The notes beneath the pieces are model-generated. The model was not told the origin of the DNA and searched no databases. It was given only the letters and a program-made list of their open reading frames with translations. Made by a program: the position numbers and the translations under genes. From a virus, in the IMG/VR virus record IMGVR_UViG_3300007623_000006, positions 32,001 through 96,000 of that record: a DNA stretch of 64,000 nucleotides; one strand, 5' to 3'. Shown piece after piece: positions 1 to 64,000 of the stretch (the stretch's first letter is position 1; each line of letters opens with the position of its first letter).

Positions 1-27
1 ACTTAAGTCTACTTTGAATTTTTTCAT
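1..27 (-). CDS. 5' end of a hypothetical protein running off the window (MKKFKVDLS...)
   Basis: Minus-strand ATG at 27-25 with an AAGGA SD just upstream, directly after the stop of the 39..347 gene; only 9 codons are visible. Confidence 0.5.
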
Positions 28-38
28 TTTAATTCCTT

Positions 39-347
39 TTATATTTCTTGATTTGTAGTTTCTATGATAACATCATTTGTTTCATTTTCGTTTGTATTTA
101 TACTTTCTGAAAAATCATCTATAGATGTTTTTTTTGTTTCAGTTGATTTAGGTTCAACCACCTTTTCTTCCACCTTTTCAATTACAGGTGGTTTATAATA
201 TGCTTTAGGGACAAAATATCTAGGGTAAAATTTATATATAGGAGAATCACCCTCATATACATCACCCTCTTTTAAAAGAAACATACTTCCTCTAAAATTA
301 ATTGAAATTGAATTTTGCCCATTTAATGATACTACATACATTCTCAT
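39..347 (-). CDS. Hypothetical late protein with an acidic low-complexity C-terminus
   Basis: ORF track 39..350; ATG at 347 with an AAGGA SD; minus-strand TATAAATA at 373-380. Confidence 0.7.
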   Translation of the reverse strand: MRMYVVSLNGQNSISINFRGSMFLLKEGDVYEGDSPIYKFYPRYFVPKAYYKPPVIEKVEEKVVEPKSTETKKTSIDDFSESINTNENETNDVIIETTNQEI

Positions 348-371
348 CAATTTCCTTTCTTATGATTTTAA

Positions 372-385
372 GTATTTATAAATAC
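372..385. promoter_or_regulatory. Bidirectional T4-type late promoter (palindrome GTATTTATAAATAC)
   Basis: TATAAATA on + (377-384) and on - (373-380), between two divergent genes. Confidence 0.75.
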
Positions 386-418
386 AATAAAAATAAACTT
401 ATTAATAGGAGAAAAACT

Positions 419-2398
419 ATGGCAATGTTAAGTCCAGGTGTAGAAGTAAAAGAAATTGACTTATCAATCAGAGTTCCAGAAGTATCAAAAGCAATCGCTT
501 GTTTTGGTGGTGTTTTCAACAAGGGACCTGTAGATGAGAAAATGTTAATGACAAATGTAGATGATTTTATCTCATTTTTTGGTGAGCCATCACATTCAAA
601 TTATAATGATTGGTTCCAAGTATACAACTTTTTACAGTATGCTAATAAAATATATGTAACAAGAGCGTTTAATGATGAGTGTGCAAATTCACACGGTTTC
701 GTAACAGTAAGAAGTGAGGAGTTACCAACAATTACATTAGGTACAAATGATAAAGTTTTTATTAAAAATCCAGATGATTTTGAACAAATGTATTTAAGTA
801 AGCCACCAGCTGATGTATTAAGTAGAAGACCGGCATTCAAAGACAAATCAAAATTATTATTTGTTGCTCAAACTTTTGGTGCGTGGGGAGATAATGTTTC
901 AGTAGGTATTGCTACTAAAACTGATTTTGTAAGAGGTGCTAAAGTTGGTGGATACACATTCTCTAACTTATTTGAATACCACCCTGGTACAGAGGTAGTA
1001 TACACAAATATTGAACCAGAATCAACTGTTGCTGAATTTACTGTAGAAATTACAGGTAACATTCCTGAGCAAGTAGGTGACCAAATTGATATGGAAATCA
1101 CAGATGCTGAAGGTGTTAAATCTTATATTACAGGTACAATTACTACTAAAGATGTAGCAATTAATGACCCAATTTTAGGAAACTCGGCACAAATGGTAAT
1201 TGATGTATCTACATCTAACTTAGAAGCAGTACCTGCAAGAATTACATTAATTCCTGAATCAATGGAAATTGGTGTTGTAATTTTAGAAAACGGTAAACCA
1301 GTAGAAACATATATTGTATCTATGGATGAAAACGCTAAAGATTATACAAACAAATCAACATATATTGAAGAAGTTATTAACAGAAAATCTCAATATGTAT
1401 ATGTAAAAGTTAACCAAAGTGCAACAGAGTACTTACCAAGTGGGTGTAATGACACTGATGGTTTATTAAAATTAAGAAACTATTTCCAACCAGCTACTGA
1501 TGATTTAGGTGCTGTTGTTGCTGATTGTTATGCAACATCTGCTGATAATGGTATTTTCTCTAATAAAGAAGAATTTGATGTAGACTTAGTTATTGCTAAT
1601 GAAAGAGCACAAGTTGCTGCTATAAGTTTAGCAAGAGACAGAGGTGACTGTATTGCATTCTTAGGTGCAAAAGAAGAAGATGTTGTATGTGCTAAATCTG
1701 CTATTGCAGTTAATAATTTAGTTGAATATGTAACAATGGGTGAATTAAATGTTGAATCATCATACGCGGCATTCTTTGGTAACTACAAATACCAATATGA
1801 CAAATGGAATGACACTTATAGATGGGTAAACTTAGCAGGTGATGTTGCTGGATTAAGAGCAGACACTAACACTAGAAGAGATGTATGGTGGGCGTCAGCA
1901 GGTATTGATAGAGGACAAATTAGAAACGCTATTAAATTAGCATTCAATCCTAACCAAGGTGAAAGAGATATCCTTTACAAAACTAAAATCAATCCAATCG
2001 TTTCATTCCCTGGTCAAGGAAATGCAATTGTATGGGGTCAAAAAACATTACAATCTAAACCATCAGCATTTGATAGAATTAATGTAAGAGGTTTATTTAA
2101 TACATTAGAAAGAGCAATTTCAAGAATGGCTAAGTACTATGTATTTGAGATTAATGATGAGTTCACAAGAAATAGATTTAAAGCAACTATTGAACCATTC
2201 TTAAGAAATGTTAAAGCAAATAGAGGTATTTATGACTTCTATGTTAGATGTGATGAAACTAACAATACACCATATGTTATTGATGCTAACCAATTCATTG
2301 CAGATATCGCAATTAAACCTGCTAGAACAGCAGAGTTCTTAACACTTAACTTTATCGCAGTTTCGACTGGTGTTGAGTTTAGTGAAATTTTCGCTTAA
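419..2398 (+). CDS. gp18: Tail sheath protein (T4 gp18-like)
   Basis: MLSPGVEVKEID N-terminus, WWASAGIDRG, LYKTKINPI, WGQKTLQSKPSAFDRINVRGLF, FIADIAIKP; true start at ATG 419 after AGGAG rather than the ORF-track start at 302. Confidence 0.95.
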   Translation: MAMLSPGVEVKEIDLSIRVPEVSKAIACFGGVFNKGPVDEKMLMTNVDDFISFFGEPSHSNYNDWFQVYNFLQYANKIYVTRAFNDECANSHGFVTVRSEELPTITLGTNDKVFIKNPDDFEQMYLSKPPADVLSRRPAFKDKSKLLFVAQTFGAWGDNVSVGIATKTDFVRGAKVGGYTFSNLFEYHPGTEVVYTNIEPESTVAEFTVEITGNIPEQVGDQIDMEITDAEGVKSYITGTITTKDVAINDPILGNSAQMVIDVSTSNLEAVPARITLIPESMEIGVVILENGKPVETYIVSMDENAKDYTNKSTYIEEVINRKSQYVYVKVNQSATEYLPSGCNDTDGLLKLRNYFQPATDDLGAVVADCYATSADNGIFSNKEEFDVDLVIANERAQVAAISLARDRGDCIAFLGAKEEDVVCAKSAIAVNNLVEYVTMGELNVESSYAAFFGNYKYQYDKWNDTYRWVNLAGDVAGLRADTNTRRDVWWASAGIDRGQIRNAIKLAFNPNQGERDILYKTKINPIVSFPGQGNAIVWGQKTLQSKPSAFDRINVRGLFNTLERAISRMAKYYVFEINDEFTRNRFKATIEPFLRNVKANRGIYDFYVRCDETNNTPYVIDANQFIADIAIKPARTAEFLTLNFIAVSTGVEFSEIFA

Positions 2399-2414
2399 TC
2401 TTAAGTGAAACTTA

Positions 2415-2435
2415 AACAAGGGTAACTCCCTTGTT
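2415..2435 (+). terminator. Hairpin after gp18, probable terminator or processing site
   Basis: AACAAGGG-TAACT-CCCTTGTT. Confidence 0.55.
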
Positions 2436-2454
2436 AACCTACCTACAACCTACA

Positions 2455-2462
2455 TATAAATA
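2455..2462 (+). promoter_or_regulatory. Late promoter TATAAATA (gp20)
   Basis: Exact gp55 consensus about 25 nt before the ATG. Confidence 0.75.
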
Positions 2463-2487
2463 CAATTAAAATAGAAAGGTAACTTAT

Positions 2488-4053
2488 ATGGCTGAAAATT
2501 TATTCGAGGCCTTGAAAACTAGATTATTCAAGGATAAAGAACCTCAAACATATACTGATTATGAAGATGATAAAGTAACCATCGACAAATCAATCAAAGT
2601 TGACCACGAAACTATAAATCCACCTGTTGGTTTTTTTGATGACCAAGATGAAAAAAACAGTGGATGGTTTTCAAACAGTGCAAAAAGTGGAGCACTAGTA
2701 CAACAAGCAGATTTAATTGCTGAGTACAGAAGAGTAGCACAATCACCAGAAGGTAGGCTAGCAATTGATGAAATTGTTAACGAAGCAATTTTTGTACCTG
2801 GAAGTGATGATACTTTAAAAATAGATGTAGATTCAGGTAAACTGACTGAAAAAACTTGTGAAGTAATTATTGAAACATTTAATGAATTATCTGACATTAT
2901 GGATATTGAAATGAACATAGGTTACTTATTTGAAAAATGGTACACTGATGGTCAGTTAGTATTACAAGTTATATATGATAACAATGATTTAAGTAAAGGT
3001 ATCACTGGGTTTAATGTCCTAGACCCTGCTTTTTTAACATACAATAAAAAAGACAACGAATGGACATATGCTAAACAAGTGACTAATTCTTATACACAAA
3101 GAAAAGAAATCAAGTACGATGGTCAAAGAAAATATTCATCTGAGGAAATTATTTTTATTTCATCAGAATTATTTGAAAAAGCATTATCTGATATTAACGG
3201 TGATGGTATAAAAATTATAAAATCACACTTACATAATGCTATAAAAGTTTTTAACCAGTTAACATCACTTGAAGATATGTTAATACCTATGAGATTCTCT
3301 AGGTCTGTATCGAGAAGAGTATTTAATGTGGATGTAGGTGATTTACCAGCAAGTAAAGCAGAAGCTGCACTTAATAGAATTAAAGATAAATTTAAGTACA
3401 AAAAGTTTTATGATGTTGATAAAGGAACAATTTCTAATCAAATGCATATTGCTTCATTAGTTGAAGATTATTGGTTTCAAAATAGAGATGGTTCAAAAGG
3501 TACACAAGTTGATACATTAGATGAATCTGGTAACTTAGGTGAGTTAGGTGATATTACATACTTTAGAAAAAAATTATTTGGTGCGTTAAAAATACCAATG
3601 AGTAGAGTATTAGACGAAGTTGAAGGTCAACAATCAGAGTTTGATTATGGTGCTTCAGCAGTAAGTAGAGAAGAAATTAAATTTTTTGCATTTATTCAAA
3701 AATTAAGAAGACAATTTTTAAGAATATTTAGAGAAGCAATGAAAAGACATATGCTTTACAAAGGTATTATTGCCGATGAAAATGAGTGGAATAATATTAG
3801 AAAACATATTAAAATATCATTTACAAAAGAAAATATTTTCTTAGAAACTATGGATGTTGAGTTACTTACTCAAAAAATAGGGTTATATGGTGATATTGAA
3901 GAGATGATTGGAAAAGAGTTTTCTAAAGAATGGGTAAGAAAAAAAGTTCTTAAATTATCTGATGAAGAAATAAAAGAAATGAAAGACCAAATTGCTAAAG
4001 AAAAAGCAGAGGGTGAGTATGAAACTAGTGAAGATTCAAATTCACGGTGGTAA
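2488..4053 (+). CDS. gp20: Portal vertex protein (gp20)
   Basis: AIDEIVNEAI, RRVFNVDVGDLP, EDYWF, GTQVDTL, DITYFRKKLFGALKIPMSR, REEIKF. Confidence 0.95.
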   Translation: MAENLFEALKTRLFKDKEPQTYTDYEDDKVTIDKSIKVDHETINPPVGFFDDQDEKNSGWFSNSAKSGALVQQADLIAEYRRVAQSPEGRLAIDEIVNEAIFVPGSDDTLKIDVDSGKLTEKTCEVIIETFNELSDIMDIEMNIGYLFEKWYTDGQLVLQVIYDNNDLSKGITGFNVLDPAFLTYNKKDNEWTYAKQVTNSYTQRKEIKYDGQRKYSSEEIIFISSELFEKALSDINGDGIKIIKSHLHNAIKVFNQLTSLEDMLIPMRFSRSVSRRVFNVDVGDLPASKAEAALNRIKDKFKYKKFYDVDKGTISNQMHIASLVEDYWFQNRDGSKGTQVDTLDESGNLGELGDITYFRKKLFGALKIPMSRVLDEVEGQQSEFDYGASAVSREEIKFFAFIQKLRRQFLRIFREAMKRHMLYKGIIADENEWNNIRKHIKISFTKENIFLETMDVELLTQKIGLYGDIEEMIGKEFSKEWVRKKVLKLSDEEIKEMKDQIAKEKAEGEYETSEDSNSRW

Positions 4054-4091
4054 TAAATACATATGATAAAACAAATTATGAAAGGCAAAAA

Positions 4092-4367
4092 ATGGATAAA
4101 ACAGTATTAGATTTAGCAAAAAATAAAAAAATTGCTGATTTTGCTGATGTTGTAAAGGCTGAACTAAAGAAAAAAGTTTTAGATAATGAGTACATTAAAT
4201 CTAAGGCCGGTGAAGTTGAACAATATCAAAAAATCTCAAACGCTATGGCAGAGTTAAATAAATCTACTGAACCTGAAAAGGATGTTGATACATCTAAATC
4301 AGAAGAAACTGACACAAAGGAAGTTCAATCAGCAGACAATAACACTGATACTGATGAGGAGAAATAA
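4092..4367 (+). CDS. Small prohead core protein (gp67/gp68-like by position)
   Basis: Charged small ORF between the portal and the protease; ATG 4092 after AAGG. Confidence 0.55.
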   Translation: MDKTVLDLAKNKKIADFADVVKAELKKKVLDNEYIKSKAGEVEQYQKISNAMAELNKSTEPEKDVDTSKSEETDTKEVQSADNNTDTDEEK

Positions 4368-5122
4368 TGATGAAGTTAATATTAGAAGACGAAAACTTAG
4401 ACTTAAGTAGTCAGGTAGTTGAGTCTGTTAATGAAGCAACTGGTGCTAAGAAAAAAGAATATTTTTTAAGTGGTGTGTTCTCAACAGCAGGTGTTAAAAA
4501 TGGTAACGGTAGAGTTTACCCTAGAGACATTTGGGAAAGAGAAGTTGCAGCATACCAATTAAAAATAAACGAAAATCATATGCATACTTTAGGTGAATGG
4601 GAACACCCTGCGAGAGCAGATGTAGACCCAATGAAGGCAGTAATCAAAATTACTGAATTAAAACTTGAAGGTGATTATGTATACGGAAAAGCAAAAGTTT
4701 TAGACAATCCAGAAGGAAATAGACTAAAGACACTTATTGATGAGGGTATCAAAATTGATATTTCTAGTAGAGGTGTAGGTAGTGTAGGAAAAAATGGTAT
4801 TGTTGAAGAATTTAAACTTATTACATATGATTTAGTTTCTAAAGCAAGTAATCCTGGTAGTCATTTAACTGGTATAGTTGAAGGACAATCATACATGGTT
4901 AATGAAAGTGGTGACATTGTTGAATACAAAGAAGACACTAAAGTGACACAAGATATGATTATTGAAACTGAAACTAATATTAAATCTGATGAAGATGATA
5001 ATAAAGATACAGTAAAAAGTACTAGTAGTATACAAAATGACACATTAAATGAAACTGAAAAAATGAACATTAAAGATGTTCAAAAAACATTAGTAGAAGA
5101 GTTTAAAAAACTTTTTAAATAA
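4367..5122 (+). CDS. gp21: Prohead maturation protease (gp21)
   Basis: KNGNGRVYP, LGEWEHP, ISSRGVGS, YDLVSKAS. Confidence 0.93.
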   Translation: MMKLILEDENLDLSSQVVESVNEATGAKKKEYFLSGVFSTAGVKNGNGRVYPRDIWEREVAAYQLKINENHMHTLGEWEHPARADVDPMKAVIKITELKLEGDYVYGKAKVLDNPEGNRLKTLIDEGIKIDISSRGVGSVGKNGIVEEFKLITYDLVSKASNPGSHLTGIVEGQSYMVNESGDIVEYKEDTKVTQDMIIETETNIKSDEDDNKDTVKSTSSIQNDTLNETEKMNIKDVQKTLVEEFKKLFK

Positions 5123-5128
5123 AACGAT

Positions 5129-5136
5129 TATAAATA
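5129..5136 (+). promoter_or_regulatory. Late promoter TATAAATA (gp22)
   Basis: Exact consensus, intergenic. Confidence 0.75.
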
Positions 5137-5163
5137 CAATAAATTATATAGGAGACATATACA

Positions 5164-5982
5164 ATGGAAGAAATTTTAAAGAAAATTAATTCTGATATTT
5201 TAACTGAATCAGTTATATCTGAATTAAAAGAAGCTTTTGACGCTGCTGTTGCTGCTGAAAAAGAGTCACTTTTAGAAACTTACGATGCTAAGTTAGAAGA
5301 ATTTAAAAAATCTGAAATGATTGCTGAAAGTGAAAAAATCCTAGATAAATATGATGCTAAATTTGAAGAATTCAAATCACAGTTATCAGAATCTAAGGAA
5401 AAAGAACTTGAGGAATACAAATCTGAGTTAGTTGAAGCATTAGATAGTTATCTAGAAGTGGTTGTAGACGAATTTTTAAAAGAAAATAAAGTTGCAATCG
5501 AAAACGAAGTAAAATCAATGAAATCTGATGCTATTTTAGAGGCATTTGATACAATTTTAGTTACAGCTGGTGTAGAAGTTGCTAGAATCGTTGAGTCAAA
5601 AGAAGAGAAACAAGTTGAAATTTCTGAATCTGAAGCAGAAAAAGTTGCTAAGATGGAAGAAAGATACAACAAACTTTTAGATGAGTCTAAAGAGTTGAAG
5701 GCTAAAAATCAAGAGTTATTTGAAATGGGTTTAAAGGCTGAGTTATGTGAAGGACTTTCTGTAGTACAGAAAGACAAATTCAATAAATTAGCAGAACTAG
5801 TTGAAAGCACTGATGATAGAAAAGCATTATTAACAAAATTAGAAGCTATCAAAGAGTCAGTTTTAGGTGATAAAGTTGTTGCAGAATCTAAAGTTGAAGA
5901 GAAATCTGAAACTAAAGACAAGGTAATTACAGAATCTGTGGTTGAGCAAAGTGTAAAAGCCGACAGCTCAAGATTTTTTTAA
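5164..5982 (+). CDS. gp22: Prohead core scaffold (gp22)
   Basis: E/K-rich coiled coil, LDSYLEVVVDEFLKENKVAI, many [ILV]xES motifs, located between gp21 and gp23. Confidence 0.88.
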   Translation: MEEILKKINSDILTESVISELKEAFDAAVAAEKESLLETYDAKLEEFKKSEMIAESEKILDKYDAKFEEFKSQLSESKEKELEEYKSELVEALDSYLEVVVDEFLKENKVAIENEVKSMKSDAILEAFDTILVTAGVEVARIVESKEEKQVEISESEAEKVAKMEERYNKLLDESKELKAKNQELFEMGLKAELCEGLSVVQKDKFNKLAELVESTDDRKALLTKLEAIKESVLGDKVVAESKVEEKSETKDKVITESVVEQSVKADSSRFF

Positions 5983-5984
5983 TA

Positions 5985-5992
5985 TATAAATA
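5985..5992 (+). promoter_or_regulatory. Late promoter TATAAATA (gp23)
   Basis: Exact consensus, intergenic. Confidence 0.75.
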
Positions 5993-6024
5993 AACTAAAT
6001 AATATAAAACAGGAGAAAATAAAA

Positions 6025-7377
6025 ATGTTATTAACTGAAAAGTTCGAAAAAGAATTATTAAGTGAAAAATACGCTCCTATATCAAGAAATGATATGAGCA
6101 CAATGGCACTTATTTTAGAAAACCAAGAAAAGGCAATTGAAACTATGGTATCAGAAGGTACAGTAGCTTCAGATATTCAAGGATTTACAAATATCCTTTT
6201 ACCATTAACAAGAAGAGTATACGCAAAATTAATTGCTAATGAGTTATTAGGTGTACAACCAATGACTGGTCCTACTGGATTCATCTATGCTATGAAATAT
6301 AGATATACTGGTACTTCACACTTAGTTGATGGTGAAGTTAATATTGCACCTGCTAACAGAGGTCAAATTTTAGTTGTTGATAATGTTGCTGGATTAGTTA
6401 AAGGTACTAACTTAACTGGTTCTGGAGACAATGGTGCTTATGATGTTACTATTGCATATGTTGAAGGTAACAAAGTTTTAGTTAAACATAACGATGGTGC
6501 GTCTCAATCTGCTACAGTTATTCCAGGTGATACTTTCACTGTTGGTGAAGCAACTGTTACTGTTTCTTCTGCATTCTCTAACGAAGCAGGATTCAAACAA
6601 ATCTTAAAGAACTACACTGGACCTGTATCAACTGCAGCTGGTGAAAGATTAGCTGGTGATATGGCTGAAGTTGGTTTCACAATCGAAAGAAAATCTATCG
6701 AAGCGAAAACTAGAAAATTAAAAGGTGAGTACACTTTAGAAATGTACCAAGACTTAAAAGCTCAACACGGTATGAATGCTGATGATGAAATTATGTCTTT
6801 AATGTCTCAAGAAATGATGATGGAAATGCATAGAGAGATTGTTGATTTTGTTAACGGTCAAGCTACACAAACTCCAGACTTAAACATCAAAGATGCTGAT
6901 GGTAGATGGGAAATTGAAAAATACAGAATGTTAGCAATCAGAATTGCTAATGAAGCTAGAGAAATCGGAAGATTAACTAGAAAAGGTGCTGGTAATATCT
7001 TATTAGTATCACCAAAAGTTGCTGTTGCTTTAGAAACTTTAGGTTCATTCACAAGTGCACCAGTTGCATCTGATGTTGATGGTGTATCTGCAGGTGTTGT
7101 AGTTGCTGGAACATTTGATTCAAGATTCAAAGTAGTTGTAGACCAATTTGCTGATTCTGAGTACTGTACAGTACTTTACAAAGGTCAAGACAGAAGAGAT
7201 GCTATGGGATTCTTTGCTCCATATGTACCTGCTGCATTCCAAAAAGTTTCACATGAAATGAGTGGTCAACCAGCGATTATCTTAACTCAAAGATATGGTT
7301 TAGATACTAATCCATTAAATCCTGAGCACTACGCAAGAAGTTTCGCAGTTAACTTTAACAACACAATCTTAGGATAA
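6025..7377 (+). CDS. gp23: Major capsid protein (gp23)
   Basis: GVQPMTGPTGFIYAM, IEAKTRKLKGEYTLEMYQDLKAQHG, FFAPYVP, QP...RYGL..NP. Confidence 0.96.
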   Translation: MLLTEKFEKELLSEKYAPISRNDMSTMALILENQEKAIETMVSEGTVASDIQGFTNILLPLTRRVYAKLIANELLGVQPMTGPTGFIYAMKYRYTGTSHLVDGEVNIAPANRGQILVVDNVAGLVKGTNLTGSGDNGAYDVTIAYVEGNKVLVKHNDGASQSATVIPGDTFTVGEATVTVSSAFSNEAGFKQILKNYTGPVSTAAGERLAGDMAEVGFTIERKSIEAKTRKLKGEYTLEMYQDLKAQHGMNADDEIMSLMSQEMMMEMHREIVDFVNGQATQTPDLNIKDADGRWEIEKYRMLAIRIANEAREIGRLTRKGAGNILLVSPKVAVALETLGSFTSAPVASDVDGVSAGVVVAGTFDSRFKVVVDQFADSEYCTVLYKGQDRRDAMGFFAPYVPAAFQKVSHEMSGQPAIILTQRYGLDTNPLNPEHYARSFAVNFNNTILG

Positions 7378-7411
7378 TCTCCTAAGACTGTTTAGTTTAA
7401 AAACTGTCCTC

Positions 7412-7445
7412 AAAAAGTAAGTCATTTTAGACTTACTTTTTTTTT
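7412..7445 (+). terminator. Rho-independent terminator after gp23
   Basis: AAAAAGTAAGTC-ATTTTA-GACTTACTTTTT followed by a T tract. Confidence 0.85.
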
Positions 7446-7472
7446 GCTCAAATTTTTCCAATTCAACTCTTT

Positions 7473-7502
7473 CTAAGCTATTTTGTAGTATACTTATAAA
7501 TA
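7473..7502 (+). promoter_or_regulatory. Tandem sigma70-like motif (CTAAGC-N10-TATACT) and late promoter TATAAATA (7495-7502)
   Basis: Both motifs lie directly upstream of the 7522 gene. Confidence 0.55.
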
Positions 7503-7521
7503 AATTAAAAGGAAACTTACT

Positions 7522-7755
7522 ATGAAATTCACTGAAATTGTAAATGAATCATACTCAAAATCACAAGGATATAATAAAGCAGACGCTGCTATTAACACAT
7601 TAGTTAATTTATTAGACCCTAACAGTACATTATGTAAAAATATATCAAAAGAAATGGGTGAAGGATACAAAAAAGACTTTAAAGAAATGTATGAAAAAAT
7701 TGAAGACATTTACACTATATGGTCTGAAATTGATATGGATATTTCACATCAATAA
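7522..7755 (+). CDS. Small protein, possible internal head protein
   Basis: AAGGA SD; N-terminus MKFTEIVNES resembles a T4 capsid-targeting sequence. Confidence 0.6.
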   Translation: MKFTEIVNESYSKSQGYNKADAAINTLVNLLDPNSTLCKNISKEMGEGYKKDFKEMYEKIEDIYTIWSEIDMDISHQ

Positions 7756-7758
7756 AAA

Positions 7759-7780
7759 TTAAGTAAAAAAATATTATAAT
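7759..7780 (+). promoter_or_regulatory. Host-sigma70-like early promoter TTAAGT-N10-TATAAT
   Basis: The same motif and spacing recur at 9783, 14426, 22585 and 44982. Confidence 0.65.
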
Positions 7781-7807
7781 TATCCTAAATAAAAATTAGG
7801 AGTTATA

Positions 7808-8005
7808 ATGCTTACAAATGATGAAAGAACACAAATTGAAGAATTTGTGAAATTACTAAACAACTCACCTTGGAATGTAGACAATAAAATTGATGTATAT
7901 AAAGTTACAGAGATTGCTATTATCGAAGGTGTTGATGTAGTACTTGACAGATATAGAGAAGAGGACTTACAAAAGGAACAAGAGTATATAGATGCTCAAT
8001 CATAA
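7808..8005 (+). CDS. Hypothetical protein
   Basis: AGGAG SD, 65 aa. Confidence 0.7.
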   Translation: MLTNDERTQIEEFVKLLNNSPWNVDNKIDVYKVTEIAIIEGVDVVLDRYREEDLQKEQEYIDAQS

Positions 8006-8014
8006 AGGAAAGAA

Positions 8015-9334
8015 GTGTTAACAGAACATCAACAAGATATTTTTAATAATATTATACAAGATATTGAAACCATTGTATCACAAGGTGGACAATGGGATAA
8101 TGTTGTATCTTTAATTGGTGCTGCTGGTGTAGGAAAGACATTTAGTACAGTACAAATTATAAAGAAACTAATAAAAAATAATAGAAAAGTTATGTTTACA
8201 ACTCCGACACATAAAGCATTAAAAGTTGCTAAAGATATGATGGAGAATGAAGGTATACAGATTGACTGTAGTACAATACATTCTTTTCTTAACTTAAAAC
8301 TTAAACCAAACTTTGATAATGGACTACAAGAGTTAATAGCAGAAGAATTTAATAAAAACAAAAAAAGATGTGATGTTCTTATTGTAGATGAAAGTTCTAT
8401 GGTAAGTGCTGAATTATTTGCACATATTGAACAGTCTATTAGATACAGAAGAGCAAAAGTGGTATTATTTGTAGGTGACTATTTCCAACTTCCTCCAGTT
8501 GATGGTGAGGTTAACCCAGTATTTGAAATGAAATCACAATATGAGTTAACTGAAATTGTAAGACAAGCAAAAGACAATCCTATTATAACACTTGCTACAG
8601 ATATAAGAAATAGAATTGAAACTCAAGATTTTATACCAATCAATGATATAGTTCAAAAACATAAATGTGATGTTATACAAGTTATACCAGATGGAAATAA
8701 TTTTATGAAAGATTATTTTTCTAATGAAGATGGTCCTTGGTATGAAAATGATACTATAATTGGTGCTTACACAAATGGTACAGTAGATGCTTATAATAGA
8801 GCAGTAAGAAAAAAGTACTGGAACGACCAAGGTGTAACTGAATTTGAGTATTTAAGAGAAGGTGACACTGTAATATTCCAAGAACCACATATAGAAGATG
8901 ATGTTGTTATACACGCAAACAATGATATAGTTAAGTTAGAAAGTGCCAAAAAGTTACTAGATGAAAATATATATTGTTGGTATTGGGAATGTGTAGACGA
9001 GGAAGGTGATAAATTTAAAGTTATTGACCCTATCAGTACACAAAAGTTTGAAAAGTATCTAAAATCTATTGCTGACAGTGCAAACAAAGCAAGTAAAGGT
9101 TATGATAAGAAAATATTATGGCAAAAGTATTATCAAGAAAAAAGTGAATATCAAACTATAAAATATGCATTTGCTAGTACAGTGCATAAGTTACAAGGAA
9201 GTACATTTGAGACTGCATATATAGATATGAGAGAAATGAAAAAATATTATGAGTTTCAGGAACCTGAATTTATATATAGACTTATGTATGTAGCAGTAAC
9301 AAGAGCAAGTAAAGATATAAAAATATTAATTTAA
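8015..9334 (+). CDS. dda: Dda-like SF1B DNA helicase
   Basis: GAAGVGKT, TPTHKA, IVDESSMV, GDYFQLPPV, LTEIVRQ, TVHKLQGSTF, YVAVTRA. Confidence 0.92.
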   Translation: MLTEHQQDIFNNIIQDIETIVSQGGQWDNVVSLIGAAGVGKTFSTVQIIKKLIKNNRKVMFTTPTHKALKVAKDMMENEGIQIDCSTIHSFLNLKLKPNFDNGLQELIAEEFNKNKKRCDVLIVDESSMVSAELFAHIEQSIRYRRAKVVLFVGDYFQLPPVDGEVNPVFEMKSQYELTEIVRQAKDNPIITLATDIRNRIETQDFIPINDIVQKHKCDVIQVIPDGNNFMKDYFSNEDGPWYENDTIIGAYTNGTVDAYNRAVRKKYWNDQGVTEFEYLREGDTVIFQEPHIEDDVVIHANNDIVKLESAKKLLDENIYCWYWECVDEEGDKFKVIDPISTQKFEKYLKSIADSANKASKGYDKKILWQKYYQEKSEYQTIKYAFASTVHKLQGSTFETAYIDMREMKKYYEFQEPEFIYRLMYVAVTRASKDIKILI

Positions 9335-9342
9335 GGTTATAA

Positions 9343-9786
9343 ATGGACAAGTGGGATGAAAGATATTTTAATATAGCAAAAGAAACTGCTAGATGGTCAA
9401 AGGACCCTAGTAGAAAGATAGGTGCTGTTATTATAGGTAGTATGGGGCAAATTAAATCTCAAGGATACAATGGTTTTCCTAGAGGTGTGGACGACTCAGA
9501 TGAAAGATATAACGATAGACCAACAAAATACAAATATGTAGTACATGCTGAAGCAAACGCAGTATATAATGCACTTCATAATGGGGCAAATGTTAATGGT
9601 GATACTCTTTATGTAACTGGGTTACCAGTATGTCATGAATGTGCTAAAGCGATTATACAAAGTGGAATTAAACACATAAAATATGATACTGCTATTTTAC
9701 CAGATGATAGTTGGAGTGATAGTTGTAATTTAGCATTAAGTATGTTTAATGAATCAGGTGTTAGTTATGAACTTGTCCATAATTAA
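9343..9786 (+). CDS. cd: dCMP deaminase
   Basis: SKDPSRKIGAVI, GYNGFPRG, HAEANA, PVCHECAKAIIQSGI. Confidence 0.92.
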   Translation: MDKWDERYFNIAKETARWSKDPSRKIGAVIIGSMGQIKSQGYNGFPRGVDDSDERYNDRPTKYKYVVHAEANAVYNALHNGANVNGDTLYVTGLPVCHECAKAIIQSGIKHIKYDTAILPDDSWSDSCNLALSMFNESGVSYELVHN

Positions 9787-9804
9787 TCTTTTTGGTAGTA
9801 TAAT
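9783..9804 (+). promoter_or_regulatory. Sigma70-like promoter TTAATC-N10-TATAAT
   Basis: Upstream of the polymerase operon, with the conserved spacing. Confidence 0.55.
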
Positions 9805-9835
9805 ATGAATATAAAAAATAAAAAGAGAAATTAAT

Positions 9836-10108
9836 ATGAACAATGACACAAAGATAATTTATTCTGCAATGAAAGAATGTTACGATAACGATATAGAAGT
9901 TTTTGAGCAATGTCAGTATGTTGGTGATGATGAAAATGATGTTTATGTAGATATAAAACTAAACAAAGTTTTTTTTAATATGCTTAAAGAAAGATTAAGT
10001 GTAGACGAGAATTACATTAATACTTGCGTTAGTAACATAGTATTAAACGACTTAGCTGATATGATAGTAGTAGACAATGTACCAAAGGAAATATGTGAAG
10101 CAATATGA
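9836..10108 (+). CDS. Hypothetical protein
   Basis: 90-aa ORF preceding the polymerase. Confidence 0.65.
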   Translation: MNNDTKIIYSAMKECYDNDIEVFEQCQYVGDDENDVYVDIKLNKVFFNMLKERLSVDENYINTCVSNIVLNDLADMIVVDNVPKEICEAI

Positions 10109-11129
10109 GAATATATTTAGTGTAAAATCAGATGTATATGAAAGATTATTTGATACAGAAACAAAAAAATCTGAATATAACAAAATAGAACTTAAACCTA
10201 GTGTTTATGTTAAAGGTAGTGGTGAATATAGATATTTTCTTGATAAATCTGTAACATTACAAGAAAAGAAATTTGACGATGTCCAAGGTATGAATGCTTG
10301 GTGTAAAAGTATGGATGATATGGGTATGGAGTACTATGGTAAAACTACACCTAAATATCAATATTTAAAAGACACATATTATTTTGATAAAGATAAACAA
10401 TATGTTAACAATGACCATGATATGCGAACTTGGTATATAGATATTGAGGTTAGTCAAGAGTTTGGATTTCCATTTCCTAATGAAGCAAAAGCACCTGTTA
10501 CACTTATACAACTTTATGATTCTTTTGATGACAAGTATTATGTTATTGGATATGAAGATATTGAAGGACATGAAAACCCTAAAGATTTAGCTAGAGTTAA
10601 AGAGTATAATAGTAAATATGAATTTCCTGACAAAACTACATATTTAAGAGTATCTGATGAAATTGAAATGTACAGATATTTTATGAAACTTATTAAAGCT
10701 AAAAATCCTGCTATTATGACTGCTTGGAATGGGGAACTGTTTGACTTTCCATATTTAGTTAATAGAGCAAAAAATATTGGGTTAAATGCTAATGATTTAT
10801 CACCTGTACAGTATTGTAAATGTGAATATAAAAAAATTGGTAATAGTGATGTTTATAACACAACTATAGGTGGTGTATACTTACTAGACCTTATGGAGCT
10901 TTACAAGAAGTTTATCTTTACACCACAAACTAGTTATTCATTGAACAACATTGCGTCGGTTGAGTTAGGTAGTGAAAAAGTATTATATGAAGAATACTCT
11001 AACTTAGATGAACTAATGAACGGAAATATAGACAATTATAACAAGAGTGGCAATGACGAAGTAATGGATAGTTTATATGATGAAATATGTGATATAGATA
11101 GAGAATTAGAAAGAAGAGGTTTATTATAA
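10095..11129 (+). CDS. gp43: Family-B DNA polymerase, N-terminal fragment (NTD + ExoI/ExoII)
   Basis: YIDIEV (ExoI), AWNGELFDFPYL (ExoII), SYSLNNIASVELG; probable GTG start at 10095 after AAGGA (ORF track gives 10077). Confidence 0.9.
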   Translation: MKQYENIFSVKSDVYERLFDTETKKSEYNKIELKPSVYVKGSGEYRYFLDKSVTLQEKKFDDVQGMNAWCKSMDDMGMEYYGKTTPKYQYLKDTYYFDKDKQYVNNDHDMRTWYIDIEVSQEFGFPFPNEAKAPVTLIQLYDSFDDKYYVIGYEDIEGHENPKDLARVKEYNSKYEFPDKTTYLRVSDEIEMYRYFMKLIKAKNPAIMTAWNGELFDFPYLVNRAKNIGLNANDLSPVQYCKCEYKKIGNSDVYNTTIGGVYLLDLMELYKKFIFTPQTSYSLNNIASVELGSEKVLYEEYSNLDELMNGNIDNYNKSGNDEVMDSLYDEICDIDRELERRGLL

Positions 11130-11167
11130 ACATACTAAGTACAAATTACACATCTATAATACCATAC

Positions 11168-11175
11168 TATAAATA
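11168..11175 (+). promoter_or_regulatory. Late promoter TATAAATA for the homing endonuclease
   Basis: Exact consensus 20 nt before the ATG, inside an early operon. Confidence 0.7.
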
Positions 11176-11195
11176 TACATAAAAAGGTATACAGT

Positions 11196-11903
11196 ATGAT
11201 TAAAATATACAAAATAACAAATCATAAAAATGGAAAATTGTACTTTGGTATAACCAAACAAGAACTTAATGATAGATTTAACCAACATTATTACAAAAAA
11301 ACTAGTCATATATCTACTGCTATGAGAAAATATGGTAGAGAAAATTTTAGTATAGAACTTATAGATGAAACTGATACTAAAGAAAAAGCGGGTAAAATTG
11401 AGAAAACCTTAATAGAAGAGTATAATACTAGAGATAGAAAAATTGGGTATAATAAACAAAAAGGTGGACAGTATACTGAACCTGATAAACATCCAAATAG
11501 AATAGGTATGTTAGGGAAAAAACATACAAATGAATCAAAAAAACTTATGTCTATCAATCATGCAGATGTATCTAAAGAAAAAAACCCTTTTTATGGAAAA
11601 AATCATAGCAATGAAACTAAGAAAAAAATATCAAATTCAAATAAAGGTATAAAACGAACAAATGAGTTTAAAAAACAAAGAAGTGAACGATATTTAGGTA
11701 AAAATAATCCAAACTCTAAAGTAATAATTTTGTATAATAATAAAGATGAAATTATAGATATTATAGAGGGTGGAATAAGAAGTTACTTAAAAGATAATAA
11801 ATTACCACCATCATTAGAAAAAACTTATAGACACAACACAACTATTAAAAACGGTGATTATGTTGGATGGTATTGTAGAATAAAGGAAAAAAATGGATTA
11901 TAG
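11196..11903 (+). mobile_element. Free-standing GIY-YIG homing endonuclease with NUMOD3-type repeats
   Basis: KIYKITN..NGKLYFGIT, RF.QH, KYG.ENF, GYN, GKKHTNESKKLMS / GKNHSNETKKKIS. Confidence 0.9.
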
Positions 11904-13881
11904 TCAACTTACAGATGAACAATTGTTAAAGTTAAAAGAAGAGAAAACAAACGAATTTAAGAAACTATCTTATATAAAATTTACCCGATATGGTATCATT
12001 GATGTACAACTTATTAAGGAAATTGACGAGAAACTGAACTTAATTAACCTTGTTAAATCGATTGCATATAAAATGGGTATTTGTTTAGATGATGCTCTTG
12101 GTACAGTTAAACCTTGGGGTACATATATTACAAACATTGCATATTCTTTAGGATTTATACTTCCAAATGATGGTTCTTTTGCTGGTGGTGACGCTGGTAT
12201 TAAAGGTGCTTGGGTTGCTGACCCTGAAGTAGGAAAACACAATTGGATTGTATCATTTGACTGGGCATCTCTATATCCTTCAATTATTAGATGGAACAAT
12301 TTTTCACCTGAAACATACATTAATTCAAGTGAGTTGCCGCAAGAGTTAAAGGAAATTAGACAGAAAGTATTTGTAGATAATGAAGATTTATTAATTGGTA
12401 AAGTCGACGAAATAATTGAAAAAGTTACACCTGTATTAGAAAAATATAATGTGTCTGCTGGTATAAATGGTTCTTTTTATAAAAGAGATGAAGTTGGGTT
12501 AATTCCACAGTTGATTAAACAATTGTATGCAGAAAGAAAATCTGATAAAAAACAAATGTTTGTACATACACAAAAAATACAAGATTTAAAGAATAACGGT
12601 GGTACTGAAGCAGAAATAAAAGAGCAAGAAAACTTAGAAGCATTTTGGGATACTGCTCAAATGACAAAGAAAATCTTACTTAACTCACTTTATGGTGCAC
12701 TAGGTAATAAGTACTTTGTATTATTCAACAATGAGATTGCTGCTGCGATTACAGGTAATGGTAGATTTACTAATAAAAGTATGGCAATTGCTGTAGATAA
12801 TATGTTAAAGCAAAAGGTACCAAGTAAAAATCCTTATTTAGTGTATGGTGATACTGATTCATTTTACTTAACTATTGATGAATTTGTTAAAGCAAAAGAG
12901 TCTAAAGTTGAAATGAGTTTTGAGGATAAGATTAATTTCTGTGACAATGTATGTGAAAAAATTATTCAACCATATGTTAATGATATGACACATAAGATTG
13001 GTAAATCTTTAAATGTACTTGAAGCTGATGCTATGGCAATGGATAGAGAGATTATTGCTGATAGTGGTATTTTCATTGCTAAAAAAAGATATATTGCTAG
13101 AGTACTTGATAATGAAGGTGTTCGGTTAAAAGAGCCTAAGAAAAAAGTAATGGGTTTAGAATTAGTTAGAAGTTCAACTCCTACATTTTGTAGAAAGTAT
13201 CTTAAAGAGAGTATTGACATTCTGCTTGATGGTGATGAGTCTACATTACAAGATTGGGCAAGTGATGTTAAACAAAAATTTATGTCTGCTCCTATAGAAG
13301 ATGTTAGTAGAGTTACGGGTGTTAATAAAGTATCGTTTGACTTTAAAACTAAAGATGGTGACAGAAAATGGCCTGCTTTAAGTTTACAAGAAGAGGCAAG
13401 TCTTAAAAACTCTAAAGATGAGTATGTTATGAAAAGAATTAAATATCAAACTAAACAAATGTTTAAAGACTTTAATTCAATATATCCTGATATGAGTACA
13501 AAAGAAATAGGTTACAGATTTTACAATCACCCGCTTTATTTTGATAGTCCAGATGGTGTTGCCGAGTGTACTCCTATTGCTATTAACAGTAGGGCTGCAA
13601 CTGTACATAATATGTCTATTTTAGTAAATGATTTACAGAAGGAATATTCGTTTATTAATGAAAAAGATAAAATGAAATATTGTATTTTGAAATTACCAAA
13701 TCCTACTAACTCTGAAGTGTTTGGTTATCAAAATCCTTCTATTCTAAGTAAAGTTAGTCTTGAAAACTATATTAATAGAGATGATATGTGGGATAGATTT
13801 TTTATCCAAGCATTGGATATTATGATTGGACCTCTTAATTGGTCACATAAAAAGAAAATTACAGTAGATGAGTGGTTTTAA
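11893..13881 (+). CDS. gp43: Family-B DNA polymerase, C-terminal fragment (ExoIII + palm/fingers/thumb)
   Basis: RYGIIDV (ExoIII), SFDWASLYPSII, KILLNSLYGALGN, YGDTDS, KKRY, GLELVRSSTP; has its own AAGGA SD. Confidence 0.94.
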   Translation: MDYSQLTDEQLLKLKEEKTNEFKKLSYIKFTRYGIIDVQLIKEIDEKLNLINLVKSIAYKMGICLDDALGTVKPWGTYITNIAYSLGFILPNDGSFAGGDAGIKGAWVADPEVGKHNWIVSFDWASLYPSIIRWNNFSPETYINSSELPQELKEIRQKVFVDNEDLLIGKVDEIIEKVTPVLEKYNVSAGINGSFYKRDEVGLIPQLIKQLYAERKSDKKQMFVHTQKIQDLKNNGGTEAEIKEQENLEAFWDTAQMTKKILLNSLYGALGNKYFVLFNNEIAAAITGNGRFTNKSMAIAVDNMLKQKVPSKNPYLVYGDTDSFYLTIDEFVKAKESKVEMSFEDKINFCDNVCEKIIQPYVNDMTHKIGKSLNVLEADAMAMDREIIADSGIFIAKKRYIARVLDNEGVRLKEPKKKVMGLELVRSSTPTFCRKYLKESIDILLDGDESTLQDWASDVKQKFMSAPIEDVSRVTGVNKVSFDFKTKDGDRKWPALSLQEEASLKNSKDEYVMKRIKYQTKQMFKDFNSIYPDMSTKEIGYRFYNHPLYFDSPDGVAECTPIAINSRAATVHNMSILVNDLQKEYSFINEKDKMKYCILKLPNPTNSEVFGYQNPSILSKVSLENYINRDDMWDRFFIQALDIMIGPLNWSHKKKITVDEWF

Positions 13882-14411
13882 ATCACTGTCTCATCTGCTT
13901 CAGGTTCTTGCACTTCTGTAGGAACCTCTATGTCTAGTGCTACATTTTCTGCATCATTTAATGATGTGATTTCTTCAATTGTATAATAATCATACACCAA
14001 CTCCATATCAAATGTAAGTTCTGTATTTTCACCTGTTGAAGAATACTGAATGTCACCTACTGCTACTGGTAAAATATTTCTATAAGTTATTTTTTGTTTT
14101 GTTTTACCAGTCGAGTCTTGTAATATAATCCATCCATCAGAAAGAGAGTCTAAATTTTTCATTGAAAGCACATCTTTAACTAAACCTGACCATATTTCCA
14201 TATCTTCGTCACATAGTATTGTAATTGTTAAAGGATTGTATTCTAGATTTCTACCTGCTGTTTTACCATTTAGCACATCATATCTACTTGGTACTTCAGA
14301 GTACCCTAATGATACACCTGGTAAGTTAACAGTTTGTACTGAATATGTAGTTTCATACCCAAATAAATCAGTTCCAAAAATTATATTACTATCTAAAGCT
14401 TGATTTGCCAT
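13878..14411 (-). CDS. gp3: Tail completion / sheath stabiliser (gp3, tail-tube fold)
   Basis: NQA..SN, QTVNLPGV, LEYNPLTITILCDEDM.IW resemble T4 gp3; minus-strand late promoter at 14450-14457. Confidence 0.8.
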   Translation of the reverse strand: MANQALDSNIIFGTDLFGYETTYSVQTVNLPGVSLGYSEVPSRYDVLNGKTAGRNLEYNPLTITILCDEDMEIWSGLVKDVLSMKNLDSLSDGWIILQDSTGKTKQKITYRNILPVAVGDIQYSSTGENTELTFDMELVYDYYTIEEITSLNDAENVALDIEVPTEVQEPEADETVI

Positions 14412-14425
14412 TATTGTTCCTAAAA

Positions 14426-14457
14426 TTAAGTAAATTTTTATTATAATAGTATTTATA
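14426..14457. promoter_or_regulatory. Overlapping promoters: + TTAAGT-N10-TATAAT (14426-14447, gp55) and - TATAAATA (14450-14457, gp3)
   Basis: Both motifs are visible in the 64-nt divergent gap. Confidence 0.65.
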
Positions 14458-14475
14458 AAAACAAAAAGGTTATAT

Positions 14476-15237
14476 ATGGCACAAACTAATTATCTTGACA
14501 AAGAGGAACTTTTACAAGAGATAATTAATATACAAACTAACCCTAACGCCGACAAAACAAAGTTTGCTACACAATGTATGTTAATTATCAATAACTTAAA
14601 AAAGAGACCACAGTTTAGTGGTTACACATCAAATTGGACAGAAGATTATGTATCTAATTCAATATATAAAATGTTAAAATACATTCATAATTTTGACCAT
14701 ACAAGAATATCAAAAATAACAAATGAACCAGTATCACCATTTGCATATTTGACACAGATTGCAAAGGCTGCATTCTTTGAAGTAATTAACAAAAGAAAAC
14801 GAGAAGATGGTTACATAAAGGAAACTGTACAATACCAAGAACTAGAAGATTTAGTACAGCATGCTTATAGAAATATCGAAGATATAAAAACAAATGAGCA
14901 AATTGAAAGAATAAAGTTAGAAAACGAAGTTATATCTTATAACTTAAGAAAACTTGAAATTGACGGTAATAGATTTGAAACTATTAGAGATATGCTACAG
15001 TACTTATGGGACAAAGGTGAAAGAAAAATTAAAATTGAGTACCCTAAAAAATATAATATTTCACTAGAAGAGTATGATGCTATTGGTAAAATTGGACATT
15101 TTGATTATTTAAACCTAACAAAGAAAACTTATAAACAAAAGAAAAAAGAAGAAGAACCTGAGTTAGAAGACATTGAAGAATTAATTAAGACTGATATTGA
15201 TGATTGGTCGGATGACCCATTTGACTTAGAGGTATAA
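14476..15237 (+). CDS. gp55: Late-transcription sigma factor (gp55)
   Basis: NYLDKEEL, FSGYT..W, NFD, SPFAYLTQIA..AF; adjacent to gp47/gp46. Confidence 0.9.
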   Translation: MAQTNYLDKEELLQEIINIQTNPNADKTKFATQCMLIINNLKKRPQFSGYTSNWTEDYVSNSIYKMLKYIHNFDHTRISKITNEPVSPFAYLTQIAKAAFFEVINKRKREDGYIKETVQYQELEDLVQHAYRNIEDIKTNEQIERIKLENEVISYNLRKLEIDGNRFETIRDMLQYLWDKGERKIKIEYPKKYNISLEEYDAIGKIGHFDYLNLTKKTYKQKKKEEEPELEDIEELIKTDIDDWSDDPFDLEV

Positions 15238-15238
15238 T

Positions 15239-16363
15239 ATGACTATAATCAACCCAGATAAAATTATTTTACTAGGTGATTTACACTTTGGTAAAAATAA
15301 GTTTTCACACCAAACACTTGACTCACAGATGAGATTTTTTGATGAGCAATTGTTTCCTTATATGGAAAATGAAGGGTGTGACACTATTATTCAAGTAGGT
15401 GATGTATTTGACAATAGAATTGTAATAGATATAGAATACTTACAATTAATACTTAAGAGATTTTTTGATAAACTTAAAGAAAAAAATATAACATTTATTT
15501 GTATTGTTGGTAACCATGATATATATCATAAAACTAGTAGAGAGTACACTATATTAAGTGTAATTGATAGATTATATGATAATGTTACTGTTATAAATGA
15601 TAGAAAAGAAATTCTTATAAATGATAAAAGATGTTATTTTGTTCCTTGGATATTACCAGATGAAACCTTAACTAGTGATGAGTTAACAGGAATGAATTAT
15701 GTATTTGGCCACTTTGAGATTAGAAACTTTGAAATGACTAAAGGTCATATAGATGAGCATTCTATGTTAAGTCCTGAATTTTTTAAGAAAAAAAGAAACT
15801 TAAAAAAAGTATACAGTGGACACTATCATATTAAAAGTGATAAAGAAAAAATCACATACCTAGGTACACCTTATTGGTTAGATTGGGGTGACTATGCTAC
15901 TACTAGAGGATTTTATGTATTAGATAAAGATTTTAATGAGTCATATGTTGAAAATGAAAAAAGTACTAGATTTATTAAACTTAAGTACAGTGATAGTCAA
16001 GAGAAGCCATTAGATATAACAGGTCTTTATTATAAAAAAACTGTGACTATAGACAGTGATGATATTGAAACGGTTGCACCTGCTTTAAAAGGACATAAAC
16101 TTAAATTGTTTATTAATGAGAGTTCTGATAATAAACATGAAGAGTATATCTATATGTTAAAACAGCAAGGACTAGACTTTGAAATTACAAATAATGTAGA
16201 GATAAGTAATATTATTGGTGAAAGTTATATTGAAGATATTGAGGATAGTACAATGACTATACCATCAACATCTAAAGGTCTTATCACTGAAACAATTAAA
16301 AAGAAACATCCAACATTAGTACCATTAGTGGAAGAGTTGTTTAGAGAGATTGAGGAAGTTTAA
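15239..16363 (+). CDS. gp47: Recombination endonuclease subunit (gp47, Mre11/SbcD-like)
   Basis: GDLHFG, GDVFDNR, GNHD, GHFE, SGHYH, YLGTPY. Confidence 0.92.
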   Translation: MTIINPDKIILLGDLHFGKNKFSHQTLDSQMRFFDEQLFPYMENEGCDTIIQVGDVFDNRIVIDIEYLQLILKRFFDKLKEKNITFICIVGNHDIYHKTSREYTILSVIDRLYDNVTVINDRKEILINDKRCYFVPWILPDETLTSDELTGMNYVFGHFEIRNFEMTKGHIDEHSMLSPEFFKKKRNLKKVYSGHYHIKSDKEKITYLGTPYWLDWGDYATTRGFYVLDKDFNESYVENEKSTRFIKLKYSDSQEKPLDITGLYYKKTVTIDSDDIETVAPALKGHKLKLFINESSDNKHEEYIYMLKQQGLDFEITNNVEISNIIGESYIEDIEDSTMTIPSTSKGLITETIKKKHPTLVPLVEELFREIEEV

Positions 16364-18117
16364 TGAAAATAGATTTTTTAACTATTGAGTTTAAGAATGT
16401 TTTAAGTTATGGAAATACACCTACAACATTTGAGTTTAAAGATGGTATTGATTTAATTAATGCTAAAAATGGTGCTGGTAAGAGTTCTTTTATTGATGCT
16501 CTTACTTATGGGTTGTATGGTAAGGCTTTTAGAAAAATTAAGTTAGGTTCACTTATTAACCACCATAATAATAAAGAAATGTTAGTTAAAGTGACATTTC
16601 AAGTAGAAAATATGGGATACTTTCAAGTAGTAAGAGGAATGAAACCTGCAGTATTTAAAGTGTTTCATAATAAAAAGAATTGTGATTTTGAGGATAAACA
16701 TCTTTTACCTGAAAAGGCAACAACTAGTGAATATCAGAGTATGTTAGAAGATGAAATTCTACATATGAGTGAAAATGTATATAGACAGTTAATTGTATTA
16801 GGTGCAAATATTTCAACTAGTAAGAATTTTATGGACTTAAGTGCTAAAGAAAAAGAAGAAGTTTTCCAAATTATTACTGATACAAGTATATTTAATGATT
16901 TAAGAAGTATACTAAAGAAAAAAATATCTGTTGTTAATACCTATATATATGAACATGAATACAAAGTAAGTATTCTTAATAATACTTTAGAAACTGAAGA
17001 AAGAAATATTGCATCACTTGAGCAACAAAATGAAGTTATAAAACACGATAAAAATAGAATACTAACTGAATTGGAGACTGAACTAGAAGATAGAAGGTCA
17101 AAGGTACCTGAGTATGAAAGAGCAGTTGAAAAGTTAAAAGAGTTAAAAGAACTTTACGAACAAGAAAAACTTGAGTTACAAGAAAAAGAAAAATGTTACA
17201 GTGATTTATTAACACAACAAAGAGCTTTAAGCGATGAAATACATCATATTGAAAGAGCAAAAGCAGGTGTAGTTGTATGTGATGAATGTGATAATCACAT
17301 TAATTTAACAGAAATTGACATATCACCGGAAAGAGAGTCAAAAGTTAATGAAGATTATGTTATAATTACTCAAAGAATAAAAGAAAAAGAGCAATATATT
17401 TCGGAGATAAAAGAATCAAGTTCAGTAAAATATGAAAAGTTATTAAATTCTAAAAGAATAATTCAAAACCAAAAAGAAAATTTGGACAGAATAGATGCTA
17501 TTATATCTGATATTGAAACTAAAAAGCAATGGAAAGAGTTGGATATTGACTATTCATCAATTAATAAACTAAAAGATGAATTAGAAGAAGAAAAACAAGA
17601 GATATTATCTCTTAAAGAAAAAGTAAATCAATACAACACACTTTCTACTATTGTTGGTGATGATGAATTAAAGGGTTATACTTTAAATCAACAAATACCA
17701 GTATTAAACAGATATATAAATCAATTTATTGAAAGATTTAATGCGTTTGATTATAACTTTGTTATTGATACTAACTTCAAAGAAAGAATTATATCAAGAA
17801 ATGAAGAAAAGGAATTTAATGCTATGAGTAATGGACAGAAACAAAGATTTACATTCTCTATATTATTTGCATTCTTAAAATTAGTTGAGGAAAAAAATGG
17901 TATTACTACAAACTTGTTAATACTAGATGAGGTATTAGACAGTTCGAGTGATACTGAGGGTAAATTTGAGTTGATTAAAATTTTAACTGATGATTTTTCT
18001 AAGTCAAAAAATGTTATAATTATATCACATAACCCTGATATTGTTCAAAATGTAGAAGAGTTTAACAGAATAATTCAAGTTGAGCATGATAATTATTCAA
18101 AAATGATAGTGGAGTAG
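16363..18117 (+). CDS. gp46: Recombination ATPase subunit (gp46, Rad50/SbcC-like)
   Basis: KNGAGKSS, zinc hook CDEC, MSNGQKQR, LILDEVLD, ISH. Confidence 0.93.
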   Translation: MKIDFLTIEFKNVLSYGNTPTTFEFKDGIDLINAKNGAGKSSFIDALTYGLYGKAFRKIKLGSLINHHNNKEMLVKVTFQVENMGYFQVVRGMKPAVFKVFHNKKNCDFEDKHLLPEKATTSEYQSMLEDEILHMSENVYRQLIVLGANISTSKNFMDLSAKEKEEVFQIITDTSIFNDLRSILKKKISVVNTYIYEHEYKVSILNNTLETEERNIASLEQQNEVIKHDKNRILTELETELEDRRSKVPEYERAVEKLKELKELYEQEKLELQEKEKCYSDLLTQQRALSDEIHHIERAKAGVVVCDECDNHINLTEIDISPERESKVNEDYVIITQRIKEKEQYISEIKESSSVKYEKLLNSKRIIQNQKENLDRIDAIISDIETKKQWKELDIDYSSINKLKDELEEEKQEILSLKEKVNQYNTLSTIVGDDELKGYTLNQQIPVLNRYINQFIERFNAFDYNFVIDTNFKERIISRNEEKEFNAMSNGQKQRFTFSILFAFLKLVEEKNGITTNLLILDEVLDSSSDTEGKFELIKILTDDFSKSKNVIIISHNPDIVQNVEEFNRIIQVEHDNYSKMIVE

Positions 18118-18120
18118 ATA

Positions 18121-18375
18121 ATGGCGGAAAGAGCACCTGATGATTTTAATGAGGTTTTAGATGGTATACATAGACTTAAGCAACATAAAGACATGACTTG
18201 GATGGACTCTATTTTAGAGTTCTGTGAGTTGAATGATTATAGAGTTGAGGATGTTGGTTTTATGTTAAAAGAAAATAAAAATTTTTTAAAAATTTTAGAA
18301 GATGATTTTAAAAGAAATAAACATATCAGAGGGTATGTTGAAGAAAAAATATCATTTTTAGAAGATTGGATTTAA
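18121..18375 (+). CDS. gp33: Late-promoter transcription co-activator (gp33-like)
   Basis: TWMDSILEFCELND..VEDV pattern, size, C-terminal clamp-like motif. Confidence 0.7.
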   Translation: MAERAPDDFNEVLDGIHRLKQHKDMTWMDSILEFCELNDYRVEDVGFMLKENKNFLKILEDDFKRNKHIRGYVEEKISFLEDWI

Positions 18376-18376
18376 T

Positions 18377-18961
18377 ATGTTACAGTTTAATGAGCAATAT
18401 AATGTCTTGCACGGTATTTATATAACATTTACTAATAATTCTAATCATAGAATCTTAGTATCTAAACACAAAGCAGCAGCAAGAGATAAAGTGAAGTCTA
18501 TATATCCTTATAGAAGATATGAGTCATGGACAAAGGAAAACTTAATACTTTTAGGTCTTAGTATTATGTTAGAACAAAAACCTAGTTCTTTTCAAGGAAT
18601 GTTACAAGAACTTATATCTGAAGATACCGATGAAAAAGTTAAGCGTTTTAAGGATATAATTATGAACTATAAAAGTTATATCACAGAAGATGTTAACATG
18701 ATTATTGAAAACTATGGTGAAAAGCCGTCATTTGATGATATGTTTAAACTTTATACAGACAAAAAGATTAAATTTTATACACTTTGGTGGTATTTAAAGT
18801 TTACAGGTGCTGACATAGACAAAATTTGTACTATGAGAGTTAAAGGTAATATTATAAAAAGAATAAAACAAATGTCGTTATTTTTGACATTTAAAGAAAG
18901 TAATTTAATAAAAATAAAAGAAATGTTAAATGAAAAGTTAGATTTAAGTACAGATTTATAG
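18377..18961 (+). CDS. Probable helicase loader (gp59-like)
   Basis: Follows gp33 as in T4; basic helical 194-aa protein; only weak motif similarity. Confidence 0.45.
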   Translation: MLQFNEQYNVLHGIYITFTNNSNHRILVSKHKAAARDKVKSIYPYRRYESWTKENLILLGLSIMLEQKPSSFQGMLQELISEDTDEKVKRFKDIIMNYKSYITEDVNMIIENYGEKPSFDDMFKLYTDKKIKFYTLWWYLKFTGADIDKICTMRVKGNIIKRIKQMSLFLTFKESNLIKIKEMLNEKLDLSTDL

Positions 18962-18971
18962 GAGAAAGATA

Positions 18972-19934
18972 GTGAAAATTGTAGATAATAAACATTATAT
19001 TTGGGCAGAGAAATATAGACCACAGTGTATTGAGGATTTAATTATCCCTGATAGTATGAAAAAGCAACTGTTAGACTGGATTAAAGATGGTGAAATACCT
19101 AACTTAGGTATTTGGGGTAACACACCAGGACTAGGTAAAACATCACTAACTACTGCGTTAACTAAAGAAATAGGTGCTTCTGTACTTTGGAAAAATGCAT
19201 CAGGTGAAGGTGGAATTGAAATGATGAGAGAAGAGATTCCTCCATTTGCATCGACTGTATCTATGGACGGTAGACCTAAAATTGTTGTACTTGATGAAGC
19301 AGATAACTTAACTGCTGTACAAAATGGTGCACAATATAACTTAAGAGGTTCAATTGAAAAGTATGCTAAAAACTGTAGATTTATTCTTACAGGTAACTAT
19401 AAAGAAAAAGTTATTAAACCTATTTTAAATAGATTAAGTAATTTTGACTTTGATGAAATTTTCGCTAATCATAAAAAAGAGTTAGGTGCTTCTATTTACC
19501 AAAGACTATCTTGGATTTTAGATAATGAAAACATTGAGTATGAAAAGGGTGATGTACAAAAAGTACTAAAAAACTTCTACCCTTCAATTAGAGAAATGAC
19601 TATGTTTATGCAAAAGTCTGTAGTTGATGGTAAACTTGTTATTGATAGTAAGTATATTGAAATTGATAAGTTAAAAGAAGAAGTTATGGCTACAATTAAA
19701 GCAAAAGATTTTAAAGCGATGATGAAAGCGACTAATGACTTAACAGACCCTAGTTCTTTACTTACATATATTCATAAACATATGGAAGATTATTTTCCAG
19801 ATGAAAGTGTACCAAGAGTAATATTACTATTATCTGATTATATGGATTTAGCAAGTAGATGTAGAGATGAGCATATTAATATCGCTGCATTTTGTACAAA
19901 AATGATGATGGATATGAACATTAAATTTAAATAA
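18972..19934 (+). CDS. gp44: Clamp loader large subunit (gp44)
   Basis: WAEKYRPQ, PGLGKTS, VLDEADNL, RFILTGNY..K.I.PI..R. Confidence 0.93.
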   Translation: MKIVDNKHYIWAEKYRPQCIEDLIIPDSMKKQLLDWIKDGEIPNLGIWGNTPGLGKTSLTTALTKEIGASVLWKNASGEGGIEMMREEIPPFASTVSMDGRPKIVVLDEADNLTAVQNGAQYNLRGSIEKYAKNCRFILTGNYKEKVIKPILNRLSNFDFDEIFANHKKELGASIYQRLSWILDNENIEYEKGDVQKVLKNFYPSIREMTMFMQKSVVDGKLVIDSKYIEIDKLKEEVMATIKAKDFKAMMKATNDLTDPSSLLTYIHKHMEDYFPDESVPRVILLLSDYMDLASRCRDEHINIAAFCTKMMMDMNIKFK

Positions 19935-19944
19935 AAGGTTGATT

Positions 19945-21132
19945 ATGGGTAATTCAAAAATTAATATGGTTTGTGACAGTTATGTATCTCTTGAAGATGC
20001 AATGTTACAAAACTATATCGCAGATAGTTATTCTTTTCCGATTGTTAATGTAGCAATTAAAGATGAAAAGTTTGACGATTTTGTATCTGATTTAAAACAA
20101 AAGTTTTCAGATATTGTTGTTAGTGCTATAGATATAAGTACAACATCTAAGTTTGTATATGTTGAAAACAAAGAAAAGTTTTTTATGGAACTTGTATGGG
20201 ATTATAAGAATAAATCTTATAGTGTTAATATTTATGGTAAAACATACGATTACTCAAATGATGTGTGGCAAATCGTTAAACAATATGAGCCAGGTGGAAG
20301 TGGTATATTTTTAGAAGTTGATAACTACACAATGTCTGATAATGGTGCTTTAAATATAAGAAAAGATTTTAAAGAACTTGGTGATATATATGATGCGTCA
20401 GATGATTATTACCCTTACTTAGATACTGATATGTTATTTAAAAAGTTTGCACTAAGTTCTGAAAATATACTATTACTTGTTGGGCAACCTGGTGTAGGTA
20501 AAACTAAGTTAGTTGCATTGTATGAAAAATATATGTTTAAATACCCTGAATTATTTAATGTAAATAAAGATTTAATGTCAGAAGAGTCTTATTTTAAAAT
20601 TGCTTATGTTAAAAATGAAGATATTTTAGCAAAAGATTCATTTTGGGAAGATTTAAATAAAAATAATTATAATCTTATTTTCTTAGATGATGCAGATAAT
20701 TGCCTATTACCAAGAGATAGTGAAGTGTATACAACTGAAGATGCAAACAGAAAGAAATTTATTTCACAACTATTATCTTTTACTGATGGGATTTCAGAGA
20801 GTAGTACAAAACTTATAATTACTACAAACAGAAGTGTTGATAATATTGATGTTGCTGTATTAAGAAGAGGAAGAACATTTGATATTTTAGAGTTACAACC
20901 TTTATCACACGATGAAGCATTACTTATTTGGGAAAAGGCTGAGTTAGAATCTGATGAATTTAACGAGTTATTTAAGGATAAACATGATATAATACCAAGT
21001 GAATTAGGTGCAGAAATTTCAATTAGAAAGAAAATGAGTGAAAATGGTGATGAAATTGGTGAATACTTAAAAAGAGATGGTATATCATTAATACATTCAT
21101 TTAGAAACAGAAAAAGAAGTATAGGATTATAA
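19945..21132 (+). CDS. Classic-clade AAA ATPase of unknown function
   Basis: GQPGVGKT, LIFLDDAD, ITTN...ID.AVLRRGR. Confidence 0.85.
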   Translation: MGNSKINMVCDSYVSLEDAMLQNYIADSYSFPIVNVAIKDEKFDDFVSDLKQKFSDIVVSAIDISTTSKFVYVENKEKFFMELVWDYKNKSYSVNIYGKTYDYSNDVWQIVKQYEPGGSGIFLEVDNYTMSDNGALNIRKDFKELGDIYDASDDYYPYLDTDMLFKKFALSSENILLLVGQPGVGKTKLVALYEKYMFKYPELFNVNKDLMSEESYFKIAYVKNEDILAKDSFWEDLNKNNYNLIFLDDADNCLLPRDSEVYTTEDANRKKFISQLLSFTDGISESSTKLIITTNRSVDNIDVAVLRRGRTFDILELQPLSHDEALLIWEKAELESDEFNELFKDKHDIIPSELGAEISIRKKMSENGDEIGEYLKRDGISLIHSFRNRKRSIGL

Positions 21133-21133
21133 A

Positions 21134-21610
21134 ATGATGGACGATTGGGGATTGGGTGTTAAACAGACAACAGTCGAAGAAAAAGTAAAATTAGAAGCAG
21201 AGGAAATTAAAGTAGAGAAAAAATCTCAAGAGCATAATGTGTTTCACATTATTTCCTCTGCTGTAGATAGAAAGTTTGTTCCTAGAGAGGAAGAATATGA
21301 TAAGATTCCACCTTATTTATTTTTAAGATACTTTGCCAATGACCCAAACGGACTTATTATTGTAAGTGAGTTAAATGTAAGAAAAAACATACCTAAAAAA
21401 TGGGAATATTGGTTTATGAGACTTATGATGCCAAAGAGTACTAGATTTATTAGATTTAATAAAAAAGAAAAGTTTGACGATGAACAGTTTTTAGAAAATC
21501 TTAAACATTACTACAAATGCAATGAAAGACAAGCATTAGAATACTTAAAACTTTTACCTGAAAGTGAAGTTAACCGAATAAAAAATATTTATAAGCACGG
21601 TTCTATGTAA
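21134..21610 (+). CDS. gp62: Clamp loader small subunit (gp62-like)
   Basis: PYLFLRYF, ELN, HYYKCNERQALEYLKLL; near gp44. Confidence 0.75.
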   Translation: MMDDWGLGVKQTTVEEKVKLEAEEIKVEKKSQEHNVFHIISSAVDRKFVPREEEYDKIPPYLFLRYFANDPNGLIIVSELNVRKNIPKKWEYWFMRLMMPKSTRFIRFNKKEKFDDEQFLENLKHYYKCNERQALEYLKLLPESEVNRIKNIYKHGSM

Positions 21611-21620
21611 ACTCAGTCTC

Positions 21621-21628
21621 TATAAATA
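21621..21628 (+). promoter_or_regulatory. Late promoter TATAAATA (DHH gene)
   Basis: Exact consensus, intergenic. Confidence 0.65.
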
Positions 21629-21653
21629 CATTAAATTATTACAAAGAAGATTT

Positions 21654-22592
21654 ATGGAGACTTTCAAACCTATCATATCAATAACTCACAACGACCTAGA
21701 TGGGTTAGGTTGTCAACTAGTTTTAAAGTGGGTTCACCAAGATGTACACTATCATTCTACATCATATAATACATTATTAAACACACTTATAGAACTTGAA
21801 GATTTATTAAAATACGATAGAAGTAAAACACTTATAGTAATAAGTGATTTGTCAGTAAAAGATGACGAAGCAAAAGTATTAAAACGGATTGTTACTGATA
21901 ATCCTGAAGTAAAGTTTATATATGCTGACCATCACTTAAGAACAACTGAAATGACAATTTTTTTAAAAAAATTACCAAAAAACTTTATAGATTTATATAA
22001 CACAAAAATGTGTTCCGCTAGTATACTGTATTATTATTATAATATACAAATGCCAAAATTAAAAGAGAATATTGATAAAATTAATGCATATGATATGTGG
22101 TTAACAGAATCTAGATTTTTTAAAGATGGTTTAGTGTTAAACGAAATATATGAGTCTTTAGGACACAATAATTTTTTTAATTCTATATCAAACTACGGTA
22201 ACTTAACAGAAACAATTACAAGAAAAATTAATAAAACAAATACCAAGATAGAGAATTTTATTAATCAAATAGATTCAAACTCATTCATTTATTATGATGA
22301 TTTAATAGTAGTTGCGCAGATAGATAAGTATAAGTCAATATTACAATATTATTTAAGTCGACCTATAAGTATAATTATAAGTTCAAATTTTAATTTTAGT
22401 ATTAGACTATCAAATGAACTCAAAGACATTGAAGTAGAAAAATATACTCAATTATTTTTTGAATACTTTAAAGAAAATAATATAGAGTATTATTATGCTC
22501 ATAGGCAAGTTTTCGGGTTTAATTCAACTAACTACAATATATTAGAGGATTTTGATACATTTTTATCATTTATTTCATCAAAAATTAACTAA
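21654..22592 (+). CDS. DHH-family phosphoesterase
   Basis: THNDLDGLG, ISDL, YADHH, CSA, YDMW. Confidence 0.82.
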   Translation: METFKPIISITHNDLDGLGCQLVLKWVHQDVHYHSTSYNTLLNTLIELEDLLKYDRSKTLIVISDLSVKDDEAKVLKRIVTDNPEVKFIYADHHLRTTEMTIFLKKLPKNFIDLYNTKMCSASILYYYYNIQMPKLKENIDKINAYDMWLTESRFFKDGLVLNEIYESLGHNNFFNSISNYGNLTETITRKINKTNTKIENFINQIDSNSFIYYDDLIVVAQIDKYKSILQYYLSRPISIIISSNFNFSIRLSNELKDIEVEKYTQLFFEYFKENNIEYYYAHRQVFGFNSTNYNILEDFDTFLSFISSKIN

Positions 22593-22606
22593 AAAATCGT
22601 TATAAT
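22585..22606 (+). promoter_or_regulatory. Sigma70-like promoter TTAACT-N10-TATAAT (gp41)
   Basis: Conserved motif and spacing. Confidence 0.6.
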
Positions 22607-22634
22607 ACTATTACTACTCAACAAAAGGATATAA

Positions 22635-24038
22635 ATGCAAGATATAATTCTTAGGAATTTATTAGATGATAACGACTACTACAGAAAAGTTTTTCCATAT
22701 TTAACAAGAAAACATTTCCAAAGTATTGAAGCACAAGAGTTGTTTGAACTAATTAAATCTTATTCTACTGAATTTAGCCAGAAACCTAATAAAAAAGAGT
22801 TAGGTTTATTGATTAAAAATAACTCTAAACTTGGGGACAAAGTAAAGGAAGGTGTACTAACATTTTATAAACAAGTGTTAACAGACGATAAAGTAGATAA
22901 TAAAGAATTTCTTATCCAAGAAACTGAAAAATATATTCAGAAAGTTGAAATGACAGATGCAGTGTTAAAATCTGCTTATATGATTCAAAAAGGTGATGGT
23001 GAATTTGAAAAAGTTTTAGGGTTTGTTAGTGATGCACTAAAAGTTAGATTTGATACTGACATTGGTATGAATTATAATGAATCGTTAGAACATAGACTTG
23101 AGTATTATCACAAGAAAAACTTTGGTCTTACAAGTGGTATGGAAAGTATTGATAAAATATTAGGTGGTGGATTTAAACCTAAAACGCTTAATGTACTAGG
23201 TGCTCCATCTCATGTTGGTAAGTCAATGGGTCTTATATCGGTTGCTGCTGCACTTGCATTAAAGAAAAAGAAAGTACTGTTTATTCCACTTGAGATGAGT
23301 GAAGAAGAGATAGGTAAAAGAATGGATAGTAATATTCTTGATGTTAACTCAAATGAGATTAAGGATTTATCACTAGAAGTTTTTAGAGAAAAATTTAATT
23401 CAATTAAAGAATACTTAGGTGATACTATTATTAAAGAGTTTCCTGCTGGTGTACTAAACTCGTTCAAAATTGAAGGTTTACTTGACGATTTGGCAATGAA
23501 TGAATCTTTTATACCTGATATTATTGTTATTGACTACTTAACACTTATGAGTTCAAGTAGAGTAACAATGGCACAGGCAGGTGGTGGGTATGCTTTCTAC
23601 AAAGCAATTGCTGAAGAGTTACACGCCTTATCAAAAAAATACAATGTACCTGTTTTAACAGCTGCACAGTTAAATAGAAGTGCTTATGGAAATAAGGAAG
23701 CAGGTTTAGAAACTATTGCTGATTCGCTTGGTATTGTACAAACAGCAGATGTGTTTGTTGCTATGATTACAGATGATGTGTTAAAAGAAAATGGTAGAAT
23801 GTATTGGAAGTTCCTAAAGAACAGAAATACTGGTATGTTAAAAAGTCAACTGGTTGGTATTGATTATACTAGAGCAAGATTTTATGATGTGGAAGAGGAT
23901 ACTGAGGCTGCCGCTAATATCACAAGTAGTTTTACAAATCCAACAGAAACAAATGTAGGGTTAGACACATTAAGTAATAAAGGTCAAGAAAATAGTCTAG
24001 ACTTTAGTGTATTAAATTTTGGAGGTTCAAATGGTTGA
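22635..24038 (+). CDS. gp41: Replicative DNA helicase (gp41, DnaB-like)
   Basis: APSHVGKS, LEMSEE, IKEFP, IDYL, KAIAEEL, TAAQLNR, ADSLG, LKNR. Confidence 0.93.
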   Translation: MQDIILRNLLDDNDYYRKVFPYLTRKHFQSIEAQELFELIKSYSTEFSQKPNKKELGLLIKNNSKLGDKVKEGVLTFYKQVLTDDKVDNKEFLIQETEKYIQKVEMTDAVLKSAYMIQKGDGEFEKVLGFVSDALKVRFDTDIGMNYNESLEHRLEYYHKKNFGLTSGMESIDKILGGGFKPKTLNVLGAPSHVGKSMGLISVAAALALKKKKVLFIPLEMSEEEIGKRMDSNILDVNSNEIKDLSLEVFREKFNSIKEYLGDTIIKEFPAGVLNSFKIEGLLDDLAMNESFIPDIIVIDYLTLMSSSRVTMAQAGGGYAFYKAIAEELHALSKKYNVPVLTAAQLNRSAYGNKEAGLETIADSLGIVQTADVFVAMITDDVLKENGRMYWKFLKNRNTGMLKSQLVGIDYTRARFYDVEEDTEAAANITSSFTNPTETNVGLDTLSNKGQENSLDFSVLNFGGSNG

Positions 24039-24465
24039 TTTTGATGTAGAGTTTGACGAGCAGTGTCTTTTGTGTTTATATGATAATGATAGAATTTATT
24101 ATACAATTGTTCAGAGGGAACCTGAGTTAAGACATACTGGAGTGAGTGTTATCAGAAGAATTTTAAATAATAAACATAAGTTTATAGGAGACTTTTATGC
24201 AACTCAAGGTCATTTTAGTATTGTTTACATTGATGATGAAAATATTAAGATGAATAAAGAATTTGCAGGTGCAGACAGAAACGAACTTACATTAAATGAG
24301 TTAGACGAATATTTAACTGAAGATATATTTAATTACATATATGTATATGATGTTGCTAGAGACTGTATAATTATTAAAGAACCAAATCAAGATTTATATA
24401 CTTTAGATTTCCACAATAGAGAAGATGTTGAAAAATTTATTAACGAAATAACTAATTATAAATAA
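24031..24465 (+). CDS. Hypothetical protein
   Basis: ATG 24031 after GGAGG; overlaps the end of gp41. Confidence 0.7.
   Translation: MVDFDVEFDEQCLLCLYDNDRIYYTIVQREPELRHTGVSVIRRILNNKHKFIGDFYATQGHFSIVYIDDENIKMNKEFAGADRNELTLNELDEYLTEDIFNYIYVYDVARDCIIIKEPNQDLYTLDFHNREDVEKFINEITNYK
24457..24464 (+). promoter_or_regulatory. Late promoter opening the tail/fibre region
   Basis: TATAAATA 28 nt before 24493. Confidence 0.65.
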
Positions 24466-24492
24466 TACAGTAAGAAAAATTAGGAGTAGTTA

Positions 24493-25056
24493 ATGGACGC
24501 TATACCAGTATCACAAATTGATTTAAAAGGACTTGACATAGATGCTTATAGAACATCTGTTTCAGGTAACGCTTATATATCAGGTGGTGCTTTACTTGAC
24601 TTAACAACAGGTAGAGCATATGTAGTTAAAGAGCAGGTAGTAGATTTACCTAACTTAGGTTTAAACTACATATATTATGACATTTCACAAGAAAAATATG
24701 AAGTATCTGATATGTTATTAAAGAATCTTGGAAACAGAAAACTATTGTTTATTATTAATAAAAGAGAAAATGGTTCATTAGATTCTATAATCAACGCAAC
24801 TGATATTAAAAATAGAGACCTTACACTTCCTAATATTTCAGACCAAGTTTATTCAACTGATACAGAATATAAACTAACAATTGTTGGTGATACTGTAACT
24901 GTTAACAACCACGACATTAAGAGAGTTGAAGAGTTTTATATTCATGGAGTAGGGGTAGTTTTATCAAAGTCTATTTTAGCAGTTCAAGGAAAGCAAATTA
25001 TATTAGACGGTGACGAAATGGATGGTAAACTTTGTGATGTATCTTATTTTTGGTAA
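24493..25056 (+). CDS. Putative virion structural protein
   Basis: Late promoter, AGGAG SD, beta-rich; C-terminus resembles that of 25103. Confidence 0.6.
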   Translation: MDAIPVSQIDLKGLDIDAYRTSVSGNAYISGGALLDLTTGRAYVVKEQVVDLPNLGLNYIYYDISQEKYEVSDMLLKNLGNRKLLFIINKRENGSLDSIINATDIKNRDLTLPNISDQVYSTDTEYKLTIVGDTVTVNNHDIKRVEEFYIHGVGVVLSKSILAVQGKQIILDGDEMDGKLCDVSYFW

Positions 25057-25102
25057 TTAATAAATATAATAAACTTAATAAAAAATTATAGAGGAAAAAG
25101 AT

Positions 25103-25855
25103 ATGGCTATAGAAACACAACAAATATCAGCTGACAATGTCGTAGAAACCGACCTTAGGGTATTTGCACACCCTGACGACTTAGGTAAGTTAGATTTATT
25201 ACAAATCACTGCACCTACAGATATAGATTATTTACTAAACAAGGTAGATAGTATTCAAAACCCAATACAAGATATGGGAGAATTTGACCCGACAATTGAT
25301 GGTATGTTCCCTGAAGGTGCTATGTCAGGTTGGTTGTACAGAGTTGCAAATGATGGTGATATAGGTTCTATGTCTCTATCAGCAGGTGACACAATTTTCG
25401 CTATTGCAGATGTAGTAGATAGAACTGACCCTAGCCTATGGGTAAAAATTGATAATACAGAAGGTAACGATATCCTTAGAACTAATGATATTGATACTGA
25501 CCCAACAATGCTTAATGCAACAGATGAAACAATTGGTTCTGCTTTAGCTGTTAAGTCATATGTTGACACTATGGTTATGGACTTAAACACTACTTTAATG
25601 ACAGAAATTGAAGCAGCTGGACAGTCTAGTACATCTGCAATCAAAGTAACTGATTGGGTGGATATAGTTGAAGATGGAACAGACTCACTTATGGTGATGA
25701 TTGAGCCACCTGCAGGTATTGTAAGAATTTACATTGAAGCATGGGGAGATATAGTTGACGGATGGACAATTACACCAGGTATTCCAGAAGTTAGATTTAC
25801 TGATGATGTTGAGCACATTGGTAAAAGAGTAAAAATCACTTATCTAGTAAACTAA
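25103..25855 (+). CDS. Putative tail/baseplate structural protein
   Basis: GWLYRV..DG....GDTI...WVKIDNT motif of the kind seen in phage fibre proteins; very acidic. Confidence 0.6.
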   Translation: MAIETQQISADNVVETDLRVFAHPDDLGKLDLLQITAPTDIDYLLNKVDSIQNPIQDMGEFDPTIDGMFPEGAMSGWLYRVANDGDIGSMSLSAGDTIFAIADVVDRTDPSLWVKIDNTEGNDILRTNDIDTDPTMLNATDETIGSALAVKSYVDTMVMDLNTTLMTEIEAAGQSSTSAIKVTDWVDIVEDGTDSLMVMIEPPAGIVRIYIEAWGDIVDGWTITPGIPEVRFTDDVEHIGKRVKITYLVN

Positions 25856-25875
25856 TTAATTTTAGTTTACTGATA

Positions 25876-25946
25876 TAACCTTTACCCTACTTTATGTAGG
25901 AGATATTTTTAATTTACCCTCTTAATGAGGAGTCCTTAGAAGGTTA
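25876..25946 (+). promoter_or_regulatory. Structured leader with two TTTACC-hairpin-GAG repeats enclosed by TAACCTT/AAGGTTA
   Basis: TTTACCCTACTTTATGTAGGAG (25881-25902) and TTTACCCTCTTAATGAGGAG (25913-25932); the outer stem covers the SD. Confidence 0.55.
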
Positions 25947-25949
25947 ATA

Positions 25950-26132
25950 ATGGTATTAGTATACAATAAAAATGGAGAGACTACAGAACCATGTAGCAAC
26001 AAAATTGCTAGGCTACTGTTAAAAGAAGATAAAGCAACTGTAAAGTCTTACAGACCATTTACTATACAACTTAAATTCAACTTAGATGAATTGTATAAAA
26101 AATTTATTGAAGATAAAGCAGGTGACAAATAA
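25950..26132 (+). CDS. Stand-alone PLMP/RRXRR-domain protein (IscB N-terminal domain-like)
   Basis: VLVYNKNGETTEPCSNKIARLLLKEDKATVKSYRPFTIQLK matches the VxVxDxxGKPLMPCxxxxARxLLKxGKAxVxxxxPFTIQL pattern; no RuvC/HNH follows. Confidence 0.8.
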   Translation: MVLVYNKNGETTEPCSNKIARLLLKEDKATVKSYRPFTIQLKFNLDELYKKFIEDKAGDK

Positions 26133-26806
26133 TGGCACTATTATTCAATGAAATACAATCATCATACATTTTACTTAAAAATACCTTTAATAATGTTCTA
26201 AAGGACAGTAAAAATGCACAAGAAGCATTTGAAAGATTAGACTCATTACTTGTACCTGCTACACAAGAAAAAGATGGTTTATTTGCTGCAAGTGATAAAT
26301 TAAAACTTGACACATTACAAGACACTGTAGAAGATGGTGGTATTGGTCATATTTCACTTACAAGTGGGTACGGAACATACTCATTTGAGTCTAACACTAT
26401 AGAGGACACATATACAATACACCACAACCTAAATTCTTTCAATTTGACTGTGACAGTTATGTTTATGAATGATGAAGGTTATTGGGAAAATGCAGTATTC
26501 CCTATGAAATACCTAGACGAGAACACTATTTTTATAGAACTTATAGAACCAAGAGAAGTTATTGTACATATAAATGCAGTTGAGTATTTTTTCTCATTCT
26601 CATATGAAAATAATAATTCACAATTAGTACACGAAATAACTCACAATTTAAATTCGTTTAATTTACTGTATAACATTATGATTTATGACATTGAAGAAGC
26701 AGTTTGGAAAAACGACCTTGCTAAATTTGTTTATAAAGATGAAAATAACTGCATTTTAACTTTAACTGATGCTTCACCATGTAGAGTGAACTTTATTAGA
26801 CTTTAG
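26132..26806 (+). CDS. Tail-associated protein with two HNL-motif beta domains
   Basis: ATQEKDGLFAASDKLKLD fibre motif; two copies of I.HNLNSFNL...W.N. Confidence 0.65.
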   Translation: MALLFNEIQSSYILLKNTFNNVLKDSKNAQEAFERLDSLLVPATQEKDGLFAASDKLKLDTLQDTVEDGGIGHISLTSGYGTYSFESNTIEDTYTIHHNLNSFNLTVTVMFMNDEGYWENAVFPMKYLDENTIFIELIEPREVIVHINAVEYFFSFSYENNNSQLVHEITHNLNSFNLLYNIMIYDIEEAVWKNDLAKFVYKDENNCILTLTDASPCRVNFIRL

Positions 26807-26888
26807 AATTTCGTTTAAATAAATATATATGAAATTAAGAAGACTAAAATCTTTTTAATATGCATATTAAATAAAAACGGAGAAAAAA

Positions 26889-29030
26889 ATGGCAAATTTT
26901 ATTAAAGCACACGGATTATCTATCGCTAATGGTGGATATGTTGAGAATGCTATAATTGAAACATTAACTACTGCACCAGCATCATTAGAAGTTGGTAGAT
27001 TGTATTACGATTCAACTGCTTCAGAATTAAAGTATGTTAAAGCTGATGGTGGTGTTGCTACTGTTAAGACTTTCGCTACAAAAGAAGATGCTGATGCATT
27101 TAAAGCGTTATTAGATTCAACTGATGGAGCTGCAGAAGTTGGTGTTACTGGTGTTACTGGTGTTAATGGTGAGTTTAGTATTACTGACGGTGATGTTCAA
27201 GTTTCTGTAGATGCAATTGTTGCTGCTATTGATGCTGAAATTAAAGCAAGAAAAAATGCTATCACAACTGAAGCAAATGCTAGAACTGCAGCTGATACTG
27301 CAATTACAACTGCTTATGAAGCGGCTGATACTGCAATTACAACTGCTTATGAAGCGGCTGATACTGCAATTAATGCAACAATTACTGCATTAAAAGATGG
27401 TTCTGAATCAACAATCGCTGACTTAGATGGAGCTGATGCTGCACAAGTTGCAAGATTAGTTGCGTTAGAAGATTTAGTTGATGGTGATATGGGTGACATG
27501 ACAACATTAACTACAGACCATAAGGACACATTAGTTGGAGCAATTAACGAAGTTGATGCAAACGCTGATGCTACTGCTGCTGATTTAGCACAAGAAATCT
27601 CTGATAGAGAAACTGCTATTACTGATTTAACTACTTACACTGATACAAACTTTGTAAACAAAACTACTTCATCATTACAATCAATTGTTGCTGATGTTAA
27701 TATGGGTGGTTCTTTAACAGTTACTGGTGACTTAACAGTTAACGGTGGTAACTTTGTTACTGAAGCTGAAGTTGTTACTTTTGCTGACAATGTTTTAACA
27801 TTAAACTCTAATGTTACAACTGGTGCACCAACTGAAAACGCTGGTTTAGAAGTTTCAAGAGGTGATGAGGGTACATTATCTATCTTCACATTCAATGAGT
27901 TAAATGATTATGTTACTATTCCTGTATGGGATGCTACTGCAAATGAAGGTGCTGGTGCGTTTGTTCAAGACGAAATCGCTGGTAAAACATGGGCTGGTGC
28001 TGAATTCTTAAGAATTGAAGATGCTACTGCTGCATTAGGTGCTGATTTACAAGCTGAATTAGACCTTAGTCAAGCTAGTGCTGGATTAACTGTAGACGGT
28101 GAGTATGTTGTTGCAACATCTGCTAACTACATCGCTACTGCTACAACTTTACACAATGCTACAGTATTATTAGATACACAAGCTAAAACAACTGCTGACG
28201 CTTTAGCACAAGAAATTTCTGACAGAGAATCTGCTGTAACAGCTGAAGAAACTGCAAGAATTGCTGCTGATACTGCTGAAGAAACTGCAAGAATTGCAGG
28301 TGATGACGCTTTAGACGCAAGAGTTACTACAGTTGAAGAACAAGTAAATGGTAAAATTGGTGAATTATCTACATTAACTAATACTGATAATGACACTGGT
28401 TTAGTTGCTGAAAATATTGTTGATGCTATCAATGATGTTGATGCTGATTTAAGTGCTGAAGTTTCTAGAGCAACTGGTGCTGAAGCTGCTATTTCAGGTG
28501 TAATTACTGCATTAAAAGATGGTTCAACTTCTACAATTAAAAATTTAGATGATGCAATCGCTTTAAATACAACTAACTTAAACCAAGAAATTTCTGATAG
28601 ACAAGCTGCAATCACTGCTGAGCAAACTGCTAGAGAAAATGCTGATTCTGCAATCAACTCTACTATCACTGCATTAAAAGACGGTTCTACTTCAACTATT
28701 GCTGATTTAGATACTGCTATTGCTGATGAAGTAACTAGAGCAACTGGTGCTGAAGCGACTATCAATACTACAATTTCAACAATGAAAACTGATATTAATG
28801 CAATGTACTACACATTCACTGCAGATGTAGCTGGTTCTACATTCAATATTGCACATAACTTAAATTCTGAATTTGTTTCAGTACAAGTATGGGTATATGA
28901 TGATGCTACTACTAAATGGAAAAATGACATTGTTGCTATCGAAATCGTAGATAACGCAAACTTAAACATTTACTTAACTGAATCTAGAAAAGTTAAAGTA
29001 ATCGTTTCTAAAATCGCTAACTTAGCGTAA
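26889..29030 (+). CDS. Long coiled-coil fibre/whisker protein
   Basis: Ala/Thr-rich EtaRiaaD repeats, LTTDHKDTLVGAINEV, central GDLTVNG..DNVLTLN..AGLEVSRG module, C-terminal HNL domain. Confidence 0.8.
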   Translation: MANFIKAHGLSIANGGYVENAIIETLTTAPASLEVGRLYYDSTASELKYVKADGGVATVKTFATKEDADAFKALLDSTDGAAEVGVTGVTGVNGEFSITDGDVQVSVDAIVAAIDAEIKARKNAITTEANARTAADTAITTAYEAADTAITTAYEAADTAINATITALKDGSESTIADLDGADAAQVARLVALEDLVDGDMGDMTTLTTDHKDTLVGAINEVDANADATAADLAQEISDRETAITDLTTYTDTNFVNKTTSSLQSIVADVNMGGSLTVTGDLTVNGGNFVTEAEVVTFADNVLTLNSNVTTGAPTENAGLEVSRGDEGTLSIFTFNELNDYVTIPVWDATANEGAGAFVQDEIAGKTWAGAEFLRIEDATAALGADLQAELDLSQASAGLTVDGEYVVATSANYIATATTLHNATVLLDTQAKTTADALAQEISDRESAVTAEETARIAADTAEETARIAGDDALDARVTTVEEQVNGKIGELSTLTNTDNDTGLVAENIVDAINDVDADLSAEVSRATGAEAAISGVITALKDGSTSTIKNLDDAIALNTTNLNQEISDRQAAITAEQTARENADSAINSTITALKDGSTSTIADLDTAIADEVTRATGAEATINTTISTMKTDINAMYYTFTADVAGSTFNIAHNLNSEFVSVQVWVYDDATTKWKNDIVAIEIVDNANLNIYLTESRKVKVIVSKIANLA
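27291..27372 (+). repeat. 33-bp exact tandem repeat, about 2.5 copies (ADTAITTAYEA)
   Basis: GCTGATACTGCAATTACAACTGCTTATGAAGCG twice plus a partial copy. Confidence 0.9.
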
Positions 29031-29042
29031 GTTTTAGAATTT

Positions 29043-29067
29043 ATATAGAGGTCACTGACCTCTATAT
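29043..29067. terminator. Inverted repeat after the fibre gene, probable terminator
   Basis: ATATAGAGGTCA-C-TGACCTCTATAT. Confidence 0.65.
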
Positions 29068-29098
29068 TCTAATAAAAATATTATAATAAAGGATTATT

Positions 29099-29326
29099 GT
29101 GGAAACACAAAAAACACCTGAAGAATTTCAGACCGAAATACTAACAAAACTTAAAAATCTAACCAATTATGTTAATAGACTTGATAATGTCATTTCCGAA
29201 ATGGATTTAATGAAACCTAAAGAAAATATAGAATCACTTGAAAATCACATATTAATGATACAAGCACAGAAAGAGTTTGTTAAAATGGCACTACAAGAGA
29301 TGAAGGACACATATGGAAACAGTTGA
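29099..29326 (+). CDS. Small coiled-coil hypothetical protein
   Basis: GTG start after AAGGA; heptad pattern. Confidence 0.65.
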   Translation: METQKTPEEFQTEILTKLKNLTNYVNRLDNVISEMDLMKPKENIESLENHILMIQAQKEFVKMALQEMKDTYGNS

Positions 29327-29546
29327 AATGAAAAAACAACTTCTTGAAAAATGGTTTAAGAGAGTGCATGAACAGATAAATTTATTAGAGTATAGAGTAA
29401 GACACTTAGACTTAAAAGACCCTGCTAACAATCATTATGATTTAATTATAAATGAAGTTGAAACTCAGTTTGAAAATATCAAAGTAATAAGGAAAGTCCT
29501 TAAAAATGACGCATTTATTAGAGGATTTGATTTCAAAGAATTATAA
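29313..29546 (+). CDS. Small coiled-coil hypothetical protein, possibly paralogous to the previous gene
   Basis: AAGGA SD; similar helix-DL.KP/DP-helix layout. Confidence 0.65.
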   Translation: METVEMKKQLLEKWFKRVHEQINLLEYRVRHLDLKDPANNHYDLIINEVETQFENIKVIRKVLKNDAFIRGFDFKEL

Positions 29547-29549
29547 ATA
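29542..29549 (+). promoter_or_regulatory. Late promoter TATAAATA
   Basis: Exact consensus, followed by a leader of about 90 nt. Confidence 0.6.
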
Positions 29550-29642
29550 CAGTAGATTAATAAGTTGTTAATCGATAGTCATAAAAAAGAGAGGGATGAC
29601 TACCCTCGGCAACCCTATAAAAATAAAAAAGAGGTAATAACA

Positions 29643-29846
29643 ATGGCAAAAATAGACGGATTTTCAGTAGAAAAAAACGGTAAAATAGTAAGAATGGTAA
29701 AATTACAATGCGATGAGTGTGGTTTTGAATGTGTAGCAGCTGAAGCTGGTATGAAAAAATTAGAAAACATTTATGCTGGGCATGTATGTAATAACTGTAT
29801 TGCTAAGAAAAATGTAGCTGTAGGTTCTAAGTGGAAAAAAGCATAA
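29643..29846 (+). CDS. Small C4 zinc-finger protein
   Basis: CDEC...CNNC; ATG 29643 after GAGGT (the ORF-track start at 29565 is unlikely). Confidence 0.7.
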   Translation: MAKIDGFSVEKNGKIVRMVKLQCDECGFECVAAEAGMKKLENIYAGHVCNNCIAKKNVAVGSKWKKA

Positions 29847-29866
29847 TCTTATTTTAGGAGATTAAC

Positions 29867-29986
29867 ATGACACTTTATGAAAAAGGCAGAGAAAGAAAAT
29901 TAGCATTAAAAACAAGAGTTGAGCTAATCAAGTCTAAACAAAGAGAAAAGACTGCTAGACTAAATCTTAAAAGAATTGGTTTATAA
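29867..29986 (+). CDS. 39-aa basic protein not in the ORF track
   Basis: AGGAG SD at 29856-29860; MTLYEKGRERKLALKTRVELIKSKQREKTARLNLKRIGL fills the gap. Confidence 0.65.
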   Translation: MTLYEKGRERKLALKTRVELIKSKQREKTARLNLKRIGL

Positions 29987-30007
29987 AGTCTGATAACAGG
30001 AGATAAT

Positions 30008-30511
30008 ATGGCAGATATTAATGTATTTAGTGACCTTAATATGAAGAGTTCAGCTTTTAGGCTGCATTCTTATGCTGGTTTCCCTACTAACCCAACACCA
30101 GGAGAGTTAACTGTCGCAGATGGTGCGCTTTTCTGTTACACTGAGTTAGAAGGTCAACTGCAATGGTTACCATTAACAAATAAAAGAGAGTTTCATACAC
30201 ACAAACAAGAGACTGCATCAAGTACATGGTTAGTTGAACACAATTTAGGTACAACTGATTTTATTTTTGCAGTATATGATGTGAATAATATGTTACAATT
30301 AGCAAATGCAACACCAATTACTGTTGATTCTATACAAGTTGAATTAACACACGAAATGATAGGTAAATGTGTTGTAATAGGTGCGAGTAATAAATTCGCC
30401 GGGTATCAATCATGTTCGGATACACAGTCTTTGACTGAAACTATTACATATGGTACTGAAGAACCAACAGGTGAAGAGGATAGTGTCCTTTATTTTCAAG
30501 TAGGAGTTTAA
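30008..30511 (+). CDS. Tail-associated protein with an HNL domain
   Basis: FPTNPTPG, HKQETASSTWLVEHNLGT, ITYGTEEP. Confidence 0.65.
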   Translation: MADINVFSDLNMKSSAFRLHSYAGFPTNPTPGELTVADGALFCYTELEGQLQWLPLTNKREFHTHKQETASSTWLVEHNLGTTDFIFAVYDVNNMLQLANATPITVDSIQVELTHEMIGKCVVIGASNKFAGYQSCSDTQSLTETITYGTEEPTGEEDSVLYFQVGV

Positions 30512-30512
30512 T

Positions 30513-33500
30513 ATGTTAAACATAAAGACCTCTCAAGGCTTTACACCTCCACAAAACATATTTTATAAAAATGGAGAAGACTTTTTACAAGTTAAAAAGG
30601 TTTTCTCTAACCCGGTGATTTTAGAAAGAAATGTACTATGTTCTTGTGAAACTGGAACATCTGTTCTTGTTAAGCAACTTGTAGGTTATATGAATACTCT
30701 TTTAGAATTACAAAAGTATGAAACACCAGAAGAACAAGCAGCTCTACAAACAGAAATTGCTTCATTATCAAATGAAATTGAATCATTAAAAATTGAACAA
30801 ATTATATTAAATCAGCAAATTGAAATAATAGATAATAATAGACATCTTATTAACAATGTCAATACTACTGCTGACGCATTAGAAAAAATTACAAAATATG
30901 TTTTACAAGACGATTCTGACCCTCAGATAGCTATTAAAATTGTTACTGGTTCTGGAACAAAAAATCCAGATGTACAATTTAGCCCTTTACCAGATGATAT
31001 GTTTAAATATGAAGGTAACTATTATTATATAGCAAGTCAAAGTAATCAAACAACTGCATTACAATATTTAACTGATATATTTGGTGAAGGAAAAGTATCT
31101 CTAGAAGTGTTTTCGTCAAACCAGATAACTACAAAAATTAGAGAAAGTCTGAAACAATATGTTGATATAAATCTTGGTTCTTTAGAAAAGATTAAAAATC
31201 AACAAATTATTATAGATAAAAAAATAGAGGCAAGAAAACAAATAATTTCTATTGACCCGTCATTAGAAACAGAACATACAGATACATTTATTAAAGAATT
31301 TTATGAAGTTTCATCTTTATTAGAAATAGACTCAACATATTCTAGTAATCTTTTACAAAATACAAGTTTAAGAGCGGACAATTTATATAATTATTCAAGA
31401 ATAGATACTAAAAGCCCTTTATTTCCATATGTTTATGAAAGTTTAAATAATAATGCTAGCGATATTCAATCTAGTATTAATACAGTTAAATCTATTAATA
31501 TAAGTAATAAAATTTCACCTTTAAGCCCTGTACAAGAATATACAAGTTCAGATATACATGAATTTAAATTTAACAAATTAGGGGCATATACAACTGGTGT
31601 TGATTCTATCTATATAGATGGTGTTACTACATTAGAAGAAACTAACGAACATACAAGAATTATTTCTGAAACAGATGATACTGTTCATAATATAAGTACT
31701 CTGAATATTAATGCAACAACTGACAATCATGTAAATATTGTTACACCAGTTGATACATATAGTTACTATGATTTAGGTGAAAATGTTACTGTTACTTCAG
31801 GTTTAGTTGATATAATTTCTGAGAATGGTGACACACTATATCCAATTGAAGCTGTTAATACAATAGCATATTCAGGTGTTGAGGAAAGTGGTAATTTAGA
31901 GATTGATGTTAAAAGTTTAGGTAGTGTTGGTACAACAATGCCAATACCATCAGAATGGGGAAATGAATTTTATGTATCATACACAATTCCGTCTTCTGGT
32001 ATAGATACAACATCTACAAACTATTTAAGATTAATTGACCGAAGTACTAATTATCATATAAAACTTGCACCTGTAAGAAATGTTGAAGGTACTTATCATA
32101 TAGTAAGTGCAATTTTATCAGATTCACAAGTATCATTATTTGGGCAAGGATATGTTTTAAATCCAGGTGATGTAGTTACTTATAAACTTGTAAATGTTCG
32201 TAATACATACAATTCTGCGTTATACAGTACTCGTACATATGTATATATTAATGGGGAGTATGTTACTGCTTTATATGGACAACCTGATACAAATTTCTCA
32301 AATGTTATATTAAGTCATGAAATTAATACGACTGATAGAAGTGTAATTTACGCTAATGGAAAATATATAAATTTTGCTGATTCGGAAAATATATTATCTG
32401 ACTTTAGAATATTTAATAAGCTAGAAATTGGTTTGGCTGAAACGAATTCTATGTCATATATTATTAGTGAATATGGAAACGAAGTTTCAAATGTTATTAG
32501 TAATGTAGATGTATCAAGTGAAACTGAATGGATAATAGCTGAAGTAAAAGATTATGTTACAACGACAGATTTACCACAAGTTACTTCAATTCAAAGTAAA
32601 CTTGGAGAATATATAATTTCATCATATTCTGGTAATGTTATAGAACTTATTGAAAGTAATGTAATAAGTGGAACTCCACATGATAAAATTATTTCTCAAA
32701 TGGGAAGTAGTGTAGTTGATTTATCTGGTGATATTAAAACAGAAGTTAATCACCCAGAATTAATTGCTAATATCGAAAGTGAAATAATTGAATTACAAGA
32801 GAATGTAAAAGTTACTATTGATATACCAAAAGTTATAAGTGAATTTGATGATAGTGTTCAAAATTTACAAGAAAATGTTAATATTGTAAATGACCCAATT
32901 CCATTTACTGTTTATCAAGAATCAGTAAAATTAAATAGATTAACTAAACCAAGTGTTATTCCTGAAGGAATTCAAATACATGGTAGAGTAGTTAAAAATG
33001 TTGGTGAATTGAATAGAATACCAGCTATAACAGTAATACCAAGTAAAATTCCAAATTATATTTCAACACAAACAAATATGGATTATATTTTTGAAATTGA
33101 TAATAATACAACAACAAATGAGACAAAAAATGCTAATATAGTTTCTCAAATAAATGAGGCTTCTACTGTTAGACTAGTTTCTCCTTCTATGATTTTAAAT
33201 AGTGTTGAAAAATTTATTGCTGTTGGTAAATCAGTTAATACTGTAAATATGGTTGAAAATCTGGTTGATGTTGAACAAGATAATAATGTAATCAACAACA
33301 TAGAAACTAAAAATATAGATATAACAGTAAATGCTAGAACTTTACCTTCTGATAAGGATGTTGCAACATTTGCAATTAGTGGAAGTAGTAGTAATGTAGT
33401 TGATATTGACTCAAGTGCCTTTATGACACCTAGCATAAACACAAATAAAATAGTTGTACAAACTAATGATAATATATCTGATATCAACAACGATAAAAAT

Positions 33501-33845
33501 ATCGGTATAAGTTCATTCTCTAATGTTATTGTAAGTCAAACAAATAATGAGATTTCAGAATTAAATTTATCTAAATATTTATCGACAAGTGTTTCAAATG
33601 TAGGTGAACCGTTTAAAATAGACAATGGTATTGTAATCAGTACAATAGGAACTTCTGTACCTGTTATTATTTCTGATTCAATTAATAGTAATAATTATAG
33701 AGTTTTCCGAACATCAGAAGGAACTGTTTATTCAGAAGTTACAACTGAACCTGTAACGACGAATAATTACTTCTATGATTATGTACAAGATAAGATGTAT
33801 AGGTTAGTGTCTTCTGATGGATACCTTGACCTTATACAAATGTAA
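30513..33845 (+). CDS. Large putative virion (tail/baseplate) protein
   Basis: 1110 aa, N-terminal coiled coil, degenerate IIS repeats of about 24 aa in the C-terminal half; context. Confidence 0.6.
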   Translation: MLNIKTSQGFTPPQNIFYKNGEDFLQVKKVFSNPVILERNVLCSCETGTSVLVKQLVGYMNTLLELQKYETPEEQAALQTEIASLSNEIESLKIEQIILNQQIEIIDNNRHLINNVNTTADALEKITKYVLQDDSDPQIAIKIVTGSGTKNPDVQFSPLPDDMFKYEGNYYYIASQSNQTTALQYLTDIFGEGKVSLEVFSSNQITTKIRESLKQYVDINLGSLEKIKNQQIIIDKKIEARKQIISIDPSLETEHTDTFIKEFYEVSSLLEIDSTYSSNLLQNTSLRADNLYNYSRIDTKSPLFPYVYESLNNNASDIQSSINTVKSINISNKISPLSPVQEYTSSDIHEFKFNKLGAYTTGVDSIYIDGVTTLEETNEHTRIISETDDTVHNISTLNINATTDNHVNIVTPVDTYSYYDLGENVTVTSGLVDIISENGDTLYPIEAVNTIAYSGVEESGNLEIDVKSLGSVGTTMPIPSEWGNEFYVSYTIPSSGIDTTSTNYLRLIDRSTNYHIKLAPVRNVEGTYHIVSAILSDSQVSLFGQGYVLNPGDVVTYKLVNVRNTYNSALYSTRTYVYINGEYVTALYGQPDTNFSNVILSHEINTTDRSVIYANGKYINFADSENILSDFRIFNKLEIGLAETNSMSYIISEYGNEVSNVISNVDVSSETEWIIAEVKDYVTTTDLPQVTSIQSKLGEYIISSYSGNVIELIESNVISGTPHDKIISQMGSSVVDLSGDIKTEVNHPELIANIESEIIELQENVKVTIDIPKVISEFDDSVQNLQENVNIVNDPIPFTVYQESVKLNRLTKPSVIPEGIQIHGRVVKNVGELNRIPAITVIPSKIPNYISTQTNMDYIFEIDNNTTTNETKNANIVSQINEASTVRLVSPSMILNSVEKFIAVGKSVNTVNMVENLVDVEQDNNVINNIETKNIDITVNARTLPSDKDVATFAISGSSSNVVDIDSSAFMTPSINTNKIVVQTNDNISDINNDKNIGISSFSNVIVSQTNNEISELNLSKYLSTSVSNVGEPFKIDNGIVISTIGTSVPVIISDSINSNNYRVFRTSEGTVYSEVTTEPVTTNNYFYDYVQDKMYRLVSSDGYLDLIQM

Positions 33846-33856
33846 GGAGCTAAATA

Positions 33857-35182
33857 ATGGCATTTCAAGCAGATGTGTTGGTAGCAAATAAAGTGATTTA
33901 TAAATCAAATGATATATTATCAGGAACTAGAGAAGTATCTCAAATGGTTTCTGATAATCTTGTTATTATTGATAGTGACTCACTTACAGGTACTAATGAC
34001 ACTAATACAATAACAAATATTTCTGATGAGATTTTATCAGGAACTTTGTATATCGATGTTACATTAGATATAAATGCTTCATCCGCAGATTACACAAATG
34101 TGATAAAAGTTAATGGATTTAATCCTTCATTTATTGAAAGTAATGATAATACTATTAAATTCATTTCAAATAACACTAATATTAATGCGTTTGAAATTAT
34201 TTCAACTGGTGCTTATACAATAACAGAAGTTAATGTTTCAAGAAATTATAATAATATTAAATTAACTTCTGATTATGTTAGTTTACCATATACATATAAT
34301 AAAGTTAAACAAGAAAACTGGAAAATTATAAGGTCTAGTGCAAAAATAGATTATGACAATTCTTTTACAGAATTATTAAATGTCTCTTTAAATGAAAATT
34401 TATTAACAAATGATGTAACTCTTTTAAAAGGTGATGTCATATCTATTGATAAAGAAACATTTACTTATGTTTCATATATAAATTCATTAGGTGAAGCAGT
34501 ATTAGATAATATTAGTAATATTCATGATGGTGTAACTGAAAGTGAATTTACAAAACAAGATGTATATAAAATTAATTTTTTAAAAGATTATAGAGATGAT
34601 ACATATGAGTATGGTTTAAAAAGTGCTTTACTTAATCAAGAAGTAAGTGGTAATATAATATATGGTGCTATGGGTGATGAGATTATAGTTGAAGCAAATG
34701 AAGGTGGTCAAATCGTTTTAGGTGAAATGTACACTACTGGTAATTATGGTAGTATAGATGCAACTGACCCATTTGAGATTCATGTAAGTGACGATGGTAC
34801 TAATTGGAATAAGGTTTATGAAAATATAGCATTATTACAAACACCTAAAACACATTTTATGTCTGGTAGTGGAAGATATGTTAAGATAGTGTTTACAAAT
34901 GAAACTAACGGTTGGGGAAGAATACAAACAAATTCAGTTAACGGTAAGTTTTGGAATTTAAGTATAGTTCATCCAGAAAGTAAATTATATAAGTTTTTAC
35001 CGTCTTTAAGTGTTAATGGGACAAAAGTAATACCGGATTATGTAGATTATTTTAATGATTATTCTATTAAAACTGTAAAGTATCCAATGACAATTATTGA
35101 TGATTTTGAGATTACAATAGATTCAAATCTAATCACTAATATAGAAAATGAACTTTGGTATGAAATTGTGGGGGTAGTATAA
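33857..35182 (+). CDS. Putative receptor-binding protein with a discoidin/F5-8-like domain
   Basis: FEIHVSDDGTNWNKVY...GRYVKIVFT. Confidence 0.55.
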   Translation: MAFQADVLVANKVIYKSNDILSGTREVSQMVSDNLVIIDSDSLTGTNDTNTITNISDEILSGTLYIDVTLDINASSADYTNVIKVNGFNPSFIESNDNTIKFISNNTNINAFEIISTGAYTITEVNVSRNYNNIKLTSDYVSLPYTYNKVKQENWKIIRSSAKIDYDNSFTELLNVSLNENLLTNDVTLLKGDVISIDKETFTYVSYINSLGEAVLDNISNIHDGVTESEFTKQDVYKINFLKDYRDDTYEYGLKSALLNQEVSGNIIYGAMGDEIIVEANEGGQIVLGEMYTTGNYGSIDATDPFEIHVSDDGTNWNKVYENIALLQTPKTHFMSGSGRYVKIVFTNETNGWGRIQTNSVNGKFWNLSIVHPESKLYKFLPSLSVNGTKVIPDYVDYFNDYSIKTVKYPMTIIDDFEITIDSNLITNIENELWYEIVGVV

Positions 35183-36159
35183 TGACAAGTGAATTAACTA
35201 ATAGATTATTTAGAGTTGATGAAATTGACCTAAATAGTCTATTATACAACGGAGTTGAAATATCTAATTATAGAATTTCATCTGAAATAGAAAGTGAGTC
35301 ATATAGTGATATCGTAGGTGACTATAGAGTAGAAATAACACCAAGTATGTTTGATGAAAATGGTGTTTGTGAGTTTAAAAGAAGTGCATTATTACCTGAT
35401 ATAAAAGGATATCAGTTTGTGTCTAAAGATACATATGTAACAGCTGATTTAGAAGCTGATATTGACTATTATGTAGCTCCAAATGGTAGTGATACAAATC
35501 ATGGTAGGTCAAGAGATTACCCAAAGAGAAGTATAAATACAATTCCAACAGGTTCAAAAATAATGTTACTTAATGGTTCATATAGTGCTACTACACTTAT
35601 GAAAAGAGATACTAATGGTGTAACAGAAACAGAAAGATACTGTACATACACATTAATAGGTGAAACTAAAAATGGTGTTACTGTAAATTGCACTCAGTAT
35701 TTTTATGACTCATATTATAATGGTTCTCTTGAAACTACATACAGAGATATGTACAGATTAAATTTATATAACTTTACTATTAGGTTCACTGCTAGTACAG
35801 GTTATATCAGTTACCCGTATTATTATAATACTGGGGTTTACAGATATATATATTCATATAATATGAGATACATAGCTACTAGTTCTATTAGTATGTTTAC
35901 CAGACAAACATCTAGATGGAGAAGTTATGAATATAATTCAACATATGTAAACACTTCTAGAGTATCTTATGGTTACTGGTATAATTATACAGATTCACAA
36001 TATGATTATTCTCCAATTTCTACAAATTATACTCAACCGTTGTTTACTATAAATGGGAATTCAGAAAATGATAATTATTATGATATTAAAGACAATAAAC
36101 TCACTATAAATACAACAAACACAGATTTTAAAAAAATAACTATAGATTTATGGGTATAG
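35182..36159 (+). CDS. Putative tail protein with a beta-helix-cap motif, Tyr-rich
   Basis: YYVAPNGSDTNHG.S...P.RSI...I.LLNGSY. Confidence 0.6.
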   Translation: MTSELTNRLFRVDEIDLNSLLYNGVEISNYRISSEIESESYSDIVGDYRVEITPSMFDENGVCEFKRSALLPDIKGYQFVSKDTYVTADLEADIDYYVAPNGSDTNHGRSRDYPKRSINTIPTGSKIMLLNGSYSATTLMKRDTNGVTETERYCTYTLIGETKNGVTVNCTQYFYDSYYNGSLETTYRDMYRLNLYNFTIRFTASTGYISYPYYYNTGVYRYIYSYNMRYIATSSISMFTRQTSRWRSYEYNSTYVNTSRVSYGYWYNYTDSQYDYSPISTNYTQPLFTINGNSENDNYYDIKDNKLTINTTNTDFKKITIDLWV

Positions 36160-36168
36160 GAGAATAAA

Positions 36169-36432
36169 ATGAAAATTTCTAAAGTAGGAAAAGAGATAAA
36201 ACCAGGGTTTTACAAATCAACATTTAGGAGTACACCAATAGAAGGTGATACACCTAAAATGAAAATTAGGTATGAAATTGAACAGAAAATATCAGATGAA
36301 GATTATGACATTTATGATATTGTTGCTGACCTTGCTAATGCATTCAATGAATTAAAAGATGGTGTAACTGATGGTCCTGCTATGGTTAAGTGGAATGAAA
36401 GACAGTCAGCTATAAAAGAAATCATAAAATAA
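36169..36432 (+). CDS. Small protein, possible fibre assembly chaperone (paralogue of 50924)
   Basis: GF..K.RY.I.Q...D.YD..AD shared with 50924. Confidence 0.55.
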   Translation: MKISKVGKEIKPGFYKSTFRSTPIEGDTPKMKIRYEIEQKISDEDYDIYDIVADLANAFNELKDGVTDGPAMVKWNERQSAIKEIIK

Positions 36433-36442
36433 GGTTGTTAAA

Positions 36443-37189
36443 ATGTCAACTTTAAAAGTAAACCAGATAAATTTAAAAAAACTTATTATTTCTGGTAAAG
36501 AATATAGACCAATTTCAAATGATACAATTACATCTGATACATTTTTAAGCGACTATAAAATTATTAAAACTGATTATGATTTATTTGAGAATGGAATATA
36601 TACATATAATATAGACAGAGGTTCAGAAGATTTAGATATATTAAGATATATTATCAAGACCACAAATTATATACAAGAGTATGATGTTACATATATAGAT
36701 GACTATACATTTAGTTTTGATAATACATATATGGTATTAGAAAAAGATATGTATTTGTATGCTGACTATGGATTGAATAGAATTAAAGAAATTGATGTAG
36801 ATGGTAATATAAGTACGGTTACTCTATATGAAAAAGTTAACCAAAAATATAATATAATAGAGCCTGTATTTGAACCTTTAGTTGATGGTAAAAGACAATC
36901 TGTTGTAAACATTTACAGAGATACTGATTACATATATGTTATGTATGATTTTTCTTATTCTACTATAACCAACAGTTTTAGTGTAACAACTACAGAAAAT
37001 TTTTATAGATTTGAGTTAGATTTATATTCAGTTATAGATGAAACTAGATTAACTGTTCAATGGAACGATATTATAAATAATGATAATATAGATATAACAT
37101 CTTCTATTCTTGTTGGGAATGAATATGTTATATTACAAAACGGACAAAAATTAACACTGGATGAAACATCTAAGTGGTTAGTAAATTAA
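36443..37189 (+). CDS. Putative structural protein
   Basis: N-terminus resembles that of 35182; context. Confidence 0.55.
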   Translation: MSTLKVNQINLKKLIISGKEYRPISNDTITSDTFLSDYKIIKTDYDLFENGIYTYNIDRGSEDLDILRYIIKTTNYIQEYDVTYIDDYTFSFDNTYMVLEKDMYLYADYGLNRIKEIDVDGNISTVTLYEKVNQKYNIIEPVFEPLVDGKRQSVVNIYRDTDYIYVMYDFSYSTITNSFSVTTTENFYRFELDLYSVIDETRLTVQWNDIINNDNIDITSSILVGNEYVILQNGQKLTLDETSKWLVN

Positions 37190-37199
37190 GGGGTAGAAT

Positions 37200-37451
37200 A
37201 TGAAGAATTTTGCAGTAGATACACAACTTGAAACTATTGAATTGGGTAATGATTCGTTACAATTTCATGAAATGGTTAAAATGGTTGACGGTAAACTGAT
37301 GACAGTTAATGGTAATACAATAATTATAAACAGTTTAATTCAGGACAGACTTAGTGTAAGTGATGATGGTACAACATTACTTTTTGATGGTGCACCTATA
37401 AAAGCAGAATTAAGTGCTGCTGAAATACTTGCAGATTTACCACAAGCCTAG
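37200..37451 (+). CDS. Hypothetical protein
   Basis: SD present; contiguous operon. Confidence 0.6.
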   Translation: MKNFAVDTQLETIELGNDSLQFHEMVKMVDGKLMTVNGNTIIINSLIQDRLSVSDDGTTLLFDGAPIKAELSAAEILADLPQA

Positions 37452-37462
37452 GAGGATTATAA

Positions 37463-37720
37463 ATGTCAATTGATAGAAAATCTGAAGTTGTTTTCAATGA
37501 GAATGGTGTTAAATTTGTAAAAAACACATTTGTTGATGCACCGAAGAATTACACAAGAAAAGAAGCTAGAAAGAGAAAGGGTATGTTAGATACATATTCT
37601 ATCGAACAACAGCTTAATGTTATGAGAAAGGCAATTTTAACGATTGCTGAAAACGAAAATATAGATTTACCTGAACTTGAAGCAATTGAAAATCTTGCTA
37701 CAGAACTTGGTATTAAATAA
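37463..37720 (+). CDS. Hypothetical protein, possible chaperone
   Basis: GGAGG SD; YSIEQQLNV. Confidence 0.6.
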   Translation: MSIDRKSEVVFNENGVKFVKNTFVDAPKNYTRKEARKRKGMLDTYSIEQQLNVMRKAILTIAENENIDLPELEAIENLATELGIK

Positions 37721-37750
37721 ATATAATAGATTAAATAGGAGAAAATAAAA

Positions 37751-38266
37751 ATGAAAATTTCTAACTTTTTTGGAATTAGTTATCACTTTACACCTAGAGT
37801 GTTAAGTAATATTAACGAAACTACTGCAAGTCTTGTAGAGACTGTTACACAAGAGGGTAATAAGATTTTATTCTTTGACGGTGATATGCCAGCTGATGAT
37901 GATTTATATGGTATTTTAAATGAAATTCAATTAAGAGAAGCATACACACCAATAATGGAAGTGACTGATTTACAGTTTACATATACATATACAAAATCAA
38001 CAAAGAAAAAACTGATTAAAAAATTACCAGTTGATGCATTAGATTTAGTATTTACAGGTGATGGTACAATTGGTTGGGCTGCAGTTATTTTAACAGGTGA
38101 TGGAAGTGTATCTGACGATATTATTTTATTTACTGATTCAATTGGTCAATGGGGTGATGATAATATGCCTATTATTATCGACAAATACACTGGTGTAACT
38201 GGTGATAAAAATGTATTTAAAGATTTCTCATTAATCTTAAGAGATACATCAAATAACGAAGCATAA
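37751..38266 (+). CDS. Array family A, copy 1 (putative virion protein)
   Basis: NFFG...F.P, FF.G.MP, DGTIGW, FTDSIG, KDFSLILRD. Confidence 0.7.
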   Translation: MKISNFFGISYHFTPRVLSNINETTASLVETVTQEGNKILFFDGDMPADDDLYGILNEIQLREAYTPIMEVTDLQFTYTYTKSTKKKLIKKLPVDALDLVFTGDGTIGWAAVILTGDGSVSDDIILFTDSIGQWGDDNMPIIIDKYTGVTGDKNVFKDFSLILRDTSNNEA

Positions 38267-38277
38267 GGAGTCACAAA

Positions 38278-39066
38278 ATGAAAGTATTAGTAAACAAGAC
38301 ATTTAACACTGAATATTTTTCAGAGTATTTAAATACAACATTAAAACCAAATTCAAAGGTATTTTCTTCAGGTGAGTTTAAAATATATGATAACGCAACT
38401 ACAGGAACAACAGTTGTAGACGGAGTTTTTCCTCAAGTATTATTCGCACCTCAATCTTATTTAGATATTATTGATGCATTAAATACAGCTTCATATAATA
38501 ATACATTAGACCTAGCAGGTTTATCATTTGATTTAGTTATAAACACATTATACGCAACAGACAGAACATCAAGAAATTATATGATTGATTACTTATTAGG
38601 TTTAGGTTTATGTAGTGCAACACAAGCATCACAAGCAAAAAACTTAGTTTCTGTTTTAGGTTCTTTTGACCCTGCAAATATTTTAGTAGAATACAACTCA
38701 GTTGATGATGTATATTCTTATTCATTTAATACACCAGTTGAATTATTACAGCCGTATGATGTTTCTAACAATGTTGGTGAAAGTGGATTATCAGAAAAAT
38801 TATATTTAGTGATGTTAACTCAAATATCTACTGCATATGGTGATGTTCTTAATGTTAATGGTGGAACTGGTTCATATTCTCCTGTTCATAAATTCTATAA
38901 CCCAGTTTTAGACACAACTGTATTACAGTCATCTTATATTGCAACAGAATTAGGTGATATTAATGACACTGAATCAAACCCAGATTTAAAATATGACCAT
39001 ATGGATAAAATTGATTATATAGATAGTTTTAGAATGAGATTCAAACTTCCAAGAGTTATCGCATAA
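38278..39066 (+). CDS. Array family B, copy 1
   Basis: VNK.FN..Y N-terminus; SYIA...D...D..D.IDYID.F...LP C-terminus. Confidence 0.7.
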   Translation: MKVLVNKTFNTEYFSEYLNTTLKPNSKVFSSGEFKIYDNATTGTTVVDGVFPQVLFAPQSYLDIIDALNTASYNNTLDLAGLSFDLVINTLYATDRTSRNYMIDYLLGLGLCSATQASQAKNLVSVLGSFDPANILVEYNSVDDVYSYSFNTPVELLQPYDVSNNVGESGLSEKLYLVMLTQISTAYGDVLNVNGGTGSYSPVHKFYNPVLDTTVLQSSYIATELGDINDTESNPDLKYDHMDKIDYIDSFRMRFKLPRVIA

Positions 39067-39095
39067 TAGCGACAAACTCTTAGGAGGGTTTAATT

Positions 39096-39596
39096 ATGGA
39101 AATAATAAACGGATATAATGGTGGCTTAAGAGTTACTCCACAAGATTGTTATGTTAGTTCAAATAATTTTGAAACATATAATGTATCTGGTGGTAGTAAT
39201 AAGATTTATTTTTTTACTGATAAAAGTATAATTGATAATAATGTATTATACAATATAAACGATGAAGCTGATTTATTAAGTACATTCTCTGAAAATTATG
39301 TTGGTTCTATTACAGGTTTTGGTTTAGATTTTTTATATAATACTAGTTTAAAGAAGAGAATAATTAAACAAAATCCTATTGATGCATTAAGATTTACAAA
39401 CGAAATAAATGGAACAATAGAATGGTGTGCTATAAGAGTAGCTACTGGTAAGTTTATTTTTTCTGATGAAATTGGTACATTTGATGTACCGTCATCTGTT
39501 AATTTAAATCAAACAAATGTAACTGCCGGTGATGAAAGTATAATGAATAGTCTAAAGTTTGAAATAAGAGATTTATCTGATGGAGAGTTGGTATGA
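39096..39596 (+). CDS. Array family A, copy 2
   Basis: KKRIIKQNPIDAL, GTIEW, FSDEIG, FEIRD. Confidence 0.7.
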   Translation: MEIINGYNGGLRVTPQDCYVSSNNFETYNVSGGSNKIYFFTDKSIIDNNVLYNINDEADLLSTFSENYVGSITGFGLDFLYNTSLKKRIIKQNPIDALRFTNEINGTIEWCAIRVATGKFIFSDEIGTFDVPSSVNLNQTNVTAGDESIMNSLKFEIRDLSDGELV

Positions 39597-40543
39597 TTAG
39601 TATTAATAAAAATTTAGATTTACTTAACTCTGAATATGTATTTCAAAAGAACTCTATTGGAATGGATTATTATGATTATCCTAATAATATAAAGTTTACA
39701 ACATTTAAAGAGTTTAGATTTAGAGGGTATTATATTGGAGGTTCGTCTTCATCTTCAATGGCAGGTTCAAGTGTATCAATGACAGTTAGTGGCTTAAATG
39801 TACATACCAATGAATGGGAATCAATTGCTGCTTGTGTATATGTTTACACTCTAGTTTCAAACGCGTGGGGAGTATATTTTTATTTAAATGGTTCTAGACA
39901 AGGAACTAACACTGTTAAAAATGAAAATGGTAGAATTATGTGTGGGACTGTAGACTTGGGTAGTGTTGAGGATTATTCTGAATATAAAGCATCTATATCT
40001 TCTTCTAAGGGATATGTAGGTTTAAGTTATTTTGACGCTATTGCTGGTAATGTATCATCATTTATTTGCAATCAATCTACATTGAGTATGTTAGAATCAC
40101 TTAATACTAAATTATACCAAGGAAATGTTGAAAATTATAGTACAAAATTCATACAAGATAATGATATTATAAAAGAATCTATGTTACAGAATGGTGATTT
40201 GTCTGAAGAAGATAATAATTCTATAAAAATTTATAAAAAGAATGTTAATTTAATACATGAATTTGACTCGGACAATTGTTCTAATAAATTGATACTACCT
40301 ACCCCTCTTTTGCTTGACGTTACATATATTGAATCTGATGGACCATTTTATTTAATTTATTTAGTTCCAAAAACTATAATTAGAGAAGATAATAGTGAGA
40401 GTATAACTCACTTAAGTTATATGAAATTTAAAATTGGTTCAATTGATGACGATACGGCCGATATAAAATTAGATTATATAAATATAATAGATATGATAGA
40501 TAAACTTTCAATGAATGTTAAACTATCAAACATAATAAATTAG
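39593..40543 (+). CDS. Array family B, copy 2, with a beta-sandwich-like insert
   Basis: INKN N-terminus; SYMKF.IG...ADIKLDYINIIDMID. Confidence 0.7.
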   Translation: MISINKNLDLLNSEYVFQKNSIGMDYYDYPNNIKFTTFKEFRFRGYYIGGSSSSSMAGSSVSMTVSGLNVHTNEWESIAACVYVYTLVSNAWGVYFYLNGSRQGTNTVKNENGRIMCGTVDLGSVEDYSEYKASISSSKGYVGLSYFDAIAGNVSSFICNQSTLSMLESLNTKLYQGNVENYSTKFIQDNDIIKESMLQNGDLSEEDNNSIKIYKKNVNLIHEFDSDNCSNKLILPTPLLLDVTYIESDGPFYLIYLVPKTIIREDNSESITHLSYMKFKIGSIDDDTADIKLDYINIIDMIDKLSMNVKLSNIIN

Positions 40544-40553
40544 GAGAGAATTT

Positions 40554-41063
40554 ATGAGAGTATTAAACTTTTATGGTACAACATCGTGTTTTGTACCACA
40601 GAAAAATTCTTCTCTGCCGTTAGTAGAAGTAAACGCTACATATACAGGGAACAAAATGGTATTCTTTAAGGGTACTATTCCTTCGGTAGATGAATTGTAT
40701 GAAATAATGTCAGAGGATGAACTAAGAATTACATATGGAGCAGATATAGTTGCAGATATTGATGGTCTTGAGTTTTCATACACACAAGATAATACAAATT
40801 TAAGAAGAACTATTGCTAAAAAAGCAGATGTTAAAGATTTACCTTACTTACAAGACGGTACAATCACATGGTGTGCAATTATTTTAAGAGAAGATGTTGC
40901 TACTACAGGAAAAAGTGCTATAATATATACTGACAGTATAGGTCTTAGAGAACAAGATGATAAATTTATTACACTTGAATCTATTACAGGTTTAGCAAAT
41001 GGTACAAACTTATTAAGAGACTTTTCTATGATATTAACTGAAAAGTCAACTATGGAGTCATAA
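40554..41063 (+). CDS. Array family A, copy 3
   Basis: NFYG, FFKGTIP, DGTITW, YTDSIG, RDFSMIL. Confidence 0.7.
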   Translation: MRVLNFYGTTSCFVPQKNSSLPLVEVNATYTGNKMVFFKGTIPSVDELYEIMSEDELRITYGADIVADIDGLEFSYTQDNTNLRRTIAKKADVKDLPYLQDGTITWCAIILREDVATTGKSAIIYTDSIGLREQDDKFITLESITGLANGTNLLRDFSMILTEKSTMES

Positions 41064-41064
41064 T

Positions 41065-41679
41065 ATGTTAGCAGTAAATAAATTTTTTAATAATAATTAT
41101 AATAAAGTTTTATTAACACATTTTGTTGATAATAATGTGTCTGATGGTATGTATCTAGTTACAGGTGAATTTCTTGACATGATAGATTTGTTAAATTCTA
41201 CTGAATATAATACTGGATTTACAAGTGAGCATGGTACTCTTGTTCAAGTAATTGAAGGTTTATTTAGAGGAAATATAACAGCTCAACAAATGTTAGATGA
41301 AGGTCATATAACAGATACTGATGGAATTCAAAGAAGACAATTTGCTGGTTACAGTAGTTCTTATAAAACTACATTATATGACGACAATGACGGTGTTATG
41401 AAAATAGTATACACACAGCCATTATCAATCACACCAGGTTTTTATAGAAACGAAGTTGACGGAACTGTTAATAGTGATTTATATATTGTATTCTTTAATA
41501 ATACTACTTGTAGTTACTATAAACCAAGTGATAATTCAAACAGAATTATGACATCATATGTTGCATTTAGTGTTACAGAACAAGGTATGGGTGGTGATAT
41601 TGAACTAGACCATACAGATTTAATTGATTATTTGGATGCATTTGAAATTCAAGTTGCATTACCAAAAGAAATAGTATAA
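41065..41679 (+). CDS. Array family B, copy 3 (shortest)
   Basis: VNKFFN; SYVAFSV..QG.GGDIELDHTDLIDYLD. Confidence 0.7.
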   Translation: MLAVNKFFNNNYNKVLLTHFVDNNVSDGMYLVTGEFLDMIDLLNSTEYNTGFTSEHGTLVQVIEGLFRGNITAQQMLDEGHITDTDGIQRRQFAGYSSSYKTTLYDDNDGVMKIVYTQPLSITPGFYRNEVDGTVNSDLYIVFFNNTTCSYYKPSDNSNRIMTSYVAFSVTEQGMGGDIELDHTDLIDYLDAFEIQVALPKEIV

Positions 41680-41693
41680 GAGGAGTTTTATAA

Positions 41694-42245
41694 ATGAAAG
41701 CAAGTAATATTTTTGGAATGGCGTTTCACTTTATGCCAAGAGATTTGAGTGCAAGAAGTTCAGATACTGAAATTAGAAGAGGTGAAAATATAGTTACACA
41801 AAATAATGTAATTTATCTTATGACAGGTGTTATGCCAGATACTGATACTTTATATGATATTAATAATATGGATGAGTTTGAGGCTGCATATGGTTCACAA
41901 CAAATTTCTAAATTTGAAGATAATGAGTTCACTTATTATTATGATAGATTAAAAAAGATTAGAACTATTCAAAAAACAGTTGACGCATTAAATTTTACAC
42001 ACGATGTAGATGGTGCTGTTACATGGTTTGCAGTTAAGATGACAGATGTAGATGGTGTTCAGTACGCTGAAGATGGTGTGACTGAAGAACAAACATTTAT
42101 ATTTAGTGACAGTGTTGGTACATGGTTAGATACTGATAGAGCAATGGTGCTTTCAAATAAAGAATCACAAGTTGCTGGTTCTGAAAATATTTTAAAAGAT
42201 TTCGTATTAGTTATTCAGGATAAATTAACTGACGAAACTGTATAA
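41694..42245 (+). CDS. Array family A, copy 4
   Basis: NIFG, TGVMP, DGAVTWF, FSDSVG, KDFVLVIQD. Confidence 0.7.
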   Translation: MKASNIFGMAFHFMPRDLSARSSDTEIRRGENIVTQNNVIYLMTGVMPDTDTLYDINNMDEFEAAYGSQQISKFEDNEFTYYYDRLKKIRTIQKTVDALNFTHDVDGAVTWFAVKMTDVDGVQYAEDGVTEEQTFIFSDSVGTWLDTDRAMVLSNKESQVAGSENILKDFVLVIQDKLTDETV

Positions 42246-42257
42246 TAGGAGTTAATT

Positions 42258-43448
42258 ATGTCAAGGTTAGTTATTAATAAGAATTTTCAAAAGAAATATC
42301 TTAGTACTGCTTATAAAACACTAGTTGCTCCTGATGTTCCTATGCACATTTATGGGTATGAACACCCAAATGCTGGGTATAGAGGTTATTTTTATTTTGC
42401 ATATACTAATGTACATGAGTTTTTGGATAGGTTGGATTATATACATAATTCTTCATACATTGAATATAACAATTATAGTTCTCCTAATGCATACTATAGA
42501 CTATTAGACGCGTTTAATGGTTCATATTGGTATGGGATTACTGGTTCGGCGGTAAGACAAGATACAGGCCTCCCAAGTAATTTATTTTTAGTAAATGAAA
42601 GTGTGCTAAAAGTTATAGATAAAATTAATATAAAGTTAAGAGAAGGTTTAGATACATTACCAAAGGTAACAGATTATTATGCAAATTATTCTATATCATC
42701 TTTAAGTGAAGAAGACCAAAATATATTTATGTCAAAAGAAATAAATCCGTATTGGTTAGGTCAGACATTTTTATCAAATGATAAGTCTATAAGACATAGT
42801 GCATTTCAAGCATTTGCATATATTGGTGTAATAACAGAAGAAGAAGCAGACTTAATGAATAATATGTTTATTAGAATAAAAAAATATAGTTCTGTTGAAG
42901 ATAGAAGTACTTTACTTTTTGGTGAATCTTTTATGAGGTCAGACGAGTACAACTTAGAATACAATGCTGAATCTAACACAATTGATTATGAATTACAATC
43001 TACTGAATCTGTATATAAAGTTTGTGTTGAGAATGAGTACGATAATCTAGTTAATAATGGTTATGTTCAAAGTGTTAACAACCCTCTAAATGAACAATTA
43101 TATATAATAGATTTTGCTTATAATGACCATAAGTTTGATAGAACTAACCATGACTTTGGTACTACAGATTATTATTATGTATATAATAATAGTATTTCGT
43201 CTACTACAAGACTTGTATATAGTCATGGTGGAAGTGCTGTTGTTGATTTATATTCTGCAGCGTATTTAAAGACACCAATTAGAAAATTTTATAATGAACA
43301 AAATGGAAAAGTAGTTCCGCAGTTATCTTATATAGCATTGTCTGTTTCGGAAACTGGTCAAGGTGCTGATATTGAATTTGATAAAATAGATGAGATTGAG
43401 TATATTGACAATCTTAAATTTAGATTTAGAATACCAAAAGAATACTAG
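42258..43448 (+). CDS. Array family B, copy 4 (longest, Tyr-rich)
   Basis: INKNFQKKY; SYIALSVSETGQGADIEFDKIDEIEYID. Confidence 0.7.
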   Translation: MSRLVINKNFQKKYLSTAYKTLVAPDVPMHIYGYEHPNAGYRGYFYFAYTNVHEFLDRLDYIHNSSYIEYNNYSSPNAYYRLLDAFNGSYWYGITGSAVRQDTGLPSNLFLVNESVLKVIDKINIKLREGLDTLPKVTDYYANYSISSLSEEDQNIFMSKEINPYWLGQTFLSNDKSIRHSAFQAFAYIGVITEEEADLMNNMFIRIKKYSSVEDRSTLLFGESFMRSDEYNLEYNAESNTIDYELQSTESVYKVCVENEYDNLVNNGYVQSVNNPLNEQLYIIDFAYNDHKFDRTNHDFGTTDYYYVYNNSISSTTRLVYSHGGSAVVDLYSAAYLKTPIRKFYNEQNGKVVPQLSYIALSVSETGQGADIEFDKIDEIEYIDNLKFRFRIPKEY

Positions 43449-43457
43449 GAGATTAAA

Positions 43458-44186
43458 ATGGCAAACATAGTAATAAATAAGAATTTTAATAAGAAGTATC
43501 TTTGGAGATATGTCGACCAAACATTTAAAATAAAAACAACATACAGTAGATGGATTATAACTAATGATACATTAGATGCAACAGGAATAAACAGTTCATA
43601 TAGAACTGTATTCTTGACAAATCAGACTACATTATCATTATTTGATAAAATATCTTCTCACTATAAAAACATTGATATGGGAGATTTACAAGCATATGAT
43701 TTTTTAAGTACAATAATCAATACAATGTTACAAACAGATGACGATACATATTACATTAGAGCAATGGACAAACTTGTAGCAGACGGCGCATTGACACAAG
43801 AAGAAGCTAATTCAATATATGTTAATAAATTAACAGATGTTGTTTCTATTAATGCATCTGTTAATATTGACGGTGTTATATCATTTAGTATAATTGAACC
43901 TAACAAACTGTATAGAAGATACGAGCAAACTGTTGATAACCCTACTAATGAACAAATGTATTTATGCTTTATTCCAGAAGAGAGTGGGTATTTTATAGGG
44001 TCTAACTATTATTCAACTCTATATCATACTGCAGTTGAAAATGAAAATGTTAAACAAAGTTTAAGATATGCTGCTATGTCTATTGGTGACACTGGTACTG
44101 AAGATATCGTGTTTGATTATACTGGTATAATTGATTATTTAGATACATTTGAATTTAATATTAATCTTCCAAGAGTAATCTCTTAG
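43458..44186 (+). CDS. Array family B, copy 5
   Basis: INKNFNKKY; DIVFDYTGIIDYLD...LPRVI. Confidence 0.7.
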   Translation: MANIVINKNFNKKYLWRYVDQTFKIKTTYSRWIITNDTLDATGINSSYRTVFLTNQTTLSLFDKISSHYKNIDMGDLQAYDFLSTIINTMLQTDDDTYYIRAMDKLVADGALTQEEANSIYVNKLTDVVSINASVNIDGVISFSIIEPNKLYRRYEQTVDNPTNEQMYLCFIPEESGYFIGSNYYSTLYHTAVENENVKQSLRYAAMSIGDTGTEDIVFDYTGIIDYLDTFEFNINLPRVIS

Positions 44187-44196
44187 GAGGGTTGAT

Positions 44197-44967
44197 ATGA
44201 GACTAACAGTTAATAAAAATTTTAATAAAAAATATCTTTATAGATATACAGAATTGTTTTTTAACCAGCCAGAATTAATAACATATCATACAGGTTCATC
44301 ATCTATGATATTTAGACATCCATCTATAATTTTTTCAGATTATAAAAATGACACTACAACTACAGAATGGGCATATTACAGATTTATTTGTAATCAAGAT
44401 TTTATAGATGTTATGGATATAGTTAATAATATGGACAATCCAAAAAGTTATATAATTAATCAAACGCTTGTTTCTGGTAGTGATATATATAGAGACGCAA
44501 TGCTTCAGCAATTATTTGATGATAATATTATAACACAATCACAAAGAGAAAATAGTAAATTTTATCCGATTTACGGTGCACATGATTATTTATCTTCATT
44601 TAAATATAATGAAGAAAAAAATGATATTTATGTTAATTATTCACATAATACGATTTTTTCACTTGATTATAAAATAGATAATAACATCGAAGAAAATTTA
44701 TTTTTTGTATATCTTTCTAGAACAACTCCTATGTTTAGTGAAAATAAAGATTACAGTTTTCAAGTAGCTGCATATGGTGCACCTTATCATGATGTTGTTG
44801 TTCAAAGAGGTGTTGGGTTTGAGAAAAATGACGGTTCTACTAAAACTGTCGTTCCATATATAGCATTAGATATGAAATCAGACCTTGGGTTTGATTATAT
44901 TGATAAGATTACACATATAGATAATTTTTCATTTAACATTAATTTTATAAAAGAGTACACTCTTTAA
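44197..44967 (+). CDS. Array family B, copy 6
   Basis: VNKNFNKKY; YIAL...DLGFDYIDKITHID. Confidence 0.7.
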   Translation: MRLTVNKNFNKKYLYRYTELFFNQPELITYHTGSSSMIFRHPSIIFSDYKNDTTTTEWAYYRFICNQDFIDVMDIVNNMDNPKSYIINQTLVSGSDIYRDAMLQQLFDDNIITQSQRENSKFYPIYGAHDYLSSFKYNEEKNDIYVNYSHNTIFSLDYKIDNNIEENLFFVYLSRTTPMFSENKDYSFQVAAYGAPYHDVVVQRGVGFEKNDGSTKTVVPYIALDMKSDLGFDYIDKITHIDNFSFNINFIKEYTL

Positions 44968-44980
44968 TTACTTTTTAAAA

Positions 44981-45022
44981 TTTAAGTGAACTTATGTTAT
45001 ACTAAACATATTTTCACTTAAA
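44981..45022 (+). promoter_or_regulatory. Sigma70-like promoter TTAAGT-N10-TATACT flanked by a 10-bp inverted repeat
   Basis: TTTAAGTGAA (44981-44990) and TTCACTTAAA (45013-45022); TATACT at 44998-45003. Confidence 0.6.
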
Positions 45023-45030
45023 GGCTCATA

Positions 45031-45843
45031 ATGTCAAACACAAACGACATAAAACTATACAACACAGATGAAATTTTCGCATTAAATCCTGATATGAATA
45101 TTAATATTGTTAGTGCTGACGGTAAGCCAATACTTATTATAGATGATTTTTATAAAAATCCTGATTTAGTTAGAGATTTAGCAATAAACACCCCAATACC
45201 TTCAACTAACCGGTCATATGCGTCTGGATATCCTGGTAAAAGAGGGTTATTAGGCGGTTTTATTGATAATAAACAATTTTATGAAAAAGTCAGTGATATA
45301 CTTTTAAAAAGCTTAGATATACACCATTTTGTTAAGGAAGGTACTATTTTAGACAATGGTGGTGACTTTATTGTAAATGTATTTGATAGTGAAGAGAATA
45401 TATCAAATGAGAATAGATTTACCTTACCACATACTGACCCTAGTTTAGTTGCATCAGTTATATATTTAAACAAAGAGGATGAAGACCCGGTAGGAACTGG
45501 TATATATAAACATAAATCTGGATATTCTTTCAAACCAAACAATGACGCACACTTATTTTGGATATGTAAACAAGAAGATGATTTACCACACAATTATATG
45601 GAAGGTTTACAAACAGTAATAAAATCAATTGACTTAGCTGAAAAACAAGGTAACCATGTATTAGATGGTAACGATGAATGGGAATGTATTGCTCGTTCAA
45701 CTGGTGCTTATAATCAATTTATAGGGTATGTTGCAGGTATGTTTCATTCACCATTAATAGACTACAATATATTTAAAGACAAAAATTATAAGAGAATTAA
45801 CCAAGTTATTTTTTGGGACCCAAGCAGGAGATATAATAAATGA
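45031..45843 (+). CDS. 2OG-Fe(II) oxygenase-fold protein (DUF6445-like)
   Basis: IIDDFYKNPD.VR, YPGKR, PHTD (HxD), VIYLN, GTGIY, FHS (distal His), RINQV (2OG-binding Arg). Confidence 0.8.
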   Translation: MSNTNDIKLYNTDEIFALNPDMNINIVSADGKPILIIDDFYKNPDLVRDLAINTPIPSTNRSYASGYPGKRGLLGGFIDNKQFYEKVSDILLKSLDIHHFVKEGTILDNGGDFIVNVFDSEENISNENRFTLPHTDPSLVASVIYLNKEDEDPVGTGIYKHKSGYSFKPNNDAHLFWICKQEDDLPHNYMEGLQTVIKSIDLAEKQGNHVLDGNDEWECIARSTGAYNQFIGYVAGMFHSPLIDYNIFKDKNYKRINQVIFWDPSRRYNK

Positions 45844-46952
45844 TAACAGATATCAAAGAAATTGAAACATATTCGTGGACAACACCATATCACAAGGAAA
45901 AGGGTGCTTTTAGTATACCATATTATTCAGGTATAACACACCCTGAAATGAATTTTGACCATAATTTTGAAAGTTTTTTAGATGAATACAGTGATTGGAT
46001 TCATGACATATATTTTACACCACCAACAGTTCTACCATTTGAGAATGATTCAATGGGAATGGGTAAACAAATGACTGACGATGAAAAAGATGCAGTACTT
46101 GATAAATTGTTAGGTTACCAAGAAAAATATGGTATTCCAATTTCAGCAACATTTAATGATACAAGTATTTTAAAAACTGAAAAGCAACTGAAACAGTTTA
46201 TTGAAAACTTCCGACCACTATACGAAAAAGGGGTTAGAAACATTACACTTGCTCCAGTTATATGGATGTTAACTGGTGAGATTAAAAAAGCATATCCAGA
46301 CTTATATATTAAGAATACTGTATTAACAAGAGTTAGAGACGGACAAATGTTTTGGGACCACGCTGAAGCAGGGTTTGATTATATTAACATTGATAGAGAG
46401 TTAATGAGAAATGAAGATGGATTAAAAAGTGTTAAAAAAGCACAATTAAAATTTTATGAAGAAACTGGTAAATATATTCCAATTGCTTTACTAGCAAATG
46501 AGAGTTGTAGAGGTAAATGTCCGGTAATGGATGAACATTATCATTATAACCAAAACAGTCATAAAAATGATAATGTACCTTATTTTGGTACACCAATATC
46601 ACAATTCACTTGCCCTCATTGGCAAAAAACGGTACCTGGATATGTATTAAAGCAAGCAAACTTTGTACCACTAAATAGTCAAATAGACTGGGTTATGCAA
46701 TATATCGATGTATTTAAGATGCATGGTAGAGCAACACCAGACTTAATGATGAATAGTTTAGGATTTATTAATGAATTTATTAGAGATGATGGTATCGAAA
46801 TTCCATTTGAACCTGAATTATACACAAAATGGTTAAAAGTTATTAAAAACTGTAAATTTCAATGTTATGATTGTAATTTATGTGGTCAGGTCGAGGATTC
46901 AATAGAAAAAACAAACCAAAAATACTTAATTAATCCTACATTATTTCATTAA
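45840..46952 (+). CDS. Peptidase-U32-like (UbiU/TrhP-type fold) Cys-rich Fe-S protein
   Basis: GFDYINIDRELMRN, LLANESCRGKCP, FTC, DVFKMHGR (compare U32 DSLKIEGR), C-terminal CKFQCYDCNLC. Confidence 0.72.
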   Translation: MITDIKEIETYSWTTPYHKEKGAFSIPYYSGITHPEMNFDHNFESFLDEYSDWIHDIYFTPPTVLPFENDSMGMGKQMTDDEKDAVLDKLLGYQEKYGIPISATFNDTSILKTEKQLKQFIENFRPLYEKGVRNITLAPVIWMLTGEIKKAYPDLYIKNTVLTRVRDGQMFWDHAEAGFDYINIDRELMRNEDGLKSVKKAQLKFYEETGKYIPIALLANESCRGKCPVMDEHYHYNQNSHKNDNVPYFGTPISQFTCPHWQKTVPGYVLKQANFVPLNSQIDWVMQYIDVFKMHGRATPDLMMNSLGFINEFIRDDGIEIPFEPELYTKWLKVIKNCKFQCYDCNLCGQVEDSIEKTNQKYLINPTLFH

Positions 46953-46955
46953 AAG

Positions 46956-46963
46956 TATAAATA
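46956..46963 (+). promoter_or_regulatory. Late promoter TATAAATA resuming the structural array
   Basis: Exact consensus right after the U32 stop codon. Confidence 0.7.
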
Positions 46964-46980
46964 TCGTAAAAAGGGTTGTG

Positions 46981-47493
46981 ATGTTCACTTCAAATTTTTA
47001 CGGTATTCCTTATTACTTAATGCCAACACAAAACCCAATTATCAATACAGGTACTCAACCTAGTACAATCGCAGAAGATAATGTTTGGTTGTATTTTTTT
47101 AGTGGTGTTATGCCTGAATCATATGTATTATCTGACATCACCAACTTAGGGGAACTTATAGCATTTTACAACCCAGTATCTGTTGTACCCGACTTAACTA
47201 TGGAGTATCGATATGATACAGATGTTAAGCAAAAGCAAATGTCAATCTTATTAGAAGAACCTTTAACTGCATCATTTAGAAAAAATGGAGTAGTTTCATG
47301 GATGGCAGTTGTAGGAAGACTTGATGAAACAGATGACACTAGATTTATGTTTTTTAGTGATGGAATTGGAAGTGTAGATGAAAAATACAAACCTGTTATA
47401 ATAGATAACTTTAATGGTGTTATTGGTGAAGAGTACAATATATTAAAAGTTGACTTTATTATAAGAGATTTACCTAGTAGTGAGATTATATGA
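46981..47493 (+). CDS. Array family A, copy 5
   Basis: SNFYG, FFSGVMP, NGVVSW, FSDGIG, DFIIRD. Confidence 0.7.
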   Translation: MFTSNFYGIPYYLMPTQNPIINTGTQPSTIAEDNVWLYFFSGVMPESYVLSDITNLGELIAFYNPVSVVPDLTMEYRYDTDVKQKQMSILLEEPLTASFRKNGVVSWMAVVGRLDETDDTRFMFFSDGIGSVDEKYKPVIIDNFNGVIGEEYNILKVDFIIRDLPSSEII

Positions 47494-48245
47494 GATTAGT
47501 AGTTAACAAAAAAACAAAAAAAGAATTATTCACACATTTAACTGACATTATATTTCCTACAGACGACTACTGGTTATCTGATACTATATCGGTTTATACT
47601 GACTTAAGCACAAGCACCTCAACTGAAAATGTACCATATCAACTATTCTTATGGGTACCTGAAACTTTTATTGAAACACTTGAAATTATTAATACTACAG
47701 TAAGAGAAAACAAGATAAACATAGGTGTTGATTTAGGTTTATTTTTTAATACACTTTACTTTGGTGGTGATACTAGTAGAATAGGTGCATTAAACTTATT
47801 AGTGGAAAAATATATAATAACAGAACAGAACCGTAATACAATTATAAGTCTTTTTTCACATTTTACTAATTTTGACCCTAATTTCTTTTATAGGGAATTT
47901 GATAAATCAATAGATAGATACAAGTATTATTATAGTGGAACTATGGGCTTAAAAAACACATATAAAATTGCAAATAACTTGACATTAGATAAAATGTATG
48001 TTATAATACCTGTATTAACACCAATTAGTTTTAGTGAAACTGGGCCAATACCAGGTACTAATGGTTTATATAGTTCAATTATACCACTTTATTCTCCTAA
48101 ACTAGGAAGATTAGTTAGTCATTGCTCATATATGGGTCTAGAAGTAACAGAGATAGACGAGAACTTCTTTTACTCTGAAACTGAAACTTACACGCAACTT
48201 AAACCTTTTGAGTGGTATATGACAATTCCTGATACGGTTGTATAA
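47490..48245 (+). CDS. Array family B, copy 7 (divergent)
   Basis: MRLVVNKK; MYVII...SYMGLEV...IPDTVV. Confidence 0.65.
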   Translation: MRLVVNKKTKKELFTHLTDIIFPTDDYWLSDTISVYTDLSTSTSTENVPYQLFLWVPETFIETLEIINTTVRENKINIGVDLGLFFNTLYFGGDTSRIGALNLLVEKYIITEQNRNTIISLFSHFTNFDPNFFYREFDKSIDRYKYYYSGTMGLKNTYKIANNLTLDKMYVIIPVLTPISFSETGPIPGTNGLYSSIIPLYSPKLGRLVSHCSYMGLEVTEIDENFFYSETETYTQLKPFEWYMTIPDTVV

Positions 48246-49072
48246 TGGAAGAAATATTAGATAAAATAACATCTTTAATAAGTGAAGATGAAGATAAATT
48301 TTATACAAATCTAGCAGCTCATAAAAGTGGGTTTGATACAGATTACAAAGAAATTATATCAAAATACCTATTACATAAAGATATAGTAAAAGAACACATA
48401 TTTAAACAAAAACCACACTTAGCAAAGGGGTTTGTTAAAAGCGAAGGTAAGTTAGATAAGTTTATTAATCACATACCTGTAGTACATAATTTAGACTTAT
48501 ATGATGATAGTGTTATAAGGGCAGATTTAAATAGTAATAACTTACACTTATATGCTCAAAAGTTTAATATTTTAAGTGATTTAACAAAAGAAAAATTTTA
48601 CTTATTAATTGAGTTGAGTAATATAAGTGTTGTTATTAATAACGATTTAAGAATACCTGTTAAATACCTAAAACCTAACTGTACTATATTGTATATTAAT
48701 TATATGGCAAATAAACCAGACTTTGAAGATTTCTTAAGCCAATTTGATAACTCAAAATATATACTTCAAAATTATCATCACTTAAAACACCCTAACATAA
48801 CATCATATGTTATGAGATATGTAACAATGATAACAAAAGAAAGTTTAGAAAATCTTATAAATGTAGGATTCACATTAAGAGATATATTAACACATAGACC
48901 ACAATTTTTACCATTATCATTGGATTATATAAATACAATAGATGATTTAAAAATTGTTTTAAAATGTGTCGACACAACAACATCTGTAGAAGTAATAAAC
49001 CATTTATATACCAAACTACCACATTTTAAAACAATTATTGATGAAAGAATAAAAAGGTTGATGAATGGCTAG
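48245..49072 (+). CDS. Hypothetical protein
   Basis: 275 aa, overlaps both neighbours, no recognisable motif. Confidence 0.65.
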   Translation: MEEILDKITSLISEDEDKFYTNLAAHKSGFDTDYKEIISKYLLHKDIVKEHIFKQKPHLAKGFVKSEGKLDKFINHIPVVHNLDLYDDSVIRADLNSNNLHLYAQKFNILSDLTKEKFYLLIELSNISVVINNDLRIPVKYLKPNCTILYINYMANKPDFEDFLSQFDNSKYILQNYHHLKHPNITSYVMRYVTMITKESLENLINVGFTLRDILTHRPQFLPLSLDYINTIDDLKIVLKCVDTTTSVEVINHLYTKLPHFKTIIDERIKRLMNG

Positions 49073-50927
49073 TATATATGATTTTTATGATGTTACTGAT
49101 AATGTGTTTGTAATAAACTCAGACGAATATGACACAATTGTATTTAGAAGCCTATTAGATGATGAATTATCTTTAGATAGTAGTAGGCCTGATTTAATAT
49201 TTGACGATATAAGAAACGACGATATATACGATTATTTTTATAAACTAAACACTTTTATTGATTCTAGACAAGACAACTTTACAACTTTACCATTAGATAA
49301 AATTGAGAGAACAGGTAGTAGCTATTCTGTACTAATGACAAATGATGGTGATGTTCAGTGGCAAAAGTTAGCAAAACCAATCACAGGTACAATCCGATTA
49401 AGTGACACAGTTGACCAAAGTCTTATATTTTTTGATAATACTTTAGTTGAAGGTTCATTCTCGTTGTTAGAAAACTTAACAATTGACGCACACACATTTT
49501 TGGGTAACTTTACTAGAGCAAGAGCATATACACCGACATATTATCAAGACTATGGTGAAACAAATTGGAATTCAGCAGAAATTAAGATTAATGGTAAATT
49601 TGAGGATGTATGCGATACTTTACCTGACAAGTCAGACTATGCAAATGGTCAATTAACATTTATATCAAAAAATAGCACAATAGACGAAATGTTAGATTTA
49701 ACAGTTATAGATGTAGATGGAAATGATGTTAAAGTAAGTGGCGTTAATAGTAAGTTAGAAATCGCTAAAATAAACAATGTTAGAAAAACAATTTGTGCTT
49801 CTAGATACGACATTTCGGCAATTGACAGTGATGGTAACATTTTAATATGGGGTAGTTATACATCATCATATTATCAACCACCTATTAATGCTAGTGCTTT
49901 TACAAGCATAAATGCAGGTTACTATGGTTTTACTGGAGTAACTGATGAGAACAAAGTGTATGTATGGGGTAAAAATAACCTTTTTGTTAAGTATTTAATT
50001 GACACCATTCCAACTGGTAATGATTATATTGATAGTGATATGGGATTAAACTTTTGTGTCGCTTTAAAAGAAGATGGGACTTTACAGCATTGGGGGTATA
50101 CAACATATTTATCACAAAGTATGATACCAGATAAAATATTCACAAAGCATGTATGTGCATATAAAATATTATTTGCTCTTGATAGTGATGGTTATTTAGG
50201 TGCGTATGGAAAGTATGATTTTTATAAACTTATGGCAAACTTACCAAAAGAAAAAATAATAGATTTTGATGTTAGATACTCTACTGGAGTATATTTAAGA
50301 GATGACGGTACTGTAGGTCAATGGGGTAATGTTACAGGGTTCACTATACCAGATTTTGGTGGTAAAACGATTGTTAAAGTATTTGCTGGTAAAGTTACTT
50401 TACACGCATTAGCAGATGACGGTACACTTTTTTCATGGGGTGATTGGTACACATATAACAATACACCTGAAAACATATCATGGGGTGATGTATGTGGTCA
50501 TAATTATGTTAGTGCTGGAATTGATACAAGTGGTAACATTTATACTTGGGGTAGAGACAGTTTATCTACATACGATAGTTATATGGTAAATAAAAAACCT
50601 GACACAGATGGTATTATAAGTGGAAAAGTAGTTTCAGGGTATGAATACGACATCACATTAGAAAGTGGTATATCAGTAGGTGACATATATCTTGTATCAT
50701 CGAACTTATATTATACTGAAACTGAAGATACTACAAACATTGAAGACTACATACTTTTACCAAAAAAAGAAGTTACAATGGATGGTACTGAATTTGTTAT
50801 TACTTATGATAAATTAGATATAAATACAAATGCTATAGGTCTATTATATGAATTTAATAACAGATTAGAAAGAGTGTATAAAATACAAGTAGACCTAACT
50901 AAGTCTGCTTTAGGAGAAGATGTATGA
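49065..50927 (+). CDS. RCC1/BLIP-II-like beta-propeller virion protein
   Basis: Repeated (A/G)xxxDGxxxxWG units (AIDSDGNILIWG, ALKEDGTLQHWG, ALADDGTLFSWG, GIDTSGNIYTWG). Confidence 0.8.
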   Translation: MASIYDFYDVTDNVFVINSDEYDTIVFRSLLDDELSLDSSRPDLIFDDIRNDDIYDYFYKLNTFIDSRQDNFTTLPLDKIERTGSSYSVLMTNDGDVQWQKLAKPITGTIRLSDTVDQSLIFFDNTLVEGSFSLLENLTIDAHTFLGNFTRARAYTPTYYQDYGETNWNSAEIKINGKFEDVCDTLPDKSDYANGQLTFISKNSTIDEMLDLTVIDVDGNDVKVSGVNSKLEIAKINNVRKTICASRYDISAIDSDGNILIWGSYTSSYYQPPINASAFTSINAGYYGFTGVTDENKVYVWGKNNLFVKYLIDTIPTGNDYIDSDMGLNFCVALKEDGTLQHWGYTTYLSQSMIPDKIFTKHVCAYKILFALDSDGYLGAYGKYDFYKLMANLPKEKIIDFDVRYSTGVYLRDDGTVGQWGNVTGFTIPDFGGKTIVKVFAGKVTLHALADDGTLFSWGDWYTYNNTPENISWGDVCGHNYVSAGIDTSGNIYTWGRDSLSTYDSYMVNKKPDTDGIISGKVVSGYEYDITLESGISVGDIYLVSSNLYYTETEDTTNIEDYILLPKKEVTMDGTEFVITYDKLDINTNAIGLLYEFNNRLERVYKIQVDLTKSALGEDV

Positions 50928-51208
50928 TAAGAGTAGAAGAAACAACAGTACAAAATGGACCATTATTTACAAAAGGGTTTAAAGCAAAGTTAGATGAAGG
51001 TACAACTGACAAATTCAAAGTAAGATACCACATTGACCAAGAAGTTGGAGATGTTTTTGATTTGATTGCTGATATGTCTAAAATGATATGGTTATTAAAT
51101 AGAAAAATAGATGGTACTACGGTTGAGGGTGATGTTGAACTTGAAGCCAAACTTAAAGATAGAATGGGTCAAATTGATAATATTCTAGCTACATATTACA
51201 GTAAGTAA
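50924..51208 (+). CDS. Small protein, possible fibre chaperone (paralogue of 36169)
   Basis: KVRYHIDQEVGDVFDLIAD. Confidence 0.55.
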   Translation: MIRVEETTVQNGPLFTKGFKAKLDEGTTDKFKVRYHIDQEVGDVFDLIADMSKMIWLLNRKIDGTTVEGDVELEAKLKDRMGQIDNILATYYSK

Positions 51209-51219
51209 AGGATTAATTT

Positions 51220-52140
51220 ATGGATTTATCACAATATTTTTCAAGTAGTGATAAAGTATATGTAGTAAGAGATGGTCAAATTGAACCTATTGAAAGCTCA
51301 GGTAATTTGTTACAAACAGACCTCATATTAAACGATAATACATTAGATAGAGCAAAAGCATTTGATAGAAATGTTAATATGTTATATCAAAAAATTCAAA
51401 CTAAAATGGATAAATCTGTTATTTTTAGTGAAGGTCAAATAGAGTGTGATGCTCCTCACGGGCATATATTAATGAGTGAAGGAGTTGGTCAGAACCCTAT
51501 TTGGGTAAGTCCTGATAGTTTTATGAGTTCACTTTCAGAATTAGAGTTAATATATAACGAAGGTCTACTTTATGATAATACAACAATAAATGCTGATTTA
51601 TTTAGTTCAGTTATTGGTGGTACAGTTGAAGGTAATATCACATTAAGAGATACAAGTAATGAAATAGTATTTAACTCAATTGATTTACCATTAGTTGTTG
51701 ATTATACAATAAAAGCAACCGTTACACCACTAGTTAGAACAGTACTAGGATATGGTCAAGGTAAAATTGTGATTGAAGGAACAGATTTTGATGATACATA
51801 TCAACTTTATATCAGTTCAGATGTAGGACTTGTTAAAATAGATATAACTGATACAGGTATAGAAGGGTCAAACACAACAGTTTACACTGATAGTAGTTAT
51901 ACTGGTGCATATAAGGCATACTTATTTAAACTTGACATTTATAGTGATATATCTAGTAGCGAGACATTCGACTTAAAAAGACAAAACGAAGAACACTTAG
52001 AACCTAATGGAAATGACTTGATTATATCATATTATAGAAAAGAGTGTAATGGTACAATTTTTAATAGCAAACTATCAGGTTCGGTTGGTTTAATTATAAA
52101 ATCGATAGAGTATAACTTTAATAAGAATGAGGAAGAGTGA
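51220..52140 (+). CDS. Putative structural protein sharing an N-terminal module with 49065/52140
   Basis: GHILMSEGVGQNPIW versus GDILVSQGPGVSPVW. Confidence 0.6.
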   Translation: MDLSQYFSSSDKVYVVRDGQIEPIESSGNLLQTDLILNDNTLDRAKAFDRNVNMLYQKIQTKMDKSVIFSEGQIECDAPHGHILMSEGVGQNPIWVSPDSFMSSLSELELIYNEGLLYDNTTINADLFSSVIGGTVEGNITLRDTSNEIVFNSIDLPLVVDYTIKATVTPLVRTVLGYGQGKIVIEGTDFDDTYQLYISSDVGLVKIDITDTGIEGSNTTVYTDSSYTGAYKAYLFKLDIYSDISSSETFDLKRQNEEHLEPNGNDLIISYYRKECNGTIFNSKLSGSVGLIIKSIEYNFNKNEEE

Positions 52141-53909
52141 TGAGAAATGGATATAACTTAGTAGATACTAATGGTACAGTTATAAACTTAAATTCTAGTG
52201 ATTATTATAGTTATAATGAAAATGATACTATTGTTGGTAGTGATATTGTTGACTTACAAACAGAAGATGTAATATTTAGTACATATGATGCAAGAAGAGG
52301 TTCATATTCTGCACTAAGAAATATTAATGTATTATTTAACAAAGCAATTAACAAAGCACCAAAAAATATGATATCATTAAACAGAATAACACCAGGAAAT
52401 AATGGTGACATTTTAGTTTCACAAGGACCAGGAGTATCACCTGTATGGAAAGCATATAGTACAATATTTCCAGATTTAGTGTATCATATTGACGGTGACG
52501 AAAGTATAATATTAAGCAGTAATACATTTATTCAAGAAGAGTTTAAAAAAGGTACAATAGTTGATAATACATATACATCATATACAGATGACATTTTAGA
52601 AACAAACAAGTTTGAAAATGTGCAAAGTTGGTTTAGTCATAAAGTAGAATTGACTACAAAACCAAAAGAATTTGAAATTATTGATGAAGATAGTGACATG
52701 ATTACTGCAGCACCAACAGCAGGTATGGTATATAACAAACCAACTAGATATATTGTTGTTGATAAGTTTGGTAATGTACATGATGGTGTAGTTGCACCTT
52801 ATAAAAATATATCAAATAATGGTTTTAATATAAAAAAAGACGATATAAATTATACATTAGATTGTATTAAATGTTATTTAGCAGACTATACAGTATTTAC
52901 AAGTATAACAGAAAATAATGTAGATAATTATGTTGAAAACGACATAAACTCGTTAAAGTTATTAAATAAATACAATATAGATATTTGGGGTGAGAGTAAT
53001 AATTTTAGTGCAAGTTTAACAGTTACCTCAGATGTGAAGCAAGTTAGTGTAGGTGACAATTTTGGTGCTATTATAGGCAGTGATAATTTTGTTAAAGTAT
53101 TTGGTGACAATAATTTTAATCAAATAACTAATAAACCAACAGATGAAGTTTCACAGGTATCTTGTGGTAAAAGGCACTTATGTGCTGTAAGAGTTGATGG
53201 AACTCTTATATCTTGGGGTGATAACACTTATAATCAAATAAGTGAAACACCACAAGGGACATTTAAAAAAGTAGTATGTACAGATTATGGTACTGCTGGT
53301 ATAACAACAAATAATGAGTTGATTATTTGGGGTGAAACATTTATAAAATATGATGATATTTCATATAGTACACTTGAAGTTATAGATATTGCTTGGGGTG
53401 AAAAGTTCTTTATTGTTAAAACACCAGATTTAAAATTATTAGGTTTTGGTGACGATTCATACAATCAATTATCAAATATACCAGATATGGAGTTTGAAAG
53501 TTTTGATTGTGGTAAGTATCACGCGGCAGGTGTATCAAGTACTGGTATCTTACAGGTATGGGGAAGTAATAATAATTTACAAACTGATTTACCTGAAGAT
53601 ACAAGTATTTTAGGATATAAAAAAGTTGAATGTTGTGAGTATAGTACAGTTGCTATGAAAAATGACGGAACTCTTATATCTTGGGGAAACGATTCTATAG
53701 GTATAGTTTCTAATACACCTACCACCGTTGTATATGATGAAGTTGTGTCAAAATACAATAATGTTATAGGTCTTAAAGACGGTGAAATATATATAACTGA
53801 AAAGTACAACAAAAGAAATGTTTCAGGTTCATTTTTCTCTACTAAGATAGAGTTTATAAATGATGGTACTGTAGTAACAGATTTAAAAATACATTTAGAA
53901 AAACAATAA
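52140..53909 (+). CDS. Second RCC1-like beta-propeller virion protein
   Basis: QVSCGKRHLCAVRVDGTLISWGDN, CGKYHAAG...VWGSN, AMKNDGTLISWG. Confidence 0.82.
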   Translation: MRNGYNLVDTNGTVINLNSSDYYSYNENDTIVGSDIVDLQTEDVIFSTYDARRGSYSALRNINVLFNKAINKAPKNMISLNRITPGNNGDILVSQGPGVSPVWKAYSTIFPDLVYHIDGDESIILSSNTFIQEEFKKGTIVDNTYTSYTDDILETNKFENVQSWFSHKVELTTKPKEFEIIDEDSDMITAAPTAGMVYNKPTRYIVVDKFGNVHDGVVAPYKNISNNGFNIKKDDINYTLDCIKCYLADYTVFTSITENNVDNYVENDINSLKLLNKYNIDIWGESNNFSASLTVTSDVKQVSVGDNFGAIIGSDNFVKVFGDNNFNQITNKPTDEVSQVSCGKRHLCAVRVDGTLISWGDNTYNQISETPQGTFKKVVCTDYGTAGITTNNELIIWGETFIKYDDISYSTLEVIDIAWGEKFFIVKTPDLKLLGFGDDSYNQLSNIPDMEFESFDCGKYHAAGVSSTGILQVWGSNNNLQTDLPEDTSILGYKKVECCEYSTVAMKNDGTLISWGNDSIGIVSNTPTTVVYDEVVSKYNNVIGLKDGEIYITEKYNKRNVSGSFFSTKIEFINDGTVVTDLKIHLEKQ

Positions 53910-53922
53910 GGAATAAAACAAG

Positions 53923-54372
53923 ATGGCAGAAAGTTTTAAAACATTTGACATAACAATTGAACAAGGGTCAACATTCTTTTTATCTATTTCATTAGAAAAT
54001 GAGGAAGGATATGTACTTAATATTAAAGATTGTGTTGCAGTGATGCAGATTAGAGATATTAAAGAAGATGTATCAAAAATATTAATGGATGTTACACCAT
54101 ATTTACAATTTACTTATGACAATAGAATTCTTATAGAAATACCTAGTGCAGTAACAAGTAATATTAAATGGTCTAAAGGTCTGTATGACTTAAAAATTAG
54201 AGAAAATACAACTGGTAGAGTATATAGATTGTTACAAGGTACTGCTGAAATAGATAAACAAGTAACTGAAAGTGTATGGGATAACGCTGCTTGTTATACA
54301 GGTGACGAATTATGTACACAACTAGACGAAGTAACAGAAACTCCTACAGATACAGGAACTGTAGATATATAA
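53923..54372 (+). CDS. BppU/Ig-like baseplate adaptor protein
   Basis: ITIEQGSTF, MQIR, YDL, RLLQG...VT pattern. Confidence 0.65.
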   Translation: MAESFKTFDITIEQGSTFFLSISLENEEGYVLNIKDCVAVMQIRDIKEDVSKILMDVTPYLQFTYDNRILIEIPSAVTSNIKWSKGLYDLKIRENTTGRVYRLLQGTAEIDKQVTESVWDNAACYTGDELCTQLDEVTETPTDTGTVDI

Positions 54373-54381
54373 GGATAAACT

Positions 54382-56103
54382 ATGGTTTTAGGTACATATG
54401 TATATAGCAACTTAAACAAGGCACACCTTTACACTGCTGTAAAGCAAGTTATTAATGACGAATCTATAAAAGACCAAGTACAAGCAGGACTCGACTCAGT
54501 ACAAATTGGAACAGTTGAAAGACAAGACATAGTTGATGTTGTAGATTACATTGCTAGACATACATTTGTACCTGCAGATACAGATTTAACACCAATTGTA
54601 GACGCAATAGAAGAAATATTGTACGGTTGGAATGAGCAGATTAACAAAGATAATATTATACAAGTATTCAAAGACCAAATTGAAGAAACTATAATATATG
54701 ATAATTTAGATACATCAGTTCCTTCACTTGAATTAGAGCAACAAAAAGCAGACTTAAAAAATGAATATTATACTCAAATAGAAACTATTGTTAATTCAGA
54801 AGACTATAGTAATACTTCACAAGAAAATGCTGAAAAAATAATAAATGCAATTAATTTACAAACTGGATTAAATTATAGTGTAGCTGATGTGCTTATGGAA
54901 TTTAATAGTGACACAGGTGAAAGAATAAATTCAAGTAATCTTAGACTTGCTATTATAGAAATTATTGGTATTGATTATGGATATGTAAATGAAGATACTG
55001 GTGACATTTTATATTTAGATGAGCTTGACCAAGCAATAACAGAAATAGGAGTATACACATTATCAGATGAAGAAATCACATCTGTTGTTGCTCGTTATAT
55101 AGAACTTATAACAGTTAGTGCACCTGATGTAGACTATGATACTATGGTAACTAAGATTAAAGATAAACTTTTATTCTTAGATTTAGGACCTGTACAAGTA
55201 GGAAACGATATGGTTATCGATTTAACGCCTACAGACTACAATAAAGGTAACACTAACATTGAAACTAGAGATGTTTATTTAACAGTTGACAAAGATAAAC
55301 AAAATTATATAACAAAAATTGACGACAATTCAATATCAGTTAATACAAAAACTGTTATGCAACAAATTGATGTTAAAGATGTTAATATCAAAGCACAGTT
55401 AAAACAACCAAAGTTCAAAGTATCAGTATTTGGTGGTGCAACTATAAACTTTGAAGATGATGATGCTTGGAAAGTACTTACAAATGACGGAAGTGAGTAC
55501 AGATGGGAGCATATAGAAACATTTTTTGAGCAAGGTATAGGTTTATTAAAAAGTGTTGACAAATTATCTGACTTAGATGCACTTCCAGACAAATTCTTAA
55601 GCAATGGTATGGTAGTATATGTCAAGAGTACAGGAGTGTATTACACTCTCATTGACAAAGAGACTCGTACTTGGGATGTGTTTCACAAAAATGATTTAAC
55701 TATAGGTAGACCGGTAACTAGAGAAGTAGTTTACAAAAATATTAAGTTAGGTCATGGTGATACAGGTTCAGACTTAAAAATGTCAAGATTTACAACAACT
55801 GTAGTAGATAGTGAAGGTGAGTATGTTAACTTAGAAGATTATATGGATTATACTCAACCAAATTTAGTATCATTTAAAAATGTAGGAGTTAAGCCTGCTA
55901 GATTAAATATAGATGAAGGTACCATAGTAGTAAATCCAAATAGTGTATTTGAAACTCCATTTGATAAAGCAATGGTTATTATGCTTAATGGTGTTTTTAA
56001 TGTTGTTGGTGCATACATTGAGTTTGAAACATATTCAGAAGATATGTGCACCAAAACAGGTCTCGAAGACTTACCTAAATCTTTAGTTAACCCTTATTTT
56101 TAA
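54382..56103 (+). CDS. Putative structural protein
   Basis: Acidic, 573 aa; LSDLDALP....GMVVYV...YY motif seen in tail proteins. Confidence 0.6.
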   Translation: MVLGTYVYSNLNKAHLYTAVKQVINDESIKDQVQAGLDSVQIGTVERQDIVDVVDYIARHTFVPADTDLTPIVDAIEEILYGWNEQINKDNIIQVFKDQIEETIIYDNLDTSVPSLELEQQKADLKNEYYTQIETIVNSEDYSNTSQENAEKIINAINLQTGLNYSVADVLMEFNSDTGERINSSNLRLAIIEIIGIDYGYVNEDTGDILYLDELDQAITEIGVYTLSDEEITSVVARYIELITVSAPDVDYDTMVTKIKDKLLFLDLGPVQVGNDMVIDLTPTDYNKGNTNIETRDVYLTVDKDKQNYITKIDDNSISVNTKTVMQQIDVKDVNIKAQLKQPKFKVSVFGGATINFEDDDAWKVLTNDGSEYRWEHIETFFEQGIGLLKSVDKLSDLDALPDKFLSNGMVVYVKSTGVYYTLIDKETRTWDVFHKNDLTIGRPVTREVVYKNIKLGHGDTGSDLKMSRFTTTVVDSEGEYVNLEDYMDYTQPNLVSFKNVGVKPARLNIDEGTIVVNPNSVFETPFDKAMVIMLNGVFNVVGAYIEFETYSEDMCTKTGLEDLPKSLVNPYF

Positions 56104-56107
56104 CTTT

Positions 56108-56115
56108 TATAAATA
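56108..56115 (+). promoter_or_regulatory. Late promoter TATAAATA
   Basis: Exact consensus, intergenic. Confidence 0.7.
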
Positions 56116-56157
56116 CTATTGTTAAAAAACACACAAATTTAAAAAGGAATAATAAAA

Positions 56158-59115
56158 ATGGCTTTAATAAGAAAATTTAATAAATTTAAGTATGAAAATA
56201 CAGGTCTTAAATATATTGCCTTCAATGCTGATAATGGAGGAATTACTCCAAAAGCTTTCAGCCAAAGTATTGAAATATTACATGAATCTGGGGAATTAAT
56301 ACCAGTTAGTGCTAAAGTAGCAGTTTATTTAAAACAAGATAAAATTGAGGATGCAGACTCTGAACAAGGTTGTATCACTGAAGGTCAAATTACATCTATT
56401 ACTAAGATTGATGACTATAGATTTACATATACAATTAGTATAGAAAACGATGCAGCAGCATTAGGATTAAACGGACAACCTGTAACAGAAGTTGCTTTAC
56501 TTGACTACGACCACTATATCTTACCAGTTGAGAAAAATGGTACTACATCATTTATTACATATTATTTTGATAACTTAGCTTTAGACGAAGCAATAGCTCA
56601 AGAAAAAGATTACTATGCAGGTTCTGCTAGTACACCATTCGCTGGAGCACAATACAAAGACCCTAAATACCCAATCGTTGATTTCTTTGATAGAAAGTTT
56701 ACACAAACTTTAGAAAATGATGCAATCGTATGGGTTAGAGCTAAAGGTAATGGTGGTGCTGATACTATTACTTATAAAGATAGTTCAACTAACAAGTTTA
56801 CAATTGGTTCAGACGCTAACTTTACAGGTAACCCTGAATATCCAGATGCTTACTATATTCAAGTAGCAGAATCAAGAACATCATATGATGCAACTGGAGA
56901 TATGACTCCATCAATTCCAAAAGATGTACAATTAGGTTCAACTACTGCTAAGTTTATTGGTTGGCCATCAGCTTCTGACAACGAGGCAACTGATGAGTTA
57001 GTTATTGAAAATGCAAGTCCATTCTACTTCTTAAAACCTGAAGGTGTTGTAGGTGTTGATGGTTCTGCGTGGGATGATGATGGTGCTTCAGCAACATTTG
57101 TTATTAATGGTGCTCACCAAGTTTCTCCAGAGTCATTAAATGGTATGGTATCAGTTTCAGATGGTGGAGACTATGATGACGACTATTGGACAAATGGTCA
57201 CATGATTGTTAGTGGTAATAACCAAGGACAATTAGTTAAAACTACTTATACAGGTTCAGTTGATGCTACAGATTATTCGTCACAAAGAGTTATGTCTGTT
57301 GGTGGTGCATTTATTCCAGGTGATGGTAATGAATTCTATAACATTGAGTTCTATAGAAATGATGGTGTTGCTACAGAAGGTGTTGTAAAAGTTGAAACTA
57401 GACAAGGTATTATTTTTGATAACTGTAAGTTCACTTCTGAGTGGGATGGTTACAAAGGTAAAGCAACTGGTGATGTTGTTGACACAAATGTTCCATATAT
57501 TGGTACATCACAATTAGGTTCATGTATTAAAGTATCTGATGCGTTTGACATTACATTCAAAGGTTGTGAATTTAATAGAAAATCAGCATATGTACTAGGT
57601 GCAATTGATTGGCCAACAGGTCAAGTTCCACAATTAGATTCAATTGTTGTAGGACAAGAAGCATCATATGGTAAAGTTCCAGCAGTAGATGCAAAAAAAT
57701 CAGGTAACTTAACATTTGACGGTTGTTCAGGTATCAACTCACACGGACAAACTGTATTCCAATTTGACGATGTTGATAACTTAGATATGGAAAACTGTAT
57801 CTCTGAAACATACTACCAAGGAACTCCAAAAGGTTCAAGAGAAGTTATTGATAAACCAATCGGATACTTAGTAAACAACAACTCAACTTCTATGTGGTTA
57901 AAAGGTTGTTCATTCTACGGTGAAGGTATCGGTTTCTATGTTGAAAACTTAAAAGAAATGGTTTATCCATTAATTGAAGATTGTTCAGCAATTGCTAATG
58001 GTGAAGAAGCATTCTACTTTAGAGAAGTTAAATATCCTAAGTTAAGAAACTGTAAAGGTGAAACAATTTCTAAAAATGTATTCTTATTCGAAGGTTGTGA
58101 AGACCCTATCTTATTCAACTGTACTGCTGAATCTGATACAGGTTATGGTTTTGCGTTCAAAACTATTGAGTTCAGTGATTATATCACTAAACCATCAACA
58201 TACTGGAGAACAAATGACTGTCACATTTTAAGTGGTTCAGGTTTAACATTTGATGAAACTTCATTACCAGGTAAAATTGATTTTGGTACATTTATTCAAA
58301 CTGCAAACATTTATAAAGAAATTTATGGTGATGTTGTTGTTAGTGACAGGTCTTTAGTTGGTTTAAAATTATGGGATGCCCCATACAAAACTACTATTAG
58401 AAATATGTACTTCAAAAACATTGTAAATGATGTTGATATTGACAAAGGTCCAAATGTTGAGTTATACTTAGAAAATACTCACTTTGCAGGTATTAAAGAA
58501 ATTGAAGGTGAGTACAACTCTCCAGCATACTTTATCCACAAAGGGTTCTCAGGTGTTTGGGAATATAGAGATATTGGTGGTTCAATTACAACTTCTGCAG
58601 TTAAGTTAATTCCAACAACTGAAGAAACTACAGCAGGTTATGTACCAGGTGAGTTTTCATTATCATTTAAATCAAGTGTAAACAATGAGTTAGGTAGACC
58701 ATCTATCACATTAGGTAACTCTAATGAAGAAACTCAGTACTTAGATTTAACTAAAGGTACAAACAAAATTACAATTTATGTAATGACAAGATTACTAGAT
58801 GTTGAAAATCCATTAACTGATTTAGGTTTATGGGCAGAAGTTAAGTACAAAGATAGAAGTCCAGGTGACCCACATATTGCTACTGCTACAACTAGAGGTA
58901 GATTTGACGACTACGCTAAGTTAACAGAAGATACTGAACACATTTCAAGTTGGATGATTTCTAACACTATGGTTCCAGATAGTAAAGCATACAAAATTGA
59001 ATTTGAAGTTGTTGCAGGTCAAGACTGTTCAGCCCCATTAACAATTTGTTATGAGCACTATACAACTGTAGGTGAAGTGTATGTTGCACCATACGCAAAA
59101 GTAGAAACAGTATAA
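56158..59115 (+). CDS. Right-handed beta-helix (pectin-lyase-like) tailspike/virion protein
   Basis: Periodic IFDNC, TFKGC, TFDGC, MENC, LKGC, IEDC, LRNC, LFNC rungs; codon pattern like highly expressed genes. Confidence 0.72.
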   Translation: MALIRKFNKFKYENTGLKYIAFNADNGGITPKAFSQSIEILHESGELIPVSAKVAVYLKQDKIEDADSEQGCITEGQITSITKIDDYRFTYTISIENDAAALGLNGQPVTEVALLDYDHYILPVEKNGTTSFITYYFDNLALDEAIAQEKDYYAGSASTPFAGAQYKDPKYPIVDFFDRKFTQTLENDAIVWVRAKGNGGADTITYKDSSTNKFTIGSDANFTGNPEYPDAYYIQVAESRTSYDATGDMTPSIPKDVQLGSTTAKFIGWPSASDNEATDELVIENASPFYFLKPEGVVGVDGSAWDDDGASATFVINGAHQVSPESLNGMVSVSDGGDYDDDYWTNGHMIVSGNNQGQLVKTTYTGSVDATDYSSQRVMSVGGAFIPGDGNEFYNIEFYRNDGVATEGVVKVETRQGIIFDNCKFTSEWDGYKGKATGDVVDTNVPYIGTSQLGSCIKVSDAFDITFKGCEFNRKSAYVLGAIDWPTGQVPQLDSIVVGQEASYGKVPAVDAKKSGNLTFDGCSGINSHGQTVFQFDDVDNLDMENCISETYYQGTPKGSREVIDKPIGYLVNNNSTSMWLKGCSFYGEGIGFYVENLKEMVYPLIEDCSAIANGEEAFYFREVKYPKLRNCKGETISKNVFLFEGCEDPILFNCTAESDTGYGFAFKTIEFSDYITKPSTYWRTNDCHILSGSGLTFDETSLPGKIDFGTFIQTANIYKEIYGDVVVSDRSLVGLKLWDAPYKTTIRNMYFKNIVNDVDIDKGPNVELYLENTHFAGIKEIEGEYNSPAYFIHKGFSGVWEYRDIGGSITTSAVKLIPTTEETTAGYVPGEFSLSFKSSVNNELGRPSITLGNSNEETQYLDLTKGTNKITIYVMTRLLDVENPLTDLGLWAEVKYKDRSPGDPHIATATTRGRFDDYAKLTEDTEHISSWMISNTMVPDSKAYKIEFEVVAGQDCSAPLTICYEHYTTVGEVYVAPYAKVETV

Positions 59116-59123
59116 TTTCTACA

Positions 59124-59150
59124 TTAAGAGAGAGTTTAACTCTCTCTTAA
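59124..59150. terminator. Hairpin terminator
   Basis: TTAAGAGAGAGT-TTA-ACTCTCTCTTAA. Confidence 0.7.
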
Positions 59151-59200
59151 ACTTAAACGAAACTTAAACTAAATCAACTAACTAAACTTTTATAAACTCT

Positions 59201-59208
59201 TATAAATA
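59201..59208 (+). promoter_or_regulatory. Late promoter TATAAATA
   Basis: Exact consensus 27 nt before the TTG start. Confidence 0.7.
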
Positions 59209-59235
59209 CTCTAAATTAAATTAGGGTGTATTCTA

Positions 59236-62200
59236 TTGAAACTTTTTGATACTTACTTATATAAAGTTAACAATCATTACAATGCTAACAGAGATGTGTA
59301 TGTACATACTCCTGTATATTCTTTCGATGGTCAAGAACCACAAAAACAATCTGCTGATTCACTATATAGAAATGAAATAGAAACTAAACCTAACGGTGTT
59401 AAATACAAATATGAAGATGGTCCATTAGACAGATTTGATATTAACACAAAAACTCCTATTGTAGATACACTTTACAAAAAATCATATGTATTTGATAATA
59501 ACACATTCGGTCTGATTGAAGAATTTGTAAGTCAAAAACCTGATGTAAGACAAAACGGATATATGAAAGAAGTGTCTAGTGGAAAATCAATTCAATTAGA
59601 CCAACACTTATTTGTACCTTACTTAATTGGTTGTTACACTAGAGAATTTATCGAAATTAATAAAACTAAATATGTATCAAATTATGTTGATGATATTGAA
59701 ATTCCAAACTTAGACAGTATCAATGATGAACTGATAATTATTAGTAACTGTAACCTTAGAAAAGGTCAGTTACCTATTAGATACGATATTCAGATACCTA
59801 GACCAAAAGCAGATTATGGTAGAGAAGTAATCACATTTGTAACTACTGATGGAATTGAAGGTGAAGTTCCTTATAGAGTAGTAGATGGCAACTCAACAAT
59901 CAATCCACCAATAAACTACTTAATTGATAATAATATTAAACATATTATAAATGATAAAATAAGACCTACAATAGTAGATAAGTTTAACCTTAGTATAAGT
60001 GATATAGATTTAACAGTTTCAACAGGTAATAATTTTTACAGTGGGTATAGATTTAACCGAAACTATAAACATAAGAATAATACAACAATTAGTAGTGAAC
60101 AATTATCTTACCATAATGCAATAATTAAAGAAAGTGTTACTGATATATTATCTGTAAAAACTGATAATATATTATCTTATTCAAAAGAGTTATTCTTTGA
60201 TACTTATAGAAATCCTATTAATAGTAAATCAACTGAAACTATTTCTTACAATACACAACCATATAAAGGGTTTGACAGTTTATACAATGATGTTAGAGCA
60301 TCTGAAATTGAAAAAGTATATAAACCTGAATATAAGTTAAATGAATATGACTATAGAGATGTAACACACTCAGTTACACAAACTCCTGATTATACTACAT
60401 CTATATTTAGTAAATTAAATCACAATCCTACTGCTAAATATGTGTTTAGTGATGAAATTAAAATATACGATAATTTTAGAAGTATTTTAGAAGCTACTAC
60501 ACACAATCAGTCACTTAGAACTGATACATATGAACAAAATAAAGTTCCATATGTATTTGATAAGTTAAGTGGAACTAATTATGACTTATATGTAAGAGAA
60601 TTACCTACATATATCGAAAAACCATATAGATTTACATTTAACAGATTAGTAGATTACAAGCACTATTCTAACATTGAATCGATAAGTAATATTCTATATA
60701 GTAATAAACCATATAGATTTGACAATATAACAGAAGTATTCTCAGAGTTAGATTTAAGTAGCAAAGATTATCAATTAAGTTATAACCATAGCAAATTAAG
60801 TTCAATTGAAAATACTAATTCTTATACTTATTTTGTATCTGACTCACCTGAGTACTTATATAACCCATATGTATTTGCTGAGCACAAATTATTTGATGTA
60901 AGTGGTTCAAATAATGTAGTTGATAGAACTATATACAAAGCACCAAACAAACCTTACAAAGAGTTTGAACCAAGACTTTCTGATTTTAATGGTGAAAAAA
61001 CAAGATACGAGCAATACACACCTTATTTTAAATTTAACCATAAAGGGTCATTATACATAGACAATGGTTATGTATTACCAAAAGTTGGTGAATACCTAAG
61101 AGAAGAAAAATACACTGGTTTATTATATAATGATAATGGATATGTATTACCAAAAGTTGGCGAATACCTAAGAGAAGAAAAATACACTGGCAATCTTTAT
61201 AGAGGTACAGATTTAGTCCTATATACTCATAGATTAGACAAATACAGTAAAGACCTTATCAAATCTACTGAAACATTAAGATACAATAACCCACTTGACG
61301 ACAAGGCAGTTAGAGAATTACCATTAGGAACATATGAATTAAGATATGAAAATCCACTTGATGATAAATCAGTTAGAGAATTACCATTAGGAACATATGA
61401 ATTAAGATACGATAGTCCACTTGATGATAAAGCAGTTAGAGAATTACCATTAGGTACTGAAACATTAAGTTACCCTAAAGTTTCAAAGATACACCCACCT
61501 TTAGAGATTAACTATACTATTGAGCATATATATAATAATTATCTGACATCATATGATATAACACCTGAAATTAAACTTGATAGTGTATACAAACATATCA
61601 ATTTAACAAGTAATAGAAGTGACTTAGACCCTTCATATAAACTAAGAACTAATAGTACTTATGAAACTGGTAGGTATATATTTGACACAGAATTAAAATA
61701 TCAGTCACATATAACTAGATTACACGAGCCTAAAAGAAATTACTTTCCAGACTTAAATATAGATAAATCTTTACCTAAAAGAGATACATCATCATATGTA
61801 GCAGGGAAGTACCTAGGACCTGTATATAAACATACCAACACACTTTTAGGTAGTGATGTTTATACAAATAATAATCTGTACAAATCAGTATATATTGATT
61901 ATGCTCCAGTAGAAGTAGATTTAACAACACTTAGATACAATAAAAAAGCACCAACAGTTAGTGAAAATTTACCTGAAAGAACAGCTGCTTTATATGTATC
62001 AACTGCATATTTAGACTTAGCATACAAACATAGTTTAGAATTAGACACATCTACTCAATTTAGAGTTGATAATTTATACAAAAACATATACAAACATCCT
62101 CTAAATGATATTTTAGGAATAGATGAGTTTAGATATAACCCTGAAAGTAAAAAATACTATTTAAAAGATATAGTTAGTAGAACATCACTACCTGTAGAAT

Positions 62201-62964
62201 TAGATGTATATTTAAAACAACCTGCAGTATATTTTCCACAATATATGCAAGGTTCAACAGAATACAGAGCATACAATCTTTATAAAAATGTTGACTTAGA
62301 TAGTACAGTATCATCGATTGCAGATTTAAGTGTATTAAGATATAGTAAAGGTTTAACACTAGTAAACAAAGATTTATTTGATAGACATAGTGAACCATAC
62401 TTTATATCAAATTACTTAAAGAGTGCTTATAAACACTCAACATTCTTACCAGCAGAAAAAAAGGTATTCAATCAAGCATACAAAAACTTACCAGTTGAGT
62501 TAACACAATACGCAGTTAAGAGTGAGTTTAGATACCCATCACCTGTTATTGTAAACAAATCATTACCTGAGTTACATAGTAGCGAATACACAGTAAACAA
62601 CTACTTAGCACAAACAGATAAACATCCTTTAAGTATAGTTTCAGATAAAAAATTATATAATACCCCATATCAAAATATCACATTAAGCAGTGGTTTAGAC
62701 TTTAGTAGTGATGTATATGTAAGATACAGTAATAAAGAAATTATTGTAAACAAAGAATTACCATTATTATTCAGTGGTGAGTACAGTGTAGATAATTATT
62801 TAGCACAAATTAGTAAACATCCATTATCTGTTGAATCTAAAGAAAAGATATTACCAACACCATATAAAAATATTACATTTGAAACAGGTCTTGATGTTAC
62901 TCAATTAGGTACATTTAGATATAACCAAGTAGTAGAATTATCAATGATAGTTTACCACAGTTAA
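59236..62964 (+). CDS. Giant Tyr/Pro-rich repeat protein, 5' part (ends prematurely after a frameshift)
   Basis: ORF track; the repeat register is lost at 62923. Confidence 0.75.
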   Translation: MKLFDTYLYKVNNHYNANRDVYVHTPVYSFDGQEPQKQSADSLYRNEIETKPNGVKYKYEDGPLDRFDINTKTPIVDTLYKKSYVFDNNTFGLIEEFVSQKPDVRQNGYMKEVSSGKSIQLDQHLFVPYLIGCYTREFIEINKTKYVSNYVDDIEIPNLDSINDELIIISNCNLRKGQLPIRYDIQIPRPKADYGREVITFVTTDGIEGEVPYRVVDGNSTINPPINYLIDNNIKHIINDKIRPTIVDKFNLSISDIDLTVSTGNNFYSGYRFNRNYKHKNNTTISSEQLSYHNAIIKESVTDILSVKTDNILSYSKELFFDTYRNPINSKSTETISYNTQPYKGFDSLYNDVRASEIEKVYKPEYKLNEYDYRDVTHSVTQTPDYTTSIFSKLNHNPTAKYVFSDEIKIYDNFRSILEATTHNQSLRTDTYEQNKVPYVFDKLSGTNYDLYVRELPTYIEKPYRFTFNRLVDYKHYSNIESISNILYSNKPYRFDNITEVFSELDLSSKDYQLSYNHSKLSSIENTNSYTYFVSDSPEYLYNPYVFAEHKLFDVSGSNNVVDRTIYKAPNKPYKEFEPRLSDFNGEKTRYEQYTPYFKFNHKGSLYIDNGYVLPKVGEYLREEKYTGLLYNDNGYVLPKVGEYLREEKYTGNLYRGTDLVLYTHRLDKYSKDLIKSTETLRYNNPLDDKAVRELPLGTYELRYENPLDDKSVRELPLGTYELRYDSPLDDKAVRELPLGTETLSYPKVSKIHPPLEINYTIEHIYNNYLTSYDITPEIKLDSVYKHINLTSNRSDLDPSYKLRTNSTYETGRYIFDTELKYQSHITRLHEPKRNYFPDLNIDKSLPKRDTSSYVAGKYLGPVYKHTNTLLGSDVYTNNNLYKSVYIDYAPVEVDLTTLRYNKKAPTVSENLPERTAALYVSTAYLDLAYKHSLELDTSTQFRVDNLYKNIYKHPLNDILGIDEFRYNPESKKYYLKDIVSRTSLPVELDVYLKQPAVYFPQYMQGSTEYRAYNLYKNVDLDSTVSSIADLSVLRYSKGLTLVNKDLFDRHSEPYFISNYLKSAYKHSTFLPAEKKVFNQAYKNLPVELTQYAVKSEFRYPSPVIVNKSLPELHSSEYTVNNYLAQTDKHPLSIVSDKKLYNTPYQNITLSSGLDFSSDVYVRYSNKEIIVNKELPLLFSGEYSVDNYLAQISKHPLSVESKEKILPTPYKNITFETGLDVTQLGTFRYNQVVELSMIVYHS
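61060..61191 (+). repeat. 72-bp tandem duplication (DNGYVLPKVGEYLREEKYTG twice)
   Basis: Near-identical DNA copies. Confidence 0.85.
61267..61470 (+). repeat. 63-bp tandem repeat, 3 copies (LRYxxPLDDKAVRELPLGT)
   Basis: Near-identical DNA copies. Confidence 0.85.
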
Positions 62965-64000
62965 GTACAAATGTATATGAAGTTAACAATTACTTAAAAC
63001 AAACTAGTAAACACCCATTATCAGTTAGTGATGATAAAAGAGTATACAATACACCATACAAAAAAATCACTGTAGAGAGTGGTTTAGAGTTATATACAGG
63101 TACATTTAGATACCAACCAAGTAGTAGAATTATCAATGATAGTTTACCACAGTTAAGTACAAATGTATATGAAGTTAACAATTATTTAAGTAGAGTTTCA
63201 GAACATCCGATTGTATTATCTGGTGAACAAAAGATATTCAATACACCATACAGAAAAATTACTGTAGATAGTGGATTACAATTAACAAGTGATAAAACAC
63301 TAAGATATCAACCAAGTAAAAGAATTATTAATGATAGTTTACCACAACTACATAGTACAGAATATACAGTTGATAATTATTTAGCACAAGCAATTAAACA
63401 CCCATTATCAGTTAATGTTGACAAGAAAATATTCAACAAACCTTATTTAAAAGTTGATATATCTGCAGTAGATTTATCACAATTAGGTACATTTAGATAT
63501 CAACCAAGTAAAAGAATTATTAATAATAGTTTACCACAATTACATAGTACAGAATACACGGTTAACAATTACTTAAAACAAACTATTAACCACCCATTAT
63601 CAGTTAATGTTGATAAGAAAATATTCAACAAACCTTATTTAAAAGTTGAAACTGAATTAGATTTAAGCTTTGTTACTGAATTTAGATACCAACCAAGTAC
63701 TAAAATTGTAAACAAAGGTTTACCAAGATTACATAGTAAAGAGTACACAGTTGATAATTATTTAGCAAGTGCATTTAAACATCCAGCTAATATATCAATT
63801 GAAAAACCAAGTAGTTATACTAGATTATATAAAAATATCACAGTTGAAACAGAACTAGTATCAAATATCGGAGAGTTTAGATACGGTAAAGGTTTAACTT
63901 TAGTAAACAAAGACTTATTTGAAAGACATAGCGAACCATACTTTATATCAAATTATTTAGCAAGTGCATACAAACATGATATGTCTGTATCAGTTGAGGC
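62925..64000 (+). CDS. Frameshifted continuation of the giant repeat protein (repeats of about 64 aa), open to the window end
   Basis: No stop codon from 62925 to 64000; continues the FRYQPS..IINDSLP.L....Y.V.NYL....HP repeats at 189-195-bp spacing. Confidence 0.8.

Follow-up and report, generated by a model that had tools for sequence, protein, structure and literature searches.

A stand-alone PLMP protein beside omegaRNA-like leader hairpins in phages, a putative RNA-binding regulator derived from IscB

IscB and IsrB are the ancestors of Cas9, and their PLMP domain, which was lost in Cas9, still has only a vague role. The phage locus described here raises the question of what this domain does when it is encoded as a gene of its own, directly downstream of hairpins that look like those of an IscB omegaRNA. 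A first-pass annotation of the DNA had proposed that the phage domesticated the RNA-binding tip of an OMEGA system, together with its binding site, as a translational switch for itself and for the coupled tail genes. The parts of such a switch are all known, namely the PLMP domain, the omegaRNA terminal hairpin and the translational operators of phages. What is new is the stand-alone architecture of the protein, its conservation at a fixed site in phages, the loss of the motif that faces RuvC and the retention of the cognate hairpin. No description of stand-alone PLMP proteins was found in the searchable literature, in which subscription journals are thinly covered.

A stand-alone PLMP gene and its family

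The window, that is, the whole stretch of 64,000 nucleotides that was analysed, comprises bases 32001-96000 of an IMG/VR phage record (111 kb, 29% G+C). Its DNA is found in freshwater metagenomes, and the contigs of three freshwater runs are identical across the region, with no microdiversity. The + strand carries every large gene of the window, and the RBSs are strong and of the AGGAG type. A gene for a DnaB-like helicase is followed by three unknown genes of 148, 187 and 250 aa, by a 94-nt gap (25856-25949, + strand), to which we refer as the leader, and by the PLMP ORF of 60 aa (25950..26132, + strand), which starts with ATG. The 250-aa gene (25103..25855, + strand) matches no family, has a syntenic orthologue of 52% identity in a second phage contig, L002, and ends in a stop codon 21 nt ahead of the first hairpin element of the leader. 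Megablast against phages gave no match, nor did tblastn of the neighbouring 187-aa protein.

Downstream, the PLMP stop and the next start overlap in a TAATG (26130-26134, + strand), the TAA occupying 26130-26132 and the ATG 26132-26134. This ATG opens a 224-aa fibre-like gene (26132..26806, + strand) with two copies of a domain of ~55 aa (HNLNS...), and the same domain ends the fibre-like, Ala/Thr-rich repeat protein of 713 aa that comes next (26889..29030, + strand). The 224-aa protein weakly matches phrog_16122, a 'virion structural protein' (E 1.5e-4), and the language-model neighbours of both proteins are labelled tail fibre or Phage_fiber_rpt. The genes had been described as a fibre operon; 'fibre-like' is a reasonable label for both products, judged from weak similarity, and the operon itself is not proven. 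The ORF, the TAATG overlap, the hairpin copies and the stem arms had all been placed at the correct coordinates.

The 60-aa protein had been taken for a PLMP domain standing alone, and the profile search that had been suggested for it bears this out. Pfam RRXRR (PF14239) matches ORF residues 2-45 on profile positions 1-44 of 174, with 35.8 bits against a cut-off of 25 (E 9.3e-9), and a PHROG search of the protein returned no match. RRXRR matches only once in the whole 111-kb record, and of a full-length IscB compared with the whole record only residues 1-45 match; no RuvC, HNH or other IscB remnant appeared in the 111 kb with either the full IscB query or the RRXRR scan. The ORF stops ahead of the RuvC-I motif, G-x-D-x-G. 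An AlphaFold2 model from an alignment of 36 rows reaches a mean pLDDT of 83.7, with predicted strands at residues 2-5, 29-34 and 37-41, a helix at 17-25 and a C-terminal helix at 47-57 that is specific to the family. When the model was compared with the PDB by Foldseek, the ten best matches were all PLMP domains of IscB or IsrB (TMq 0.56-0.72, rmsd 1.1-2.8 Å, 44-48 alignment columns), nine of them with a TMq of at least 0.66 and an rmsd of at most 2.0 Å. The matches include 7UTN, 8CSZ, 9K30, 7XHT and 8DMB, and those below the top ten are noise. The profile of the stand-alone family matches IscB chains at 1e-23. In the best explanation, the 60 aa form a PLMP domain that folds on its own. The PLMP domain has been reported to be similar to IF3-N in structure and by remote HHpred comparison (PMC9581776); IF3 is absent among the Foldseek matches of our model, and sequence similarity to IF3 was likewise not detected.

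An exhaustive phmmer search returned 66 relatives of the 60-aa protein, many of which are visibly broken IscB proteins that run into the RuvC-I motif or into frameshifted junk. A profile search delivered at least 16 clusters (at 90% identity) of proteins of 59-76 aa, encoded on contigs of up to 91 kb, and 15 invariant positions are common to these 16 stand-alone clusters. All 16 members are without the P-L-M of the name-giving motif, of which only the last P remains; the window protein reads T-T-E-P at this place, so that the P-L-M-P motif itself is not found in it. Every IscB row of the alignment (30/30) has P-[LIV]-[MI]-P or A-L-M-P. The core, P-C-S-N..A-R.L.K and P-F.I.L, is retained in the stand-alone family, and the linker of IscB (..Y-T-Q..L-G-x-D) is swapped for a helix, (N/D)-(L/I)-D-E-x-Y, after which the protein ends. 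These three traits (loss of PLM, kept core and tail helix), which we count as derived for the family, are found in no IscB row. In IscB, PLM touches RuvC, and PLM is the part that the phage family has lost. A tree of 50 columns puts the 16 clusters on one side of a branch with an SH-aLRT of 95, beside the P-C-S subfamily of IscB, mostly from Bacillota. A single origin of the 16 clusters is not contradicted by this tree, and so few columns can show no more than that.

The gene is conserved at the same site in L002, where the order is helicase, 141 aa, 187 aa, 249 aa, PLMP, fibre-like and fibre-like. The L002 orthologue has 45% identity to the window protein and is alignable with it end to end. 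Because dS between the two is saturated, dN/dS is not computable; dN is 0.52, similar to the 0.44 and 0.65 of neighbouring genes. The L002 gene overlaps the next one by 8 nt (ATGGCTAA), in a frame offset other than that of the window, and a frameshift fusion to the next gene was rejected as unlikely since the offsets of the two phages differ. More distant DnaB relatives are without the PLMP gene. The L002 contig and one full IscB were all that further viral scans yielded, and in a tblastn search the PLMP protein matched only full-length IscB, in phages of Clostridium/Clostridioides. One further match of the metagenome scan, L005, was spurious, an ABC-transporter locus, and was rejected.

By an estimate from composition, a neutral frame of 60 codons at 29% GC stays open with a probability of ~0.007; frame and fold residues are preserved in 16 lineages. 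The protein is under selection, and the alignments support the view of the stand-alone PLMP proteins as a conserved family, not a product of random truncation. The first-pass annotation had set a family with a conserved leader against random IscB relics. Of this, the conservation of the protein family stands, and for the leader the comparison extends to two phages.

Hairpins of the leader and of IscB omegaRNAs

Two hairpin elements lie on the + strand of the leader, both picked up by the covariance model R2 and by the pattern scan described below. Element 1 (25877..25910) reads TTTAC-[CCTAC]-TTTAT-[GTAGG]-AG and then ATATTTTT; element 2 (25909..25940), a second TH1-like copy, reads TTTAC-[CCTC]-TTAAT-[GAGG]-AG. 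The copies proper, TTTACC-CTAC-TTTAT-GTAG-GAG (25881-25902) and TTTACC-CTC-TTAAT-GAG-GAG (25913-25932), have an exact 8-mer, TTTACCCT, in common, at a distance of 32 nt. The stem of hairpin 2 closes 9 nt upstream of the SD and 19 nt upstream of the ATG. TTTACC was rejected as a -35 box because, 16-18 nt downstream, the window offers no acceptable -10 hexamer. Hairpin 1 (5 bp, 3 GC) was flagged as weakly terminator-like by a consensus scan, and the T-run after it begins 4-5 nt past the stem in both phages.

An outer stem enclosing both hairpins and covering the SD had also been proposed. Its arms are present, TAACCTT at 25876-25882 and AAGGTTA at 25940-25946 (both + strand), the latter containing the AAGG SD 6 nt upstream of the ATG, and the stem appears in the minimum-energy folds of both leaders. 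AAGGTT-type SDs recur in this phage. The pairing of the arms is at chance level when compared with shuffled 5' flanks (P 0.086 in the window and 0.25 in L002), and the fold energy of the leader is no lower than that of shuffles (z -1.26 and -0.51, respectively). The SD has a pairing probability of 0.72, which ranks 8 of 61 genes and is not unusual for this phage. Neither the outer stem nor an occlusion of the SD is thus borne out as a special property of this leader.

The comparison between phages covers two leaders, those of the window and of L002, as DNA. The stems of hairpin 1, CCUAC/GUAGG in the window and CUCUC/GAGAG in L002, differ by double compensatory changes in 3 of 5 pairs; apart from hairpin 1, the two leaders are barely alignable. 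Hairpin 2 of L002 has UUUACC in front of it but, at 3.8 bits, does not fit the hairpin-1 model. The duplication that had been noted is therefore a true copying of hairpin 1 in the window and does not hold in L002. Two tandem hairpins ahead of the SD are the state that is common to both phages and to the ancestral omegaRNA.

To relate these hairpins to omegaRNAs, we used 80 IscB loci whose N-termini are like the phage protein. Overall, these loci carry ...UUAC-C[stem]loop[stem]G-AGUAUUUAU at 21-54 nt ahead of the ATG. In the nearest IscB subfamily the 50 nt that precede the ATG run GUACGCA-yUAC-C[4 more pairs]-loop-[...]G-AGAGUAUUUAU-AAGGAG...AUG, and a sister subfamily has ...GGCGAUGGUACAyyUAAC-C[stem]...G-AGUAAyUAAA-[second hairpin]-GAAAGGAG-AUG. 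RNAalifold on the IscB loci gives a 5-bp hairpin with compensatory changes in four of the five pairs. Six of the loci match Rfam HEARO (RF02033) at 99-143 bits, and the HEARO consensus ends in '...cauUAC', which corresponds to the UUAC that opens the hairpin element. A similar TTACC-hairpin-GAG element had been ascribed to omegaRNA 3' ends. The element is real, being seen in the IscB loci directly past the end of HEARO, and on its sequence and position it is the omegaRNA terminal hairpin 1 (TH1), directly 3' of the HEARO model. An Rfam search of 25000-27000 at E values up to 10 returned no HEARO, no omegaRNA scaffold and nothing else relevant, so that the covariance-model comparison suggested in the first-pass annotation came out negative. 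Rfam is blind to the window hairpins because HEARO ends at the UUAC just ahead of them.

From the IscB consensus we took a pattern (ACC, a stem of at least 4 bp counted from the last C, a loop of 3-8 and AG). Of 75 distinct IscB upstream regions, 25 contain it, each a single time and at 21-54 nt from the ATG. The window has five occurrences in 128 kb (both strands), of which two fall in the 94-nt leader, 49 and 19 nt ahead of the ATG. The covariance model R2 (33 positions, 5 pairs) was built from 24 IscB elements only and was searched unfiltered over the window and L002 (152 kb, both strands). It scores highest on hairpin 1 of the L002 leader (21.8 bits, E 4.4e-4) and next highest on hairpin 1 of the window leader (16.8 bits, E 0.025), which is the top match within the window; elsewhere in the 152 kb no match exceeds 13.5 bits, a score that we attribute to chance. 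Hairpin 2 of the window scores 14.1 bits when searched alone, above all chance matches, and IscB hairpins outside the R2 training set score 16.6-29 bits. By rank only, the chance of each sequence's top match landing in its own PLMP leader is ~0.0007 x 0.0035. The pattern that chose the training rows of R2 was written after the window had been seen, and the pattern and model tests are not fully independent. Among these sequence comparisons, the match in the L002 leader is the cleanest evidence for an omegaRNA-like hairpin. An alternative model, R1, covering the whole 65-nt leader of the nearest IscB subfamily, had no match in the window and scored only 6.5 bits on L002, a negative that says little since R1 also missed almost all IscB loci of the sister subfamily. 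The leader hairpins resemble the omegaRNA element, as had been supposed, with both copies in the window and the first hairpin of L002 scoring above every chance match of R2.

A possible translational operator and its rivals

Published structures show the PLMP domain in contact with omegaRNA, in agreement with the role that the first-pass annotation had assigned to it: it binds the terminal hairpins, which stand in tandem, and touches the SD as well (PMC9581776), and its recognition of the omegaRNA terminal hairpins is mainly sequence-independent (PMC9640706). The authors of the IsrB study proposed that the PLMP contact could help to regulate IsrB expression (PMC9581776). By analogy, the phage locus would be a domesticated fragment of an IscB (OMEGA) element that retained the last part of the omegaRNA, with the terminal hairpins and the RBS, and the first ~45 iscB codons, to which a short C-terminal helix was added. 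The 60-aa protein would bind the two successive ACC-hairpin-AG elements that precede its own coding sequence in the mRNA, as the PLMP domain does in the IscB and IsrB RNPs. Because hairpin 2 adjoins the SD, with 19 nt left to the ATG, the bound protein would hinder 30S loading and thereby exert negative feedback on its own translation, and through the TAATG overlap the repression would spread to the coupled 224-aa fibre-like gene. The candidate operator-repressor pair has a minimal size of ~60 aa and ~30 nt.

The phage kept exactly the two partners of the PLMP-hairpin contact and nothing else, and for this reason we favour a protein-hairpin pair. The IscB fragment has probably been reused as a small, putative RNA-binding regulator. 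We infer from this analysis that the isolated domain binds RNA, in which direction it regulates and that the downstream gene is coupled, and we give the reading in which the domesticated pair autoregulates its translation and that of the coupled fibre-like gene a chance just short of even. The wider proposal, that PLMP is an autonomous hairpin-binding module, cut from IscB with its cognate terminal hairpin as a translational operator-repressor that sets the dose of the fibre-like proteins, is more tentative still. Several observations speak against autoregulation. The isolated domain may bind weakly, since in IscB it acts inside a large RNP, and its contacts there are mostly sequence-independent. 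The lost PLM residues also touch omegaRNA in OgeuIscB (PMC9640706). Moreover, the fold energy of the leader, the pairing of the SD and the outer stem are unremarkable, R1 missed the window, and hairpin 1 with its T-run could be a weak terminator.

In the main rival explanation the protein is kept for a job unrelated to the leader, for instance as a small protein-binding adaptor or assembly factor for its fibre-like neighbours, the hairpins then being an inherited weak terminator or attenuator, or an mRNA-stabilising 3' end behind the upstream gene, and the context of the RBS. In both phages the gene has fibre-like neighbours and runs into the start of the next one, a T-rich run stands behind hairpin 1, which had drawn the terminator-like flag, and the structural statistics of the leader are unremarkable. 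The domain also has an extensive protein interface in IsrB (PMC9581776) and packs tightly against RuvC and TI in IscB. However, a generic terminator would have no need of omegaRNA-specific flanks (ACC...AG) or of compensatory stem changes across a saturated divergence, and stems of only 4-5 bp with a T-run 4-5 nt past the stem make for poor intrinsic termination. What the family lost, besides, is the RuvC-facing PLM and not the helix. We regard this explanation as less likely than autoregulation, albeit the most serious of the rivals.

Two other explanations fare worse. PLMP could act in trans as a decoy that binds the terminal hairpins of host omegaRNAs, or of CRISPR-associated IscB guides, and disturbs nuclease assembly; the hairpins of its own leader would then be remnants or serve for titration. 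In IscB this domain is what binds the omegaRNA hairpins, a decoy would be expected to lose the motif that faces RuvC, as the phage family has, and CRISPR-associated IscB systems are reported to exist (PMC12660989). Yet no IscB is known in the host, IscB is not an established anti-phage system, and a fibre-like cluster with translational coupling is unlike typical early counter-defence genes, which together make a decoy improbable. The least probable account is that of a decaying, functionless IscB relic whose ORF is open only for the coupled translation of the downstream gene. It draws on the many short RRXRR proteins that are plainly broken IscB (such as P0008, P0031, P0041 and P0085-P0088) and on the end of the ORF just ahead of the RuvC-I motif. 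Against it, 16 diverged lineages keep 15 invariant fold residues and a new common tail, the protein is still alignable end to end with L002 at saturated dS, a neutral frame of this length would rarely have stayed open, and coupling alone would not conserve an amino-acid sequence. We allow a small chance, slightly above that of the decoy, for an explanation outside those considered here.

Significance and relation to known systems

If the domesticated protein-hairpin pair is the right reading, its interest reaches beyond this phage. The structural papers only suggest that PLMP may tie omegaRNA binding to the translation of the nuclease; a PLMP-only family beside its IscB hairpin isolates the function of the domain and makes this suggestion testable, in a system that consists of a 60-aa protein and a 90-nt RNA. 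Should binding prove true, the two would form a very small orthogonal protein-hairpin pair and a possible tool. Should the operator-repressor reading prove true, the locus would be the first example of a domesticated OMEGA fragment acting on RNA in the absence of a guide, and would lend direct natural support to an autoregulation of IscB and IsrB translation by PLMP. The locus is, besides, a further case of phage domestication of a transposon part, alongside TldR from TnpB.

The closest comparison is with the PLMP domain and omegaRNA hairpins of IscB and IsrB themselves (7UTN, 7XHT, 8DMB). The fold is the same, the phage protein has 42% identity to OgeuIscB over 47 residues, and the gene-proximal order of hairpin(s), SD and ATG is shared, as are the UUAC-C...G-AG flanks. 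In contrast to these OMEGA proteins of the IS200/IS605 group, the phage protein is without RuvC, bridge helix, HNH, WED and TI, and also without the PLM of the name-giving motif, and it has a new C-terminal helix. The phage locus is without the HEARO/omegaRNA body or a guide, and its gene occupies a fixed syntenic site in phages, not a place in a mobile element.

IshB, of ~180 aa and with no split RuvC, is likewise a shortened relative of IscB and illustrates how reducible the architecture is; it has retained the HNH nuclease, and its description is still that of an insertion-sequence OrfB (PMC11610941). The phage protein, unlike IshB, has no nuclease domain and is one third of its size. The TldR proteins, nuclease-dead TnpB derivatives that are RNA-guided repressors, are likewise a case in which an OMEGA-type protein and its RNA partner were recruited for regulation, and they comprise a whole protein with a guide RNA and act on DNA (bioRxiv 10.1101/2023.11.30.569447). 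The phage locus, in contrast, consists of only a 45-residue domain and one or two hairpins, has no guide, and has its own mRNA as the proposed target. Phage translational operator-repressor pairs with proven binding include the coat proteins of MS2 and PP7 with their hairpins, T4 RegA and gp32. The logic proposed here is the same as in these pairs, with a small protein, a hairpin at the RBS and a coupled gene, and the folds are unrelated.

Sequence around the leader and the downstream fibre-like genes

At the end of the 250-aa gene upstream of the leader, a perfect 10-nt inverted repeat (AGTAAACTAA / TTAGTTTACT, spacer of 6 nt, window 25846-25871) crosses the stop codon of that gene and lies directly 5' of hairpin element 1. 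The sequence of this repeat is AT-rich, and when the -100 to +6 stretch is folded it makes a hairpin of its own. Elsewhere in the window, the nearest look-alike to the leader hairpins is AAACC-TGCT-AGAAC-AGCA-GAGTT (2310-2343, + strand), located within the 3' end of the ORF at 302-2398; it has the ACC-hairpin-AG pattern, and its score of 11.7 bits (E 1.5) with R2, our covariance model of omegaRNA terminal hairpin 1, is in the chance range.

Downstream of the PLMP gene, the two fibre-like proteins have in common a domain, roughly 55 aa long, which begins with H-N-L-N-S and contains a W-x-N-D motif; the 224-aa protein (window 26132-26806) has two copies, and the 713-aa protein has one at its C-terminus (copy at window 28850-29030). 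The domain is conserved in the orthologues of both proteins in the syntenic phage contig L002, and is probably a distal or receptor-side module common to these fibre-like proteins.

OmegaRNA 3' ends in databases and cellular loci

The consensus of the Rfam HEARO model (RF02033) stops at '...cauUAC', as checked on loci L003, L016, L022, L029, L033 and L079, so that both terminal hairpins, as well as the SD, fall outside it; these are the parts touched by the PLMP domain in solved structures. Rfam scans are therefore blind to retained omegaRNA 3' fragments.

Among cellular loci, the MAG 'Clostridiales bacterium Nc350_bin65' alone holds about 20 IscB copies (L053-L090), many of them truncated at 91-144 aa or carrying P-S-A-I in place of P-F-T-I, a pattern that looks like an IscB burst now turning into pseudogenes. 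In locus L061, three R2 matches (549-578, 18.8 bits; 966-998, 29.0 bits; 1452-1481, 16.6 bits) all fall in the 1 kb preceding a single IscB gene, an arrangement that suggests either repeated omegaRNA 3' ends or partial elements in tandem.

PLMP-only proteins and IscB elements in phages

P0006, a 191-aa protein from a 13-kb ENA metagenome contig, consists solely of three tandem PLMP domains (Pfam RRXRR, three stretches, 89 bits). It is a second PLMP-only architecture, independent of the 60-aa type; it hints that the PLMP domain functions alone, possibly with tandem hairpins as its target.

Full-length IscB genes are present in phage genomes, including L003 (IMGVR_UViG_3300025864_000154, 570-2205) and GenBank CP069348.1 and AP008983.1, with Clostridium phage c-st and Clostridioides phage pCD1602_4 among the carriers, and one of these genes is accompanied by a HEARO omegaRNA (121 bits). 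IscB elements therefore do enter phages, providing raw material for the proposed domestication of a PLMP fragment.
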